IMG/VR virus record: IMGVR_UViG_3300005613_000011
Span: 32,001-96,000 of that record
Length of the DNA: 64,000 bases
Strand: one strand, 5' to 3'
Source: a virus
Shown: positions 1-64,000 of the stretch, in pieces
Layout of the letters: the number at the start of each line of letters is the position of its first letter
How positions within the stretch are numbered: position 1 is the first letter of the stretch
Program-made: the position numbers and the translations under genes
The notes under the pieces: generated by a model
Told to the model about the DNA's origin: nothing
Database searches by the model: none
Seen by the model: only the letters and a program-made list of their open reading frames with translations

Positions 1-2
1 CA

Positions 3-647
3 TATGAATTTAATATTGCTGCCGAAGAGGTGCTTAATATTACTGTAAACGTAATCGGCAAAGATCGTCAACAAAACACAGAACCAGCTCTCGACCATGA
101 TTTACCTGATTATTTGCAGAGAAATACAAGAATTATTACTTGGAATGATGTTAATGTCTATATTGGGGGAGACGGGGTAAGTGTTCAATCGAACGAAATA
201 CGCAGTTTTACCGCAACTGTCGCTAATAATTCTCAGAGAATTTACACATTAAATAACAGTTTGGCACCTCAAATAGTTCTTCCTACGAAGAGGGACATTA
301 CTGGTACGTTTACACTTCTTGGAAGAAATAGCGACCTTGGTTTAAGGGCATATGGATTCCAAAATGCCGCAAGAACAGGCAATGAAACAAGATGTACTGC
401 TGATAATACTATTTGTTTCGGATATGACGCATCGTTTGGTGGAAGCACGACATGCGATTCATCTTGGAACGTAAAGTTTGATACTTGTGTAGTATTTGAA
501 GTAGAAGAAATGGCTATAACCAACAGTTTCTTCGAGACTACTGTTAACTGGCACGCCCTGCCAGGTATTAGATTCGTTGATGGTGGAAACTTAGAAAACA
601 GCAACTTTGTTGTTAGTACTTGTACCTCTGATGATGTTCGGCCTTAA
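3..647 (+). CDS. Tail tube (major tail) protein, C-terminal part; 5' end lies outside the window
   Basis: Frame is open from position 3 (YEFNIAAEEVLNITVNVIG). Beta-rich tube-like motifs (IRSFTATVANNSQRIYTL, RDITGTFTL, FETTVNWHAL). Lies upstream of chaperone and tape measure genes. Confidence 0.65.
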   Translation, partial: YEFNIAAEEVLNITVNVIGKDRQQNTEPALDHDLPDYLQRNTRIITWNDVNVYIGGDGVSVQSNEIRSFTATVANNSQRIYTLNNSLAPQIVLPTKRDITGTFTLLGRNSDLGLRAYGFQNAARTGNETRCTADNTICFGYDASFGGSTTCDSSWNVKFDTCVVFEVEEMAITNSFFETTVNWHALPGIRFVDGGNLENSNFVVSTCTSDDVRP

Positions 648-730
648 TATCAAAGATTTAGTTGATTGAAATTCAATTAAGTTCCGATAAAGTCAACAGG
701 TGTAATGTATGAGCATTAGGAGAACAAGGA

Positions 731-1216
731 ATGTCTATTTTAAACTCTGTTAATCAATTAGTTACAGTTAAGTTGTACTATAAGTCTGTTAGGACTAAAA
801 GTGGTGTAGATAAAATTATTGTTTTGACTGATGAAGAAGGGGAAGAAGGAATGAAGAAACAAGAGGATATTATAAAAGAGAAGCAGGAAAAAGGTGAAAA
901 GATTACCGAAGAGGACAGGAAAATAGAAGTTCTGACCACTCAATGGAAATCTTTAAATTGGGGAGACCAGACAAAGATAATGAAGAAATCCGAGAGGTTT
1001 AATCCAAAAGGAGAACAGAATATTGATTGGTTGAGTTTTAGAGACCTGAGAATTAAAAACTGTTTAGTTAATTGGGACATTAAAGACGCCAAAGGCAATC
1101 CTGTTCCGCTTAGTTCTGAAACAGTAGATATGTTACCTTCTAATGTTGTTGCTGAATTATTCTCTAAATATATAGATTTGGTAGAAGGGACTGAAGAGGA
1201 GCAGGAAAAAAACTAG
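731..1216 (+). CDS. Tail assembly chaperone (lambda gpG-like)
   Basis: Between tube and tape measure genes; LVNWDIKDAKGNPVPLSSETVDMLP motif; ends at a slippery heptamer; AGGAG upstream. Confidence 0.75.
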   Translation: MSILNSVNQLVTVKLYYKSVRTKSGVDKIIVLTDEEGEEGMKKQEDIIKEKQEKGEKITEEDRKIEVLTTQWKSLNWGDQTKIMKKSERFNPKGEQNIDWLSFRDLRIKNCLVNWDIKDAKGNPVPLSSETVDMLPSNVVAELFSKYIDLVEGTEEEQEKN

Positions 1217-1434
1217 CAGAGCTGACAGACTTTCTTAGAGGCAGAAAATCTGTTAGCAATTTATCACCAAAAGTAATTGAATTTTTAATGTTTCATGAAT
1301 TTGGTTGCAGACCCGAAGAAACAAGAAACATGGATGCTAACAATGTTAAAACTTTTATGGAAATGCTTGCATTATATAAGGCAATAACTGAATCTGAACA
1401 ATCTAAAACTATGAAAGGACTATTTACAAGATGA
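1207..1434 (+). CDS. -1 programmed frameshift site (A AAA AAC) and gpT-like extension of the chaperone; not in the ORF track
   Basis: GAA AAA AAC TAG at 1205-1216. The -1 frame is open 1213-1434 (LAELTDFLRG...FLMFHEFGCRPEETRNMD...GLFTR*) and its TGA overlaps the next ATG (ATGA at 1431-1434). Confidence 0.8.
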   Translation, partial: KKLAELTDFLRGRKSVSNLSPKVIEFLMFHEFGCRPEETRNMDANNVKTFMEMLALYKAITESEQSKTMKGLFTR

Positions 1435-1838
1435 CAGGAATATTCATAGATCCAAAAGAGACGGTATCGTTTGAAATTTTTGTAGGAGTTGTTGAAGGTA
1501 AGGTTTTTACTGGAGATAACAAAGAAAAATTAGTTGCAGAAAATAAAGATATAGACAAAGAAAGTGTCATGTCGTTTGAATTTGTTTTTAGAATTCCTTC
1601 TTACAAGGACAATATTGATATGATGAAGAGCAGTGGAGCGGTAACAACCGATGGGGAAACTGTTGAATTTGATGCGGCTTCTTTAAGGTATGAAAGAATG
1701 GTTACTCTTATACAATCATGGACATTGACAGACGAAGAAGGCAAAGAGATATCACCAACGAGAGAAAACATAAACAGGTTACATCCTACGATTGCTGCGG
1801 CGATTTTAGATAAACTTGAAGAAATTATCGTTTTTTGA
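1431..1838 (+). CDS. Second tail assembly chaperone-like protein, paralogue of 731..1216
   Basis: RYERMVTLIQSWTLTDEEGKEISPTRENINRLHP aligns with RDLRIKNCLVNWDIKDAKGNPVPLSSETVDMLP. Confidence 0.65.
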   Translation: MTGIFIDPKETVSFEIFVGVVEGKVFTGDNKEKLVAENKDIDKESVMSFEFVFRIPSYKDNIDMMKSSGAVTTDGETVEFDAASLRYERMVTLIQSWTLTDEEGKEISPTRENINRLHPTIAAAILDKLEEIIVF

Positions 1839-1862
1839 ATTCATATATAACTAGTTGTTTAG

Positions 1863-1910
1863 AGGAAACCAGTTGTTCTTTTTGAAGAATAAGGTGGTTT
1901 CCTTTTTTTT
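1863..1910 (+). terminator. Rho-independent terminator
   Basis: AGGAAACCA...TGGTTTCCT stem with inner TTGTTCTT/AAGAATAA pairing, followed by T8. Confidence 0.7.
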
Positions 1911-1921
1911 AGTGAGAAAAT

Positions 1922-4795
1922 ATGCCAGAAAAAAATGCAGAAATTATAAAAAAATTAAAGCTATTTTTTGATGCCGAAGACGCAGAAAGAGCGGCTTCTA
2001 AAGTACATAACTTGAAAAAGGCCGTAGGAGGACTTAAAACTTCTGTCAAGTCCCTGCTTGATCCGATAGGGAAATTTGCTGCATTGGCCGGTGCTGGTTT
2101 TGGTCTTTCTAAATCGATTGGAACTGTACAAGATTATTATAAAACACTTCTAAAATTATCTTCACAGATGTCTAAGTATGGAGTTGGAGCTGTTACTGTA
2201 AAAAAACAAATGGAATCTTTGTCTAGTACTCTTCACTTGACAAGAATAGAATCAGCAGATCTTTTTGCTTCGTTCGAAAAAGGCTTTCCGATGGTGACGA
2301 TTAGGGGATTCGAAAAAATAATGAAGAATATCAAGAACGTTGTTGGATCAAACGCTGCTGCTATGAAGGAAATGGGGTCAAGCCTTGCTAATCTTGCAAC
2401 TCAATATCCTTGGCTTCAGCAATCTATGGAGAACCTTACCAAATTAGATAAGGAAAGATTGGAAAGTCAACTTGAATTGTTGATGTATACTGGCAAGCTT
2501 AGTCTTACACAAGTTAGAGGGATTCAAGATTACATAAGACAAAATAAACAATCTACTGTGGAAGATAAAAAACACATAGAACAATGGATGCAGTTCCAAG
2601 AAAAGATGCAAGACGTGAGATCTTCTTTTGAAAACATAGCTATGGTCCTTGGCGAAGCATTTATTCCACTTGTAAAAGATTTGTCCAGCTGGATGACCAA
2701 AAATAAGGATACGATAGTTTCAATTACTAAATTTATAGGTACCTGGGCTGCTCGTCTTGGGCCTGCTGTTATAGCGTTTAAGGCAATTAGTGGTTTTGGG
2801 AGTGGGATTTCAAGTATGGGCGGTGGTTTGGCGGGGCTAATCCCTGGCAGTAAAAAAGATTGTGACGAAGCAAAAAGATGTGCTGCCGATGCTGCAAAAG
2901 GATTCTGGGCCAAAGGAAAAATGATTGGAGCCGCTAAAATCTTTGGTTCTGCAATGGCGGGTATTGCAGGAGGTTTGATTGGTAAAGAAATTGGTGGTTA
3001 TATTGGCAAAGAATTAGGGCACGAAGGGGCAGGACAGATTATTGGAGGAGCCGCTGGCGGGGCGATAGCTGGTGCTCAAGTAGGGGGTCTCCCTGGAGCG
3101 ATAATTGGTGGAGGTATAGGGTTGTTAACATCTGCTGTTTCTATGATCAACGATAGTTTCAAAGACGCTGGAGAAGAAAAACTTAAAAAGAGATTACAAG
3201 AAATAAATGATTTAGGAGAGAGATATAGAGAGGCCCATGATGCAGGGAAAACTAGTGATCGAACTTATACCGCTCAAATGAAACTTCTAACGATATCTAG
3301 AAGTAATGATCCAAGTATGAAAGAATCAATAATGAAAGATATTCAGGCACATAGTGAAGGGAAAGACAGAGCGCTAAGCGCAGGCGAAAAACAACAAAAA
3401 TTTTGGCTTGGCCCCCTGGCTCCTGGTGGAGCTAAAAATATAGATGTAGAAAATGCAAAAAAAATGATAAAAGCAAAACTGCAAATCTTAATAAACATGG
3501 GCAAAACTAAAAAGGCCGCAGAAGAAGAACTTAAAAAATCTCTGGCAATAGACAAAGCCGAACAAGATAAATTCGCTGCGATACAGAAGCAAATTAGAGG
3601 ATTAGAGATTCAAACAAATTTAAGATCCTCCCTGGTTGGTAAATTAGAATCAGAATTACAACTTCTATTGATATCTAACAATTCGGGGGATAATACGATT
3701 AAACAATCTATGGAAAAGGCTGATATGGCAATTAAAAATGAACAATCTTTAGCTAGAGAAGTAAAATATGCAGCAGAACTTCGTTTGAAAGACGCTCAAA
3801 AAAACAAAAATAAAGAAAAAGAAGCGGAAGAGACACAGCTAATAGCAGACAAAACAAAACAGATATTAGATTTAGAAGCGAAGAGATTGACATTATATAA
3901 ACTCGGTTTTAAAGAATTTGAAACAGAAAAAGAAATACAAGGAGGTATAGCAAACCTTATGGAGACTCAGGTTAATTTGCTTGATCAGATGGGTATGGGA
4001 ATTGGTGCTCCTGCTGAAATGAGGTTCAGATTGATAGAACAAATAGGTAACAAAATCGTTACTGTTGACAAACAACTTGCAGAATTAAGAGAGTCGCAGG
4101 CAAAAGGAGAAGAAAATCAAGGAGAGATTCAAAAAGATATACTTAAATTTGAACAGGAAAGACTCCAACTTATACAGAAACAATTTTCTGTTTCCAAATC
4201 ATTGAGAGAAGGTTGGGTAGGCGCATTAAGTGCCATGACTGTTGCTTCTGGAAGAATTACAAAAATTATGATAACAAGACAAACTCACTTGGCGACGATG
4301 CTGAAAAACGGGGGAGTTGTTTCTAATGTTAGCGGGGCTTTAGGTGGTGGTGCGATGGGATCATCCAGGTTTGCTGTTGGGTTGGGAGGAGGTTTTGGTA
4401 TTACTGGTGGATATAATGCGGGTTATCAAACCGAATATGGTCCGGATGTAAGAGCAGTCAGGGCAATGGAAGAAGGAGTTATGAGAGGAAATCTGGGGCA
4501 ATCGGCATCTCTCGCTATTGGGCAGTTAGGAGCAATACAAAGGAAAACCACAGCAGGGACTTCCGGTGCAGCATATCTTAGTGGCCCAGGAATGCCAGCA
4601 TATAAAGTGCCTGGTGTGGGGGGTATAAGAAAAGCGGGAGGGGCAGTTTCTCCAGCAGGTGGAATCACTACAACAGGTGGAACTGGAGGTTGGACAAGTA
4701 AAGGCGGTTGCGCTATTTTGAACATTCATATAGAAGTCCATTCTAAAGCAGAATTAATTAAAGCATTAATTGGTTTGGCAAATAAATTAAATTAG
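1922..4795 (+). CDS. Tape measure protein
   Basis: 957 aa, helical/coiled-coil, Gly/Ala-rich hydrophobic segments (GGAAGGAIAGAQVGGLPGAIIGGGIG), ENIAMVLGEAFIPLV motif, downstream of the chaperones. Confidence 0.85.
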   Translation: MPEKNAEIIKKLKLFFDAEDAERAASKVHNLKKAVGGLKTSVKSLLDPIGKFAALAGAGFGLSKSIGTVQDYYKTLLKLSSQMSKYGVGAVTVKKQMESLSSTLHLTRIESADLFASFEKGFPMVTIRGFEKIMKNIKNVVGSNAAAMKEMGSSLANLATQYPWLQQSMENLTKLDKERLESQLELLMYTGKLSLTQVRGIQDYIRQNKQSTVEDKKHIEQWMQFQEKMQDVRSSFENIAMVLGEAFIPLVKDLSSWMTKNKDTIVSITKFIGTWAARLGPAVIAFKAISGFGSGISSMGGGLAGLIPGSKKDCDEAKRCAADAAKGFWAKGKMIGAAKIFGSAMAGIAGGLIGKEIGGYIGKELGHEGAGQIIGGAAGGAIAGAQVGGLPGAIIGGGIGLLTSAVSMINDSFKDAGEEKLKKRLQEINDLGERYREAHDAGKTSDRTYTAQMKLLTISRSNDPSMKESIMKDIQAHSEGKDRALSAGEKQQKFWLGPLAPGGAKNIDVENAKKMIKAKLQILINMGKTKKAAEEELKKSLAIDKAEQDKFAAIQKQIRGLEIQTNLRSSLVGKLESELQLLLISNNSGDNTIKQSMEKADMAIKNEQSLAREVKYAAELRLKDAQKNKNKEKEAEETQLIADKTKQILDLEAKRLTLYKLGFKEFETEKEIQGGIANLMETQVNLLDQMGMGIGAPAEMRFRLIEQIGNKIVTVDKQLAELRESQAKGEENQGEIQKDILKFEQERLQLIQKQFSVSKSLREGWVGALSAMTVASGRITKIMITRQTHLATMLKNGGVVSNVSGALGGGAMGSSRFAVGLGGGFGITGGYNAGYQTEYGPDVRAVRAMEEGVMRGNLGQSASLAIGQLGAIQRKTTAGTSGAAYLSGPGMPAYKVPGVGGIRKAGGAVSPAGGITTTGGTGGWTSKGGCAILNIHIEVHSKAELIKALIGLANKLN

Positions 4796-4847
4796 TCTGG
4801 CCATTTAGTGTGATAAATATCAATAATTTTCGAATAATATATAAAGA

Positions 4848-7800
4848 ATGGCAGATTTCGATCCGACAATCAAGAAGGTTCTTCATCCCTCTGCTCATGG
4901 TGCTCGTAGATGCTGTTTAGAAACTGAAGGTAATGCATATAAGGAAGGCGAAGTCGAACCGTGGGGCGTTATACCTTTATCTGCAAAAGCTAAGGGCATA
5001 CGTTATTCTTTCTCTATTACGCCTGTAGTTAATCACAGCGATACTATTCCATATCAAAAAAGACTTGATACAACCTCTTCAAGTGAATCGTCTGAAGATG
5101 GTGGTATTTGGCCTTCTGATGTCCCTACCATACAAACAACTAATGGGTCAAGAGGATACGGTGTAGTTCCTGGTAGTTTTAGTAATGCATTTTTGCCAGC
5201 AATAACATACGAAGAAGAGGGGTCTGGAGTAACTTATACAAAGTTTGACGATCATACCGATGGAGGAGAAATATATAGTATAAGAATGTGGACAACTGAT
5301 GTTGGAGATACTTATATATCAGAGAATAAAAGAAACGAACTAACGGGGGTAGAGTCACCAGCACAAAGATATAAAATTAATTCAGAAGGTAGTCGTGAAT
5401 ATAATTGGGAGGAAAGACCGAGAGACGAAAATAAGACTACATCATATTCTGACGTATATAAAGAACAACCTAACAATATCAGGTGGTGGTTTGGGTTAGA
5501 TGGTATTGAGCCTAACAGTGGTGATAATATACTGTGGGGCGAAGTAGTACAAGGATGTCGTGATTTAGAAGAAGAGATAAATGGAGATGAATTAGAAGAC
5601 GCTACTACCGATCTTTTAATCCAGATCATTGCATCTCCCGATGTTTCTGCTGACGATATTTCAGAAGCTAACACTGAACTAGGCGATAATTTTGAAGAGA
5701 GAAAAGCGGCTATTGACAGATACATGGAGGTTATTGATAATTCTGAGTCTACACTAAAATCAACTGAAACTGTTACTGAATCTACTCCTGCGATTGGAGG
5801 TGTTGATTATTCCAGAGTTGGAATAGCGACTGTGGCCGAACAAGTCGCTACATCATTAGAAAGCTGTTTGAATATTCCCAATGCAATTATTGACAATGAT
5901 ACACAAACGACTGTAAACAATTTTATAAGGAGTATCAGAAATAAAGCCAGCAGTCTTAAAAATTCCAGAATAAAAAATAAAAAGATTTCCATTAAGCAAG
6001 ACAAGAATATTGATGGATTTTTTGTATCATATATAAACGATCATGATTATATTGCTAAAAACGCAGACGAAGACGAAGAATGTGAAGAAACTTTTGATTG
6101 GGGTTTCCGTCATCCGGTTCCTAAAGTCTTTTATGGAGACTCCGACATAGACGATTGTCCTAGACTGCAAATATCCGAGAAGAATACGAAAGGAGGCGTT
6201 CCTGTAGTTGATGAGGGTGTTGAATTGCCCCCTCAAAGGGATTTTTATTCTAAAGATGGGGAAGCAATAGAGATTTATTCTAAAGATGTTCTGGGGAACG
6301 ATTTTCAATCATATGATTTTTTGGAAGGGACCGAATATACAAGTGGTACATGGAAGATAAGAAATTGTCATTTTAAACCTAATAGTGAGAATAAAGGGCT
6401 TGTCGTAACCGAGTGGATTAAAACTACAAAAGAAGGAGATGAGCAAAAACAAGAGACTTATAGGGAAACCACTCTTATTAATAACAATACTGGAGGGGAA
6501 TCTAGAACATTTTATACGTATATAGGGAAAGACGGGAAATCTCAAAACAGTTGGCCTAAAGGAATGACTGTTTCTGACGAAGAATTTGTGGACAAAACGG
6601 CTGATGCGAAGTTCGTAATACAATTAATAAAAAGAAGAAGAGGAATTGGTTCTAGTAGTTCGTCTAGTAGCTCCAGCTCTAGTATTAGTTCTTCTAGCAG
6701 TTCGTCTATTAGTTCTTCTAGCAGTTCGTCTATTAGTTCTTCTAGCAGTTCGTCTATTAGTTCTTCTAGCAGTTCGTCTAGTATTTCTTCTAGCAGTTCG
6801 TCTAGTATTTCTTCTAGCAGTTCGTCTATTATTTCTTCTAGCAGTTCGTCTATTATTTCTTCTAGCAGTTCGTCTATTATTTCTTCTAGCAGTTCGTCTA
6901 TTAGTTCTTCTAGCAGTTCGTCTATTAGTTCTTCTAGTAGTTCGTCTAGTATTTCTTCTAGTAGTTCGTCTATTAGTTCGTCTAGCAGTTCTTCTAGCAG
7001 TTCGTCTATTAGTTCTTCTAGCAGTTCTTCTAGCAGTTTGTCTAGTAGTTCTGCTAGTTCTATGAGTTCTTCTATGAGTTCTTCTATGAGTTCTTCTAGT
7101 TCAGCTAGTCCTCCTACGTTTATTCTTGCTGCGAATAATCCTTTTTTAAGAAAAAAGATATTACATATCGATCCTTGTGATGAAAACCTTCTTATTTTCC
7201 ATACAGAAGTAACCAATCCTTACGATAAAGATTGGTTTAAGAAGTGTATTTATGGTAGAGGAAATATCTTAGATAATGATACTATTTCCAAGATGTTACT
7301 ATTAGATATCAAGGCGATAGATTGTGAAGATGCTGATGATATAAGTTTTGAAAGAGGAAAAGACGATTGTCCTTGTCCTTGTGTTACTGACAATCATGAA
7401 CAAACGGATTGGGTTTTGGATTTATATGTTTATATTGAGTCAGGAAAATATAAGTTGTTGTTTTTCAGGGGTGTTTATGAATATGACGGGATGGAAGACG
7501 TTCCCCTCGTAGAATCTGTTGTTTTTGATGATAATCTTGTTACTGAGGAAATGGCTGGTCAAGCATATGATTTTGGGGATGATTTAGAATATTTAGAAGA
7601 CGCATGTTGGGGCTACAGGTTTTTGGACGATACTTCTAAAATTTTATCGAGCGGCCATTCTGGGACATGCACACTATATCCTTGTCTTGAAAATTTTGAA
7701 GGACTAAACGTAACTAAATTTAAGGAATCTCTCAATAATGACAATCGGGACCATAATGCATTATTTGAAGATAAAAAAAATTATGCTTATTACTATTCTA

Positions 7801-10800
7801 ATGAACAAGATATTTATTATGAAAAAGAGGGGAGCTATATACGGTCAATACATAATGATTATGCAGCGAATTACCACAAAGGCGGTGCGGCTTATAATTT
7901 GTTCACTCCTCACCTGACAACGCATAACACTATGTCCTTTATCTTCTCTGAAGAACAAACAGTTAAACATTATCCGTTTACATTGACCGAAGACACTAAG
8001 AAAGTCGCTGGAGGTTTTGTCGCTAATCTAAATACTATTTACCCGGCCAACATAGAGAGAGTTGCGTTAAATCCAAGACCACCAGTAGGGAAAAAAGACG
8101 AAGCCAATATATATAAAGACACGTACAAAACAGGTCACTTTGACAGTTACTGTGCAGATTATAACGCTAACGAAAACCCTAACAAGAGGAATGGTTCGGG
8201 CATAAGCAAATATTTGTATTACAAATTTAATTATGACGAAGATGCTGTAAAGGAACTTCTAAGGAAAGATGGAGAAGATCCGCGACCAGATCCTATTAAT
8301 GAATTTAAAGGGAGTAACGATCTGACTACGAGTAAAATTCTTCTTAGTAGGGCTTTAAAAAAAGATGACACTATATATATTACTGGTAGAATTGTTAAAA
8401 AGAGGCATTTTAGACAAATAGTTCAACTCCATACCAGATGTACTAATGACAGATTGAGAATGTACAAGTTTTATGATTGGGACTCTCTAGATAACGGAGA
8501 TGAAGGATATGATTTATATAACTGTTTGAAGCCTAAGTCTGTTGTGGAAGCATTTAATTTCACAGTTTGTTGTCACGATTACAAAGACTCTGACGGTAAT
8601 ATCGAGTGGGAGGAACAGTGGAGGATATCCGAACTTTTGACAAACGCCCGCTTAATACACAGGAGATGGCTGAGGCAGCATATAGGAGACGATCCTTTAT
8701 TGAAGAAACCTATTTCTTCCGGCACTTACTATCAGCAAGGGAAAAGTGAGGATATTTGTTGGGCAGCAGACACGCAGGGGATTATTAAACTAACGTTGAA
8801 TTTTGACGGTACATTTTCGTCTACTGTTGTTTTATCTAGAAATAAAATAAAAGATTCAAAATGGTTCCAAGCATATTTGACATCACAGAATTTAGACAAG
8901 ATAAAACTCGAAGACAAGCTGAATGTTGCGATCAAGACGCTTGTCACATCGAGCACATCTGATAAGGATAGGGATTATTTTACTGATATTTTTACGAGTG
9001 GTATGCTGTTTGATATCAGCGATCATGTTAATAAAAACATAAAAGATTATGAAAAACTTCCTTACATAAGATCTTTTGCCTTGGCAATAGGACTATTACA
9101 CGATGGAGCGGAAGTTGGTGTAACGAACCTTGATCTTACGAACAAGTCAGGCTTATCAGCTAGCGTGACTCTTGATTTGTCTACTGCTCATTTTGTTCCT
9201 AGCGGGACTAGTGCTACGTTAAGGAATTCTCCCACGAATGCTGCTATCGCTGGCAGTATCGCAACTGTTCCTGAAAACGAGTCAAGCGTTGAAAAAGCAG
9301 CAAGAGAGAAGAAAGAGTCTGATATTGAGAACGCTTCTGACAGGTATGATTTTCAAAGTTATCAGTCGTATATGAGTGGCTATTTTAGAAATGCTTATGT
9401 GGATTCTATTTCTTCTGACATGGAACAGGAGATGTATAACAAGATGACAGGGACAGAAGATTGGTCTACAACGTTTGGAGCAGATCCTCCATGGTCTTCT
9501 ACTGTAACAGGAGGCAATAGTTTTTTTGGAGGTGCAGATATTCCTCCTGGCAATCATTCTATATCTGGATCTGATGAAGTTATGTATAGAGCAGTTCCTC
9601 CTTGTAGTGGTTCCAGAACTAAAGAATACACTACAATTAGACATTTAAGCGGTAGTATGTATGTCGTGGGAGGAGGGGATCATACTCTTACGATGACATC
9701 TTCTAGTGTTAAACCTTTAATAGTTGGCAATACTTTGCAGGATAATTTTACAGGTATTAAGTGGACTACTGTAAGCAATACAATCTTTTTGCCTAGATCT
9801 TCCAATTTCAGGATATATGTTGAGAGTTTTGCTATAGAAAGGGATTTCGGTCCTAACCAGGACGAGTTTGAATATGGGACAGACGGTGGGGCAGACAACG
9901 ATTCCGAAATGTTGGAATGTTGTAATGTCAGAACTTGGCTTGCTCTTGAAAATTTAAACGTGGAAATTTTATCTCCTTCACCACCATACGATATAGAGGG
10001 TGCCGGTATATATGTGGCGGAATGGCCTTATACGGATGCTATTATTTTAACTTCTCCCGATTTTGTATATAATAGTGTCAGGTATCACTATATCACGGAT
10101 AAGGAGTACCCGTCTTGGGAGACAACAGGAGTAACAAACGATGAAGCAATAAAAATATGGGAAGAGGCGATTACGGACGAATGGAAGGCGAATGAACGAG
10201 AAATAAATACTGTTCCTTTAGAATATTGGGCAATTCATTTTGAAGGAAATATTATAAATTCAGCGTGTCCTGACGTAGAGGTTTCGCAAGCATCATTCTT
10301 TGACCCGGACGATATTGTATCTGTAGAGAGTTCTACAAGTACTTCTACAAGTACTTCTACAAGTACTTCTACAAGTACTTCTACAAGTACTTCAGCAGGC
10401 GAGAAGTTTGATGTTGATAAATATGGGGTTGACACTATTAGAACAGATCAAATAGTAGGAGAAAGTTTTGCATATAAAAGAGGAAGATCTATTTGTTTTG
10501 ACAGTGGTAAGATCCAAAGATATAATTCTAGTGCTATAACATATATGGATATACCAATTATTTTTCAACTGTCATCTCGCAAAGCAGAGTTTTTATTGAA
10601 GAGCAGCAATAGTGTATTGCAGGCTAATACTGATGTGTGCGGAGATTATCCGTATGTTTATATGAAATCTTTGAATCTTAAATTTTCTCTTACTGATGCT
10701 ACTCAGTCCACGGTTATTACTTTATGTACTTTAGGACAAGGAAAAAACAGGATTTTAACTATTGTAGATGTTATAGAACTAAAGAACTATAACGGACAGA

Positions 10801-12662
10801 TTAACATAGATGCCAGGTATGCAGAGTTTGGTAAAATAATGATAATCTCTGACAATCTTCACAATTTAAATATAACGTCCGCGACAGCAAAATGTTTGTC
10901 GGAAATTAATTTTTATAGATATAAAGCATATAATTCTAATGCGTTCCAGACCGTTAAGGTGGATGGAAATACAATTATAGCAGACGATATAAAACTTGTT
11001 TGTGATAAGTTAGCAAACACCGCTGTTCAATATGATACTAAGTCGATTGTTATATATAATGATTTCTGGCCATTTGATCCTTATAAACCGAAATCTGAAT
11101 CTGCTAAAGATGGGGTAGTAACCTTTAGGTTGGCTTATGGTGCATCTGTTGTTGATGCGAAGGCAAGGTTATTTGTATTTTTCCCTGATGCCAGAAGAAA
11201 CATTTCCGCCGCAATGTCTCTTGATGGTGGTTTAACATGGTACTTGTTTGATGGGTTGATTAGACTTTTACAAAGAGAATCTGCCAGAGCACCGTTTGTT
11301 ATTTACAATAAGCGTAATGATTTAATCAGCTTGTTTTTCTTGTATGAGGAGAGATCTGGTAGTGGAGACTTGCTTGCTGTAAAACATATACCAGCATCGT
11401 TATTTAACGCTACTGATGCTTTTACCCCTTATTATCCTCCAGAAACAACCACTGGATTCGATACGGATTTGGATCATTTTAGTGGTAACGGCAAGTCTCT
11501 AAGATGTTTATTCTCGACTATTATTGAAGGTAATGTGTCCGATTCGAGTTCTGTGTATTGTTTGCAAACCAGAGAAAATGAGGAGAACCAAGGGGGGTGG
11601 GGATGGAGCAAAACTGCTTATGCTTCGCTGTCTAGAGGTTGGAACTATTACGAAGAACAACTCAAAGAAGAATATGCCACACTGCCGGAGGATATAAGCA
11701 AAGAAACGAGTTATTTCCCAAGATTCAAATTAGGAAACAGGAAACTAGAAACGAATCTCCAAAATATCAGGTTTGCTGCTTATCATGATCTAAAGGGAGT
11801 GTTAAGACTTATTGGGGTCAGCGATACTTTCGCTTCCGAATCTGAATCTCAATCTGGTGGTAGTCCTGTTATCCAAAAGGCAAATAGCACTATGTTTATA
11901 AGAAGTTGTAGAGACTATATAAACTGGGAAGAAAATATTAGCGAAATAAATTTCCACAAGAAAAAGGAATCTTATGATGTGGGAGACCCTAATTATGAAA
12001 CCGCTTATAGCTCCGAGACATTTAAAAAGTGGTACTTAATGAATGCATTTTTATGTTATGCGACAAATAAGTGGACTAGCGTCAAGGATTGCATACAGGT
12101 CTCGTCAGAAGTTTATGCTTTTTCTGATGTTGTTTGTGATGAATCGTCTCAAGGGAAATCCAATATTGTTGACATAAAAAAGGAAAACACATCTGATTTT
12201 TGTTTCGGTGACAGTAGAGCGGAAACCGATTTGGGGCCGATTGAAGTTGTTTCTAACCCGTTGACTGGAGATGTTGCTGTTTTCTTTTCTTATCAAGATA
12301 ACCTGTTTGTTAGAAGGTTGATAAACAATTTTATAGATTATTATTCGGAAGAAAATAGAGGAAAATTAAGTGCAAATAAAGAAAAGACAATAGGTGAGAC
12401 GTTTAATTTAACCAAAGACTCGCCGAATAAACCTGTATATATAGCCGGTAAAACACCAAAGAGCGTAGATACTGATTACTATACTGTTACAACCAGAGCG
12501 TCTTCAAACGCACCTAATTCTGGTGTTTTAGGTGGCCTTAAACCTGGATCCTATTTTACAAGAAAGGGATTATTAAGAGTGTTTTATTTCGACGAGTTAG
12601 CAAATATCTGGGGAGTGACTTTATCCCTGCCTGAATTCGGTATTGTTCTGGAGGAATCTTAA
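4848..12662 (+). CDS. Giant (2604 aa) virion/tail-tip protein with poly-Ser and Ser/Thr linkers and a C-terminal BNR-like propeller region
   Basis: Long ORF directly after the tape measure gene; Asp-box SLDGGLTW; low-complexity linkers. Function not otherwise assignable. Confidence 0.55.
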   Translation: MADFDPTIKKVLHPSAHGARRCCLETEGNAYKEGEVEPWGVIPLSAKAKGIRYSFSITPVVNHSDTIPYQKRLDTTSSSESSEDGGIWPSDVPTIQTTNGSRGYGVVPGSFSNAFLPAITYEEEGSGVTYTKFDDHTDGGEIYSIRMWTTDVGDTYISENKRNELTGVESPAQRYKINSEGSREYNWEERPRDENKTTSYSDVYKEQPNNIRWWFGLDGIEPNSGDNILWGEVVQGCRDLEEEINGDELEDATTDLLIQIIASPDVSADDISEANTELGDNFEERKAAIDRYMEVIDNSESTLKSTETVTESTPAIGGVDYSRVGIATVAEQVATSLESCLNIPNAIIDNDTQTTVNNFIRSIRNKASSLKNSRIKNKKISIKQDKNIDGFFVSYINDHDYIAKNADEDEECEETFDWGFRHPVPKVFYGDSDIDDCPRLQISEKNTKGGVPVVDEGVELPPQRDFYSKDGEAIEIYSKDVLGNDFQSYDFLEGTEYTSGTWKIRNCHFKPNSENKGLVVTEWIKTTKEGDEQKQETYRETTLINNNTGGESRTFYTYIGKDGKSQNSWPKGMTVSDEEFVDKTADAKFVIQLIKRRRGIGSSSSSSSSSSSISSSSSSSISSSSSSSISSSSSSSISSSSSSSSISSSSSSSISSSSSSIISSSSSSIISSSSSSIISSSSSSISSSSSSSISSSSSSSSISSSSSSISSSSSSSSSSSISSSSSSSSSLSSSSASSMSSSMSSSMSSSSSASPPTFILAANNPFLRKKILHIDPCDENLLIFHTEVTNPYDKDWFKKCIYGRGNILDNDTISKMLLLDIKAIDCEDADDISFERGKDDCPCPCVTDNHEQTDWVLDLYVYIESGKYKLLFFRGVYEYDGMEDVPLVESVVFDDNLVTEEMAGQAYDFGDDLEYLEDACWGYRFLDDTSKILSSGHSGTCTLYPCLENFEGLNVTKFKESLNNDNRDHNALFEDKKNYAYYYSNEQDIYYEKEGSYIRSIHNDYAANYHKGGAAYNLFTPHLTTHNTMSFIFSEEQTVKHYPFTLTEDTKKVAGGFVANLNTIYPANIERVALNPRPPVGKKDEANIYKDTYKTGHFDSYCADYNANENPNKRNGSGISKYLYYKFNYDEDAVKELLRKDGEDPRPDPINEFKGSNDLTTSKILLSRALKKDDTIYITGRIVKKRHFRQIVQLHTRCTNDRLRMYKFYDWDSLDNGDEGYDLYNCLKPKSVVEAFNFTVCCHDYKDSDGNIEWEEQWRISELLTNARLIHRRWLRQHIGDDPLLKKPISSGTYYQQGKSEDICWAADTQGIIKLTLNFDGTFSSTVVLSRNKIKDSKWFQAYLTSQNLDKIKLEDKLNVAIKTLVTSSTSDKDRDYFTDIFTSGMLFDISDHVNKNIKDYEKLPYIRSFALAIGLLHDGAEVGVTNLDLTNKSGLSASVTLDLSTAHFVPSGTSATLRNSPTNAAIAGSIATVPENESSVEKAAREKKESDIENASDRYDFQSYQSYMSGYFRNAYVDSISSDMEQEMYNKMTGTEDWSTTFGADPPWSSTVTGGNSFFGGADIPPGNHSISGSDEVMYRAVPPCSGSRTKEYTTIRHLSGSMYVVGGGDHTLTMTSSSVKPLIVGNTLQDNFTGIKWTTVSNTIFLPRSSNFRIYVESFAIERDFGPNQDEFEYGTDGGADNDSEMLECCNVRTWLALENLNVEILSPSPPYDIEGAGIYVAEWPYTDAIILTSPDFVYNSVRYHYITDKEYPSWETTGVTNDEAIKIWEEAITDEWKANEREINTVPLEYWAIHFEGNIINSACPDVEVSQASFFDPDDIVSVESSTSTSTSTSTSTSTSTSTSTSAGEKFDVDKYGVDTIRTDQIVGESFAYKRGRSICFDSGKIQRYNSSAITYMDIPIIFQLSSRKAEFLLKSSNSVLQANTDVCGDYPYVYMKSLNLKFSLTDATQSTVITLCTLGQGKNRILTIVDVIELKNYNGQINIDARYAEFGKIMIISDNLHNLNITSATAKCLSEINFYRYKAYNSNAFQTVKVDGNTIIADDIKLVCDKLANTAVQYDTKSIVIYNDFWPFDPYKPKSESAKDGVVTFRLAYGASVVDAKARLFVFFPDARRNISAAMSLDGGLTWYLFDGLIRLLQRESARAPFVIYNKRNDLISLFFLYEERSGSGDLLAVKHIPASLFNATDAFTPYYPPETTTGFDTDLDHFSGNGKSLRCLFSTIIEGNVSDSSSVYCLQTRENEENQGGWGWSKTAYASLSRGWNYYEEQLKEEYATLPEDISKETSYFPRFKLGNRKLETNLQNIRFAAYHDLKGVLRLIGVSDTFASESESQSGGSPVIQKANSTMFIRSCRDYINWEENISEINFHKKKESYDVGDPNYETAYSSETFKKWYLMNAFLCYATNKWTSVKDCIQVSSEVYAFSDVVCDESSQGKSNIVDIKKENTSDFCFGDSRAETDLGPIEVVSNPLTGDVAVFFSYQDNLFVRRLINNFIDYYSEENRGKLSANKEKTIGETFNLTKDSPNKPVYIAGKTPKSVDTDYYTVTTRASSNAPNSGVLGGLKPGSYFTRKGLLRVFYFDELANIWGVTLSLPEFGIVLEES
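6651..7109 (+). repeat. Tandem ~24-bp repeat (ATTAGTTCTTCTAGCAGTTCGTCT variants) encoding a ~150-aa poly-Ser tract punctuated by Ile/Met
   Basis: Directly visible; in frame within 4848..12662. Confidence 0.95.
10331..10393 (+). repeat. Five copies of the 12-bp unit TTCTACAAGTAC, encoding (ST)n
   Basis: Directly visible perfect tandem repeat. Confidence 0.95.
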
Positions 12663-15600
12663 TGGCTGACGACAAGTATTTACTTGGTGATGATTATATA
12701 ACTAACGACATTACTCAGATTAAACAGGTTAAGTCTACTTTTACAAAAGATGCCAATGGCAATTTGGAAACGGTAAAAAATTATAATGCTGGTCGTGTGA
12801 GACTTAAGTGTTATATAAACAGGTATTGTCCTGTTACCAAGGGAAGGCACACTAATTACGGTCTGGTTTTTAGTTCTAATACTTTGAGATCGGTCCCTGA
12901 CGAAGTGTTGAAGAACTTTAGTTTTGTACCAGGTCTTGAGGGGCTGTTTTTAAGACCAAGAGTTAATTACAGGTCTAATTTTATTGTGTATCCTGTCAAG
13001 CCTGAAATTACTGAAATCCCTATTAATCAAGCGATAGGAAAAGGGCAGGTAAACTATCAAAAAATACAAACATATACATATAGTCTTTTTCGAAACGGGT
13101 TCCCGGATTACACTGAATACCAGACATGGGTAGCTGTTCCTAGTCCTATTGATGGCAAAAAATCTCCACCTGAGTCTGATTATGTTTGCGATAACGATTG
13201 TCCTTCCGATCAAAGCAGGGCAAGGTGGATGTACACCCCATTGCCCCGCCCGACAGATTCTGACAATAACAATGAAGAGGACAAAGACAAAAGTCAAGAG
13301 CCTGATGATTCGTATGTTCTTTTCCCATCACAGATGGCAAGTGCTCCATTAATACTTGAAGAACTTATAGATCCTCCAACCAAAGAAGAACTAGAAGAAC
13401 AGCAAAAAGAATATGATAAAAAGGCAGATGATTTTTTAAAAAGTAAAGGTGGAGAAGAGTATTCTGACAGATTAGATAAATTAACAGATGAGGAAGAAGC
13501 TGAACTGGTTAAGTTTATTGAAGATAATATGTCTGTTGATCTTTTATACGATTTCTTAAAAAAAAATGGCGAAGATTTATCTACGACTCCTCAACAAATG
13601 GCTTTGTTGGATATGTATAAAGAAGCCATGACAAATAAAGGTGGTCCAATTCCTCTTGAAGCAGAAAGACAAACGAAAGAGCAATACTATAAAGAAAACG
13701 AAAGAATGGCAAAAGAATATGGCAAATGGCTTCGCTCTAACCCGAGAACTAGTTCTATATTTAATAGTGATGGAACTTTTAACCCTAGAACAGCAGAGCA
13801 AGAAAGTCTCATAATTGATTGGATGGCCAATAACTATTCGCCTGCTAATTTAAATTATGAGGTAGATAATGGTTATAATCCCGCCCCCCAGGCTTTAGCT
13901 ATTCAAAAAGCAAGGCATGAAAATAAAATTAAAGAAGCTGGTGGAGTTGCTGGTTATGCTGCGTCTTCTGGTGCTATTAACGATATAAAAAATGCTGCTA
14001 CAATGACACATGAAGATTGGGTAAAGGAACTTAAAGAAGTTAATAATAGATTTGCCAATGGAACTGCTATATTTGATTCTGCTAAACAAAAAGAAGATTA
14101 TGACAACAGGGGATCTTCTGAAGAATTAACACAAGCAGAAAAAGAAACAATCGCAGATGTTTGGGCTAATAATTATTCTAGTGGATTTTTAAACGATCTA
14201 ATAAAAAGTAAAGAAAAAGTATTAAAGGAAACAGGAGATAACAAAGATAGAATTAAACTACAACTGGGTAAAATGGCCTTAGAAAAACAGATGGAAAAAG
14301 CTAGAAAAAAGATCATAGAAGAAAAGCTAAAAAAAAGACAACCAATACACTGGAGACTAAAGAAAAAGACACCTCTGTTTAAAGGACAGGACTTCTTTTT
14401 TGAATTCAGGAAGATTTCTGTAGAAAAAGACATTAAGAACGTTGATTCTAAAGAGTTTGTTGACAAGTCATATAATTTCATGGATGTGAATTTTCAAGGG
14501 GATACTTCTCTCTCTATTACTGAGGGAAAAGTAACTGGTCATCCACCTATTAACCAATCTGTCGTTGAATATAAGAAAAAAGTTACTAAATCTGAAGACT
14601 TTGTTGGCATAGAATACGAAAAAGTGGAAGACTCTATCAAGTTTCTTGATCTTAACAGGCAACCATATCTTATTCTCGAAATGAAAGGGACTGGTGGACA
14701 TTATCTCTTTGTTTTTGCAGAGAAGTATAACCCAATATGTTTCAAGGTTGTTGATATCCCTAATGGAGAGAACGGGTCTGTAAAAGTTAGTTATTTACTT
14801 AGTACCTATAAAGATGTTGTTGGCAAACAGTTGTTCAGCGGTGATGGTTTTACAATGTCTGTAAGAAATCATCTTGGGAGAATTGTTGTTACGTTTGGTA
14901 GCCTGGAAGGCAACCCGTGGATTATAGACAATTTAGAAAAACGAACAGACACTAACGAAGATGTTATTTTCAGGACACCTGCCAATTGCGAATTATATTT
15001 ATGGGGAGGAAGTTACGCAATCGCTTTTTCTTTTGGTCCACTGCAATATAATAAATCGGCTACGATTTCATTACCACCTAACCCTAAAAAATCTACTGGT
15101 TCAGCTGATGAGGTGGATAATGACGAGCCAGGTTTTACCGTAACTGATTTAGGAATAGGTTCTCATCATATTGTTTTAAGCACATCCGATATGATTCCTC
15201 AAAAGTTTAACAAAGGGAGATATAAGAGAGTAACATATTATGTGGGAGGTTCATCAGAAACCGATGTTGGTGACGATATGTATTTACAAACAAGTAAGCA
15301 TTTTTATGGATGTGACGCTCAGGAGATACAAGAAGTTTATTTTACTAAGGGTAACACTGAGCCTCAGATATTCAAAAAAGGATTGTCTAATGCATTGGAG
15401 GGATGTAAATTTACAAACACAGACGATTATATTAAAGACTGGGAAGTTAGTACACTTATAAGTCCAAGTAAGATATATATTAATGCAGCAATAGTACCTA
15501 ACAGTCTTGGAACAACGAATTCAAACTTGGGGTTGTCTTATCAAGATCTTGAAAAAAACAATAAGAATTTAAAGACCTTTGCCACTTCTGTCGAATTATC

Positions 15601-17419
15601 TTCTGGTTCGTATTTGTTTACCGGAGATACAGATGATTTTTCAGTGAACTTAAATGACCCACAACGATCTTTATTTGAAGCAGCAGCCGCAGCCCAAGCC
15701 GCAAATACTAGTGTTGGAGAATCTGTGCCTGAAGGAGGATGGATATTGAGAAATTGTATTACGCCTGTTATCACGCACCTAAGACTCGTTTCTGTTCCTT
15801 TCCACGAAGACGCGTGGAGGCCAAAAGATGATGGCATGGATGTTAGTAAACATGTTTTGAAGTTTGATGATTCGTGGTCAGCTCAAGACTTTATTACGGC
15901 GGAACATTCAGGTTCTATTTCTTTTATTATCAACAACGGTAAAGAAGTAGAAGGAAGCGAAGCAAGTAGTTTACCATATTCGGAAGAACTAGAAGCGATG
16001 AAAGATAAGGCTTTTTATATTGAAGTGTGGGCTGGGTATGATAATTGCAGCTATACGTTTGGAGATATCACAGAGGGTTCTGAACCATTGTATTATAAAC
16101 TATTTACTGGTATCTGTTTTGGCGGGACAATTACACAAGAACCTATGATCAGGAAGATGGAGTGCAAGATAGTTGATTATTCTAGAATATTAAAAGACAC
16201 TCTTTTCTTCAATTCGCCGTTTTTCGACGGGATGAGAGATGCAAATGCTGTTTACGAGATATTGAGAATGGCAGCATTTAAAGAGTTTGGTGTTGGTGCT
16301 GGCGAACAGTCTGGAGATCTAGGGCAGGGACAGGGAACATACGGAGCTACCGATCCCGCATCTTTAGTTAGTTCTTGTTGCAATAATACAGGTGGATATA
16401 TTTCTCCAACATGCGATCATAGAAGTTATGAATACGAAGAATATGCTCTTCCTTTCAGTTATAGCAGATTACAAAATCCTTTCTTCAGATTCAAAGACGG
16501 TTCGAAATTATATGATGCGATTGTTGGATTTGCTAAAAGAGGAGACAAAATGATGTTTTTTGATGCCTTTGGCGGGTTCCACTATCAATCGTCAATAGGT
16601 ATCAAGATGGCATCTCTTACCAACGAAGAATTAGGCAAGTATGCCATATGGAAATTCAGGACGACTGATACAAAAGATATTGATGATGAAACCGGGGAAC
16701 AAACAGCATGGCAATATGTGTTTAACGTTATGACTAAAGAAAGCTCTGTCGAAGATGTATATAACAATATTCACGTAGTGACATCTACTCCTAATTTTGA
16801 AGTTATTTTGGGAGACAGAGTAAATTGGGACTCAATAACAGATCCGTCTATTAAAGGTTTTCTTGGATATACAAAAACTGTATTTCAACAAGAATCTACT
16901 TTTGGTAGAGCAGAAGCTCTGAAAAATATAATGGACAGGTATAAGGCTGTTTGGGTTCCTCCTCTTGTTTACAAATTCGAAACTTATGGTCAACCATTAA
17001 GAATTTTCGATGTTGCCAGCATAGATGACAAAAATATATTGGTAACGAGTATTTCGTCTGAAATAGATCCTAATGCTAATAGGTGGTGGCAAAACATACA
17101 AGGCGAATATTTTGGAGTTAGTCCAACCATCACAGGCAAAGAAGGGACAAAAAGAGATGATGAAAACGGTGTGCAGGAAGATATTTCTGACAATCCTCTT
17201 AGGAGAATAGCAGATGATGCCTATGAAAATGTTTTGTCTGCCGCTTCTGCCGTATCTAATGCCGCTGGTGGGGTATTAGGGACTTTGAGCAACTTGACAA
17301 AGATGACATTGGATGCTCGTAACGCTATTTCGCAAGATGGTGCCATGGTTCGTGTTACTAAGTCAGGATATGGTATTATTGTCATGGAAAACAACACTGG
17401 ATCTAAACCTCTTTTTTAA
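12662..17419 (+). CDS. Large tail/baseplate hub-like protein (1585 aa)
   Basis: C-terminal third has a hub-like pattern (DVSKHV...IEVWAGYD...LFTGICFGG...MECKIVDYSRIL...ILVTSISSEID); position within the tail module. Confidence 0.55.
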   Translation: MADDKYLLGDDYITNDITQIKQVKSTFTKDANGNLETVKNYNAGRVRLKCYINRYCPVTKGRHTNYGLVFSSNTLRSVPDEVLKNFSFVPGLEGLFLRPRVNYRSNFIVYPVKPEITEIPINQAIGKGQVNYQKIQTYTYSLFRNGFPDYTEYQTWVAVPSPIDGKKSPPESDYVCDNDCPSDQSRARWMYTPLPRPTDSDNNNEEDKDKSQEPDDSYVLFPSQMASAPLILEELIDPPTKEELEEQQKEYDKKADDFLKSKGGEEYSDRLDKLTDEEEAELVKFIEDNMSVDLLYDFLKKNGEDLSTTPQQMALLDMYKEAMTNKGGPIPLEAERQTKEQYYKENERMAKEYGKWLRSNPRTSSIFNSDGTFNPRTAEQESLIIDWMANNYSPANLNYEVDNGYNPAPQALAIQKARHENKIKEAGGVAGYAASSGAINDIKNAATMTHEDWVKELKEVNNRFANGTAIFDSAKQKEDYDNRGSSEELTQAEKETIADVWANNYSSGFLNDLIKSKEKVLKETGDNKDRIKLQLGKMALEKQMEKARKKIIEEKLKKRQPIHWRLKKKTPLFKGQDFFFEFRKISVEKDIKNVDSKEFVDKSYNFMDVNFQGDTSLSITEGKVTGHPPINQSVVEYKKKVTKSEDFVGIEYEKVEDSIKFLDLNRQPYLILEMKGTGGHYLFVFAEKYNPICFKVVDIPNGENGSVKVSYLLSTYKDVVGKQLFSGDGFTMSVRNHLGRIVVTFGSLEGNPWIIDNLEKRTDTNEDVIFRTPANCELYLWGGSYAIAFSFGPLQYNKSATISLPPNPKKSTGSADEVDNDEPGFTVTDLGIGSHHIVLSTSDMIPQKFNKGRYKRVTYYVGGSSETDVGDDMYLQTSKHFYGCDAQEIQEVYFTKGNTEPQIFKKGLSNALEGCKFTNTDDYIKDWEVSTLISPSKIYINAAIVPNSLGTTNSNLGLSYQDLEKNNKNLKTFATSVELSSGSYLFTGDTDDFSVNLNDPQRSLFEAAAAAQAANTSVGESVPEGGWILRNCITPVITHLRLVSVPFHEDAWRPKDDGMDVSKHVLKFDDSWSAQDFITAEHSGSISFIINNGKEVEGSEASSLPYSEELEAMKDKAFYIEVWAGYDNCSYTFGDITEGSEPLYYKLFTGICFGGTITQEPMIRKMECKIVDYSRILKDTLFFNSPFFDGMRDANAVYEILRMAAFKEFGVGAGEQSGDLGQGQGTYGATDPASLVSSCCNNTGGYISPTCDHRSYEYEEYALPFSYSRLQNPFFRFKDGSKLYDAIVGFAKRGDKMMFFDAFGGFHYQSSIGIKMASLTNEELGKYAIWKFRTTDTKDIDDETGEQTAWQYVFNVMTKESSVEDVYNNIHVVTSTPNFEVILGDRVNWDSITDPSIKGFLGYTKTVFQQESTFGRAEALKNIMDRYKAVWVPPLVYKFETYGQPLRIFDVASIDDKNILVTSISSEIDPNANRWWQNIQGEYFGVSPTITGKEGTKRDDENGVQEDISDNPLRRIADDAYENVLSAASAVSNAAGGVLGTLSNLTKMTLDARNAISQDGAMVRVTKSGYGIIVMENNTGSKPLF

Positions 17420-17518
17420 AGAGGTGAGCGGGAAATCACTGTAGATTTAGCATAAGGATGAAAGCAAACGAAAATTTAGTCTCGCCTAATGCCGATAAGT
17501 TTCTAAGAAAAACAATTA

Positions 17519-17549
17519 AAAGGATTTAGTTAGTTAAAAAAGGAAAATT
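17519..17549 (+). promoter_or_regulatory. Putative phage promoter AAAGGA-N16-AGGAAAAT
   Basis: Weaker match to the motif at 27252, 35293, 39613 and 55912. Confidence 0.35.
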
Positions 17550-17556
17550 AAATTAA

Positions 17557-17763
17557 ATGTCCATTGAAAACTCACTTGAAATTTTTGCTAGGCGAAATCT
17601 TGAATCTGTTAGAAGTGAAATTAGCAGTAATGATGTTATGGATGATGTTTTGAAAATGGCAGATGGTTGGAGAGAACTGGGTCTTTTTATGACTGGTGGT
17701 TGCACTAATGTTTCCGGTAATTTTGCCAAGATAGGTCAAGGAGGAAAGGTTGTAGGAAGGTAA
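17557..17763 (+). CDS. Hypothetical protein (68 aa)
   Basis: Fills the intergenic gap; promoter-like motif upstream. Confidence 0.55.
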   Translation: MSIENSLEIFARRNLESVRSEISSNDVMDDVLKMADGWRELGLFMTGGCTNVSGNFAKIGQGGKVVGR

Positions 17764-17764
17764 T

Positions 17765-17890
17765 GTCAACTATATACTTCTTAAGTGAAGAGGCTTGTAA
17801 GAGTCTAAGTTGACCAGACCACTAACAGGAGAATAAAAGTTGTTAGTAAACGATAAGGAAGAAATTAGAAACGAAAGGATGACAGCCACT
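17765..17890 (+). ncRNA. Truncated IscB omega-RNA (HEARO-like) scaffold / IS200-IS605 end remnant
   Basis: GTCAACT...AGGCTTGTAAGAGTCT AAGTTGACCAGACC with GTCAACT/AGTTGAC, AGGCTT/GAGTCT and ACTAACA/TGTTAGT stems, matching the omega-RNA 5' architecture as I recall it. No iscB follows. Confidence 0.6.
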
Positions 17891-17922
17891 CTTTTTTAAA
17901 AAGAGTTTTGTTATAAAGTAAT

Positions 17923-19563
17923 ATGCCTGGATTCACTCAATGGTACAATCTCGCATACTTTGATTTTGGAGATGAGCTTGATACTACTATCAACGCTCAG
18001 CTAGAAGCGGATCGTTTTGTCACAATAGACAGACAGATGTATGGGTTGTACAGGATCTTTGGAGATGGAGTTATAAGCGGTTGGGAGGTATACAATAATG
18101 GTTATAGCGAGTCTAATGGCATATCTATAGGCATAACAAACGGGGTAGGCGTTATAAGATATACTGCTGTAGAAACAGATGCTCCTTATTTTATCAATTC
18201 GTTAGTTCCTAATTCTGTTATTTATATATACGCTTTACCGCTATCTAGTTCGTCAAGCACTAGAGGCGTTGAATTTATAGCGAGTCTTACGGAACTGTCT
18301 GGTTTTGTTGTCAGAATAGCAACCATTATAACAGAAAATACTGGTATTAGTACTATAGATAATACCGTAAGAGACTATATTGCTTTTGAACGCAATATAT
18401 TAAATGTTATTAACAACCACACTCACAGAAACAGCATCACAAAAATAAATCTATCAACTGAAACGAAAGGCGTTCTGCCTGGTTCTAAGATAGATGGTTT
18501 TGATGTTGATAAACTGGAAACAGGCAGGCTAGATTCTGAAAGAATACCTGTTTTAGACCATAACGATCTGGAAAACGCAGGGAACCTTACCCATGCACAA
18601 ATAGATAGTGTTATAGAGACTATCAGCGACAATAATCTTGGTCTTCTCGGAGAAGTGGCAACAGTTAACTTGTTGAGGCAAATTATATTTTTGCGTTACA
18701 GGTACGACAATGCCGATCAATATTTTGTAAACGAGCTTGTTATCATTCCTGGTTTTTCTACCTCTAGACATATTGATTATAATTCAAGTTCTGCTCTTAT
18801 CGATGAAGATAATAGTTGTATAATAGGCTATCCTGTTGGTAGCTCGTATACTTACTTTTTTACACAAAATTTCACATTGCCTGCCAGAGCTACAAAAGCT
18901 ATAATAACGAGTAATAAGTCTGTTCCTTCTGATTCATCTATCGTGTTTGGTGTCAATACCACAAATTCCATTGATTTTGATAATTATACAACTGTTACAG
19001 AGGATTCGGTTACAGACATTCCTTTAGGGGGAACAAGCATAAGAGTAGGAATACAGTTTTGCTGGACAGGCACTGTTCCTGATTTTAGCGATTCTGAAGA
19101 TACTTTCAGTGATTTTGTTTATTTCTTCTTTGAGAATACGGCAGCAGAACAGGAGTTTCATTTCAGAGTAAGATTTTACGATTCATATGATGGCACGAAT
19201 GTTAGCGGGTTGTTATTGACAGCGGAAAGCAGGACAGATCAGGAAAGGTGGTTTGTAACAGACGAAGACCAGACATTTACTGATGCTATGCCATGTTGCG
19301 GATATGAGGTTGATACAAACCAGGAAATAGTAGTGAATTATTATCCTGATTTATCAAGATTTTTATTTAATAAGAGATATTACGTCATTGTAGACGTGTG
19401 GGACGGAGATTCCTACACGCTTGCTTCGGACGTTTCTACGTTTAGGGTAGCAGGTGGCAGTGTTGTTGATTTATGCACTAAGTATGATTATCTCCCAATA
19501 GTAAAGAATTTTGGTATTATGTTCGAGCTAGAAAACGGTCAACATGTAACGTTGAATATATAG
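17923..19563 (+). CDS. Virion tail/fibre-associated protein (546 aa)
   Basis: N-terminus shared with the next gene (GDGVISGWEV vs GDGVIYGWDV); HTH/HxH and GRLDSERIP fibre-like motifs. Confidence 0.55.
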   Translation: MPGFTQWYNLAYFDFGDELDTTINAQLEADRFVTIDRQMYGLYRIFGDGVISGWEVYNNGYSESNGISIGITNGVGVIRYTAVETDAPYFINSLVPNSVIYIYALPLSSSSSTRGVEFIASLTELSGFVVRIATIITENTGISTIDNTVRDYIAFERNILNVINNHTHRNSITKINLSTETKGVLPGSKIDGFDVDKLETGRLDSERIPVLDHNDLENAGNLTHAQIDSVIETISDNNLGLLGEVATVNLLRQIIFLRYRYDNADQYFVNELVIIPGFSTSRHIDYNSSSALIDEDNSCIIGYPVGSSYTYFFTQNFTLPARATKAIITSNKSVPSDSSIVFGVNTTNSIDFDNYTTVTEDSVTDIPLGGTSIRVGIQFCWTGTVPDFSDSEDTFSDFVYFFFENTAAEQEFHFRVRFYDSYDGTNVSGLLLTAESRTDQERWFVTDEDQTFTDAMPCCGYEVDTNQEIVVNYYPDLSRFLFNKRYYVIVDVWDGDSYTLASDVSTFRVAGGSVVDLCTKYDYLPIVKNFGIMFELENGQHVTLNI

Positions 19564-19566
19564 AAA

Positions 19567-22500
19567 GTGCCAATTAATACAAGATATTATGGTTTGACAG
19601 CATTCTCTTTGAATGATGTTTATAGTGCAAGTGCTGATCTTGTTCGTTTCAATATTATTGATAGTCAATTATCCTCTTTGTCGTCATTTGTTGGAGATGG
19701 GGTTATATATGGTTGGGATGTCAGGGATGTAAGCCCGTCAGGCAGTTTAATCATTGAAGTTACTGCTGGTATTGGCATATCTGACAGGATAGTGTACAGA
19801 ACTTTTGGAGATATACGTTATACTGTTGCTGATAATACTTCTGTCTATGTTTATATGCAGAAAAAATTCAACTATATTGGAGGGTTTAGTCCTTTCTCCA
19901 ATATAGTAACAATTCAATATGAAGACAATTTTCCTCCTCCTCCCCCTTCTTCTATTACTGTTGTGGGTTGGGATTACAATTTTGTAAGCATTAGTTGGGA
20001 TTCTATTCCTTCCGAAGAACCAGATTTCAGCCATTATGCTGTTTATAGGAGTACTGATAATTTTGCAACTGAAGCGCAAATAGATACGTCAACAACTAAC
20101 AGTTATACTGATACTACGGTTGTTGAAAATACCATTTACAGATATAGGGTTACATCTGTTGACTTGACAGGGAACGAGAGTAACCCTTCTCCGTCAACAG
20201 GGGATATCACTACTTTAACCAATATCATCCCGCCACTAGATCCGTATTATATTTTGGCATTTCCAGGCGATGAATTTCTTAACATAATGTGGAAGGCATC
20301 GGAATCTGTCAATACACAAAGATATGAACTTTGGATACAAGAGTTAGATGACGAATATAATCCGGTTGGTGGCGTATCTGTAGAATCGTTAAATCCTGAT
20401 GTTCTTAGTTTTAAAATCGAAAATTTAGTCAATGGTGTTTTCTATCGTGTAACATTGTACACTGTTAATAGCAATAATATATATTCTTCTGGTATAAATG
20501 TTATGGAATCTCCAATATCTAATTTTGGACCAGAAGAAGTTTCGTCTATCACTTTGTCTGATGAACAAAACGTTAAGAACCAGTATGGTATAAGGTTGAA
20601 TATTGGATTTGTACCGGGAGTAGATCCTTATAACGAGTTTGTGACAGAAAGATATGTTATAACAATAATCGAAAATGGAGTGATAACATCTGAGCATATT
20701 TATGTATATAATGAAACCTCGCTTTTTGTAGATTTATTTATTGTTAATGGTGGGTATCGTCCATTTTTATCATCTACAGATTATATAGTAAAAATAGAAG
20801 CTGAAGATGAAGAGGGACATCTCAGTAATCCCGTTGTAAACAGGATAGAAACTTCTGAATATATAACACCTGCCGCTCCAACCGGACTTCAATCCAGTCA
20901 AAATAGTGATGGAGATTTAATCTTCTCTTGGATTAATAGCAATAGCGATTTTGATTATAACGAAGTTTCTTTGATAAGGACAAACTTATCGAACGGACAG
21001 GATGTAACTATTGAAGATAAAACTAATTATTTGAAGCAATCTACATATAGAATAGAAAGAGCAGATTTGGCTCTAAATTCAAGGTACACAATTACATTGA
21101 GATCTATTAGCTCTACTGGTATACGCAGCGAACCTGTTAGGACTGGTTTTGATACGCTTGAATCTATAACCGGGACAGCGGACATTCCGACAGGCTTAAC
21201 AGCATTGAGAGGGAATGGATTTGTGAGGTTACAATGGGACAAAGTAACAAGTACTTTTCCTTCTCAGTATAAAATATGGAGAGCACCATATGTAACGTAT
21301 GGATTATCAGCATCTGATTTTAGTTTGGTAGCTACAATCTCTTCTGATTATACCAGTTATGATGATTACACAATTTCTACTGGTGGAAGGTATTATTATT
21401 TTGTTACAACTGTTGACGTGTATGGCAGGGAATCTTTGAATCCTATAGACGACAACTATTTCTTTTATCCACTGGCTTTTGGTTACTACCGACCTGATGA
21501 GTCGCAATCCCAGGTTTCTGATTTGCAGGCCCAGGCCGATGAACACGATGTTATTGTCTCGTGGGCTGAGACCATTGACGAATTTGACGGTTATGAGATT
21601 TGGAGGTCTGATGGGGATGACGCATCTTGGGAAAAAGTAGGAGACGTTTCAAAAGAGTTTACAGTCTTCATAGACGAAAATGCTTTATTGGTTGGTGGCC
21701 AGTATTATTATATGGTTAGAAGATTTCGTAACGAAGGACATCTATTTGTAACAAATTCTTTTGCAGAACCTGTTAATTCTGTTTTACTTGCTATAGTTAC
21801 TGCTAGAAATGGTTCTATTAGTATAAACACTTCGGTTAAAGAAAATGTTGATGTTTTTTCTACTATGCTTGAAAATTTTATTGAGAACGAAGTTACTAAT
21901 CATTCCCATGATTTGGCATCTGATCGTGATTTAAGAATAGATCTTGACAAAAACGTTACTGTTACCGATTCGGATTGGGAAACAACAGATAATATTGTTT
22001 TTACTACGACAAAAGACATCGTCGGGGCATCGGATTATGTAGTATGGCAGGCTGGGGAGATATTGTCTGTGCCATTTGAGGTAGATGCGAATGCCGGTAC
22101 AATAACATTTTCAGAAGTACTAGGTTCTTCTGCTATAACGCTTGAGTGTGTTGGGCTTGATGAGACAAATAATACATTGCCAGGAACCAAGGTTGGTTAT
22201 CCTAGTGCGACGAAAGCATATTCAGGTCGTTTCCCGAAAGAACAATTGCCAGCGATAGATCACGACGGGAGAAAAGAACAAGAATTGTTACCGTTGCAAC
22301 TTCCAATGGTTACTAGTGATGGATACGGTTTCGGAATAGAAGAAAATCAAATATATGCAACAAGAACAGCGAATCTTATTGCAGCAGATATTGGGGAAGA
22401 ACAGGAGATATCTGGAGAAAGTATTGGAAGCTCAATTACATTTTATGATATTGTCGATTTGTCTGAAAATATTAGTAGTGGTTTAAAGAATTGGTTCCCT

Positions 22501-25284
22501 GTTTTTTGGGTTCCTAAAAAATGGGTTCCTCAACGTTGGTTCCCAGGTTCTGAAGAAGAGATTGTTTTTAGACTTAATGATACATCTTCTGTAGCTGCTG
22601 CTACGAGCAGGGGTTTATTGAGGTGGGGTGGTTCTGATTGGGAGGTCGCTATGGAGACGGATAGTGCTCCTCATAGAATCTATTATGCTTCCTCAATTGA
22701 AAAGTATTTTGCTTTAACAGGAACGTCTGTTTATGTCAGCAATGACGGACTCACATGGGTGCAATGTCTGGGATTTGACGGGATCTCTGTGGTTAGAGAT
22801 ATTACAGAGGATAGCAATAATAATGTTTTTGTTACAACGGACAGGGGTGTATATAAAACTAACGAAACAGATCCATTTGCCGAGTATTTGTTTTGGGAAC
22901 AAACATCACAAGTAGATTCTCTTACTTCCAATACTTATGCGATATGGAACGATATTACTAATAGTAGAATTGTAGTATCTGCTGAAAACGGATTATTCTC
23001 AACAGTAGATGATGGGAGTACCTGGAATGCAATTGTAGAGATAGATTCTGACGAAATGGTACAGTCGTTTCTCAGGGAAGGTGATTTAGTTTATGCTTTA
23101 ACAAATAGTAGTGTTTGGAGGAAGCGTGTTACTGATGGAGAGTTTGAAGCGATAGCCTCTTTAAATTCTGTTGCTGCCAGGAAGATATTAATATTCGAAG
23201 ACAGGCTATGGATTACGACTAATGTTGGATTGTTGGTTTCTGATAGTAGCAGCAACATATATACGGACTCAATTATTAGTTTGCAAGAGAGTATTCCAGG
23301 TATTAATTTTACACATGTGCCAGTTCCTGTTACTTCTTTAAACAGGAACAGTACATCTATAATTATAGGCACTGATTCTAAAATATTTACCGGGACCGAC
23401 ACGGAGAAGGTCTCAGTCCTTTATGACGATACTTCTTCCACTATCCCGACTATATTTGTTAATTATGAGATGTATGATATTGGTTTTACTTATTATACTG
23501 TTACCAATACTGTAAGGTTTGATCATTTTATCCCTCACGATTCTGTTGTCACTGTTGCCAATCAATACCAACACTACAGGGCCAGAAACAAGGGTTGGTT
23601 GGACAAGAGATATGACGCTGATTTAACTGTTTATCGGAACGGGCTTTTGTTGGCAAATGTTTCTGGAGATGATGCTCCTGCCGTTGCTTCGCTTTTGAAT
23701 GTGGAATTTGAAGACTTTACCGAGATCGATTCTTATGTTAGTGGAGCTGAAGAACAGCAGGAACAGTTTAATACTGATGTCGATAATCTTGTTGCTGCTC
23801 AAGAGCAGGGAGTGACAGATCTACAGCCTTATATTTCTGACGCAGTTGATTCTTATAACAAGGTTTATTCCAACGTTCACGGCAGGGTCAGGTTTGTTTC
23901 TGTTGAAGAGATAGATGATGAGAGTTACGTTATTTTTGAATACCAGAAAATACCTTTCGATTTTTATCCTCAAATGTTGTCAGACTATGAAACAGTCCCT
24001 GAGATTCCCGACGTTCTCGCATCTGATGCTGATGGTGTTGTTAGTTGTAATGTGGTTAGCGGTGTTTTTAGTTTTTTGAGTTCTTACAATAAATATGATT
24101 TTTTGACGATTGACTTGAGAAATACAGCGTTTGGAGAGGACTTGGATAACAATCATCGAGAAATAGAAAACGGTTTGCAGTTGATCAACTCAGGCTTGTC
24201 TATGTCTATGGGCGAAGTCCAAGAGTCTAACTTGCTGAAAATGGGATTGTTTTTTGAAAGAGTGTGGACAGGAGATCAATGGGAAGTTGATGAATGTTTC
24301 TTGCCTATGCTTGCTACCTACAATCTCAGGTATAATCTAACTACGAATAATAGCTGGTACGATGTTTTGAATTCAACAGTTGATTATGCGGTACATGTTG
24401 ACTATGACGATGTTGGTTTTGATTTTGATTATCCAACAGCCGTTTATTATGAATCTAATATTGGGAAGGTTTTGGTTGGTTGCAGGACTGGTGTTATAAC
24501 AGTTGATACTACCGATTATTCGTTGGAGGTTTTGGATTTTAACGATTCCAAACAAGAATTTGTTAGAGAAATAAAAACATATGATAATATTTTGTATATT
24601 TTGACTGATGATAATTTGTATAGAAGTTCTGATCACGGTATCAATTGGTCGAGAGAGGAGTTACCTAATTTGAGTGGAAAGTTTTTACAATTTTCTAAGT
24701 TCAGGAACTTCTTTATTATTGCTACTGACAATGGTGTTTATTACAAGAGCCTGGTAGATGATTATTGGTATAGGTCTCTTGTGAATTCTGAGATAACTAA
24801 AATACACAGCGGGACGTATCTAGTCGCTATCAAGGACGGAGACAAGGTTTACTATAGTTCAAATGCTGTTGATTGGGTTTCTGGCGGTACTTTACTGGAT
24901 AATGTCAGGGTAAATGCTATAGAGTCGTATAACGGCTTGTTGCTGCTTGCTACAGATCAAGGATTGAGGTATGATAATTCTACGTTTTATAGTGATGCTG
25001 CCGCTACTTCTTTAATTGATGTAGCTGTCGATTTTGATATATCGGTCGCTCTGGAGTTCAACGATGTGGCTGTAAAGTCTATTGATGGCGATCACGTTGG
25101 TGGAACTAGCGACGGTAATTATTATGTTTGGAACGGGTCTAGTTATAGCAGAACTGTTACGGACTTGGAATCTATACATAAGATAATTTATGTTAACGAT
25201 GAATATTGGGCGTTTGGATATGATAGTGTTTGGATATCATCTATTAGTCATTCGATAAAAATAACACTGGGAGTTCCTTTTTAA
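19567..25284 (+). CDS. Tail fibre/adhesin with multiple FN3 domains and BNR/Asp-box beta-propellers (1905 aa)
   Basis: FN3 signatures (YRYRVTSVDLTGNES, YYYFVTTVDVYGRES); Asp boxes (SNDGLTW, TVDDGSTW, SSDHGINW); GTG start. Confidence 0.75.
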   Translation: MPINTRYYGLTAFSLNDVYSASADLVRFNIIDSQLSSLSSFVGDGVIYGWDVRDVSPSGSLIIEVTAGIGISDRIVYRTFGDIRYTVADNTSVYVYMQKKFNYIGGFSPFSNIVTIQYEDNFPPPPPSSITVVGWDYNFVSISWDSIPSEEPDFSHYAVYRSTDNFATEAQIDTSTTNSYTDTTVVENTIYRYRVTSVDLTGNESNPSPSTGDITTLTNIIPPLDPYYILAFPGDEFLNIMWKASESVNTQRYELWIQELDDEYNPVGGVSVESLNPDVLSFKIENLVNGVFYRVTLYTVNSNNIYSSGINVMESPISNFGPEEVSSITLSDEQNVKNQYGIRLNIGFVPGVDPYNEFVTERYVITIIENGVITSEHIYVYNETSLFVDLFIVNGGYRPFLSSTDYIVKIEAEDEEGHLSNPVVNRIETSEYITPAAPTGLQSSQNSDGDLIFSWINSNSDFDYNEVSLIRTNLSNGQDVTIEDKTNYLKQSTYRIERADLALNSRYTITLRSISSTGIRSEPVRTGFDTLESITGTADIPTGLTALRGNGFVRLQWDKVTSTFPSQYKIWRAPYVTYGLSASDFSLVATISSDYTSYDDYTISTGGRYYYFVTTVDVYGRESLNPIDDNYFFYPLAFGYYRPDESQSQVSDLQAQADEHDVIVSWAETIDEFDGYEIWRSDGDDASWEKVGDVSKEFTVFIDENALLVGGQYYYMVRRFRNEGHLFVTNSFAEPVNSVLLAIVTARNGSISINTSVKENVDVFSTMLENFIENEVTNHSHDLASDRDLRIDLDKNVTVTDSDWETTDNIVFTTTKDIVGASDYVVWQAGEILSVPFEVDANAGTITFSEVLGSSAITLECVGLDETNNTLPGTKVGYPSATKAYSGRFPKEQLPAIDHDGRKEQELLPLQLPMVTSDGYGFGIEENQIYATRTANLIAADIGEEQEISGESIGSSITFYDIVDLSENISSGLKNWFPVFWVPKKWVPQRWFPGSEEEIVFRLNDTSSVAAATSRGLLRWGGSDWEVAMETDSAPHRIYYASSIEKYFALTGTSVYVSNDGLTWVQCLGFDGISVVRDITEDSNNNVFVTTDRGVYKTNETDPFAEYLFWEQTSQVDSLTSNTYAIWNDITNSRIVVSAENGLFSTVDDGSTWNAIVEIDSDEMVQSFLREGDLVYALTNSSVWRKRVTDGEFEAIASLNSVAARKILIFEDRLWITTNVGLLVSDSSSNIYTDSIISLQESIPGINFTHVPVPVTSLNRNSTSIIIGTDSKIFTGTDTEKVSVLYDDTSSTIPTIFVNYEMYDIGFTYYTVTNTVRFDHFIPHDSVVTVANQYQHYRARNKGWLDKRYDADLTVYRNGLLLANVSGDDAPAVASLLNVEFEDFTEIDSYVSGAEEQQEQFNTDVDNLVAAQEQGVTDLQPYISDAVDSYNKVYSNVHGRVRFVSVEEIDDESYVIFEYQKIPFDFYPQMLSDYETVPEIPDVLASDADGVVSCNVVSGVFSFLSSYNKYDFLTIDLRNTAFGEDLDNNHREIENGLQLINSGLSMSMGEVQESNLLKMGLFFERVWTGDQWEVDECFLPMLATYNLRYNLTTNNSWYDVLNSTVDYAVHVDYDDVGFDFDYPTAVYYESNIGKVLVGCRTGVITVDTTDYSLEVLDFNDSKQEFVREIKTYDNILYILTDDNLYRSSDHGINWSREELPNLSGKFLQFSKFRNFFIIATDNGVYYKSLVDDYWYRSLVNSEITKIHSGTYLVAIKDGDKVYYSSNAVDWVSGGTLLDNVRVNAIESYNGLLLLATDQGLRYDNSTFYSDAAATSLIDVAVDFDISVALEFNDVAVKSIDGDHVGGTSDGNYYVWNGSSYSRTVTDLESIHKIIYVNDEYWAFGYDSVWISSISHSIKITLGVPF

Positions 25285-25298
25285 GGATAAGAATATAA

Positions 25299-26291
25299 AT
25301 GGCAAGTATGTTAGTGGATGGCAAATTGTCTACTGGTACAAATTCAGGTTTAGTCAATGATGGTTGGGCTAATGCAAAACAGGGTGCAGCTGGTCTACAA
25401 ACGGCAATAAACCAGGCAGATGCTGGAGACACGTTGTATCTTGTTAGAACTTTTGCTCTTACTGCTGCAATAGATATAGATATTAATCAGGGCGACGACG
25501 GTTCGCCTATTAGAGTTATTGGATACAATTATAATGAAGGTTCTCCTGTTTTAGATGGTTCAAGAGCGGTAGTTGATGCTAAAGGAACTGTTGCTAATTG
25601 TATTGTTGTTGATGGAAACAATCATTGGATTTGGGAAAATATAGAATTTAAAAATGCTACAGGTTCTAACCTTATAAACAATGCCGTGGATAATTATGCC
25701 AGAGATTGGTTTTTTATAAATTGTATTTCTCATGGTTCAGTATCTGGCGATGGTTGGGGGCCAGGGGATAGTGATTTTTATGATTGCAGATTTTTCTTTT
25801 GTAAAGCTTACGACAACGGAAATGATGGCATAAATATATATAGAGGTACTATTTTTGGTTGTACTATTAATGATAATGGCAGATATGGGATTTATGGGAG
25901 AAAAACAGATACTACAAATTCAGTTATATATAATAATACGAGTTATGGTATATTTTCTGATCTTGGGAATAATGCTGCTTCTATAGATAATTGTGTTTTA
26001 AATAATAATGGTAATGCTGCTATTTATACGGAGGACATAGCATATGTTATTGGATGTAGGATAACGAATCATGCTGTTGGAATTTTAGGAGATGGAGGAT
26101 CTACTGTTTTTAATTTTTGGAACTTTTTTAAAGATAATACGGTTAATAGTAGTAATATTACTGATATCTATACTTTTCGTGGAGAAGATACAAGAATAAC
26201 TAATGGTGTTACTGGTTATACCAATGTTAATAACGATAATTTTAATTTAATGCCTGATGCTGCTGGAAGGCGTAAAGAAATAGAGATTTAA
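25299..26291 (+). CDS. Right-handed parallel beta-helix (pectin lyase-like) protein, possible tailspike/depolymerase
   Basis: LQTAINQADAGDTLYL cap followed by repeated DNGNDGI/DNGRYGI/NNTSYGI coils. Confidence 0.75.
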   Translation: MASMLVDGKLSTGTNSGLVNDGWANAKQGAAGLQTAINQADAGDTLYLVRTFALTAAIDIDINQGDDGSPIRVIGYNYNEGSPVLDGSRAVVDAKGTVANCIVVDGNNHWIWENIEFKNATGSNLINNAVDNYARDWFFINCISHGSVSGDGWGPGDSDFYDCRFFFCKAYDNGNDGINIYRGTIFGCTINDNGRYGIYGRKTDTTNSVIYNNTSYGIFSDLGNNAASIDNCVLNNNGNAAIYTEDIAYVIGCRITNHAVGILGDGGSTVFNFWNFFKDNTVNSSNITDIYTFRGEDTRITNGVTGYTNVNNDNFNLMPDAAGRRKEIEI

Positions 26292-27253
26292 TGTCTACTT
26301 ATATATATATGACATCTGGTGTACCATGTGGAGATGTTCTTCTAGAGCCTTCTTCTACTCCTGTCGTATATATCACTTCTGGGCTAATCGGTCCTGATGC
26401 TCTTCCCCTTCCGGAACTAACTAGTGTTAAATTAGCACAAGTTTTTGGGGTATATGATCAGTTTGTACCAACTAAAGCATCTGTTTATCTTAAGCAAAAA
26501 GTGTCTGAAAGTATTCCATATATTCTTATAGATGGAGATGTGGCTGTCGATGCTCTCAACTTTTCTAATTTATTGCAAGGGACAAATAAATTATTGCCAT
26601 CTACAACTTTTGCCGATTATTCTGGTCATGGCCATTTGTGTGTAGATGAGTTTGATTCTAGTGGCTCTTATGGAGTTGTTGAGTACCCTATCAAATCTGG
26701 ATCTCCTGGTAATTATAATATCATGTTTCGTTGTAGGAAGGCAGGCAACCCGTTTATAATGAGAGTATATTTTGACGGAGTATTAATCAATACTATTAAT
26801 GAAAATTTAGCCGTTACTGGAGCTTGGAATTGGCTTTTCATAACTGTTAACATACCGGACACACAGATTCATACGCTGGGATTATCTTTAAGACAAGGAA
26901 ATGCTGCTCTTGATAAAATAGTTATAGCTAACGAATGGCTTACACTTGCTACGGTTAATAATTATACCGATTCATATATTACTATACACACAAATCTTTA
27001 TACTGTTGATGCAAACGATAGACCAGAATCAGAAATGTATATTTATGATTTTAAAACTACAATAGGTGAAGTTCAAACTGATGATTGGTACAGTTTTGAT
27101 CTCAGTTTTTTAGATGACTCAAGAGCAGTTAATTTCGAAGATAAGCATGCTCTTGTTTTATATTCGGTTGGTTCAAATCAAAACAAATATGTGATTTGGG
27201 AAATTTCTGATTCTGATGAATACATAGATGGTCCATCTGCCATAAAAGCCTAA
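26291..27253 (+). CDS. Virion protein with a galactose-binding-like (CBM) jelly-roll domain
   Basis: DYSGHG...GNYNIMFR...GAWNW...HTLGLSLRQGNAALDKIVI pattern. Confidence 0.55.
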   Translation: MSTYIYMTSGVPCGDVLLEPSSTPVVYITSGLIGPDALPLPELTSVKLAQVFGVYDQFVPTKASVYLKQKVSESIPYILIDGDVAVDALNFSNLLQGTNKLLPSTTFADYSGHGHLCVDEFDSSGSYGVVEYPIKSGSPGNYNIMFRCRKAGNPFIMRVYFDGVLINTINENLAVTGAWNWLFITVNIPDTQIHTLGLSLRQGNAALDKIVIANEWLTLATVNNYTDSYITIHTNLYTVDANDRPESEMYIYDFKTTIGEVQTDDWYSFDLSFLDDSRAVNFEDKHALVLYSVGSNQNKYVIWEISDSDEYIDGPSAIKA

Positions 27254-27285
27254 AGGACTAGATGTAATAAAATCGAAAATATATA
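27252..27285 (+). promoter_or_regulatory. Putative phage promoter AAAGGA-N16-CGAAAATATATA
   Basis: Recurring intergenic motif. Confidence 0.5.
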
Positions 27286-27324
27286 CGGTATAACTGTTTT
27301 TTTGAAAAATAGGTAAGTCTATAT

Positions 27325-30300
27325 ATGAGTGTTTGTTCATTTAATCCTAGTAATCAGTGGAGTTTGATAAATTATTATTGTCTCTATTATAACATAGGGG
27401 ACAATTGGGCCAGCGGGACGTGGTATATCAACAACGACAAGAAGCATGCTATCAAGATTTTTGGATCTAATGAAAACGGGGGTTTCGGGGACAACAGTAT
27501 TACAGTTTCCCCTCCTTCTCAAGAGTCTTTTATAAGTAGCTATTTTGATAGTAATAATCTTGTATTGAATGGTACAAGATTGCAGGATGATGCATATGGT
27601 TTTAATGATATAGGTCTTGATTTCAATAACAACATAATAACTTTTCTGTTTGATGAAAGTGGGAGCATGCTGTGGAACGATAATGGTGGTTTCAGGTACG
27701 ATCTTGCAAAAAGGTATATTAATCGGGTTGCTGGTGCTTATCCGGCAGAAGTGTTATACAAGATATTTAAGTTTGGAGGACAAAAAGTAAAACTTACCAT
27801 TGGGGCCGATTTAGAGTCATCTAATCAATTGAGTCAATTAAGGACGGAGTTTTTCCAGCAATATTTGTTTGGCGATTCTATAATAAACTTTACTGGCATA
27901 AGAGTTGTAAGAAGAGAAGACGGTTTTCCGTCTAACCCTATTGATGGAGATATAATATTTGACGGCATTTCTAATGGAGTGCAAGATTTAAACGTTTCTG
28001 CCGATTCAACATATTATTATACCGTTTATACTTTCAATAGTAACTATCAGTTTAGTGATGGTGTCAGAATACAAGTGACTTCTCGTGATGGAGATTCTCC
28101 AAGAGGTGTAAAAACCTTTGACTATGAAGTTCTTTCTGGTTCCGGTGTGCCTTTTGATGAGAATATTGTAGGGGTTTGGCATTTTGACGAAGCAGATGGT
28201 CAGGTTGTATATGATTTTGCCACTAATGTCGATTTGTCTGTATCTGAGACTAATGCGATTTGGTTGACCGAGGAAGATGTTCCTGTTGGACAGTCTGGTT
28301 TAAGGTTTAATGGAGAGACAACTTCAGTTTCAACTCAATCTGTCGTTTCTAATTTTGAACTCAGACAAAGTAGTTATATGACACTTAGCGCTTGGATCAA
28401 GCCTTATAATTTTTCTTCGAATAGAGCAATTATTTCCAGGCAGGATGGAACTAATCTAAACTATTTTCTGTATACTAACACATCAGGAGGGTTGACGTTC
28501 GAGACCGCGTTTACGAACGCCTCATCAACGAATGGAATTTTGACGGAAGAACAGTGGAATAAAGTAGACGTTGTTATAGACATGTTTACTGGTATTGTTT
28601 CTTTTTATGTGAACGGGTCTCCTGCTGGATCTCCAGTCCTGTCTAATTTAAACCTGACTTTTGGAAATATGTATTTTGATGTTGGATATAACAGGGGAGC
28701 AATTTCTGGAATTGAGAGATTTTTTGGGGAAATTTGCGAAATCTCGGTACACGATGTAGCAAGAGGTTTTAACTATATCACTGAGCACCATAATATTTTG
28801 AGAAACGATAATGGCGATAGACTCGTTATTCTTAAATATGCCATACCTGAAGTTTATAATTTTAATGGTAATGATGTTGTTATTATAGCGAACGAGATGA
28901 GAGTTCCTTCTTATGTCGGAGACGGTCTAGAGATACATTCTAATACTATAACTTCGTCAGGGGATTTTTATACTACGTTTAGGGATGAGTTTCTACTAGG
29001 TTCGAACTACTATTTTAGAATATTCTCCAAAAATCAAAACCGTCACTACTGTCATATTGATGATGCTATGTCATTATCTGTACTTGTCCCAAACATTGAT
29101 ACAGAAAACAGAGAGATAGTTCCTTCTCTTTCGTCTCTACTTGCCCCGCCTTACAATATCGAGGCTATAGCTGGTGACAGGAAAGTATACATAAGGTGGG
29201 ATTTGGATCCGTCTGATGAGAGGTTAAAAAGAGTGAGGCTGTACAGGTCTGATAGTGCTTTCCCGATATTAGACGAGGAAGGTAATAGTGATAGTATCTT
29301 GATTTTCGATGGTGACACATATGAAACTGGTTATGTTGACGTTCTACTGTCTAATAATGTTCGTTATTATTACACTTTGTGTTCTATTGACAAATATGGG
29401 AGACCGTCTGAGGAGAGTACTGTTGATGTTGTCCCGTCTAGTGGACTTGATGAATCACGAATACCTTTAAGAGATGTGAAAAATGTTCGTTATGAAATTG
29501 TAGATGGAAATCATCTTAATTTGATGTGGGATGAATTTGTGTTAGAAAGAGACATTAGCACATTTTTTAGCGAAAATATAGTTTTCTATATGAAGCTAAC
29601 AGACCAAAGCGGCAATAAGTTAACTAAAGATTATACTATTTCTTGTGATATCATAGATGCGTCTTATACGTATCCAGACGATGTTGCAGAAGATATTTTT
29701 ATCAACGACACAAATATTCCAACTCCTGATATAAACGATTTGTATAGTTTAACTGTTACGTCCGTTGACAAGGGTTTATCAAAAGGGCTGGTCGAACTGA
29801 CAAAAGATAATAGTTTGTTGACTAATATAAAATCTGTCTTGTTAGTTTTAAGATTTAATGTTACTTTTAGTAGCGTTGGTGATAGTGAGTTTGTATACAG
29901 GTCGAGACCGATAGTTGTAGAGTGGAAAAATAACTTATCTGTTGATATCACTAATAAAGATAGTAAATATGTAGAAATCACCAGTAAGCATAAAATCAAT
30001 GCTTTAGATGATCAAGTCCCGTCTTCTGTTGTAAAATATAACGGTATTTATGCCACATCTTCTAATAATTATGTTTGTAGAGTTTATTTATATAATGCTG
30101 GTCAACAGGCTTCAATTGTGAGTTCTACTGTTGATGTTGCTGTATATGATGCAACGATAGATTTTGATGATATAGTCCCGACTCCAGTTAGAGGAAATAT
30201 TAGTTCGACAGTTCGTGTTCTTAATTCTTTGAGTATTGTGTCTGGGACGAGAGAAGTTAGAAATGTTTATGGAGAATTTACGGGGGAGACTGAAAATGTC

Positions 30301-33300
30301 ACCTATGTTGATATTCTTCTTTTTACCCCATCTCAGGAGCATACTGTTCTTTTGTATGTCAAGTCGCGTTTGATTGACGGGTCTACGATTATCAAGAAAA
30401 TATTAGTTGTTTTTAAGAGCCCGTTGATTGTTGATATACTACCAAGTGTTCCGGTTGGTGATGGGAGACAGGTCAGGGAGCAAAGTGCTCTTGTCTATAT
30501 GGTCGATCCAGACGATCCTGACGATTTATCCAAAAGAACATATTTGCCTGATACAACGATGGTCGAATGGAAGTTGGAGAAAAAGTCCGACGCAATTGAT
30601 AGAATATTTTATTCTATGGATAGCACTCCATCGACTGATGGCATTTTTTCATACCTGAACAGAGGATTAGCCAGAAACGTTTTTCTTGGCCCAATTAACA
30701 ATGTAAAAGTTCATGGGTATGATAGTGCCGGGAATCCACAGTATGAAACTCATACTATGAGTGTTTCTGTCTTTTATGACGGAGTATCAGCAACTGATTC
30801 TCAAGATATAGAACTGATTCCATTGAGAGAGAAAGGTCATCGTGTTATGCCTTCTAATTTCTTAATGGAATTTAGTGATCTGAAACAAAAATTCTGGACC
30901 GATGGCATAGGATATGCAACTCTTATAATTTCACACAATGCCGAATCTTCAACTACTAAGTATTCTCAACCATTTAGACAGTGCATGTCTTTGGCCGGTA
31001 AACAAATATATCAGTTGAATAGTGGTATGATGGTTAGGATAGATACAAACGATCCAGATGTTGAGATTATATGGGGCGATGTTGTAGAATATCTTGACCC
31101 GTATCTAGACAGATGGGTTTTGGATACGAGCAATGCTCATATCGCTTATGGAGCAGCATCTGTTAATCTCTCTCAATATAATGATACTTATGTTTATTTC
31201 AGGCAAGATAAAAAATATACAAGTCAAGGAGCAGCCGGGTTTGAGAGGTTGCGAACCGATTGTTCGTCGTTATCTGCTGATAAATATACTTTGTATAATG
31301 ATGAAATAACTGTTACTGGGCATATTGTTTCTGATTTTAATGGAGACCTGTTGACTCTTACTGGAGGTGGTTCTTTTGGAACTGGTCTTGTTCCAACTGT
31401 TTTAATACCTGAAGAACCATTAAGAGTCAGGGCCGTGGACAGAAGGTCTAGAATCGGGAACGCTATTACCAGGCAAGAAGGAATTATACTTGATGGTGTT
31501 AGTATCAACCAGTTTGTTTTGGATGTGTCTTTTGCTGAGACATGTGTTCCTGATGGGACTCCTATAGACATAGAAGTAGTTAATTATTCAGAAAATTCTG
31601 TTGAGCCTGTTAATAGTAGAATAAGAACGGCTACAACAGTTGATAGCGATATTGATCCAGACAGGGAACGAAGCTATGCCGTTTTTGAGCTGCAACCCCT
31701 ACAACCAAAAAAGAACATAGCCGCTAATATCTATTTGACAGCGACATATCATATAGAACAGGAAAATATTGGTGTAATAGACAGGACTGAAACAATTTGT
31801 TTGCTTGTCAGGTATGATGCTGACGATTGGAAGGACCAGTCTTCTGCCAGTAATATCAGAAGTATTTTCAGTGGAAGGGTTGATAGGTATAATACTTCTA
31901 CAAATGCGTGGACTCAACTTGCTTCTATGAATACAGCAAGGGGCCATTTGTGTGTAGAATCAGTAGGAAATATAGTATATGCTATTGGCGGGATAGGAGC
32001 GAATGAAATATTATCTACTGTCGAAGAATATGATATTTCTTCTGATTCTTGGGCAGAGATGACTTCTATGAATACCGCCAGAATGGGTGCCATGTCGGTG
32101 GTTGTTGGAACCGACATATATGTTCTTGGTGGCATAGAATATGATAGGACTAATAACAGAGTATATGTTTCTCGTGCAGTAGAAAGATACGATACACTAG
32201 GTAATTCATGGGCAGAACTTGACAGTATGCCAACAATAGATGTTGGTTCTATTGAAAGAATCCCATATGGAGTTGCTTTTGGTTGTGCTGAGTACATTCA
32301 GTCTTTGAACAGGATTTATGTTGTCAGTGGGATAAGGGATATTACTGATGATGCGGCTTTTATTGATCACAACAATAGGGTTTTATATTATGATATAGAT
32401 AATGATGAGTGGGGTTATTCCGATCCTATTTCCGAGACAGAGTTTCGATCCTATTACAGGATTTCTCCAATATCTTTTGTAGATGGGAATGAAATAATTG
32501 TTCTCTCCGGAGCATACCAGAAACTGAATGGGTCTTTGGAATATTATGTAACATCTTATGCATATAACACATCTTCTGGATCTGTTGAATCTAGGGAAGA
32601 CGAATTTAATCATATGTTGCAACCAAAGTATTTTGCGGCATCTGCGACAAGCGGGACAGAGACTTATTCTGTAGGTGGTTTTGGGCCTGATTCCGAAACG
32701 TTGAAAACATTTGAGATTGTGGAGAACGTTGGTGGGAACCCGTTGTATGATGTCGCCGAGTTGGGTAATACAACGAAATCCAAGAATGGTGGTGGATGTT
32801 GTTTTGTATCGAGCGGAGGAATCACTAATCTTATATATGCAGGTGGCGTTGAAAGTGGTAAGGGTAATGGTTTTCTTAAAATGACCATTAGTCCATATGA
32901 AGACGAAATGATGCTTAATGGCAGACAATATCTTGGGGCTAGAGTAAGCATGACTGATGACAGTGGCGAGAATGATGTTTTAGCCACAGCTAGGATTACA
33001 GGATATCTACAAATTACAGATCCTATAGACGAAACTTTAGTTCCTCAAGATTTACTTCCTTATAATATTCTTTTTGACGAGGAGGTGTTGGATATAGTTG
33101 ATGGTAAGGCGGAAGTTTCTTTGAAACCTCGCTCCGACGATATCTTAAAGAAACTTAATACGAGTCTTAATTTTACAGAAGGTTCTGATAATAATCTTTA
33201 TAAGATTGTTTTGCAGTCTACTATAATAGATGGTTATGTTCCTGAGACTATAGGTACTGCTGGACAGGGGCCGGTCCCGTATTACGGACAGACGTTGTTA

Positions 33301-35268
33301 AATACAATTAGTGATGATAGTAATGCTACGGTTCTTTCGCCAACATGTATTGTCCCTGTTTCTTCGAATATAATTATAGCATCTCTTAATTCCGCATCTA
33401 TATTTGAAGATAATGTATTTAAGCTTATTTCTGCACCATTATATCAAAACAGGTCTGTTGCTACGGATGTTTCAGCTAGTAGCATGGTTATACCGTTAGT
33501 GGCTGATTTGACAAGTGGTGGTCCTGTGCAATCGTCTTCAGCTATATCTGTTATAGATGAAATGGCTGATGCTATTCCTGTCGGTTGTTCTCCTTTGTAT
33601 GATGCTCTTGAAGTTGTATCCAACACGCTAAATAATGAAGAGTTTGACAATTACGGTAAGTCAATAATATCTTTTGTTGATAGCGATCCAAACACTTCGG
33701 ATAATAGCAACCAGGATGCTATAGATGCTGTTAATAATATTGATAATTACCAGGACGTTCCTCTCCTTGTTGGCAATTTGTCTATGAGTAGTCCGTATGT
33801 TGTTTCTTCTAGTCTGGAAATGACGGGTTCCGTAGAACTCGATAAATTGGCCTATTTTACGGGTGGTCAAAGTTTTAGTATTGTATCAACGCAATTTGAG
33901 GATGAATTGGTTTGCATGATGACGGGTAGAGCGAGAGGTTCTCTAGGTTATGGTTCTGCTGTTTATACGATAGATTTGGGTGAATTCGTGAATCTTGAAT
34001 CTGCTAATGTAATCTTTTCTTTGCCAGATAACACTTATGGGGAATGGAGGATGTCTGTAAGCGAAGATGGGTATGATTATACTCCGTATACTATTTATTT
34101 TACACCTGGTTTTGATGTTGGGTTTTCGAGTTTGGATACAAGGTATATTAGATTTGATATGAGATTGCAGAGTTGTTTGACTATTACTAATGAAGAATCT
34201 GATGAGAGTTCGCCAACCGGGATGCCTTTGATAGAAGGATTGAATTTTGGTTATACACCAGTAAAAACAGATTATTTGTTTGTTAATGAGTTAACTGTAA
34301 ACGACAATACGCAGCAAGCGATAGCGACTCTGGACGCAGACGACGAAAACGGAGAAATACAGTTTGGTATTTCTACTTCTAAGTCTCATAACTGGAATGA
34401 TTTTGATAGTGATTCTAAACCTTCGAGACCTATTGCTGGTGGTAATGTAATTTTACCAGTTAGAAACAGGGATATAGTAGGTATTCGTTCTGAAGAACTA
34501 ATAAACGTAGACAATTGTGTATTTAGAGCGAGATATGGTAATTGGGATTATGAATCTACAGTTGCGATTTATGATTCTTCTAATGATTTGATTGATTCTA
34601 GTTTATACAAAACATATCCAAGGCAAGGCAGGGTAATTTTTTCTGCAAAGATGTATGATAGTTATATTATAAGAATACAAGATCCTGATAAGATCAGGTC
34701 TGGTTTTAGGATTAACAACAGCAATTCTAATGTTCCTGTTAACATATATGGGCTTGGAGAGATGTATGCTTCTCAGAGATCGATTAAGGATTATTTGCAG
34801 GGGACAACTTCTGCTACAACTGCTACAACTGTCTGTGTTGAATTTCCATGGATTACATGTAGCAATCCATCTCATTCTGTTGCTTCAGTAGCGATTGATT
34901 CTGTCCCTGGTAACGGTTGTTATGATAGATCTAGTGGAACTTACGTATATGATTCAACATTAGATACAATCGGTTTTACTGGTTGGTGGTTCAGAAAAGT
35001 TGCTACTAATATTGCTTTAATTATTCTGTTTTGTAAGAGTGATGAAAAATATTATGCCGAGATATATGACATATCAGCAGACGAAGCAATATTTGGTGCA
35101 GATACAAACGAATGTCCATGTGTTAGTTTGGAGAACGATAAGTTAAGAGATCTCTCTGGTACAGGGTTATGTTGCGATAATGTTTCAGAAGCAGTTATTG
35201 GTGAGTTTGTCTTGAGAGGAATCGGAGATTGTTCTTTCTATAATGCGACAGTTACAGTTTCAGTTTAA
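27325..35268 (+). CDS. Giant multidomain virion adhesin (2647 aa): split vWA, FN3-like, LamG, Ig-like and Kelch propeller domains
   Basis: FLFDESGS MIDAS motif; LamG (VGVWHFDE...LSAWIKP...FFGEICEISV); Kelch repeats (VYAIGG...VEEYD...W, IYVLGG); C-terminal vWA half (SPLYDAL...IISFVDS...LAYFTGG). Confidence 0.8.
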   Translation: MSVCSFNPSNQWSLINYYCLYYNIGDNWASGTWYINNDKKHAIKIFGSNENGGFGDNSITVSPPSQESFISSYFDSNNLVLNGTRLQDDAYGFNDIGLDFNNNIITFLFDESGSMLWNDNGGFRYDLAKRYINRVAGAYPAEVLYKIFKFGGQKVKLTIGADLESSNQLSQLRTEFFQQYLFGDSIINFTGIRVVRREDGFPSNPIDGDIIFDGISNGVQDLNVSADSTYYYTVYTFNSNYQFSDGVRIQVTSRDGDSPRGVKTFDYEVLSGSGVPFDENIVGVWHFDEADGQVVYDFATNVDLSVSETNAIWLTEEDVPVGQSGLRFNGETTSVSTQSVVSNFELRQSSYMTLSAWIKPYNFSSNRAIISRQDGTNLNYFLYTNTSGGLTFETAFTNASSTNGILTEEQWNKVDVVIDMFTGIVSFYVNGSPAGSPVLSNLNLTFGNMYFDVGYNRGAISGIERFFGEICEISVHDVARGFNYITEHHNILRNDNGDRLVILKYAIPEVYNFNGNDVVIIANEMRVPSYVGDGLEIHSNTITSSGDFYTTFRDEFLLGSNYYFRIFSKNQNRHYCHIDDAMSLSVLVPNIDTENREIVPSLSSLLAPPYNIEAIAGDRKVYIRWDLDPSDERLKRVRLYRSDSAFPILDEEGNSDSILIFDGDTYETGYVDVLLSNNVRYYYTLCSIDKYGRPSEESTVDVVPSSGLDESRIPLRDVKNVRYEIVDGNHLNLMWDEFVLERDISTFFSENIVFYMKLTDQSGNKLTKDYTISCDIIDASYTYPDDVAEDIFINDTNIPTPDINDLYSLTVTSVDKGLSKGLVELTKDNSLLTNIKSVLLVLRFNVTFSSVGDSEFVYRSRPIVVEWKNNLSVDITNKDSKYVEITSKHKINALDDQVPSSVVKYNGIYATSSNNYVCRVYLYNAGQQASIVSSTVDVAVYDATIDFDDIVPTPVRGNISSTVRVLNSLSIVSGTREVRNVYGEFTGETENVTYVDILLFTPSQEHTVLLYVKSRLIDGSTIIKKILVVFKSPLIVDILPSVPVGDGRQVREQSALVYMVDPDDPDDLSKRTYLPDTTMVEWKLEKKSDAIDRIFYSMDSTPSTDGIFSYLNRGLARNVFLGPINNVKVHGYDSAGNPQYETHTMSVSVFYDGVSATDSQDIELIPLREKGHRVMPSNFLMEFSDLKQKFWTDGIGYATLIISHNAESSTTKYSQPFRQCMSLAGKQIYQLNSGMMVRIDTNDPDVEIIWGDVVEYLDPYLDRWVLDTSNAHIAYGAASVNLSQYNDTYVYFRQDKKYTSQGAAGFERLRTDCSSLSADKYTLYNDEITVTGHIVSDFNGDLLTLTGGGSFGTGLVPTVLIPEEPLRVRAVDRRSRIGNAITRQEGIILDGVSINQFVLDVSFAETCVPDGTPIDIEVVNYSENSVEPVNSRIRTATTVDSDIDPDRERSYAVFELQPLQPKKNIAANIYLTATYHIEQENIGVIDRTETICLLVRYDADDWKDQSSASNIRSIFSGRVDRYNTSTNAWTQLASMNTARGHLCVESVGNIVYAIGGIGANEILSTVEEYDISSDSWAEMTSMNTARMGAMSVVVGTDIYVLGGIEYDRTNNRVYVSRAVERYDTLGNSWAELDSMPTIDVGSIERIPYGVAFGCAEYIQSLNRIYVVSGIRDITDDAAFIDHNNRVLYYDIDNDEWGYSDPISETEFRSYYRISPISFVDGNEIIVLSGAYQKLNGSLEYYVTSYAYNTSSGSVESREDEFNHMLQPKYFAASATSGTETYSVGGFGPDSETLKTFEIVENVGGNPLYDVAELGNTTKSKNGGGCCFVSSGGITNLIYAGGVESGKGNGFLKMTISPYEDEMMLNGRQYLGARVSMTDDSGENDVLATARITGYLQITDPIDETLVPQDLLPYNILFDEEVLDIVDGKAEVSLKPRSDDILKKLNTSLNFTEGSDNNLYKIVLQSTIIDGYVPETIGTAGQGPVPYYGQTLLNTISDDSNATVLSPTCIVPVSSNIIIASLNSASIFEDNVFKLISAPLYQNRSVATDVSASSMVIPLVADLTSGGPVQSSSAISVIDEMADAIPVGCSPLYDALEVVSNTLNNEEFDNYGKSIISFVDSDPNTSDNSNQDAIDAVNNIDNYQDVPLLVGNLSMSSPYVVSSSLEMTGSVELDKLAYFTGGQSFSIVSTQFEDELVCMMTGRARGSLGYGSAVYTIDLGEFVNLESANVIFSLPDNTYGEWRMSVSEDGYDYTPYTIYFTPGFDVGFSSLDTRYIRFDMRLQSCLTITNEESDESSPTGMPLIEGLNFGYTPVKTDYLFVNELTVNDNTQQAIATLDADDENGEIQFGISTSKSHNWNDFDSDSKPSRPIAGGNVILPVRNRDIVGIRSEELINVDNCVFRARYGNWDYESTVAIYDSSNDLIDSSLYKTYPRQGRVIFSAKMYDSYIIRIQDPDKIRSGFRINNSNSNVPVNIYGLGEMYASQRSIKDYLQGTTSATTATTVCVEFPWITCSNPSHSVASVAIDSVPGNGCYDRSSGTYVYDSTLDTIGFTGWWFRKVATNIALIILFCKSDEKYYAEIYDISADEAIFGADTNECPCVSLENDKLRDLSGTGLCCDNVSEAVIGEFVLRGIGDCSFYNATVTVSV

Positions 35269-35408
35269 TTGTACGAATCAGTTTCATATATGTATATTAT
35301 CGGAATTAAATAGAAATTCCTTTAATTATTTTAAAAATATTTTTAAGAAAAGAGAAGAGGCAATTCCTCCTCTACGACAAGCGTAGAGGTTTCCTTGCCT
35401 TACAAAAT
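35252..35408 (-). mobile_element. IS200/IS605 (TnpB) element remnant: left-end hairpin, promoter and 11-codon tnpB stub
   Basis: Minus strand reads TCAT|ATTTTGT AAGGCAAGGAAA CCTCTACG CTTGT CGTAGAGG AGGAATTGCCT, then AAAGGA-N15-CGATAAT, then MKLIRTIKLKL* (35287-35252), a typical TnpB N-terminus. Confidence 0.65.
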
Positions 35409-36200
35409 ATGAAAAATGTAGTTGTTTTTCCAAAAAAAGAAATTTCAAGTCCTGTTTGCGTAATAGTTCTTACTCATAATAGACTTGATGTCACAAAAGA
35501 ATTTTTGTCTTCTTTTTTATTGAACACTTTTAATAAATATGACCTCGTGATTGTAGACAATATGTCTACGGATAGGACAAGAATTTTTCTGGAATATTTT
35601 AAGTATGAGTATAATGATGTTCATTTAATTTTTCTCGATCATAACAGCGGTGTTATTGAAGGGAGAAACGAAGGTTATGAAAGAGTAAAAGAATTTCATC
35701 ATGATTATTTGATATTTTTGGATAACGATCAAATCGTACAGGAAGGATGGCTCAGTCAACATATTAATGTTTTGAATAGTGGTTATGATCTCGTGGGTGT
35801 AGATGCCTGGACGATGAATGATAATTTTCGTCCAATAAGATCAATTAGTAATCCAGACGAAACTTTTTCATATGTTGGTTGTGGTGGGATGATAATAAAA
35901 AGAGAAGTTATTGAAGAGGTTGGTTTATTTGATCCGATTTTTAGTCCTATGTATTTCGAAGATCCCGATTTCAATTTTAAATGTCATAATGCTGGTTTTA
36001 AAATCGGGTGGAATTACAAGGCGAAAATAAATCATCTTGCTCATCAGACAATGGAAATAATTTCTCAACAGGAAAGACGCAAAAACTTTAAACAAAACTT
36101 AGAAAAATTCCGAAATAAATGGAAAGGGTATAAACCCTTGAGATTGAAGCAGTCAAAACTTAAAGTACTTGATGATTACTATTATAACAACTGTTTATAA
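35409..36200 (+). CDS. Glycosyltransferase family 2
   Basis: VIVLTHNR...VIVDNMSTD...FLDND...YFEDPDF. Confidence 0.9.
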   Translation: MKNVVVFPKKEISSPVCVIVLTHNRLDVTKEFLSSFLLNTFNKYDLVIVDNMSTDRTRIFLEYFKYEYNDVHLIFLDHNSGVIEGRNEGYERVKEFHHDYLIFLDNDQIVQEGWLSQHINVLNSGYDLVGVDAWTMNDNFRPIRSISNPDETFSYVGCGGMIIKREVIEEVGLFDPIFSPMYFEDPDFNFKCHNAGFKIGWNYKAKINHLAHQTMEIISQQERRKNFKQNLEKFRNKWKGYKPLRLKQSKLKVLDDYYYNNCL

Positions 36201-36879
36201 TTGTGGCAAATACATAAAAGAATCAATAGATTCGATATTAACCCAAGTTTTTGATGATTTTGAGTTGATTATAGTAAACGATGGTTCTACTGATGATACG
36301 TCAGAAATTATCAGATCTTTTGATGATGACAGAATTATATTCATAGATCATGAAGAAAATGCAGGAATTCCAATTCGAGCTAACGAAGCTATAGATATAG
36401 CAAAAGGAGACTATATAGCGATACACGATGGAGATGACATAAGCCTTCCTTTAAGATTAAGCGTAGAATTTTCTACTTTAAAATCTGATAAAAGTCTATT
36501 TTGTGTCGGTAGTTATGCTATAATAATTGATGATAATAGTAATGAGATAGATCGTTGGAGACATCCTCCAACGAATAATAATGATATGATTAATATGATC
36601 GCCAGGGGCAAGAATCCTGTAATAAATCCTTCTTCCATGTTTAAGAAGTCCGATTTTAACAAAGTCGGAAAATACACAACGGAGAAGAAATTTCAACTCG
36701 TTCACGATCTTGAGCTTTGGGGTAAATGCTTATTTTCCGGTCTGAGATTTTGCACAATAGAAATTCCATTAGTTAAATATAGGATTAATAATAATGGTTT
36801 AACATTTGGTAGAACATTAGAAATGAGGAAATCTCACCATTTATTGTTAGGAAAATGGAGAGAGGAAGGAAAATTATGA
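36172..36879 (+). CDS. Glycosyltransferase family 2
   Basis: TTVYN...IIVNDGSTD...IAIHDGDD...HDLELW. Start taken at ATG 36172. Confidence 0.9.
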   Translation: MITIITTVYNCGKYIKESIDSILTQVFDDFELIIVNDGSTDDTSEIIRSFDDDRIIFIDHEENAGIPIRANEAIDIAKGDYIAIHDGDDISLPLRLSVEFSTLKSDKSLFCVGSYAIIIDDNSNEIDRWRHPPTNNNDMINMIARGKNPVINPSSMFKKSDFNKVGKYTTEKKFQLVHDLELWGKCLFSGLRFCTIEIPLVKYRINNNGLTFGRTLEMRKSHHLLLGKWREEGKL

Positions 36880-39119
36880 GTAATAAAGATAAAAAGTTTA
36901 AATTTGGACCTAGAACATGGACGGAACATGAAGAGATATTATTATATTGTATGAGGGAAGACGGAGTAAATTATCGTATTATTGCATCCGAATTATATCG
37001 TTCTATAGATTCCTGTGAGAAGAAATACAGAAATACAAACTGGTCGCAAAAATCGTTTTACGATCACCAAAAACACACGGTTAAAGAAGGACTAAAAAGA
37101 GGATATCTTGAACGCATTACGCAGTTAAGAGATAAGAGACTTTATGATTATAAAGTAAAAGCAGACATTATAGCTGATCGTATTGCCCGAGCTGTTGAGG
37201 GATTGCCAAGAGTTCCAAAACCAAGATATAGTCGCAAAAAAAGCCATAAAAAAGACCATATAGAAGATGTAGGTCTTGTTTTGAGCGATTGCCATATTGG
37301 TCAGGAATTCACTATGGAAGAAACAGGCAATTTATGCGAATATAATTTGCAAGTGTTTAAGCGTAGGATTAAAAATCTTATGTATGCCTCTGCGGATATT
37401 GTTGAATTGCATTCTCAGTTGTACCAATTGCCAACAATGCATATTTTTTGTTTGGGAGATATAGTAGCTGGCATGAACGATGTTGGTGCTTGGTCGCCAA
37501 CTTATATTAATATGCCTATTTTCGAGCAGTTTGTAGAAGGTGTCGAGGCGATATCTGATACTATTAATTATTGGCTTGGTATTTTTGATAATATTAGATT
37601 TTATGGTGTCTACGGAAATCATGGAAAATGTCAAGACAAAAATACAAAAATTCTAACACCAGATGGATATAAAACTTACGACCAAATAAAAGAAGGTGAT
37701 CTTGTTGGCACGGTTAATATGGAAAGTAACAAATTTGAGTTCCAACCAGTACAAAAAGTTCATATTTATGAAAACGAACCAAATCTTGTGGTTGGCAAGA
37801 CTGCTTCTGTAGAAATAAAGCAAACATTAGATCATGATGTTTTAATTTATAGTCGGGATAAAAAAAGACTAAGCAAGGTTAAAGCTAAGTCATTAGTGAA
37901 AAATACTAGTACGCATCATATAATACCAGTTTCTACACGTTCTAATAATGCTGATTACAATATATCAGATGACATGTTACGTTTGTTGGGTATCATTATG
38001 ACAGATGGCAGATATCCTCCTAGATGTAAAAGTATGATGATTTATCAATCAAAGATTAAAAATATAAACAAAATAAAGAAATTACTTGAAAGATTAGGTT
38101 GCGAATTTAAGATATATAAAAGAAAAAAGAATGTTGATTCAATTTTAGGGAAAAAACTTAAATCAACTAAAATAGAAAATTGTTTTTATATTAATTCTTC
38201 TGATCTGACACGAGAAATAAGAGATCTTTTACCGATTAAAGAATCTATACCTAATTGGATGTATAATTTATCTGATCGTCAAGTTAAAATTATTTTAGAA
38301 TATATAGTACTTGGAGATGGTAGTGTTAGAAAAAAGAAAAAACGTAAAGACGGAAACATAAGAAAAGGAGGGTTAGATATAATCTGGGGTAAAAAAGATT
38401 TTATTGAATCTCTTGCAGGTTTGTTAATCTCTCATAATATCTCTTGTTCACTAAACAAACATAAAAGAAAAAAACATAATTCGCAAACAAAAAATCAAGA
38501 AAATTGGTATTTGCAAATTAAGAAGCGAGCATGTTATTGTATCAAGTCAAGCCAATTTAATATTGTTGATTATAATGATACTGTATGGTGTGTAACTGTT
38601 GAGAATGGAACTATTGCTGTTCTTAGTGGCCAGGGAGACGCATATTTTACTGGTAATTGCGCTTCTAAGGGTGTTGAGAAAGAATATGTCAACTGGGATT
38701 ATATGTGTTACCAGTTTTTGATGGCAAGATTTAAAGGCAATCCAAGGATAGAATTTATTGTACCTAAGACATGGTGGATATTCGAAAAAATAAGAAATCA
38801 TAAATTCCTTATTGTCCATGGTGACGATCTAAGAGGGGTGACTTGGCCTGCTCGTAATCTCGTTAATTACGAACAAAAAATGATGTCCATCCTTAAGGAC
38901 ATACCAAATTATACGATAGCCGGGCATTATCATAGTGCAGCGGAACTTTCTACTAATCATGGTAAAGTGATGCTAAACGGTGGATTTGTAGGAGGTGATA
39001 TTTATTCGTTGAAGAATCTCCAGAAATCTTCAAAGGCAGAACAAAAAATATTTGGTATTCACGATAAGCGCGGTGTTACTTGGACATATGATCTTGATTT
39101 AAATGATGACCGGAGGTGA
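36876..39119 (+). CDS. Calcineurin-like metallophosphoesterase with N-terminal Myb/HTH-like domain, interrupted by an intein
   Basis: SDCHIG, GDIVAG, GNHG, HGD and GHYH motifs; RTWTEHEE...IASELYRS HTH. Likely start 36876 (ATGA overlap, GAGGAAGGA SD). Confidence 0.8.
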   Translation: MSNKDKKFKFGPRTWTEHEEILLYCMREDGVNYRIIASELYRSIDSCEKKYRNTNWSQKSFYDHQKHTVKEGLKRGYLERITQLRDKRLYDYKVKADIIADRIARAVEGLPRVPKPRYSRKKSHKKDHIEDVGLVLSDCHIGQEFTMEETGNLCEYNLQVFKRRIKNLMYASADIVELHSQLYQLPTMHIFCLGDIVAGMNDVGAWSPTYINMPIFEQFVEGVEAISDTINYWLGIFDNIRFYGVYGNHGKCQDKNTKILTPDGYKTYDQIKEGDLVGTVNMESNKFEFQPVQKVHIYENEPNLVVGKTASVEIKQTLDHDVLIYSRDKKRLSKVKAKSLVKNTSTHHIIPVSTRSNNADYNISDDMLRLLGIIMTDGRYPPRCKSMMIYQSKIKNINKIKKLLERLGCEFKIYKRKKNVDSILGKKLKSTKIENCFYINSSDLTREIRDLLPIKESIPNWMYNLSDRQVKIILEYIVLGDGSVRKKKKRKDGNIRKGGLDIIWGKKDFIESLAGLLISHNISCSLNKHKRKKHNSQTKNQENWYLQIKKRACYCIKSSQFNIVDYNDTVWCVTVENGTIAVLSGQGDAYFTGNCASKGVEKEYVNWDYMCYQFLMARFKGNPRIEFIVPKTWWIFEKIRNHKFLIVHGDDLRGVTWPARNLVNYEQKMMSILKDIPNYTIAGHYHSAAELSTNHGKVMLNGGFVGGDIYSLKNLQKSSKAEQKIFGIHDKRGVTWTYDLDLNDDRR
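37629..38657 (+). mobile_element. Intein with LAGLIDADG homing endonuclease (343 aa)
   Basis: GNHGK|CQDKNTKILTPDG ... TLDH ... LLGIIMTDG ... IVLGDG ... VWCVTVENG...FTGN|C. Confidence 0.9.
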
Positions 39120-39577
39120 ATTGTCTTTTGAAAAAAATGAGCGTACATTTTTCTAGCAAGGATATGACATGGGAAACTCCGCAGGATCTTTTTGACAATT
39201 TAAATGCCGAGTTTAATTTTACACTAGATCCTTGTTGCACAAAAGAAACTTCAAAGTGTGATAAATTCTTTACCCCTGATGATGGGCTTTTACAGGATTG
39301 GAGTAAAGATATCGTTTTTATGAATCCTCCTTATGGTCGTAAAATAGGTTATTGGATGAAGAAGGCATTTCTTGAGTCTCGGAAAGGTGCAACTGTTGTG
39401 TGTCTCATCCCTTCAAGGACGGATACTGCTTGGTGGCATGATTACGCCATGAAAGGCGAAATTCGATTTATTCGTGGCCGACTCAAGTTTAGTGGAGCGA
39501 AATGCAGCGCACCATTTCCATCTGCTGTTATAATATTCAGGCCAGCGATTACTTTTTTAGAAAACAAAGAAATATGA
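39116..39577 (+). CDS. Phage N6-adenine DNA methyltransferase (small phage Dam-like family)
   Basis: WETPQDLF...FTLDPC...DGLLQDW...FMNPPY...PSRTDT. True start may be ATG near 39137. Confidence 0.9.
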   Translation: MNCLLKKMSVHFSSKDMTWETPQDLFDNLNAEFNFTLDPCCTKETSKCDKFFTPDDGLLQDWSKDIVFMNPPYGRKIGYWMKKAFLESRKGATVVCLIPSRTDTAWWHDYAMKGEIRFIRGRLKFSGAKCSAPFPSAVIIFRPAITFLENKEI

Positions 39578-39612
39578 TTAGAAGAAATCCTTGATATAGA
39601 ACCGAGATAATT

Positions 39613-39644
39613 CAAGGATTTTAAAACCATTTATCGAAATAATA
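39613..39644 (+). promoter_or_regulatory. Putative phage promoter CAAGGA-N16-CGAAATAATA
   Basis: Recurring intergenic motif; followed by GGAG SD and ATG 39660. Confidence 0.5.
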
Positions 39645-39659
39645 GATGGAGATAAAAAA

Positions 39660-40127
39660 ATGATCGATTTGCCACAATGGTTAGAAACTCATATATCCGA
39701 CATAGAGTGTCCTAATTGCGGTAAAAGTCTCAAAAGTGAAACTGTAACAGCGGTTGGAATCAAGGAATACAAAGAAGGTAAGAACAAAAAGAAAAAAACT
39801 TCTTATCTTACAATCGAACATACTTGCGATTATTGCGGTAAAAGTTATGGTTTTGATATAACGCAATGCGATGTTAAAGAATATATTTGTGACATGATAG
39901 AGAAATACGGTCTTGCAGAACAAGTTGATAATGATGAAGGGGATGAAGTTATTCCCAGTTTTTCCGTAAGTAAAAAAGAGAATGATAAAAAAAATCAAAG
40001 CGGTATTTCACAGGAAGAGGTGGACTGTTTCAGACTTATTACAAAAAACATTTTAACGTGGGAAGCTATGATGAAAAGTGTTGGAATTTCAAAGGATGAT
40101 ATTGAAAAATATATTAAAGAGAAGTAA
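39660..40127 (+). CDS. Hypothetical zinc-ribbon protein
   Basis: CPNC...CDYC. Confidence 0.6.
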   Translation: MIDLPQWLETHISDIECPNCGKSLKSETVTAVGIKEYKEGKNKKKKTSYLTIEHTCDYCGKSYGFDITQCDVKEYICDMIEKYGLAEQVDNDEGDEVIPSFSVSKKENDKKNQSGISQEEVDCFRLITKNILTWEAMMKSVGISKDDIEKYIKEK

Positions 40128-41182
40128 TGCCAACAGTTAGTTATTATAAATTGTCTTTTTTTCTCATAGAATCAGCTTGCACTGGTGTCAATTGTTCTTT
40201 TGTCGATTTACAAGTCGATACGTCAAAAGATGGTTTTGTTGGTTTCAAGAACGGAAAGATTTGTGTTGGAGAACCTGTTAGTTGGGCCGAAACAAATAGC
40301 AGAATTGTTTCTGTGTATTTTGAGAATTTTAAGAAGATCTGTAATTGCAGTTTATTAATGAATCCTTCTGAAACTAAAAAAGTATTAGAATTATGGGAAG
40401 AGTTTTTAGCTTTTATATGCTATGACAATGAGTCGTTGGAAGAATCTAGACCGAACGAATCGATTAAGCTCAGGTTATTCCAGTTCCCTATTGTTTGGTT
40501 ATTGATGAAGGATATTATATGTCCTTCATATGAAGTAACTATAAAAAATGCTCCAGTAATAGTCGTGAAAGACACTCCGCTATGTGATGTCTCAAATTAC
40601 GTTGATAAAGACGAAGACTCGTTTATAATCGTTAATAGTGATGTCGAATACAAACCGGTGAGAGACGCATTTGTTCTGTTGTCTGTTCTTGAGTATCATG
40701 GTTTTAACCCCTGTGATTTGATAAGGGAAATAATGTTATCAGATCTGAAAGATAAAGTTACTAATGCCATGAAACTGGCTTATAATAAAGACAAGGAAAT
40801 AAATGATTTCTTGATGACTCTTCTCACTTTTGCTGGTATAGAAAATAAAGTTGAACAACTTGTAGTCGATTCTGTAAAAAGAGCTAGTAGCAACAAGATA
40901 GTTAAGCAGGCACAATATAATAACCTTACTAATTCCTTTTGGTATTTTGGTCTTTTAGAGAAAATGCTTGAACCGGCGAGAGGATCCGATTGGAGTGTTT
41001 ATAGAAATCTTCTTCCATGGTTCAAGGATATAGAGACAAAAATCGAAAAAGAGAAGAGAAAAGCAGGGAGGGACGGAGTTAATTACGAATATATGCTGAG
41101 AATAAAAAGTGGAGAAAACACTAAGGAAGAAAACGAAAAAATTATTGAAAAGAGACTTGGGACTGATAGAGTTGGACCATAG
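40127..41182 (+). CDS. Hypothetical protein
   Basis: 351-aa ORF, translationally coupled to the previous gene. Confidence 0.6.
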   Translation: MPTVSYYKLSFFLIESACTGVNCSFVDLQVDTSKDGFVGFKNGKICVGEPVSWAETNSRIVSVYFENFKKICNCSLLMNPSETKKVLELWEEFLAFICYDNESLEESRPNESIKLRLFQFPIVWLLMKDIICPSYEVTIKNAPVIVVKDTPLCDVSNYVDKDEDSFIIVNSDVEYKPVRDAFVLLSVLEYHGFNPCDLIREIMLSDLKDKVTNAMKLAYNKDKEINDFLMTLLTFAGIENKVEQLVVDSVKRASSNKIVKQAQYNNLTNSFWYFGLLEKMLEPARGSDWSVYRNLLPWFKDIETKIEKEKRKAGRDGVNYEYMLRIKSGENTKEENEKIIEKRLGTDRVGP

Positions 41183-41197
41183 AGAAAAAGGAATAAA

Positions 41198-41383
41198 ATG
41201 TTAGATAATAAAGAAATATACGATATATTGTGCAATATTTTACAGAAGTTTAGAGTAGCTAGAAGTCTTCTTGTTGACGGAAAAGAAATTCCAGCCGATA
41301 AAAAGTTTCAAGGAATTTATGATAACCTTATAAAACTTACACAATTATTAGAGACCGAAAGTGAAGATAATAAAAACTCGTGA
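41198..41383 (+). CDS. Hypothetical protein
   Basis: AAGGA SD; packed within the operon. Confidence 0.55.
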   Translation: MLDNKEIYDILCNILQKFRVARSLLVDGKEIPADKKFQGIYDNLIKLTQLLETESEDNKNS

Positions 41384-41558
41384 ATATATGAAAATTGCAG
41401 GAAGCTGGGACATATATCCTAATTTTCACAAGCACAGAGATAGGGGGGATGAGGGATCTGTCTTATTCCAGCAACCTTGCTTACCAAAAACGGAAGACGA
41501 TATTAAAGAAGAGTGGGGAAAAAAGAAGAAAAAGAAGAAGAGTAAAAAGAATAAATGA
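41361..41558 (+). CDS. Small basic hypothetical protein
   Basis: Lys-rich C-terminus; overlaps both neighbours. Confidence 0.5.
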   Translation: MKIIKTREYMKIAGSWDIYPNFHKHRDRGDEGSVLFQQPCLPKTEDDIKEEWGKKKKKKKSKKNK

Positions 41559-43090
41559 GTGATGAAATATCTTTAATAATTACTAATACTACCACTTTTG
41601 TAAAAGGCAGACTCAAGTCTGATATATATCAAGGGCTTAAGAGAAAACTTGGATATATGCCTACAAATGCCTTTTTCACTGTAAAGTATTTAAAGATGAA
41701 TCCTGAATTCAGCAAGAAACCCTGGCTGAAGAATTATGACGGGCATATCACTACTGTATGTTATAACAAGGCAAAATGCAGATGTACTATCAAGAAAGAA
41801 GGAACTCACTTCCCAACAGGTCTTGTTAGTAAGGCAATAGAATATTTCAAAAGCAAGTATGTTAATTGTAAAGTCTACGATAAGCGTACTAAGGTTGAAC
41901 CTTCTCTTTCTTTAAGCATAAACGAAGAGAAATTTGAACTTAGAGATTATCAAAAAGATGTAATTGATAAGGCTCTGTACGCTGAACGAGGTATTATTAA
42001 GATGGCGACTGGTGGGGGGAAGACCCCGACTGTTGCTGGCATTATATCCAAGGCCAATATTAGTCCTTTTGTGTTTTATGTAACGTCAAAAGATTTACTG
42101 AAACAGGCAAAAAGCGAATTGCAAAAATTTGTTCTTTGTAACGGTTCTCATTTGGATGTTGGAGTTATAGGTGACGGTCAGTGTGACATTAAAGATATAA
42201 ATGTTATGACAGTTCAAACCGCTGTTCGTGCTTGCGGGATGAAATATAAAAAGTTTGATGATGAGGAAGAATCTAAAGAGAAAGGTATTTCTGAAAAATA
42301 TAGGGATGATATTAAAAATCTTATAACTTGTGCTAAAGGGATATACGTTGATGAATGCCACCATGTGAGATCAGAATCGTGTCAGATTATTTCTGATATG
42401 TCTGTTAATGCTAGACTAAGATATGGTGGTTCAGCTACACCTTACAGGGACGAGAGTGATGACATATTAATAGAATCTTGTTTTGGTAGAAACATATGTG
42501 ATATTAATGCTTCTTTCCTTATTAATGCCGGTTATTTGATCAAGCCTGATGTTTATTTTGTCCCAATTAACAATATGAGAGGCAGGGGATTCGGAACATA
42601 TGTGACAGCATATAAAAAAGCAATAGTAAAAAATTCGGTAAGAAATGATATTATTGTGAAAGTTGCAGAACAATTTGTAAACAACGGAAGAGTAATTTTG
42701 ATTCTTTGTCGTTATATTGAACACGGGAAAATGTTGGAGAAATTGATTCCTGGTAGTGTTTTTCTTCATGGCGCTCATTCCTCTAAAAAAAGAAAAGAAC
42801 ATTTAGATAAAATTAGAAAACGAAAGGCTTCTGTTACAATATCTTCCATTATTTTTGATGAAGGAATTGACGTAAAGCCATTAGATACATTAATTCTTGC
42901 CGGTTCGGGGAAATCGGCTACTCGTGCATTGCAAAGGATTGGTCGTATCTTGAGAACTTTCCCAGGTAAAGACGAAGCAACTGTTATTGATTTTATGGAC
43001 AACTGTAAATATATGTTATCTCATAGTAAAAGGCGTAAGAAAATTTATAAGACCGAGCCGGAATTTAATATTGATCAACTGTCCTTTTAG
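41555..43090 (+). CDS. Superfamily 2 DNA helicase (UvsW-like)
   Basis: LRDYQ, MATGGGKT, DECH, SAT, DEGID and QRIGR motifs. Confidence 0.9.
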   Translation: MSDEISLIITNTTTFVKGRLKSDIYQGLKRKLGYMPTNAFFTVKYLKMNPEFSKKPWLKNYDGHITTVCYNKAKCRCTIKKEGTHFPTGLVSKAIEYFKSKYVNCKVYDKRTKVEPSLSLSINEEKFELRDYQKDVIDKALYAERGIIKMATGGGKTPTVAGIISKANISPFVFYVTSKDLLKQAKSELQKFVLCNGSHLDVGVIGDGQCDIKDINVMTVQTAVRACGMKYKKFDDEEESKEKGISEKYRDDIKNLITCAKGIYVDECHHVRSESCQIISDMSVNARLRYGGSATPYRDESDDILIESCFGRNICDINASFLINAGYLIKPDVYFVPINNMRGRGFGTYVTAYKKAIVKNSVRNDIIVKVAEQFVNNGRVILILCRYIEHGKMLEKLIPGSVFLHGAHSSKKRKEHLDKIRKRKASVTISSIIFDEGIDVKPLDTLILAGSGKSATRALQRIGRILRTFPGKDEATVIDFMDNCKYMLSHSKRRKKIYKTEPEFNIDQLSF

Positions 43091-43097
43091 TGATAAA

Positions 43098-43320
43098 GGG
43101 TTTGAGTAGTGATGCTCAACGTAAGAGTTGATTAGGGAGCTTAACTTAGGAAAAAGTTATGCAGAAGTTATTAGAAAAGTTAAAGAACACACCTACAAGT
43201 ACTTTCCTAGCTTGTAGCCCTGTAAATCTTGTATTAAACAAAGTTGAAAGACTTAGTGTACAGGATAAAGTACTGTCTAATAACAATCCCGAAGGGAATC
43301 TACCTCAACGTAAAGAGGAG
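43098..43320 (+). ncRNA. IscB omega-RNA scaffold (5' hairpin missing)
   Basis: Nested stems TTGAG/CTCAA, GTTATTAGA/TCTAATAAC, CTACAAG/CTTGTAG, TCTTGTATTAA/TTAGTGTACAGGA and CCTC/GAGG directly upstream of a PLMP-domain ORF. The 'MQKLLEKLKNTP' translation is probably the RNA read as protein. Confidence 0.75.
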
Positions 43321-43326
43321 AAGAAC

Positions 43327-43744
43327 TTGAGAGTATCTTCTAAAGTTTACGTATTAAGTAAGAGAGGAGAGCCTTTAATGCCTTGTTCTCCTAGAAAAGC
43401 AAAGAAATTATTAAAGGAGAAAAGAGCAAATGTAATCAAGAGATCACCTTTTACGTTAAAATAACAAGAAAGCCCACGACTTTAGTCGTGGGAGTATGTC
43501 AAAATTAAATAGAAAAGGCTTTAAGAGATCTATTAGGAGAAAGAGATATAATATCCAACCTAAAGATTTAGTCAAAATTAGTAATAAGTGGTTTGAGACA
43601 AAAGGTAGTCATTGCAAAGGTTCTAGAGTAATGATCTCAGGTAAATCAATGAATATTAATTTAGTAGAACGAGTTTTTCATTATGGATCTTTAGTGTGGA
43701 GGAGTGTGGAGGTTGGCTATTCTTTTGTCAATAATATAGCATGA
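43327..43744 (+). pseudogene. iscB: iscB (RRXRR/PLMP) pseudogene: N- and C-termini kept, RuvC/HNH core deleted
   Basis: TTG start after GAGGAG; VYVLSKRGEPLMPCSPRKAKKLLK...PFT then stop at 43464; resumes LNRKGFKRSIRRKRYNIQPKDLV...GSLVW. Confidence 0.8.
43465..43501 (+). mobile_element. Minimal IS200/IS605 end-only element (single hairpin, PATE-like)
   Basis: CAAGAAAG CCCACGACT TT AGTCGTGGG AGTATGTCA located exactly at the iscB deletion junction. Confidence 0.7.
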
Positions 43745-43998
43745 AAATGATAATTAAAACAAGCATTATAACTGATACCGGTGGTTCTGGTTTATATTCA
43801 ATAAAATCAAGAGACTGGTCCATGCTAGAGTCTTTGTCATTTTCTTTTTCGTTAGGTGTTGATGGTTCTGAATTTGGATCAAATAATAAGTTTATTTGTT
43901 TTTCGTGGAGAGAAAATTGTCGGTCAAGTAGATCGTGGGATTGGCATTGTGTTTCATCCTATAAACCTTACCATCGTTGATTTTAAATTATTAAAAAT

Positions 43999-45087
43999 AT
44001 GAGATCGTATTCACCTGTTCATATTGATTTTAATACTTGCAAGTGTTGTGAAACTTTTTATTCCAAAGTTAATTATATCGTTAATAGAATAAGTGGAATG
44101 ACAAATCCTTATACAGGGAATAAAAGAAATATCATTCCAACGATGTTGAATCTGCTTGAAAAAGAAAATATAGAGTACGATTCTGTTCTCGACTTATTTA
44201 GCGGTAGCGCTTATGTCTCTATGGCTATGAAGTATATGGGAAAAAACGTTATATCAAACGACATTTTATTAAGTTCTTATTATTATGCAAAAGCATTTGT
44301 TGAAAATGATTTTATGAAGATCTCTGAAGAGCAAAAAGATTATTTATTGAATAATGAAAATAAAGATAGGAGTAGTTTTGTAGAAGAAAATTTTCATAAC
44401 AGGTTCACAGATAACGAAGCGAAGTTTCTTGATAATTTTCATGCAAACGCAAAAAATCTTGATAATGATTATGCGGAAGCATTAGCTTTTTCCAATATGC
44501 AAATGTATATAGAGGACAGGTGTTTTTTAGGTGGAAGACTTAATAATGGACAAATTATAGCAGAACTTGATTTTAGAATATCTCACAATAGAAATAAAGG
44601 TTTTGAGATGCCGTTTACGAATATGCGTTGGTATTCCTTCGTAGATGATTTTAATACTGTGACTTGTTGTAAATCGTTTTGCGAAGATTCAATTGAACTT
44701 TTGGAGTCAGGTAATGTTGGTGTTGACTTGGCATATATAGATCCTCCCTATGGTGGTCAACAAAGTGATTATGGTTTTATGTACAACTTTTTGGAATCTT
44801 ATGTCAGACAACAATTACCTGAAAAGTGGCCTACTGCACAACATATGAAAAGATTTGTCAAGAAAGACGATTATGAAGACAATTTTATAGAGATGATAGA
44901 ATTAGTATCTGATATTCCTGTTCTTGTTGTAAGCTATAATAATTCGTCTTGGTCAGAGATAGATCACATAAAGGAAATTTTGTTTAGACATAGAGACGAG
45001 GTGCAAGCGATAGAAGTTAATTACGATTATAATTATCGTGATAAAAAGAACAAATCTGGTGTAGAATATTTGATTATTGCAAGATGA
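43999..45087 (+). CDS. DNA adenine methyltransferase (D12/alpha class)
   Basis: YTGNKR...DLFSGS...SND...YIDPPY...VSY. Start may be ATG 44098. Confidence 0.9.
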   Translation: MRSYSPVHIDFNTCKCCETFYSKVNYIVNRISGMTNPYTGNKRNIIPTMLNLLEKENIEYDSVLDLFSGSAYVSMAMKYMGKNVISNDILLSSYYYAKAFVENDFMKISEEQKDYLLNNENKDRSSFVEENFHNRFTDNEAKFLDNFHANAKNLDNDYAEALAFSNMQMYIEDRCFLGGRLNNGQIIAELDFRISHNRNKGFEMPFTNMRWYSFVDDFNTVTCCKSFCEDSIELLESGNVGVDLAYIDPPYGGQQSDYGFMYNFLESYVRQQLPEKWPTAQHMKRFVKKDDYEDNFIEMIELVSDIPVLVVSYNNSSWSEIDHIKEILFRHRDEVQAIEVNYDYNYRDKKNKSGVEYLIIAR

Positions 45088-45935
45088 AAAATAATAGCAC
45101 AAAAAAAACAATACTCGACATACTGAAAAAAGAATTTAGTATAAAGAAGAAGAAAAACAAAAAGACTCCTAAAGAACAACCAGTTGAACTGTACGGGTCT
45201 AATACATCAATAAAAGATATATCATTTTCTGATATTAAGAAAAATGTTTCCTGGACGATAAGAGATGATATTCTCGACTGGAGAAACTCTGATTTTGTTA
45301 TATATATACAAAACAAGTTTAATGAAAAAATAGATTCGACCTGGGAATGCGATAAAGTCGCAATGGTTCTATTTTTTGGTAAGATTACAGACACATTAAC
45401 AGAGATTGTAAGTTTTTGTGATAATATAGTAATCAAAGATTATATAGACTTTTTCATAGACAACTGGGCGGGTTATTACGTACAAGAGAAGGGGAATTTT
45501 ACACTTTGGTATATGAATGAAAATGCTCCTATGAAGGATTTTTTTAAGCGTTATGATTATAACGAAAGTTTCAGGAAATATTTCTCGGCTACTAAAAAGA
45601 AAGATGATAACAAAGAGGTTACTTCAAAAGAAATAGAACACTATTATTATGCTGGTGGGCAAAGCTTGATACTTGAATATGGTTTGCTTCTTCCTCTCAA
45701 TTGGTTGATAGAATGTAAAAAATATTCACTTGAACAGTCTGTTATTTACATAGTAGGAGCTTTTGGAGCATTGCATTCAAATGGTAATTGGAGAGAAGTT
45801 ATTCAAAAGACAGAAAGTTTAAACCCTTATCCAGGTAGTTTCTTTGTACAAAATTGTGATAGTATATTTGAAAAGTTAAATCTTGATATAAAATTAAACC
45901 TAGTATTTTCGGAAAGGAATTGGTGTAAGTTTTAA
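45084..45935 (+). CDS. Hypothetical protein
   Basis: 283-aa coupled ORF. Confidence 0.6.
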   Translation: MKNNSTKKTILDILKKEFSIKKKKNKKTPKEQPVELYGSNTSIKDISFSDIKKNVSWTIRDDILDWRNSDFVIYIQNKFNEKIDSTWECDKVAMVLFFGKITDTLTEIVSFCDNIVIKDYIDFFIDNWAGYYVQEKGNFTLWYMNENAPMKDFFKRYDYNESFRKYFSATKKKDDNKEVTSKEIEHYYYAGGQSLILEYGLLLPLNWLIECKKYSLEQSVIYIVGAFGALHSNGNWREVIQKTESLNPYPGSFFVQNCDSIFEKLNLDIKLNLVFSERNWCKF

Positions 45936-46436
45936 ATGAAAGAGATTTTAAACGAAAGGATCAAGTCAGAAATTTTATTTTTAATTGCAGAAGATGGTTC
46001 TACCATAGGTGCGGTTACTAGAGAAGAGGCGTTGCAGAGGTCGAGATCTGCCGGATTGGATCTCGTGCTCATTTCGCATAAAAATAATGATAAACCACCG
46101 GTTTGTAAGATATTGGATTATGGTAGGATGAAATATGAAGAGAAGAAAAACAACCACAATAAGAAGAAATCGGTAGTTACGAAGGAGATTAGGCTCAGAA
46201 ATGCTATGAATATTTCAGATCATGATCTTGATATCAAGCATAGGCAGATGAGAAAATTTCTTGAGAAGAAAAATAAAGTAAAATATGTATTTGTTGTGAA
46301 GGGAAGACAGCGTAGAATGATGGACGAAGCAAAAGAAAAATTAAATGAAAATTTGTCTCAGTTTAAAGATATTGCTACGTGGGATGAACCAAAAACATCT
46401 GATGGTACAATAATTGTATTGTTGTCCCCAAAGTGA
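45936..46436 (+). CDS. infC: Translation initiation factor IF-3
   Basis: LNERI...GLDLVLIS...PPVCKILDYGRMKYE...KEIRL...ISDHDLDIK...KFLEKKNKVK...GRQ. Confidence 0.92.
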   Translation: MKEILNERIKSEILFLIAEDGSTIGAVTREEALQRSRSAGLDLVLISHKNNDKPPVCKILDYGRMKYEEKKNNHNKKKSVVTKEIRLRNAMNISDHDLDIKHRQMRKFLEKKNKVKYVFVVKGRQRRMMDEAKEKLNENLSQFKDIATWDEPKTSDGTIIVLLSPK

Positions 46437-46494
46437 TAGACGTTGTTGTTATAATAGATGCGGAAATGGATTGTAACAGATAAGGAAGAATAAT

Positions 46495-47496
46495 ATGCCA
46501 AAGGAAAATGTGGATCAACACGAAGATGCATACAAGATTATGGGAACAAAGGAATTCAATGACGAGCTAATAGCTCTTCTAAAGATCCGCGCTCCGGTTG
46601 TTTTTCTCACCTGTCGTGAAGAAAAACGTATGCTGAATTATTTTAGGCATCTTTCTGAGGCTAGAGGTTTTAAGACGTATACGTGGGATCTTTGTAACGG
46701 TATTAGAAATCTGATCAGCGGCAAGCAGGAAAAAACAACTGGGGACGATTGTACTGAACCAGACAATGCCTTGAATGTCATGATAGAGGAAGCAAGTAAT
46801 GACAAAGATCAAAGAGTGAAGCTTGAAGCAAGCAAAATAAAAGGTAAGATTTATTTATTGCTGGATTTTTATAAGTTTCTAGATGAACCAACTACTGAGC
46901 GTAGAATAAAAGAGTTTTCCAAAATCGATTCTATGACAACTATTATTTTGACCGGCCCGACTCTTGATTTGCCAGTAAGTATTGAGAATCTATTCAGCGT
47001 CCTTGATTTTCCTTACCCTAACAATGAGGAAATCAGAGGTTCGATTACTAATCTTTTGAAAGCTGTTAAAAAGGAAAAGGTTGATCTGCATGATAAGTTG
47101 CAGAAACAGTTTAAAAAGGAACAGCATGAGATAATTGGTTCGGTTACAGGTTTGACACTTTCTGAAGCTCAAAAAGCGTTGTCTAAATCTGTTGTTGTAA
47201 AAGCCTCATTTGATATACCATCTATTCTTGCGGAGAAGAAGCAATATATTCGCAGGCGTGGTATTTTGGAATATTACGAACCCAATCTGACTATGGCAGA
47301 TGTTGGTGGTTTGCATAGAATGGTCAGGTGGTTGAAGCACAGAAAGCTGGCGTTTAGTCCCGAAGCCAGAGAGTTCGGGATTCCAGCCTTAAAAGGTTTT
47401 CTTGCAGCTGGTGTTCCTGGATGCGTACTAGCTGATACGAAAATCATGATAAAAAAGATTTCTAGCGAAGGAAAACATAAAGTTATCGAATTTTAG
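46495..47496 (+). CDS. AAA+ ATPase (Ycf46-like), N-terminal half fused to a 24-aa split-intein N fragment
   Basis: TCREEKR...LLLDFYKFL...GLTLSEA...EKKQYIR...DVGGLHRMVRWL...GFLAAGVPG|CVLADTKIMIKKISSEGKHKVIEF*. Confidence 0.85.
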   Translation: MPKENVDQHEDAYKIMGTKEFNDELIALLKIRAPVVFLTCREEKRMLNYFRHLSEARGFKTYTWDLCNGIRNLISGKQEKTTGDDCTEPDNALNVMIEEASNDKDQRVKLEASKIKGKIYLLLDFYKFLDEPTTERRIKEFSKIDSMTTIILTGPTLDLPVSIENLFSVLDFPYPNNEEIRGSITNLLKAVKKEKVDLHDKLQKQFKKEQHEIIGSVTGLTLSEAQKALSKSVVVKASFDIPSILAEKKQYIRRRGILEYYEPNLTMADVGGLHRMVRWLKHRKLAFSPEAREFGIPALKGFLAAGVPGCVLADTKIMIKKISSEGKHKVIEF

Positions 47497-47548
47497 AAGT
47501 TTAAGAGAGATTTCAGAAAACCACCAAGAAGCAGATGGAGAAACTATT

Positions 47549-48652
47549 ATGCAAATTGGAGAAGAAACAGAGATTACAATATCTGATTTTTTTAAATTAA
47601 CAGCAAAAGAAGGAGGGAAATACAAGGTGAGTACACCAGATGGGTGGTGTGATTTAGGAGAACTGGTCAAGAAAAAGAACAAGAAGTGTTATTCGATTAG
47701 GCTTGATAATGGAATGGCAATGGCTGGTTCTGAAGATCACTTAGTTGAGACAAAAGAAGGATGGAAAAAACTCAAAGATTTAGAAGTTGAAAACGATATG
47801 ATTTTAACGTCTGATGGTTTTTGTGAGTTAGTTACTATAGAAAGTATTGGTGTTCATGATACTTATGATTTCGAGGTTTTGAGTGAAAAACACAGGTATT
47901 TTGCGAATGGAATTGTATCACACAATTCAGGTAAAAGCTTGATTGCAAAGGCATGTTCTAGCGAATACGGGATTCCTTTGCTCCGTCTTGATTTTGGAGC
48001 GTTGTTTAGATCACATGTTGGAGAATCAGAGGCCACAACAAGAGATGCTATTAAACTGGCCGAGGCATGTGCTCCGAGCGCCCTTTGGTGTGATGAAGTA
48101 GAAAAAGGCTTGTCAGGAACTAAGTCAAGCGGTTCGACGGACGGTGGTACTACCGATAGGGTTGTGTCTACTTTTTTGACTTGGATGCAAGAAAAGACAT
48201 CTGAGGTCTTTGTGGTGGCAACTGCAAATGATATAGAAAAGATTCCCGTTCCATTTTACAGGCGTTTTGATGAAATCTTTTTCGTAGATTTTCCGAATAA
48301 GGAAGAAAGGGTAGAAATCGCTCAGGTGTTGTTGAGAAGATACAAAAGGGATTATAAGAAATTTGATTGTGAAAGAATTGCTGAACTATCTAATTTGTAT
48401 ACCGGATCAGAAATAGAGAAGGCAATTACTATCGGGCTGTTTGAAGCGTTCGAACATAAAAGAAAATTGACTACGGATGATATTGTCAATGCTTTTAATA
48501 CGTTTACTCCTCAATATAAAATGAGGGAAGAGTATTTTGATAATATGAGAGATCATGCACAATCTTGTGGTTTTGTATTTGCGAACGAAGAAGTAAAAGA
48601 AAGTGCTGAAGGCGCCGGGGGCGATAGTATAGGAATAGATTTAAGCGAATAA
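47549..48652 (+). CDS. Split-intein C fragment (126 aa) fused to the C-terminal half of the AAA+ ATPase
   Basis: GGAG SD then ATG; SEDH block B; TYDFEV...YFANGIVSHN|SGKSLIAKA...LLRLD...VGESE...WCDEVEKG...ATAN...RFDEIFFVDFP. Confidence 0.88.
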   Translation: MQIGEETEITISDFFKLTAKEGGKYKVSTPDGWCDLGELVKKKNKKCYSIRLDNGMAMAGSEDHLVETKEGWKKLKDLEVENDMILTSDGFCELVTIESIGVHDTYDFEVLSEKHRYFANGIVSHNSGKSLIAKACSSEYGIPLLRLDFGALFRSHVGESEATTRDAIKLAEACAPSALWCDEVEKGLSGTKSSGSTDGGTTDRVVSTFLTWMQEKTSEVFVVATANDIEKIPVPFYRRFDEIFFVDFPNKEERVEIAQVLLRRYKRDYKKFDCERIAELSNLYTGSEIEKAITIGLFEAFEHKRKLTTDDIVNAFNTFTPQYKMREEYFDNMRDHAQSCGFVFANEEVKESAEGAGGDSIGIDLSE

Positions 48653-48686
48653 AAGATAAATTTGTTATATCCGTATTAATTAAAAC

Positions 48687-49484
48687 GTGAAAGATATATC
48701 TAATATTAAATCTAAGTACGAGAAGTATTATGCCAAGAAATGTTTTGGCGGGACTAGTATATCTCTTTGTCCACATGGGGAGAAGTGTGTATGTAAGATA
48801 GCTGCTGAAATCAGAGCTTACATGCATTGTATCATACCCCATCCATATTACAAATATACGATATGGGATTTTACTGGTTTAATAAATCGGAAAATGGCGT
48901 TACCAGCGAAAGTTGTTAGTGACGCAAAAGAAGTTTTACTTAATTATTGCTGGTATGGTGTGACTTTGGACGATTTACAACTCTATGCGAATAACAAAGA
49001 TGAATTGAAATTAGATCAAAAATCCATAATGAATGCCAGGCGTACAAATGGTACTAATTTGATTATATATTCTCCTAGCAAATCACAAACAGGGAAAACT
49101 CTTTTGGCTTCTATAGCAATGAGAGAAGCAATAAAGCAGAGATCGAAACCAGGTCATTTTGTTGATACATATGACTGGATATCATTTGTTATGCTTAAGG
49201 ACTTAATAAGGAAAAAGAGCGATAAAGTTTCATATCTCGAATCTTGTGATTGGTTGGTGGTAGATAATATTGTTAATGATACCGGAGTCTCCAGGGCATC
49301 CGAATCTTACATCTCTTCTATAATAGATCCGTTTTTTACCGAAAGACTAGAAGACGGATTTCCGACAATATTTGTATTTAAGTTTGATATAGAAGAAGAA
49401 TCGATTAGATGGGAAGAAAAATTTGGTTTGGCTATAGCAAATGTAGTTAAGAATTATTCAAAATATAAAATAAAATTGTTTTGA
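48687..49484 (+). CDS. DnaC/IstB-like ATPase (helicase loader)
   Basis: QTGKTLLAS Walker A; CDWLVVDNI Walker B; ERLEDGFPTIF; adjacent to DnaB. Confidence 0.7.
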   Translation: MKDISNIKSKYEKYYAKKCFGGTSISLCPHGEKCVCKIAAEIRAYMHCIIPHPYYKYTIWDFTGLINRKMALPAKVVSDAKEVLLNYCWYGVTLDDLQLYANNKDELKLDQKSIMNARRTNGTNLIIYSPSKSQTGKTLLASIAMREAIKQRSKPGHFVDTYDWISFVMLKDLIRKKSDKVSYLESCDWLVVDNIVNDTGVSRASESYISSIIDPFFTERLEDGFPTIFVFKFDIEEESIRWEEKFGLAIANVVKNYSKYKIKLF

Positions 49485-49485
49485 T

Positions 49486-50991
49486 ATGAGTGAAAAAGAT
49501 AAACTACAAAACGAGATGGACTTTTTGAGTCTGTTGTTAAGGCACAAAGATCTTGTTGATGAATGGATATCAGAAGGACCGGAGATTAAATTCTTTGATG
49601 AAATTCATCATCCTATTCTCGATGCTGTAAGAGTTGCATTTAATCAAAATGTGTTGTTAACAAGAAGGCAATTTGTAGATATACTGAAAGCTGGACCATA
49701 TAAAAAAGTCGATATTATCTCCCAAGAGTATCTCTATAATAGGATCAATCATAATATCTCAAATGCCAAAAGAGATGATTTTTATCATTTGAGATCTAAG
49801 ATTGTAGAATCTCACATTTCTAAATATATAGTCTCTTATATAGACGATTATAGCAGGGAATTGAAGGATAAAGGAGGGTTGTTTGCATCAAAGAAATTAT
49901 CTTCTCGCTTGTCTCGTTTGATGGTTGACAGTGAAGATACAAAGCAAGCCGTTTACGAGGATGTTCGTGAATATTATCCTGACTATATCAAAGAGATAGA
50001 AGAAAAAGCATCTAAAGAAGATGAAGATATTATTACTTGTGGGATTAAAGAGATAGATTATGCTATGGTCGTTGGTTTTGCCCCTGGTACTTTGACATTG
50101 TTTTGTGCAGATGTTGGAGCTTATAAAAGTACTATGATGCTAAACATAGCCGTTAACATATGGAAATCTGGCGATAAAAATGTTTTAGTTGTCCCTCTTG
50201 AGATGCCGAGAAGTCTATGGTTACAAAAAATGATGTCAAGAGAGACAAAGATACCATTTGATAAAATCCAACATCCAAAGATGCTTAATGAAGAGGATTG
50301 GAATAAATTAAAAAATGAGAGTCAAAAATGGGATAATTTGAAAAAGTTCTATATTATGGAGGCACCTGAAAGAATACCTATCTCATATTTGAGAAGAGAA
50401 ATTGAAAAACATATAGACAGTTTTAAACCTGATGTAGTTATAGTTGATTATATTGCCAATTTGGTATCCGAGAGAAGCTGGGAATCTCTTAGAAGTGACG
50501 AACAAATAGGTAATATGCTTAAAGATTTGCGCCAGCTTGGTCGTCCTGGCGGGATGGGTCTACATAAGGGAGGTTTTTCTGTTATTTCTGGAGCACAAAT
50601 AAACAGGGAAGGGTTGAAGAGATATAGGAAAAGTGGAGCAGTTAAAGGAAGTTTCTTTTCCGAAGACATTCACGGTTCTCATCAGTATTCAGCAGACGCA
50701 GATAATATTTTCGGACAGATGAAAGATATGAGCAATAGTGATCGTTTGCATATATTTGTCATAAAGACCAGGTATGGAAGAGGAATTTTCCCGAACGGTT
50801 CCAGTAAAACTGCTCTTGAGGTACAGGGGAATATAGGTCTTATTAAAGGGGAGAATACTGATTGGATTGACGAGATAGCTCAAGAAACTATTCTGTCGAA
50901 AGTTGACGATCCTTTAGAAGACTTTGATGCCAGCGAACTTGGTTTGGTCACTGATGGAGATTTGCCTTGGGGAGATATTGAGAAGATATGA
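49486..50991 (+). CDS. dnaB: Replicative DNA helicase, DnaB-like
   Basis: ADVGAYKST, LEMP, VIVDYI, AQINREG, DADNI and KTRYG motifs. Confidence 0.85.
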   Translation: MSEKDKLQNEMDFLSLLLRHKDLVDEWISEGPEIKFFDEIHHPILDAVRVAFNQNVLLTRRQFVDILKAGPYKKVDIISQEYLYNRINHNISNAKRDDFYHLRSKIVESHISKYIVSYIDDYSRELKDKGGLFASKKLSSRLSRLMVDSEDTKQAVYEDVREYYPDYIKEIEEKASKEDEDIITCGIKEIDYAMVVGFAPGTLTLFCADVGAYKSTMMLNIAVNIWKSGDKNVLVVPLEMPRSLWLQKMMSRETKIPFDKIQHPKMLNEEDWNKLKNESQKWDNLKKFYIMEAPERIPISYLRREIEKHIDSFKPDVVIVDYIANLVSERSWESLRSDEQIGNMLKDLRQLGRPGGMGLHKGGFSVISGAQINREGLKRYRKSGAVKGSFFSEDIHGSHQYSADADNIFGQMKDMSNSDRLHIFVIKTRYGRGIFPNGSSKTALEVQGNIGLIKGENTDWIDEIAQETILSKVDDPLEDFDASELGLVTDGDLPWGDIEKI

Positions 50992-51668
50992 TGAGAGACA
51001 GTCTACATACACTTCATTCTATTAGAAAAAAACATAAGATAGTTGACTATCTCGATTCTAAGGGAATTCAACCAGTAGGATCTTATGGAGATAAATTCTC
51101 TTACCTGTGTCCTCTCCATAAAGAATCTCAGCCTTCTTTCGTAGTATATTTGCCACAAAAAGAAGATGAATATGAGAATTATTTTTGTTTTGGATGCAAA
51201 CAAAACGGTTGCATTATATCTTTGTATTCAAAATTAGAGAGTGTCTCTTGGAAAGATGCGATCATTGCGCTTTCAGATGATTTGGAAATTACTGAAACAA
51301 GTGAAATAGATTTTCTTGTCAAAATATTAAATAATCAGATTGGCAACGAAGATCCTAATGATGTAAATGAAATTGGCAGATTGTCTCTTAGCCTAAGTCT
51401 TATCGGGTATATGCATGCCAAGTACACAAAATGCGATACTGAAGAAATGGAATTTCTTGAAAATTTTTACAGGAAAATTGATGAAATAGTTGAAAAAGAA
51501 AGTTTAGAAGACATGCAAAAATTATATCTTTATGTTATGGATAAAATAGTGGAGAAAAGAGACGGAGAAGAATTGACTCCATTTTTGTATAGGCAAAAAG
51601 AGTGGGAAAACCGAGAAAGACAGAAAATAATAGAATGTGCTAAGGCATATGAAAGGATAGGTAATTGA
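50988..51668 (+). CDS. Stand-alone primase-type CHC2 zinc-binding protein
   Basis: CPLHKESQPSF...YFCFGC...G; no TOPRIM domain follows. Confidence 0.75.
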   Translation: MMRDSLHTLHSIRKKHKIVDYLDSKGIQPVGSYGDKFSYLCPLHKESQPSFVVYLPQKEDEYENYFCFGCKQNGCIISLYSKLESVSWKDAIIALSDDLEITETSEIDFLVKILNNQIGNEDPNDVNEIGRLSLSLSLIGYMHAKYTKCDTEEMEFLENFYRKIDEIVEKESLEDMQKLYLYVMDKIVEKRDGEELTPFLYRQKEWENRERQKIIECAKAYERIGN

Positions 51669-52549
51669 ATATCATTAATACTATTATAAATAAGGATGTT
51701 TTAGAAGGTCTCAAAGATATAACAGACGAAATTGTTTCGTTGACAACTACCTCACCTCCGTATAACGTTTTAAGTGGTTCAAAAAATTATGATTCTATAG
51801 ACGATGATTTGCCATATAAAGAATATCTTGATTGGCTTAAGAAAGTTTTTACTGAAGTATTCAGAGTGACACGCCCCGGCGGTAGGTGCGCTATTAATAT
51901 TGACGCAATGACCAACAGGCAAGACGATAAAGATCAAGAATATGTAAGATGCATATATGCACATTTATATAACATAATGACAGAAATAGGTTGGAAGTTC
52001 AGGACTGAAATTTGCTGGTATAAGCAAAATACTGTTGGGAAAAAAACAGCTCATGGTAGTTGGGACTCGTGTTCTAACCCTGTTATTAAGAGAAACCATG
52101 AATATGTTCTTGTATTTTCAAAAGATTCTTGGAGACTGGAAGGAGATGATGAGTTATCTGATATGACTTCGGAAGAATTTCTTAGGTATACTATGAGCTG
52201 TTGGGGAGTTGAGAATAAAGACAGAATCGCTCCTGAAACTAGGAATCTTTGTGGTCATCCATGCCCATTTTGTGAAGAACTTGTCAAGCGTTTGATAAAG
52301 CTATTTTCTTATCGTGGGGATTTGGTACTTGATCCTTTTAATGGGACTGGCACTACAACTTGTGTAGCAAAAAAACTATCAAGGAATTATATAGGAATAG
52401 ATATAAGCGAAGATTATTGCGAGTATGCCAGGCAACGTACCGCTCAAGTGATTGATCTATTTGAGGTAAAATATATTCCTAGATCTGAAAGATTAAAACG
52501 AAAAAAAAAGAAAGAAGAAAAAGTAGAGGATATGTTTGCAAGTGACTGA
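51665..52549 (+). CDS. N4-cytosine/N6-adenine DNA methyltransferase (beta class)
   Basis: TSPPY...HPCPFCEEL...VLDPFNGTGTT. Confidence 0.9.
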   Translation: MNIINTIINKDVLEGLKDITDEIVSLTTTSPPYNVLSGSKNYDSIDDDLPYKEYLDWLKKVFTEVFRVTRPGGRCAINIDAMTNRQDDKDQEYVRCIYAHLYNIMTEIGWKFRTEICWYKQNTVGKKTAHGSWDSCSNPVIKRNHEYVLVFSKDSWRLEGDDELSDMTSEEFLRYTMSCWGVENKDRIAPETRNLCGHPCPFCEELVKRLIKLFSYRGDLVLDPFNGTGTTTCVAKKLSRNYIGIDISEDYCEYARQRTAQVIDLFEVKYIPRSERLKRKKKKEEKVEDMFASD

Positions 52550-53012
52550 ACCTGAGAATAATTTTGAATTTGAATTACACTTTTCTGACCTGACTATACT
52601 TGAAGGTGATGGAGAGTATGCTGAGGTCAAAAAGATCATGGAAAGTGGATTGTATAAGGACGCTACATGGATGTTGCGTTCTGATTTGACTATAGATTTT
52701 CCTGCTGGTTCTTGTATACTGATTTTACATTTCTATAGTGACGGGAATATATATATAATGGATTACAAGTCGTCAGTATCGGATGTATTTTACAACCCTG
52801 ACATACCTTGTATCTCGATGTGGGCGCAGGAAAATGGTTGGAATATTCCTCAGCCTCATCCTGACCTGATTAAGACAGGACTAGATTTCTGGAAGCATTT
52901 TTGGGATACGAGAATTATTGATTCTGATTATTTAGACCAGAAATACGGAGAAAGACATATTGTCGATTATGTCGATGATGATATAGACGACGATATAGAG
53001 GAAGATAAATGA
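52536..53012 (+). CDS. Hypothetical acidic protein
   Basis: Coupled ORF. Confidence 0.55.
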   Translation: MQVTEPENNFEFELHFSDLTILEGDGEYAEVKKIMESGLYKDATWMLRSDLTIDFPAGSCILILHFYSDGNIYIMDYKSSVSDVFYNPDIPCISMWAQENGWNIPQPHPDLIKTGLDFWKHFWDTRIIDSDYLDQKYGERHIVDYVDDDIDDDIEEDK

Positions 53013-53233
53013 GAACCGTTTCTTGTCCATTTTGCGGTAAAGCATATGATATAGAATATGATCATTTTTTTGGTAAGATATGTAAATGTGGATTTGATAT
53101 ACCTCCAGATGAAGACATTGATCTTGTTAAAAAAAATAAAATAAAGAATGAAGAATTAAAGCAAATAGCTATTGGTTCTGTAAAAGCCAAATACTCTTTT
53201 TTGAAGAGTATGAATCGTGAGGTTCAAAGGTAA
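53009..53233 (+). CDS. Small zinc-ribbon protein
   Basis: CPFC...CKCG; GAGG SD. Confidence 0.6.
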   Translation: MRTVSCPFCGKAYDIEYDHFFGKICKCGFDIPPDEDIDLVKKNKIKNEELKQIAIGSVKAKYSFLKSMNREVQR

Positions 53234-53237
53234 TTAC

Positions 53238-53291
53238 TTGGTTAGGGATCTTTAACTAGGAAAGTTAATGCAGAAGTTATTAGAAAAGTTT
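53238..53291 (+). repeat. Partial second copy of the omega-RNA segment at 43128-43181
   Basis: TTGGTTAGGGATCTTTAACTAGGAAAGTTAATGCAGAAGTTATTAGAAAAGTT vs TTGATTAGGGAGCTTAACTTAGGAAAAAGTTATGCAGAAGTTATTAGAAAAGTT. Confidence 0.75.
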
Positions 53292-53307
53292 AAAAGGAAA
53301 TTTCGAC

Positions 53308-53844
53308 ATGATTAATTCCGACAATAAAAAAGTGACTGTTGATTTTATTTGGACTTCACCATCTTTAAAAGATGTTACGTTTCATATTAAACATCATCAT
53401 ACTGAGGAATATGGACCGACTATATCAATCTCTCAAGATGCTGATTCGTTTTATGCGTTTCCGGCAGGAATGTTTGCAGAGATAGTTGATTTTTTGCGTT
53501 CAGAGGGAGTTATGAAGCAGGGAGATGTTAAGGTTAAAGAAATCCCACAAGAAAAGAAGAGCAAATTGTCTGTCCCTGTAATTGAAAATGTTTCAGGGGG
53601 GAAAGAACAGGAACCTGATATTGCACCTATTCTTGAAGTAAAAGGAGAGCCAGTAGAGACGTTTTTTGATGGTGGTTCACAAAAATCGTCACAGGAGCCA
53701 CAGTATACCCCAGGATCAACTAAAGTTGATAAACTGGCGTCAGATACGGATGCTGAAGACATGGCTTTAGAGCGGCAAACCGCTGCTAGTAAAGCTAAAA
53801 AGACACCTGGTTTTAAACTCTCTCATAAGTCTAAAGAAGAATAG
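53308..53844 (+). CDS. Hypothetical protein
   Basis: 178-aa ORF. Confidence 0.6.
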   Translation: MINSDNKKVTVDFIWTSPSLKDVTFHIKHHHTEEYGPTISISQDADSFYAFPAGMFAEIVDFLRSEGVMKQGDVKVKEIPQEKKSKLSVPVIENVSGGKEQEPDIAPILEVKGEPVETFFDGGSQKSSQEPQYTPGSTKVDKLASDTDAEDMALERQTAASKAKKTPGFKLSHKSKEE

Positions 53845-53847
53845 TAG

Positions 53848-54063
53848 ATGGAATATAAATGTGAAACTATTTCGTTGCAGAAAATGTTGATAGGACCGAA
53901 GGGATCTCTTGAACCTCTTTGTAATATTTGTAAAGCAAAAGATTGTACAAACCCTGTCCAGTGGCAGAATATCAGTATAATGGGGGTAAAAAAGAAGTTT
54001 AAAATACTTACAGTAGGTGATTACTACTATGCCGTAATAAAGTGCGAAGGATTCCTGCCATGA
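53848..54063 (+). CDS. Small Cys-rich hypothetical protein
   Basis: CNICKAKDC. Confidence 0.55.
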   Translation: MEYKCETISLQKMLIGPKGSLEPLCNICKAKDCTNPVQWQNISIMGVKKKFKILTVGDYYYAVIKCEGFLP

Positions 54064-54872
54064 GAAAATTTTCTATAAAAGATTGGCTCAGTTACAAAAA
54101 GGCTAGAGACGTTGCTTATAAAGCACAATACAATCTTTCTATGGACAGGATGAAGAAAGTTAAATCCAGTTTTTCCACCAAGATTATAAAATATAAAGAT
54201 TGTAAAAAGGCTTATGATTATGTTGATAAACTTTTCCCGAAAGCAGAAGTAAAAAAGGTCACAATATATCGTGTTTCTCAAAGTTGCCTTAACAGAATCG
54301 GCCTCAAAGGTGTCGGAGGTTGTTATGATCGAATATCTCAGATCGTAGTTGTTGCCGAAGACATGGATTTTTCTCACAGCAAAAAGAAGGACTCTACCTG
54401 GTCAACTATTGTAGCCAAAGCGGAAACTGACGAAGTTGTTGTACACGAGCTTCTCCATTATGTATCAATGCATAATAAAGGTCGTGTAACAAGCATGCAC
54501 ATGGAAGAAGAATTTGCCTATGGAAACTCTCTTGCATATTTGAAAGCGAATGGTCGTGATGATGACGATATTATCAATAATAATTTTCTTCCATACTTTA
54601 TGACTGCTGTTGATAGTAGAAAGATAGCTAGAAAAGTACTTGCTAAAAATGGATACGATATTTCAGAAGTAGCAACTAAGACTGAGAGCGAAAGAAAAAA
54701 GATCTTCAAGAAAGTTGACAAGGAACTTTTTGGAGAGACAAAGAAACAAGCGATAGTCAGAGCAAAAGAATTAATGCGCATATATTCGGGAAATTATATT
54801 GATGCCGAAGATGCTGTCGTCGATAATAGTAATGATAATGAATTTAGCATGATTGATTTTGGAGAATTTTAA
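54060..54872 (+). CDS. Putative zinc metallopeptidase (HExxH)
   Basis: VVVHELLH...EEEFAY. Start taken at the ATGA overlap at 54060. Confidence 0.6.
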   Translation: MRKFSIKDWLSYKKARDVAYKAQYNLSMDRMKKVKSSFSTKIIKYKDCKKAYDYVDKLFPKAEVKKVTIYRVSQSCLNRIGLKGVGGCYDRISQIVVVAEDMDFSHSKKKDSTWSTIVAKAETDEVVVHELLHYVSMHNKGRVTSMHMEEEFAYGNSLAYLKANGRDDDDIINNNFLPYFMTAVDSRKIARKVLAKNGYDISEVATKTESERKKIFKKVDKELFGETKKQAIVRAKELMRIYSGNYIDAEDAVVDNSNDNEFSMIDFGEF

Positions 54873-54909
54873 CATACCAATCTATTGCAATTAAATAGGA
54901 AACGAGAAA

Positions 54910-55104
54910 ATGGCGAATGAAGTTCAGTGTGATAAGTGTATAAATATTATAACAAAAGAGTTTTCCGGCTCTATTGCTGACAGAGTAGGCCGGTTGGTGT
55001 CAGAAATTATGAAAGAAGACATGATTGGTTGTAAAATTAACGATAAAATTAAGAGTTACTTAGATGCGAAGCGTCTTTGTCCTCTTAAGAAAGAAGTCGA
55101 TTAG
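54910..55104 (+). CDS. Hypothetical protein
   Basis: 64-aa ORF with CDKC. Confidence 0.5.
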   Translation: MANEVQCDKCINIITKEFSGSIADRVGRLVSEIMKEDMIGCKINDKIKSYLDAKRLCPLKKEVD

Positions 55105-55906
55105 GTTTTTTCTTTTTTACTGGATAAGCAGAGCGATATTTTTTCCAGACATTGTATTTTCTGTTCAGGTAAATTGATGCATCCGAATAAAGCCATTGAA
55201 GAATCTGTTCGCATTGTTTTGAACCACCGATTTCTAGAATGTATGCCTTGCCAGTTCTTTGATATTTTTTAGATTTATAATTAAATATGGTTATGAAAAA
55301 GGATTGTAAACTATCAAGAAAATTCTTAGTTCCTATGGTGAAGATTCTCATTTGTGGTGTGTTTTGGTTTTTTCTACAAATATTTATACACCCATCGCCA
55401 TCAAAATATCCTCGTATAAAATGATTCAACAGAAAATTTGGAATGTTTGGAAATTTTAATTTTAAACTTTTTCTTGGTATGCATCCGTGTTTAATAAGAT
55501 CATTACATAGTATGTTAGAATAATGTCTACTTTCAATAATTTCTCTACCGTCTTTTAGTTTGTATTTTCTAGCTTTGATTTTTGAGTCAAGAAAGGTATG
55601 AAATTTTTTAAAATGTATTTCATCTTTTCCTGCTAATTTAAGGTGAAACCACTTTGTGTTTCCTTTAACGTTTATATATCCATCTGCCATTAAAAACCCA
55701 AGCCAATATGAGGTTTGTTCATTTTTAATGGTTTTGAAAGCGTGTTCGTTAAACCTTACATTCTTTTTGGTTAAATTGTGTTTTTTTAAATGGTAATAAA
55801 AACCGTTTCTTGATAAACCAACTAATTTGGCTATTTCTGGTACAGGTTTGTTAAAATTGTTATCAAGGAGTTTTAGTAATTCAGATTTTGTAAATTTATG
55901 TTTCAT
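55085..55906 (-). CDS. Free-standing LAGLIDADG homing endonuclease with N-terminal HTH
   Basis: YWLGFLMADG and HFIRGYFDGDG motifs; YLNRKY tail; the only intact minus-strand gene. Confidence 0.9.
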   Translation of the reverse strand: MKHKFTKSELLKLLDNNFNKPVPEIAKLVGLSRNGFYYHLKKHNLTKKNVRFNEHAFKTIKNEQTSYWLGFLMADGYINVKGNTKWFHLKLAGKDEIHFKKFHTFLDSKIKARKYKLKDGREIIESRHYSNILCNDLIKHGCIPRKSLKLKFPNIPNFLLNHFIRGYFDGDGCINICRKNQNTPQMRIFTIGTKNFLDSLQSFFITIFNYKSKKYQRTGKAYILEIGGSKQCEQILQWLYSDASIYLNRKYNVWKKYRSAYPVKKKKPNRLLS

Positions 55907-55911
55907 ACTTG

Positions 55912-55941
55912 TGTATTACTTATAAGGCATAAATATCCTTT
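55912..55941 (-). promoter_or_regulatory. Putative phage promoter AAAGGA-N15-AGTAATACA upstream of the endonuclease
   Basis: Recurring motif, located only a few nt before ATG 55906. Confidence 0.45.
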
Positions 55942-56010
55942 AAATAATTTGATAATTTTTTATATTATTTGCCGATAATTAATTGAAATAATTTAGAATT
56001 TATAGGAGTA

Positions 56011-56286
56011 TTGGGCATCCCCTTATACGAGTATTTCCATCCCGAGACAGGCGAAATATTTGAAGTGTTACGTCCGATAAAGGACAGAAAGAAAAAACAC
56101 GAAGCTCCAGACGGGGTTATGTGCGATCCAGTAGAAGTTCCTGGCAGCATGGGATATTGCGGAGCATCCGAGAACAGTAGAGAAGGGTTTCAGATGGACC
56201 CAGAACTGTATAAGAAGCGAAACCCTAAATTTGTGCGTTATAGGGATGGTCATCGGGAAAGATACGACCCGACTAAACATTATTGA
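56011..56286 (+). CDS. FmdB-like protein
   Basis: PLYEY...GEIFEV pattern (canonical Cys residues replaced); AGGAG SD before TTG. Confidence 0.55.
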   Translation: MGIPLYEYFHPETGEIFEVLRPIKDRKKKHEAPDGVMCDPVEVPGSMGYCGASENSREGFQMDPELYKKRNPKFVRYRDGHRERYDPTKHY

Positions 56287-56642
56287 TGAGATTCAAGAAA
56301 GTCCAAATTATTCATAGCGTTGTTGCAGATGAAGAAATTAACGATCTTCGAATCGCAAGAACTTTGTTTGAAAACCTGGCTGAAGCTAGCATGGACGTGT
56401 CTATAAAGCACATGTTGCCTGAAATCGGTAGTTATACTTTATGGAAGAAAGCTAGAATAAATTCCGTCGAAGGAGACAAGGTTAATGTCACGGTTTTCTT
56501 CACAGGCGGATCTGCGAAAAATCAATTAGAAATAAAAAATATAATTTTTGTTGGAGTCGTGACTGACAGATCTAATATAATGTTCCATAAGGAAGAAATA
56601 ACAAGATATGATTTTTTAGATTTAAGTAGTAATGACGAATAA
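56283..56642 (+). CDS. Hypothetical protein
   Basis: Coupled ORF. Confidence 0.55.
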   Translation: MMRFKKVQIIHSVVADEEINDLRIARTLFENLAEASMDVSIKHMLPEIGSYTLWKKARINSVEGDKVNVTVFFTGGSAKNQLEIKNIIFVGVVTDRSNIMFHKEEITRYDFLDLSSNDE

Positions 56643-59628
56643 AATAAGCAATAAAAACTTTGTTCACACGCATGTTCACAGCTCTTATAGTCTCTTTGAT
56701 GGGCTTGCAAGTGTAGAAGGTCTCGTTACGAGAGCAAGAACTCTTGGGTTTCCTGCACTTGCTTTAACAGATCATGGTAACATGGGCGGTGCTATCAAGA
56801 TGTTTAAGCATTGTCTAGCCACTAAGGACAAAAACGGGGTTGATATCGAAACCGATCCTATCAAGCCAATAATAGGCATAGAACTTTATATGTCTAAAAA
56901 TAGGTTTAGTAAAGACAAAGAAAATCAACCAGAAGGGCAAAAAGGCAACTATCATATAGTTCTTTTAGCAAAGAATTGGGAGGGATACCAGAATTTATGT
57001 TTTCTTTCCAACGCTGCTTACACAGAAGGATTTTATTTTAATCCAAGAGTTGATTTTGATTTATTGTCAAAACATTCTGATGGAGTTGTTTGTTCTAGTG
57101 CATGTTTAAAGAGTCTTATTAACAGAAATCTATTATATGATAGATATGACGAAGCTAAGAAGGCAGCATCTATTTTTAAAGATATATATGGTGAAAATTT
57201 CTTTCTTGAAGTAATGTATAACGGTATTCCTGCTCAAATGAGGGTAATATCTGATATTTTCAAGCTAGGTGCAGATCTAAAAATATCTACAATAGCCACA
57301 AACGATTGCCACTATATCGACAAGGCGCAAGCAGAGTCACAAGAAGTTCTTACATGTATGTCAACAAGAACATGCTTATCTAATCCTAAAAGGATGCATC
57401 AGCCATATCCAGAGTTTTATTTAAAGACTGCTGATGAGATGTATAAGATATTTAAAGATAAGCCAAGGTGCTTGACAAATACGGTTTCAATTGCCGAAAT
57501 GATCGATTCTGATGATATAGAGAAAAATTTGTTTGTAAAGAGGATGAGGTTGCCTGAGTTTGAAGTTCCTGAAGAGTTTTCGAGTCCGTTTGAGTATCTC
57601 AAAAGTTTGGCCTGGAAGGGAATGAAAGATTTGGGTTGGGATAAGAGGGAAAAACATGTAGAGGCTCTTGAGAAAGAATTAGCAGATATTCAGGTTGCTA
57701 AAGAAAATAACAATTATGACTTCGCAACTTATTTTTTGATAGTTTGGGATATTGTAAACTATGCAAGGGGAAAAGGTATTTTCACAGCTCCTGGGAGAGG
57801 TTCGGCTTATGCATCTGTTTTACTTAGATGTTTAAAAGTTTGTTATGGAAGAGACCCTATTGAAAGTGGATTACTTTGGGAAAGATTCTTGGCGTTTAAA
57901 AAATCAGAAGAAACTGGCAAGAGAGTTTTTGCTAGACCTGGTTTCCCCGATATCGATACAGATTTTGATTTTTTTAGAAGAAGCGAAGTTTACGATTATA
58001 TTATAGATAAATATGGGAGGGGAAATGTAGCGAACATAGGGACATATATTGGTCTTAAGATCAGGATGGCTCTGACAAGAATAATAAAGGCTCTTGATAT
58101 CGCCGGGTCTTGGCATAAAGGCAAACAAGAATATATCAGCGACAATAATGCCAAGGTGGAAGAGATACTTGGTCAGCTTCCAAAACCTACCGGTGCATTT
58201 ATGAGAGCCAGAGACGATCAAGGGAATGAACATTTCATAAAAACAATTGATGAGGCTTGTAAGTATTGTCCTGATTTCAAGTATTACATGGACAAATATC
58301 CTGCGATAGTAAAACACTGTAAAAATATACAGGGGCTATTAAGCTCATTTAGTTGTCATCCTGCTGGTATTATCATATCTGATATACCTATGTCTAGTGT
58401 AGCTCCGGTTCGCAGGTCAAAACAAGGACAGTTCGCTACTCAATACGACATGGAAGATCTTGAATCTATTGGGTTGGTTAAGATAGACATTTTAGCAACA
58501 GCAATACTTACTGTTATTGATCGTACAGTCAAAATGATTAAAGATAATTATGGTATTAATATAGATGTTGAGAATATGACGTATGAAGATGAAAAAACAT
58601 TTGCTTTGTATCGTAGCGGGCGATTAAAAGGCGTTTTCCAGTGCGAGAATAGGGGTATGCAACAGGTTATGAGGGATATTGGAGTTAGTTCTTTTAATGA
58701 TATAGTTGTTGCTATTGCCCTGTATCGCCCAGGCCCGATGGCTAATATCCCGGAATATTGTGACAGAAAAAAAGGTTTGAATACTGTTTCTTATTTTCAT
58801 AAGTCAATTGAGCCATTTGTAAAAGACCATTTAGAGGAAACGTATGCCGTAGCAGTATTCCAAGAACAAATTATGCAAATATGCAACTCTTTAGGTGGAC
58901 TATCTGTTACTGATGGTTATATTCTGATAAAAGGTATAGGTAAAAAAAAGAAATATCTTATTAACAAATATAGAAAGCAATTTATCGATGGAGCTGTTAA
59001 TAATGGTGTTCCTAAAGATATAATAGAACAATATTGGGACAAGTTTATAATCCCGTTTTCTTCTTATGGATTCAATAAAGCTCACGCGGAAGCATATGGT
59101 GTAATTTCGTGGTATAGCGCATATCTTAAGGCAAATTATACTCCTGAGTTCATGGTTTGCTCATTAAATGTAGTAAATGAGGATAAAAAGCACGATAAAA
59201 TTATAGAATTAGAAAGAGACCTAAAGCATTTTGATATTGAACTTGCTGATAAAGACTTAAATACGTGTGGTGTTGATTATAAAATTCTCAGAAAACAAGA
59301 TAAAGAATCAGGGATAAATAAGACGCTGATTTCACCTAGTGTTATGGTTAAAGGGGTTGGATATAATACGGCAAAAAATATTGCTGATAATAAACCTTAT
59401 AATTCATTAAAGGATTTTGTCGCAAAAACCGATTCTAAACTAGTAACCAAAGATACTGTTGCTTCATTAATAGATGCTGGTTTCTTTCATAAGATGACTA
59501 AGGATTATTATAAGAAGAACAAGAAGAGGCTTTCCAAGGGTAAGATATTAAATCAATTCTCTACTATTCGTAAAGACTTGAGAAAGGCCGCTAGTAAAGG
59601 TGTAGAATCTGTGGATTTATTTGGATAG
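56632..59628 (+). CDS. dnaE: DNA polymerase III alpha subunit (family C)
   Basis: HTHVHSSYSLFDG PHP domain, GRGS, PDIDTD, HPAG, KIDIL, ALYRPGP and YGFNKAH motifs. Confidence 0.95.
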   Translation: MTNKISNKNFVHTHVHSSYSLFDGLASVEGLVTRARTLGFPALALTDHGNMGGAIKMFKHCLATKDKNGVDIETDPIKPIIGIELYMSKNRFSKDKENQPEGQKGNYHIVLLAKNWEGYQNLCFLSNAAYTEGFYFNPRVDFDLLSKHSDGVVCSSACLKSLINRNLLYDRYDEAKKAASIFKDIYGENFFLEVMYNGIPAQMRVISDIFKLGADLKISTIATNDCHYIDKAQAESQEVLTCMSTRTCLSNPKRMHQPYPEFYLKTADEMYKIFKDKPRCLTNTVSIAEMIDSDDIEKNLFVKRMRLPEFEVPEEFSSPFEYLKSLAWKGMKDLGWDKREKHVEALEKELADIQVAKENNNYDFATYFLIVWDIVNYARGKGIFTAPGRGSAYASVLLRCLKVCYGRDPIESGLLWERFLAFKKSEETGKRVFARPGFPDIDTDFDFFRRSEVYDYIIDKYGRGNVANIGTYIGLKIRMALTRIIKALDIAGSWHKGKQEYISDNNAKVEEILGQLPKPTGAFMRARDDQGNEHFIKTIDEACKYCPDFKYYMDKYPAIVKHCKNIQGLLSSFSCHPAGIIISDIPMSSVAPVRRSKQGQFATQYDMEDLESIGLVKIDILATAILTVIDRTVKMIKDNYGINIDVENMTYEDEKTFALYRSGRLKGVFQCENRGMQQVMRDIGVSSFNDIVVAIALYRPGPMANIPEYCDRKKGLNTVSYFHKSIEPFVKDHLEETYAVAVFQEQIMQICNSLGGLSVTDGYILIKGIGKKKKYLINKYRKQFIDGAVNNGVPKDIIEQYWDKFIIPFSSYGFNKAHAEAYGVISWYSAYLKANYTPEFMVCSLNVVNEDKKHDKIIELERDLKHFDIELADKDLNTCGVDYKILRKQDKESGINKTLISPSVMVKGVGYNTAKNIADNKPYNSLKDFVAKTDSKLVTKDTVASLIDAGFFHKMTKDYYKKNKKRLSKGKILNQFSTIRKDLRKAASKGVESVDLFG

Positions 59629-59947
59629 GAGAAAAACAATGAGCGAAGAAAAAGAAAAGAGAAAATCTAAAATTTCGAAATCGGTAAGACGAATTTACAA
59701 CGTTGCACAATATGAAAGTCTTGAACTTGTTATTAACTATGAAGAAGAGATAGACTGGGACACAATTAAGGAGCGGCAACAGAAATCCAAGAATATAACT
59801 TCTCTTCTTCTGGATGATTTTAAGAATACCAGAAAAGAAGTTTTTGAGGAATTGAACGAGTCTGAAAAGAAAGCGTATTTTAAAAATGCTCTTAAGTCAA
59901 TGAAGGCTACAGAGGACGAATTAGAAAATTTTGATACTATTGAATAA
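59621..59947 (+). CDS. Hypothetical protein
   Basis: RRIYNVAQYESL motif; likely start ATG 59639 after AGGAG. Confidence 0.55.
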   Translation: MDRRKTMSEEKEKRKSKISKSVRRIYNVAQYESLELVINYEEEIDWDTIKERQQKSKNITSLLLDDFKNTRKEVFEELNESEKKAYFKNALKSMKATEDELENFDTIE

Positions 59948-59959
59948 AGGTGATATCAA

Positions 59960-60961
59960 ATGGCGGAAGTAACTGAAAAAGATTTAGAAGATGTTTTCGG
60001 AATCCCTTCAGACCCTGTGAAGAAAGATTCAGATGAAAATAGTACTAGTTTCGAAGAAGGTGTCGAAGAAATAAATGACACTTTGAAAGATATGGATGAA
60101 ATAGTTCCTGTTTCAAAAAAGGAACCAGAGATAGTAGAAGAGAAAGATGAGCCTAAAAAAGACGAATCCAAAGAATCTACTATAGATTTTGAAAAAGAAA
60201 CAAAGCAAGTTCAAAAAGAAGCAGAAAGTATGAATGCCCCTGAGAAGAACGATCCCGTTCCAATCGAAGACAATGTTGATTCTGGTGATTTGCCAAGTGG
60301 AGAGATATCATGGCTTACGGTTCCACCTAACGCTAGATTTAACAATTTTTATAAGCAAAAGGTATCTATCATAAAGGAAATTTTGAAAGACAAACAAATA
60401 CCTTTTGAGAAATACGAGAACGAACTCAGGAATAGTTATTGTGGTGTAAGATCATCTATATATGATTTGCCTCAGCTATATAATAATATGAGTGAAGTTC
60501 ACAAGATAAGGGATCGTGTATGTCAAATACGAACTGAAATCAATTCTCAGTATTTTAAATTTGAAAGAATTACTGAACTTTTAAGAGGACTTTTAGCCAG
60601 AACTTTATATGAAAGAGGGAAGCAGGAAGGTGTTCAATTTGAACATATGAGAGATGTGGAACTTTATTTGGAGAGCCTAAGGTCTCTCTATAAAATTGCC
60701 GATATTATACATAAGAACTTGGATGCTGCTTCGGAGTTGTTATCTAGGCAAGTTACTATAGCAACAACTGCGAGACCTCCAAATAGAAATATTGAAACTT
60801 CTCCGTCTCATCCCAATGAGACCTATATACATAAAGAAGTCCCTGAAGAACTAACGGGTTATGACACTTTACCAGTTGGCAGTGGATCTACCGAAAAGAG
60901 TAATGTCAAACGGAAACCTGTTCAGGGAGTAAAATCTACAACATGGGATGAGGTGGCGTAA
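59960..60961 (+). CDS. Hypothetical protein with acidic N-terminus and coiled-coil core
   Basis: AAGGTG SD; 333 aa. Confidence 0.6.
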   Translation: MAEVTEKDLEDVFGIPSDPVKKDSDENSTSFEEGVEEINDTLKDMDEIVPVSKKEPEIVEEKDEPKKDESKESTIDFEKETKQVQKEAESMNAPEKNDPVPIEDNVDSGDLPSGEISWLTVPPNARFNNFYKQKVSIIKEILKDKQIPFEKYENELRNSYCGVRSSIYDLPQLYNNMSEVHKIRDRVCQIRTEINSQYFKFERITELLRGLLARTLYERGKQEGVQFEHMRDVELYLESLRSLYKIADIIHKNLDAASELLSRQVTIATTARPPNRNIETSPSHPNETYIHKEVPEELTGYDTLPVGSGSTEKSNVKRKPVQGVKSTTWDEVA

Positions 60962-60990
60962 TAGGTCTCTATAGTAAGAGGTATAGTAGT

Positions 60991-61677
60991 ATGAGTACAG
61001 TTATTGATTGGGATCAAGTCGGTGAAACAAGTGGTTCAGGCAAGTCTAGAACAGGAGTTAATTTCCTGCAATTGAGACCAGGAACCTATGAAGTTAGGTT
61101 GCTTGGTACGCCTGTTGCCATGAACAAGTTCATGATTCAAGGCAAGGATGATCGTTGGAGAAGCGCGGTTGTCGAAGATCCAAAAGATAATCCTGTAACC
61201 AAGAATCATGGAGTAAATCCTTCCGAACGTTATGCCATTAATTGTTTGGACAGGTCTGATGGAAGCTTGAAAATTCTTGAAGGTGGAGTCAAGGTTTTTG
61301 GTGAGTTTAAGAAGTACTTTAAACACACTGGTAAGAATCCCGGTGCTTCTGATGACGGAGCAGATTTCAAGATTGTTGTCACTGGATCTGGTAGGTCAAA
61401 ACAGCTCAAGACAAGTTTCGAGAAGAATACTCCTCTGACGAAAGAAGAGACCGCCTATATCAAGAAGACCTGTGGTGGTCTTTACGATTTGAAGGAAATT
61501 TTCAAGGTAACACCCAATGATCATCTTGAGGCTAGGTTGTTTCCTGATGAACACCAGCCTTCTGGTTCTCCAGAGCAAAAAAGCGCAGCGGACGATGTTG
61601 GTGTAAGTGCTGAAGAAGTTCCATCAGGTAATATTTCTCCTGATACAGAAGAAGTGGAAGATGCGTTACCCTTCTAA
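60991..61677 (+). CDS. Single-stranded DNA-binding protein (gp32-like)
   Basis: FLQLRPGTYEVRLL...YAINCLDR...LKILE...GADFKIVVTG; acidic tail ending DALPF; next to recA. Confidence 0.7.
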   Translation: MSTVIDWDQVGETSGSGKSRTGVNFLQLRPGTYEVRLLGTPVAMNKFMIQGKDDRWRSAVVEDPKDNPVTKNHGVNPSERYAINCLDRSDGSLKILEGGVKVFGEFKKYFKHTGKNPGASDDGADFKIVVTGSGRSKQLKTSFEKNTPLTKEETAYIKKTCGGLYDLKEIFKVTPNDHLEARLFPDEHQPSGSPEQKSAADDVGVSAEEVPSGNISPDTEEVEDALPF

Positions 61678-61689
61678 ATAGGATTGAGT

Positions 61690-61730
61690 CAATTAGCGAG
61701 GAGGGAGATATTCTCCCTCCTCGCTAATTG
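61690..61730. repeat. Perfect 19-bp inverted repeat with a 3-nt loop
   Basis: CAATTAGCGAGGAGGGAGA TAT TCTCCCTCCTCGCTAATTG; no U-tract on either side. Confidence 0.9.
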
Positions 61731-61756
61731 CGAATGTGTGCCTGGAGAAATAGAAA

Positions 61757-64000
61757 ATGGCTAAAAATAAAAGTGATATAATAGTTGACAATTTGAAAGG
61801 TTTTATTCGCAAAGGCGCTTCTTCTACTCCCGAAGGTTACGTTCCTACTGGTCATTTCAGTCTAGATTTCGTAATCAATCACGGAGAGCTACCAGAGAAA
61901 ATAGATTTATCTGAATTGGAAGGATATGATCCTTCTGAAAATCTGGGTATTCCCCTTGGTAAGCTTGTAATGTTGTACGGAGAAGAGGGAGGGGGGAAAA
62001 GCTCAATTGCATACAGAATATCTGGTTATGCTCAAAAGTTAGGTTATCCTGTTGCATGGTTGGATACCGAACATAGTTTTGCAGAGAATCTCGCTAAGAT
62101 CAATGGGGTTGATGTAGACGAGTTGTATTATTCTACAATGTCTAATCCTAAAGATCCTGACAAGGTTTATTTTGCAGAAGATGTTTTTGATTCTATTATT
62201 GAATTGATTAAGTCTGGTGTCAAAGTAATTATTCTCGATTCGGTTGCGAATCTTGTTCCAAAAGAAAGGATGGAAGGTAGTGCTGAGAAGATAATTGTTG
62301 GGAAACTCGCCAGATTGATGTCTGAAAATCTTGGTAAATTGGTTGCTTATGCCGCAAAGTTTGGAACTTTATTGGTTTTTATTAATCAATTAAGATTCAA
62401 GATAGGCATAATGTTTGGATGTTTCCATTATAATTCTCGTGTGGTTTTATCTGATGGGACAACGAAAAAAATTGGTACTATTGTCAATAATAAATTAGAT
62501 TTGGAAGTTATGTCTTATAATCCTGATACAGGAGATATAGAGCCAAAGAAGATTATAGATTGGCATGATAATGGTAGTTTAACAGAAGATGAATGCTTTT
62601 TGAATTTTGTTGTAGAAAAACACGGAGGGAATGGAAGGACTAGGTTTTCATGTACTCCAAATCATAAAATTTTTGTCCCTGAATCTAACGAAAAGTGTTC
62701 TAACTATAGCAAAACTATTAGTGCTGGAGATTTGGAGATTGGAGACGAAATATTAGTATCTCAACCTTACTATTTAAATGACGTGCAAAGACAAATTGTT
62801 TATGGGTCTATTCTTGGAGATGGGAATATAAGACCTGGTAGATATAATAGTTCTTGTAGTAATTTGAGGATTGGTCATGGTCGAGAACAAAAAGATTATT
62901 GTCATTGGAAGCAGGAAATTCTTGAGCCTTGGATTGGGTATAGTAAAAACAAGGAAGATAGATACGATTTTGAAACTATCCCTATGTTAGAATTGACGAA
63001 ATTGCAGTATTCCACTAAATATATAACACCAGATTCTAGAGATCCTAGAAATAAAGAAAAAATTATTCCAGACGAAATTATTGATAATTTAGGTGAATTA
63101 GGGCTTGCTATTTGGTATCTTGATGATGGAACATTTGGTGGTCATTATTCTAAGTGGGGAAATGGTAAGTCTACTATTTGTTGTATTAAATTTTCCAATA
63201 GAGATAAAATGATGAAGACTTTTGATAAATTTGGTTTATGTCCTAAGTTAAAAAAAGTTGGATTTTTCTTTAATTCTGAAGATACAAGAAAATTACATTC
63301 TATTATATGTAAATATGTTCCACCTTGTATGGAATATAAAATTCATCCTAACTTTAGAGGTAAATATGATTTTGATATTGACGATCAAGATGACAATATA
63401 AAAGAATTGAGAGCAATATCAGCAAAGATCATTGATATTCATGAGAAGGCACCTACAAGAACTAAAAAGAAATTTGATTTAACGATAGAAGATAATGCAT
63501 CATATATTGTTGATGGAGCTATAGTCCATAATTCTCCGGAAACTACTCCTGGTGGTATGAGTTTGAAGCACAATTCATCCTTGATTATCAAGATCACAAA
63601 GAAGAAAAGTAGAGATGCCGAAATAGAAATTCCTGGCGAAGATGGAAAAATGAAGCTTATCGGCAGGAAGTCATACATGAAGGTTGAAAAGAATAGGTTT
63701 GCCAAGCCTTGTTTTGAGAATATAGAAGTTCCTATTTATTACATGGAATATTTTCCCAACATAGAAGAAATAATGTTTGAAACTGGTCGCCAGTTAAAAG
63801 TTATTTCTGTCAGGAAGGGAGTATTCAAGTGGACTGATCAAAAAGGCGAAAAACATGAAGCTGAAGGTAGGTCTGATTTTATAGAGCATATAAAATATAA
63901 CGAACTTCGGTATTCATTGGCGAAGCATCTCTACGATGTTGCGAATGAAAGCGAAACTATTTTGCCTCCAGAAATAGTTAAGTGGTTGAAAAATCATGAA
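61757..64000 (+). CDS. recA: RecA recombinase with intein; 3' end outside the window; not in the ORF track
   Basis: My translation: PTGHFSLD...LYGEEGGGKSS...WLDTEH...ILDSVANL...LARLMS...FINQLRFKIGIMFG|intein|SPETTPGGMSLKH...KVEKNRFAKP. GGAG SD; no stop before the window end. Confidence 0.92.
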   Translation, partial: MAKNKSDIIVDNLKGFIRKGASSTPEGYVPTGHFSLDFVINHGELPEKIDLSELEGYDPSENLGIPLGKLVMLYGEEGGGKSSIAYRISGYAQKLGYPVAWLDTEHSFAENLAKINGVDVDELYYSTMSNPKDPDKVYFAEDVFDSIIELIKSGVKVIILDSVANLVPKERMEGSAEKIIVGKLARLMSENLGKLVAYAAKFGTLLVFINQLRFKIGIMFGCFHYNSRVVLSDGTTKKIGTIVNNKLDLEVMSYNPDTGDIEPKKIIDWHDNGSLTEDECFLNFVVEKHGGNGRTRFSCTPNHKIFVPESNEKCSNYSKTISAGDLEIGDEILVSQPYYLNDVQRQIVYGSILGDGNIRPGRYNSSCSNLRIGHGREQKDYCHWKQEILEPWIGYSKNKEDRYDFETIPMLELTKLQYSTKYITPDSRDPRNKEKIIPDEIIDNLGELGLAIWYLDDGTFGGHYSKWGNGKSTICCIKFSNRDKMMKTFDKFGLCPKLKKVGFFFNSEDTRKLHSIICKYVPPCMEYKIHPNFRGKYDFDIDDQDDNIKELRAISAKIIDIHEKAPTRTKKKFDLTIEDNASYIVDGAIVHNSPETTPGGMSLKHNSSLIIKITKKKSRDAEIEIPGEDGKMKLIGRKSYMKVEKNRFAKPCFENIEVPIYYMEYFPNIEEIMFETGRQLKVISVRKGVFKWTDQKGEKHEAEGRSDFIEHIKYNELRYSLAKHLYDVANESETILPPEIVKWLKNHE
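62420..63532 (+). mobile_element. RecA intein with LAGLIDADG endonuclease (371 aa)
   Basis: MFG|CFHYNSRVVLSDG...CTPNH...VYGSILGDG...LAIWYLDDG...FDLTIEDNASYIVDGAIVHN|S. Confidence 0.92.

Follow-up and report, generated by a model that had tools for sequence, protein, structure and literature searches.

A putative VidaL-type split mini-intein in the Walker A loop of a phage AAA+ ATPase encoded by two genes

Natural split inteins whose N-terminal fragment (IntN) is short are few, four or five having been characterised, including AceL TerL, GOS TerL, VidaL and PolB16 (PMC13014065, PMC11923092), and each new IntN that is short and chemically synthesisable is valued by protein chemists. VidaL (PDB 6vgv/6vgw) has a 16-aa IntN and is split at site S1 (PMC13014065), as is PolB16 OarG (PDB 8cpn/8cpo), an atypically split natural intein whose IntN has 15 aa (PMC10189870); AceL TerL and GOS TerL, with IntN fragments of 25 aa and 37 aa, respectively, are split after helix alpha-1 at site S2 (PMC13014065). 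Inteins in the P-loop of ATPases are well known, among them DnaB-b, MCM-a and RFC-S, which are contiguous and in many cases contain an endonuclease domain (PMC4760082). In fractured genes, a free-standing endonuclease gene lies between the intein-split halves of a host gene (Dassa et al. 2009, PMC2677866), and AAA+ ATPases are absent from the hosts named for this arrangement (PMC2677866). The locus described here was picked out in a 64,000-nt stretch of viral DNA (hereafter the window), where the original prediction had placed a new short-IntN intein in an AAA+ ATPase, a host family it did not know for split inteins. Consistent with this, no atypically split intein in an AAA+ host was reported in the literature searched. 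The known short-IntN inteins named in the prediction (AceL-TerL, GOS-TerL and VidaL) do belong to this group, but its list was incomplete, PolB16 OarG with its 15-aa IntN being missing (PMC10189870).

In the window, an AAA+ ATPase is encoded as two adjacent genes cut inside its ATP-binding loop (Table 1). The first intein residue, Cys310 of gene 1, directly follows GVPG and is invariant in the 13 loci compared below, and gene 2 lies in a different reading frame and has its own GGAG and ATG. Both ORFs were borne out as predicted, with a short IntN closing the first and the rest of the HINT domain opening the second, and both proteins, of 333 aa and 367 aa, are also recorded from an ENA contig of 58 kb. 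The absence of an endonuclease domain was likewise confirmed in either gene, no nuclease gene was present in the 52-nt spacer, and no plus-strand terminator was found there.

Table 1. Coordinates of the two ATPase genes, the putative split intein and associated features in the window
Feature	Position	Strand	Basis or remark
Gene 1, 333 aa	46495..47496	+	ORF
N-extein of AAA+ ATPase, 309 aa: N-terminal domain, first AAA-core strand, GVPG half-Walker A	46495..47421	+	ORF; phrog_8638; homologues
GVPG, end of N-extein	47410..47421		
Cys1 codon	47422..47424		
IntN, 24 aa (47422-47493), plus TAG stop (47494-47496)	47422..47496	+	ORF; length 24 aa in all 13 loci
Spacer between genes, 52 nt	47497..47548	+	No plus-strand terminator; no endonuclease gene
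Ribosome-binding site and gene 2 start, GGAGAAACTATTATG	47537..47551	+	15/15 match to L043 endonuclease ORF start
GGAG, 8 nt upstream of gene 2 ATG	47537..47540		
Gene 2, 367 aa	47549..48652	+	
IntC, 126 aa: HINT fold from helix alpha-1 on; S61-x-x-H64, D107, H125-N126	47549..47926	+	TIGR01443; VidaL match; AF2 model
Ser+1 and GKS	47927..47938		Directly after IntC SHN
C-extein, 241 aa plus stop: Ser+1-GKS and remaining ATPase	47927..48652	+	PF00004; phrog_8638; homologues align from gene 2 residue 127/128
Walker B, LWCDEVEK	48083-48106	+	C-extein motif
Sensor-1, ATAND	48218-48232	+	C-extein motif
Arg-rich motif, YRRFDE	48257-48274	+	C-extein motif

The assignment of the host to the Ycf46-like AAA+ ATPases was upheld by domain and profile matches and by the names of its homologues. 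Pfam family PF00004 (AAA) matched gene 2 residues 127-247 (E = 4e-20), and the two exteins together were colinear with the profile phrog_8638, gene 1 residues 12-310 aligning with its positions 12-316 and gene 2 residues 127-338 with its positions 316-532, which leaves neither gap nor overlap. Mycobacteriophage AAA-ATPases matched gene 1 at 26% identity over 85% of the query, and in NiebruSaylor, a mycobacteriophage, the stretches matched by gene 1 and gene 2 meet to the base, at 59829 and 59828. The proteins most similar to gene 1 each consist of a single chain of 545-557 aa without an intein (52-71% identity), and the closest relatives by extein identity (63-71%) are intein-less as well. More distant homologues, at about 30% identity, are named Ycf46 or SpoVK/Ycf46/Vps4 AAA+ ATPases by their sources. 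At this place the relatives without an intein have GxPG[GCT]GKS or something very similar, the nearest one having GCAGCGKS, and Walker A was scored as intact in 56 of the 80 metagenome loci. The predicted rebuilding of this motif as GVPG-SGKS agrees with these intein-less alleles, with phrog_8638 and with NiebruSaylor at the junction, and it also held that neither half has a complete P-loop alone, with GVPG in gene 1 and SGKS in gene 2. Walker A would thus be complete only after splicing, and Walker B, sensor-1 and the Arg-rich motif are intact in the C-extein. The split ATPase is flanked by an IF3-like gene on one side and by a DnaC-like loader and a DnaB-like helicase on the other, an order that recurs in related loci. 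The window belongs to a 113-kb virus record which is about 20% complete according to CheckV, and relatives are found on contigs as long as 548 kb; the source is therefore a very large phage, and the split ATPase gene sits in its replication module.

The N-terminal part of gene 2 showed the HINT blocks that had been named from its translation, namely S-E-D-H at residues 61-64 (block B), YDFEV at 106-110 (block F) and SHN at 124-126. A comparison with intein HMMs, proposed at the outset, gave 26.6 bits for TIGR01443 (intein C-terminal region, NCBIfam) against a cut-off of 15.6, and the NCBIfam intein N-terminal model matched gene 2 weakly (E = 0.054) and only from model position 15, as it should if another gene encodes the first strands. 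The predicted resemblance to VidaL proved to be the closest one in the PDB by both sequence and fold. VidaL was the first PDB match of IntC in phmmer (E = 3.8e-10), IntC 5-129 aligning with chain residues 22-145, and it was also the best structural match (TM 0.87, rmsd 1.8 A) of an AF2 model of IntC built with 39 homologues (pLDDT 92.9), followed by gp41-1 and DnaB inteins. All of the top 50 Foldseek PDB matches of this model were inteins or intein-like HINT domains. The SGK C-extein attributed to VidaL was also found, chain 6vgv_A ending in SHA-SGK, which suggests that VidaL, too, is located in a Walker A loop. Residues G32, H64, D107 and N126 are invariant in a 39-sequence alignment (A5) and all occur in the window IntC, and the catalytic residues C1, H64, D107, H125, N126 and S+1 are all present. 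The locus thus has the features of class-1 inteins, that is, Cys1, (T/S)xxH, the block F Asp, His-Asn followed by Ser+1, a HINT fold and intein-less alleles, and the match as a whole goes far beyond coincidence.

The position of the break was read from the IntC model, in which residues 1-10 are coil and residues 11-21 form helix alpha-1. The break therefore falls before alpha-1, and the model assigns the split to S1, the site used by VidaL and PolB16; an AceL-type split at S2 is ruled out in the model, as alpha-1 belongs to IntC. Two naturally fused relatives bear on the extent of IntN. In P0130, IntN residues 7-14 form a strand (pLDDT 92) and the tail is less certain (67); a 13-residue disordered linker follows IntN, then come a strand and a helix, and the whole intein compares with VidaL at TM 0.89. 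In L063, which has the same host and the same site, the intein is a compact mini-intein whose IntN residues 1-16 run straight into the first residues of IntC, the 8-residue IntN tail being absent. These fused forms indicate that the IntN core corresponds to VidaL's 16 residues and that residues 17-24 are extra. A 32-aa query containing IntN gave no match in the PDB, and none of the alignments to 6vgv reached its first 21 residues. One alignment (A3) was excluded from the modelling because P0130 comes from a different AAA subfamily.

When gene 1 alone was searched against viral contigs no match was obtained, and the related loci came from an alignment-based search. A 24-residue IntN at the same site was found in 13 independent loci from viral and metagenome contigs, the window included, and in a protein search about ten further N-half clusters ended in the same IntN motif. 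Residues C1, V2, T6, K7, I8, K11, K12, S14 and G17 are invariant in the 13 loci, and several of them are encoded by two to five different codons, which argues for selection on the IntN peptide. Conservation at the DNA level only is ruled out for the core by this codon variation and may apply to the tail, whose eight residues conserve G17 and hydrophobic residues at positions 21 and 22. The window IntN departs from the consensus in its last residue and at position 9, where it has Met and the 12 relatives have Lys or Arg. Complementary basic and acidic charges are usual in split inteins; here, IntN is basic or near neutral (+2 in the window) and IntC is acidic (-8 in the window), and these sequence-derived charges are suggestive of complementarity that may serve association of the fragments. 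The nearest relative with the same split has 48% N-extein identity, so the exact junction stands without a near-identical supporting sequence. Identities between loci were similar for the intein (46-71%) and the extein (31-59%), and recent horizontal spread of the intein is accordingly not supported. The homologue search that had been proposed thus recovered same-split, contiguous and intein-less forms, and the sequences compared indicate that the split is real, old and under selection. As to the claim of a new short-IntN intein, the element is a genuine relative of VidaL, but it is not isolated, as the same 24-aa IntN occurs in at least 13 independent loci.

The relatives also suggest how the split arose. 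Eleven split loci were seen whole, nine of which carry a nuclease ORF of 299-368 aa between the halves, and the distance between the halves is 907-1175 nt in these nuclease-bearing relatives versus 52 nt in the window. Pfam scans of two of these ORFs showed NUMOD3 motifs and a TnsA-like PD-(D/E)xK domain; membership in the Vsr-like/EDxHD family (Dassa 2009) found no support from these domains, and there was no PDB relative. The 5' UTR of the nuclease gene is conserved in the relatives and consists of TAGTCC, a hairpin and then AGGAGACTATTATG. Where gene 2 starts, 15 of 15 nt are identical to the beginning of the endonuclease ORF of L043 (4460-4474), which suggests a clean deletion, and no other match to these 15 nt with up to two mismatches was found within the window. 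In four further loci, GGAGACTATTATG or GGAGACTGTTATG occupies the start of the nuclease gene. A search for the relatives' nuclease gene in the whole 113-kb record, itself about 20% complete, gave no match. Two loci are decay products of the nuclease-bearing layout and keep remnants of the nuclease. L046 is a single ORF in which a 23-residue remnant between IntN and IntC resembles the active-site region of the nuclease, and L054, the only other split locus without a nuclease gene, has about 20 codons upstream of IntC that resemble the nuclease C-terminus, together with an in-frame stop in its N-extein. We propose that a free-standing nuclease gene would have split the intein at the beta-2/alpha-1 loop, and that a later deletion of the nuclease would have left its ribosome-binding site driving gene 2. 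On the basis of these sequence matches, we lean towards a loss of the nuclease from the window by deletion from the nuclease ATG to the IntC ATG, and the ribosome-binding site of gene 2 was probably inherited from the deleted endonuclease cassette.

Taken together, it is very probable that we are dealing with an authentic class-1 mini-intein of the VidaL type, naturally split at S1 and inserted between the Gly and the Ser of Walker A. Most likely, judging from its sequence, this split intein of 24 + 126 residues joins the ATPase halves after translation. Gene 1 yields the N-extein with the basic 24-residue IntN (strands beta-1 and beta-2 plus the 8-residue tail), and gene 2 yields the acidic 126-residue IntC, from alpha-1 onward, with the rest of the ATPase. 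Association of the two intein fragments would complete the HINT fold, after which Cys1, the block B His, the block F Asp, His-Asn and Ser+1 would carry out standard protein trans-splicing and release a product of about 550 residues with the Walker A sequence GVPGSGKS.

We weighed four other readings of the locus. In the first, the element is a decaying relic whose halves no longer splice, so that the ATPase is dead or exists only as a non-covalent two-piece complex. In the homing cycle, endonuclease loss precedes intein decay, and inteins without an endonuclease should degenerate in the end; the window no longer has the endonuclease gene, the only other nuclease-less split locus (L054) carries a stop in its N-extein, and Met9 of the window IntN replaces the Lys or Arg of the 12 relatives. 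Against decay, both ORFs are intact, the full catalytic set from C1 to S+1 is retained, the Walker B, sensor-1 and Arg-rich motifs of the C-extein are undamaged, IntC is modelled as a confident fold and the ribosome-binding site of gene 2 is good, and we therefore consider a relic unlikely. The second reading concerns function. The original prediction had proposed that the split could act as a post-translational switch for the ATPase, a suggestion that found no support; the arrangement is better accounted for as the footprint of a homing-endonuclease gene that at one time split the intein and was subsequently deleted. To the phage, the element is most likely the tolerated footprint of a parasite and not a regulator. 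It is rather improbable that selection keeps the nuclease-less split as a control point, in which the ATPase would be active only when both fragments and a reduced Cys1 are present, a minor +1 frameshift product might add cis-splicing, and the conserved IntN tail and the acidic IntC N-terminus would form a capture device distinct from that of VidaL.

A programmed +1 frameshift at TTT TAG A (47491-47497), which would give a contiguous, cis-splicing precursor with an 18-residue linker besides or instead of the fragments, is very unlikely. Upstream of gene 2, its frame contains no stop over 32 codons, back to 47453, and can be entered by a +1 slip on TTT-T; natural fused forms with linkers of 13-23 residues (P0130, L046) indicate that such a product could fold. 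However, at the base composition of the window a stop-free stretch of 32 codons would arise by chance about one time in ten, no Shine-Dalgarno-like stimulator precedes TTT, gene 2 is provided with a ribosome-binding site and an ATG of its own, and the contexts of the IntN stop are not conserved among loci. Moreover, the nine relatives with a nuclease gene of about 1 kb between the halves argue that the family works in trans. Finally, a single-base assembly or sequencing error splitting one continuous intein-bearing ORF was rejected as extremely improbable: although this is a metagenome assembly in which the frames of the two genes are offset by a single base and that of gene 2 reads through the position of the stop, the last residue of IntN is at position 24 in all 13 independent loci, IntC begins with the usual MQIxEE of the family behind a ribosome-binding site, both proteins recur on the 58-kb ENA contig, and 18 unrelated residues would still separate the fragments if one base were removed.

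The trans-splicing intein proposed here has numerous relatives. When IntC was compared by phmmer with 1.84 billion representative proteins, 148 matches reached E <= 1e-10. About 48 of the best 150 matches align from the first residues of IntC, which lie at the extreme N-terminus of the matched protein, and another 20 or so start near it; in most of these N-terminal-IntC matches the intein is followed by [CST]GK[ST]. Among the 117 proteins scanned, the hosts included AAA (26), RecA/UvsX (16), DnaB-like (15), PhoH (12) and large terminase (6) proteins. From these sequence comparisons, the window intein is one allele of a large, uncharacterised VidaL-like family in phage Walker A loops and not a new kind of element. 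The locus adds a VidaL relative in a host unreported in the literature searched and leads to dozens of alleles, whose natural variation, comprising the 24-aa IntN, IntN 1-16 fused directly and linker-fused forms, could guide engineering. In addition, the relatives show every stage of the homing cycle in one gene family at a non-canonical site, namely the empty site, the compact mini-intein, the nuclease-split intein, the nuclease-less split seen in the window and re-fused forms with nuclease scars.

Among the described systems, VidaL is the most similar, being, like the window intein, dependent on Cys1, without an endonuclease domain and broken before alpha-1. The two differ in that their identity is about 27%, the window IntN has 24 aa instead of 16 and carries the conserved 8-residue tail, and the window host is a Ycf46-like AAA+ ATPase in which splicing is predicted from sequence. 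PolB16 OarG matches the window IntC weakly in sequence (E = 0.056) and differs in using Ser1 and Ser+1 with no catalytic cysteine, in its 168-aa IntC and in its PolB host. AceL TerL and GOS TerL share with the window a short IntN, a long IntC, a phage or metagenome source and usefulness for semi-synthesis, whereas theirs is a split after alpha-1 (S2) and their host is the large terminase subunit. Contiguous P-loop inteins also lie inside the Walker A loop of ATPases, and the window intein is distinguished from them by its division into two genes. With regard to gene organization, the relatives of the window have the layout of fractured genes, with a host half plus IntN, an endonuclease gene with a hairpin-bearing 5' UTR, and IntC plus the other half, but their nuclease combines NUMOD3 with a TnsA-like PD-(D/E)xK domain and is not of the GIY-YIG type. 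The window itself departs further from fractured genes, as it has no endonuclease gene and its break lies at S1 rather than at the usual endonuclease site.

The ORF lying between the intein halves at related split ATPase loci carries NUMOD3 motifs and a TnsA-like PD-(D/E)xK domain, as indicated by a domain scan covering two of these nucleases, and nothing in the PDB is related to it in sequence. The 5' UTR of this ORF is conserved, with TAGTCC followed by a hairpin that shows compensatory changes and then a ribosome-binding site. This nuclease may represent a little-described type of homing endonuclease. Besides the window, the only split locus without the nuclease is L054 (93-1148), whose N-extein is interrupted by an in-frame stop at 657-659, which may reflect a pseudogene or a sequencing error. 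Among the protein matches to the window IntC, P0140, P0150 and P0149 have nuclease-like fragments joined in frame 5' of IntC, for example the NUMOD3-like GKNNPFYGKHH, and P0159-P0168, with C-exteins of Walker A type, have a Cys-free N-terminal extension of 40-70 residues ahead of IntC.

On its upstream side, the split ATPase of the window adjoins an IF3-like gene, and most related loci have an ORF of ~170 aa at the equivalent position.

Coordinates of the IF3-like gene, nucleases and intein-bearing genes
Feature	Location	Matches
IF3-like gene	window 45936-46436	phrog_9787, E = 2.7e-25
Nuclease ORF between intein halves	L001:2081-3004, L011:1874-2785, L043:4472-5380	
Walker B-side intein site, ATPase relatives	L011:2968-4623, L002:531-3582, L046:2018-4093, L070	
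Intein-bearing ATPase, 1046 aa	L070:2953-6093	
RecA-like gene with intein	window 61757-64000; intein roughly 62420-63532	RecA, E = 1.6e-40; LAGLIDADG_2, E = 2.2e-19; TIGR01443, 22.4 bits

A second intein site in relatives of the ATPase is located just upstream of Walker B (AP/C...HN/C-[IC]-LWIDE, slashes marking intein borders). At this site, L011 has a contiguous mini-intein, L002 has a conventionally split intein with its halves separated by a zinc-ribbon/HNH-like ORF, and the window ATPase has no intein, reading APSALWCDE. In addition, the L070 ATPase contains a different, large intein in the P-loop, three residues downstream of the position that the split intein has in the window (GCGK/AQ...THN/S), which apparently begins with Ala rather than Cys. 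The second intein of the window, in the RecA-like gene, is a maxi-intein that is contiguous and includes a LAGLIDADG endonuclease domain. It is bordered by ...IMFG/C on the N side and ...VHN/SPETTPGG on the C side, and appears to be an ordinary allele of the RecA intein.
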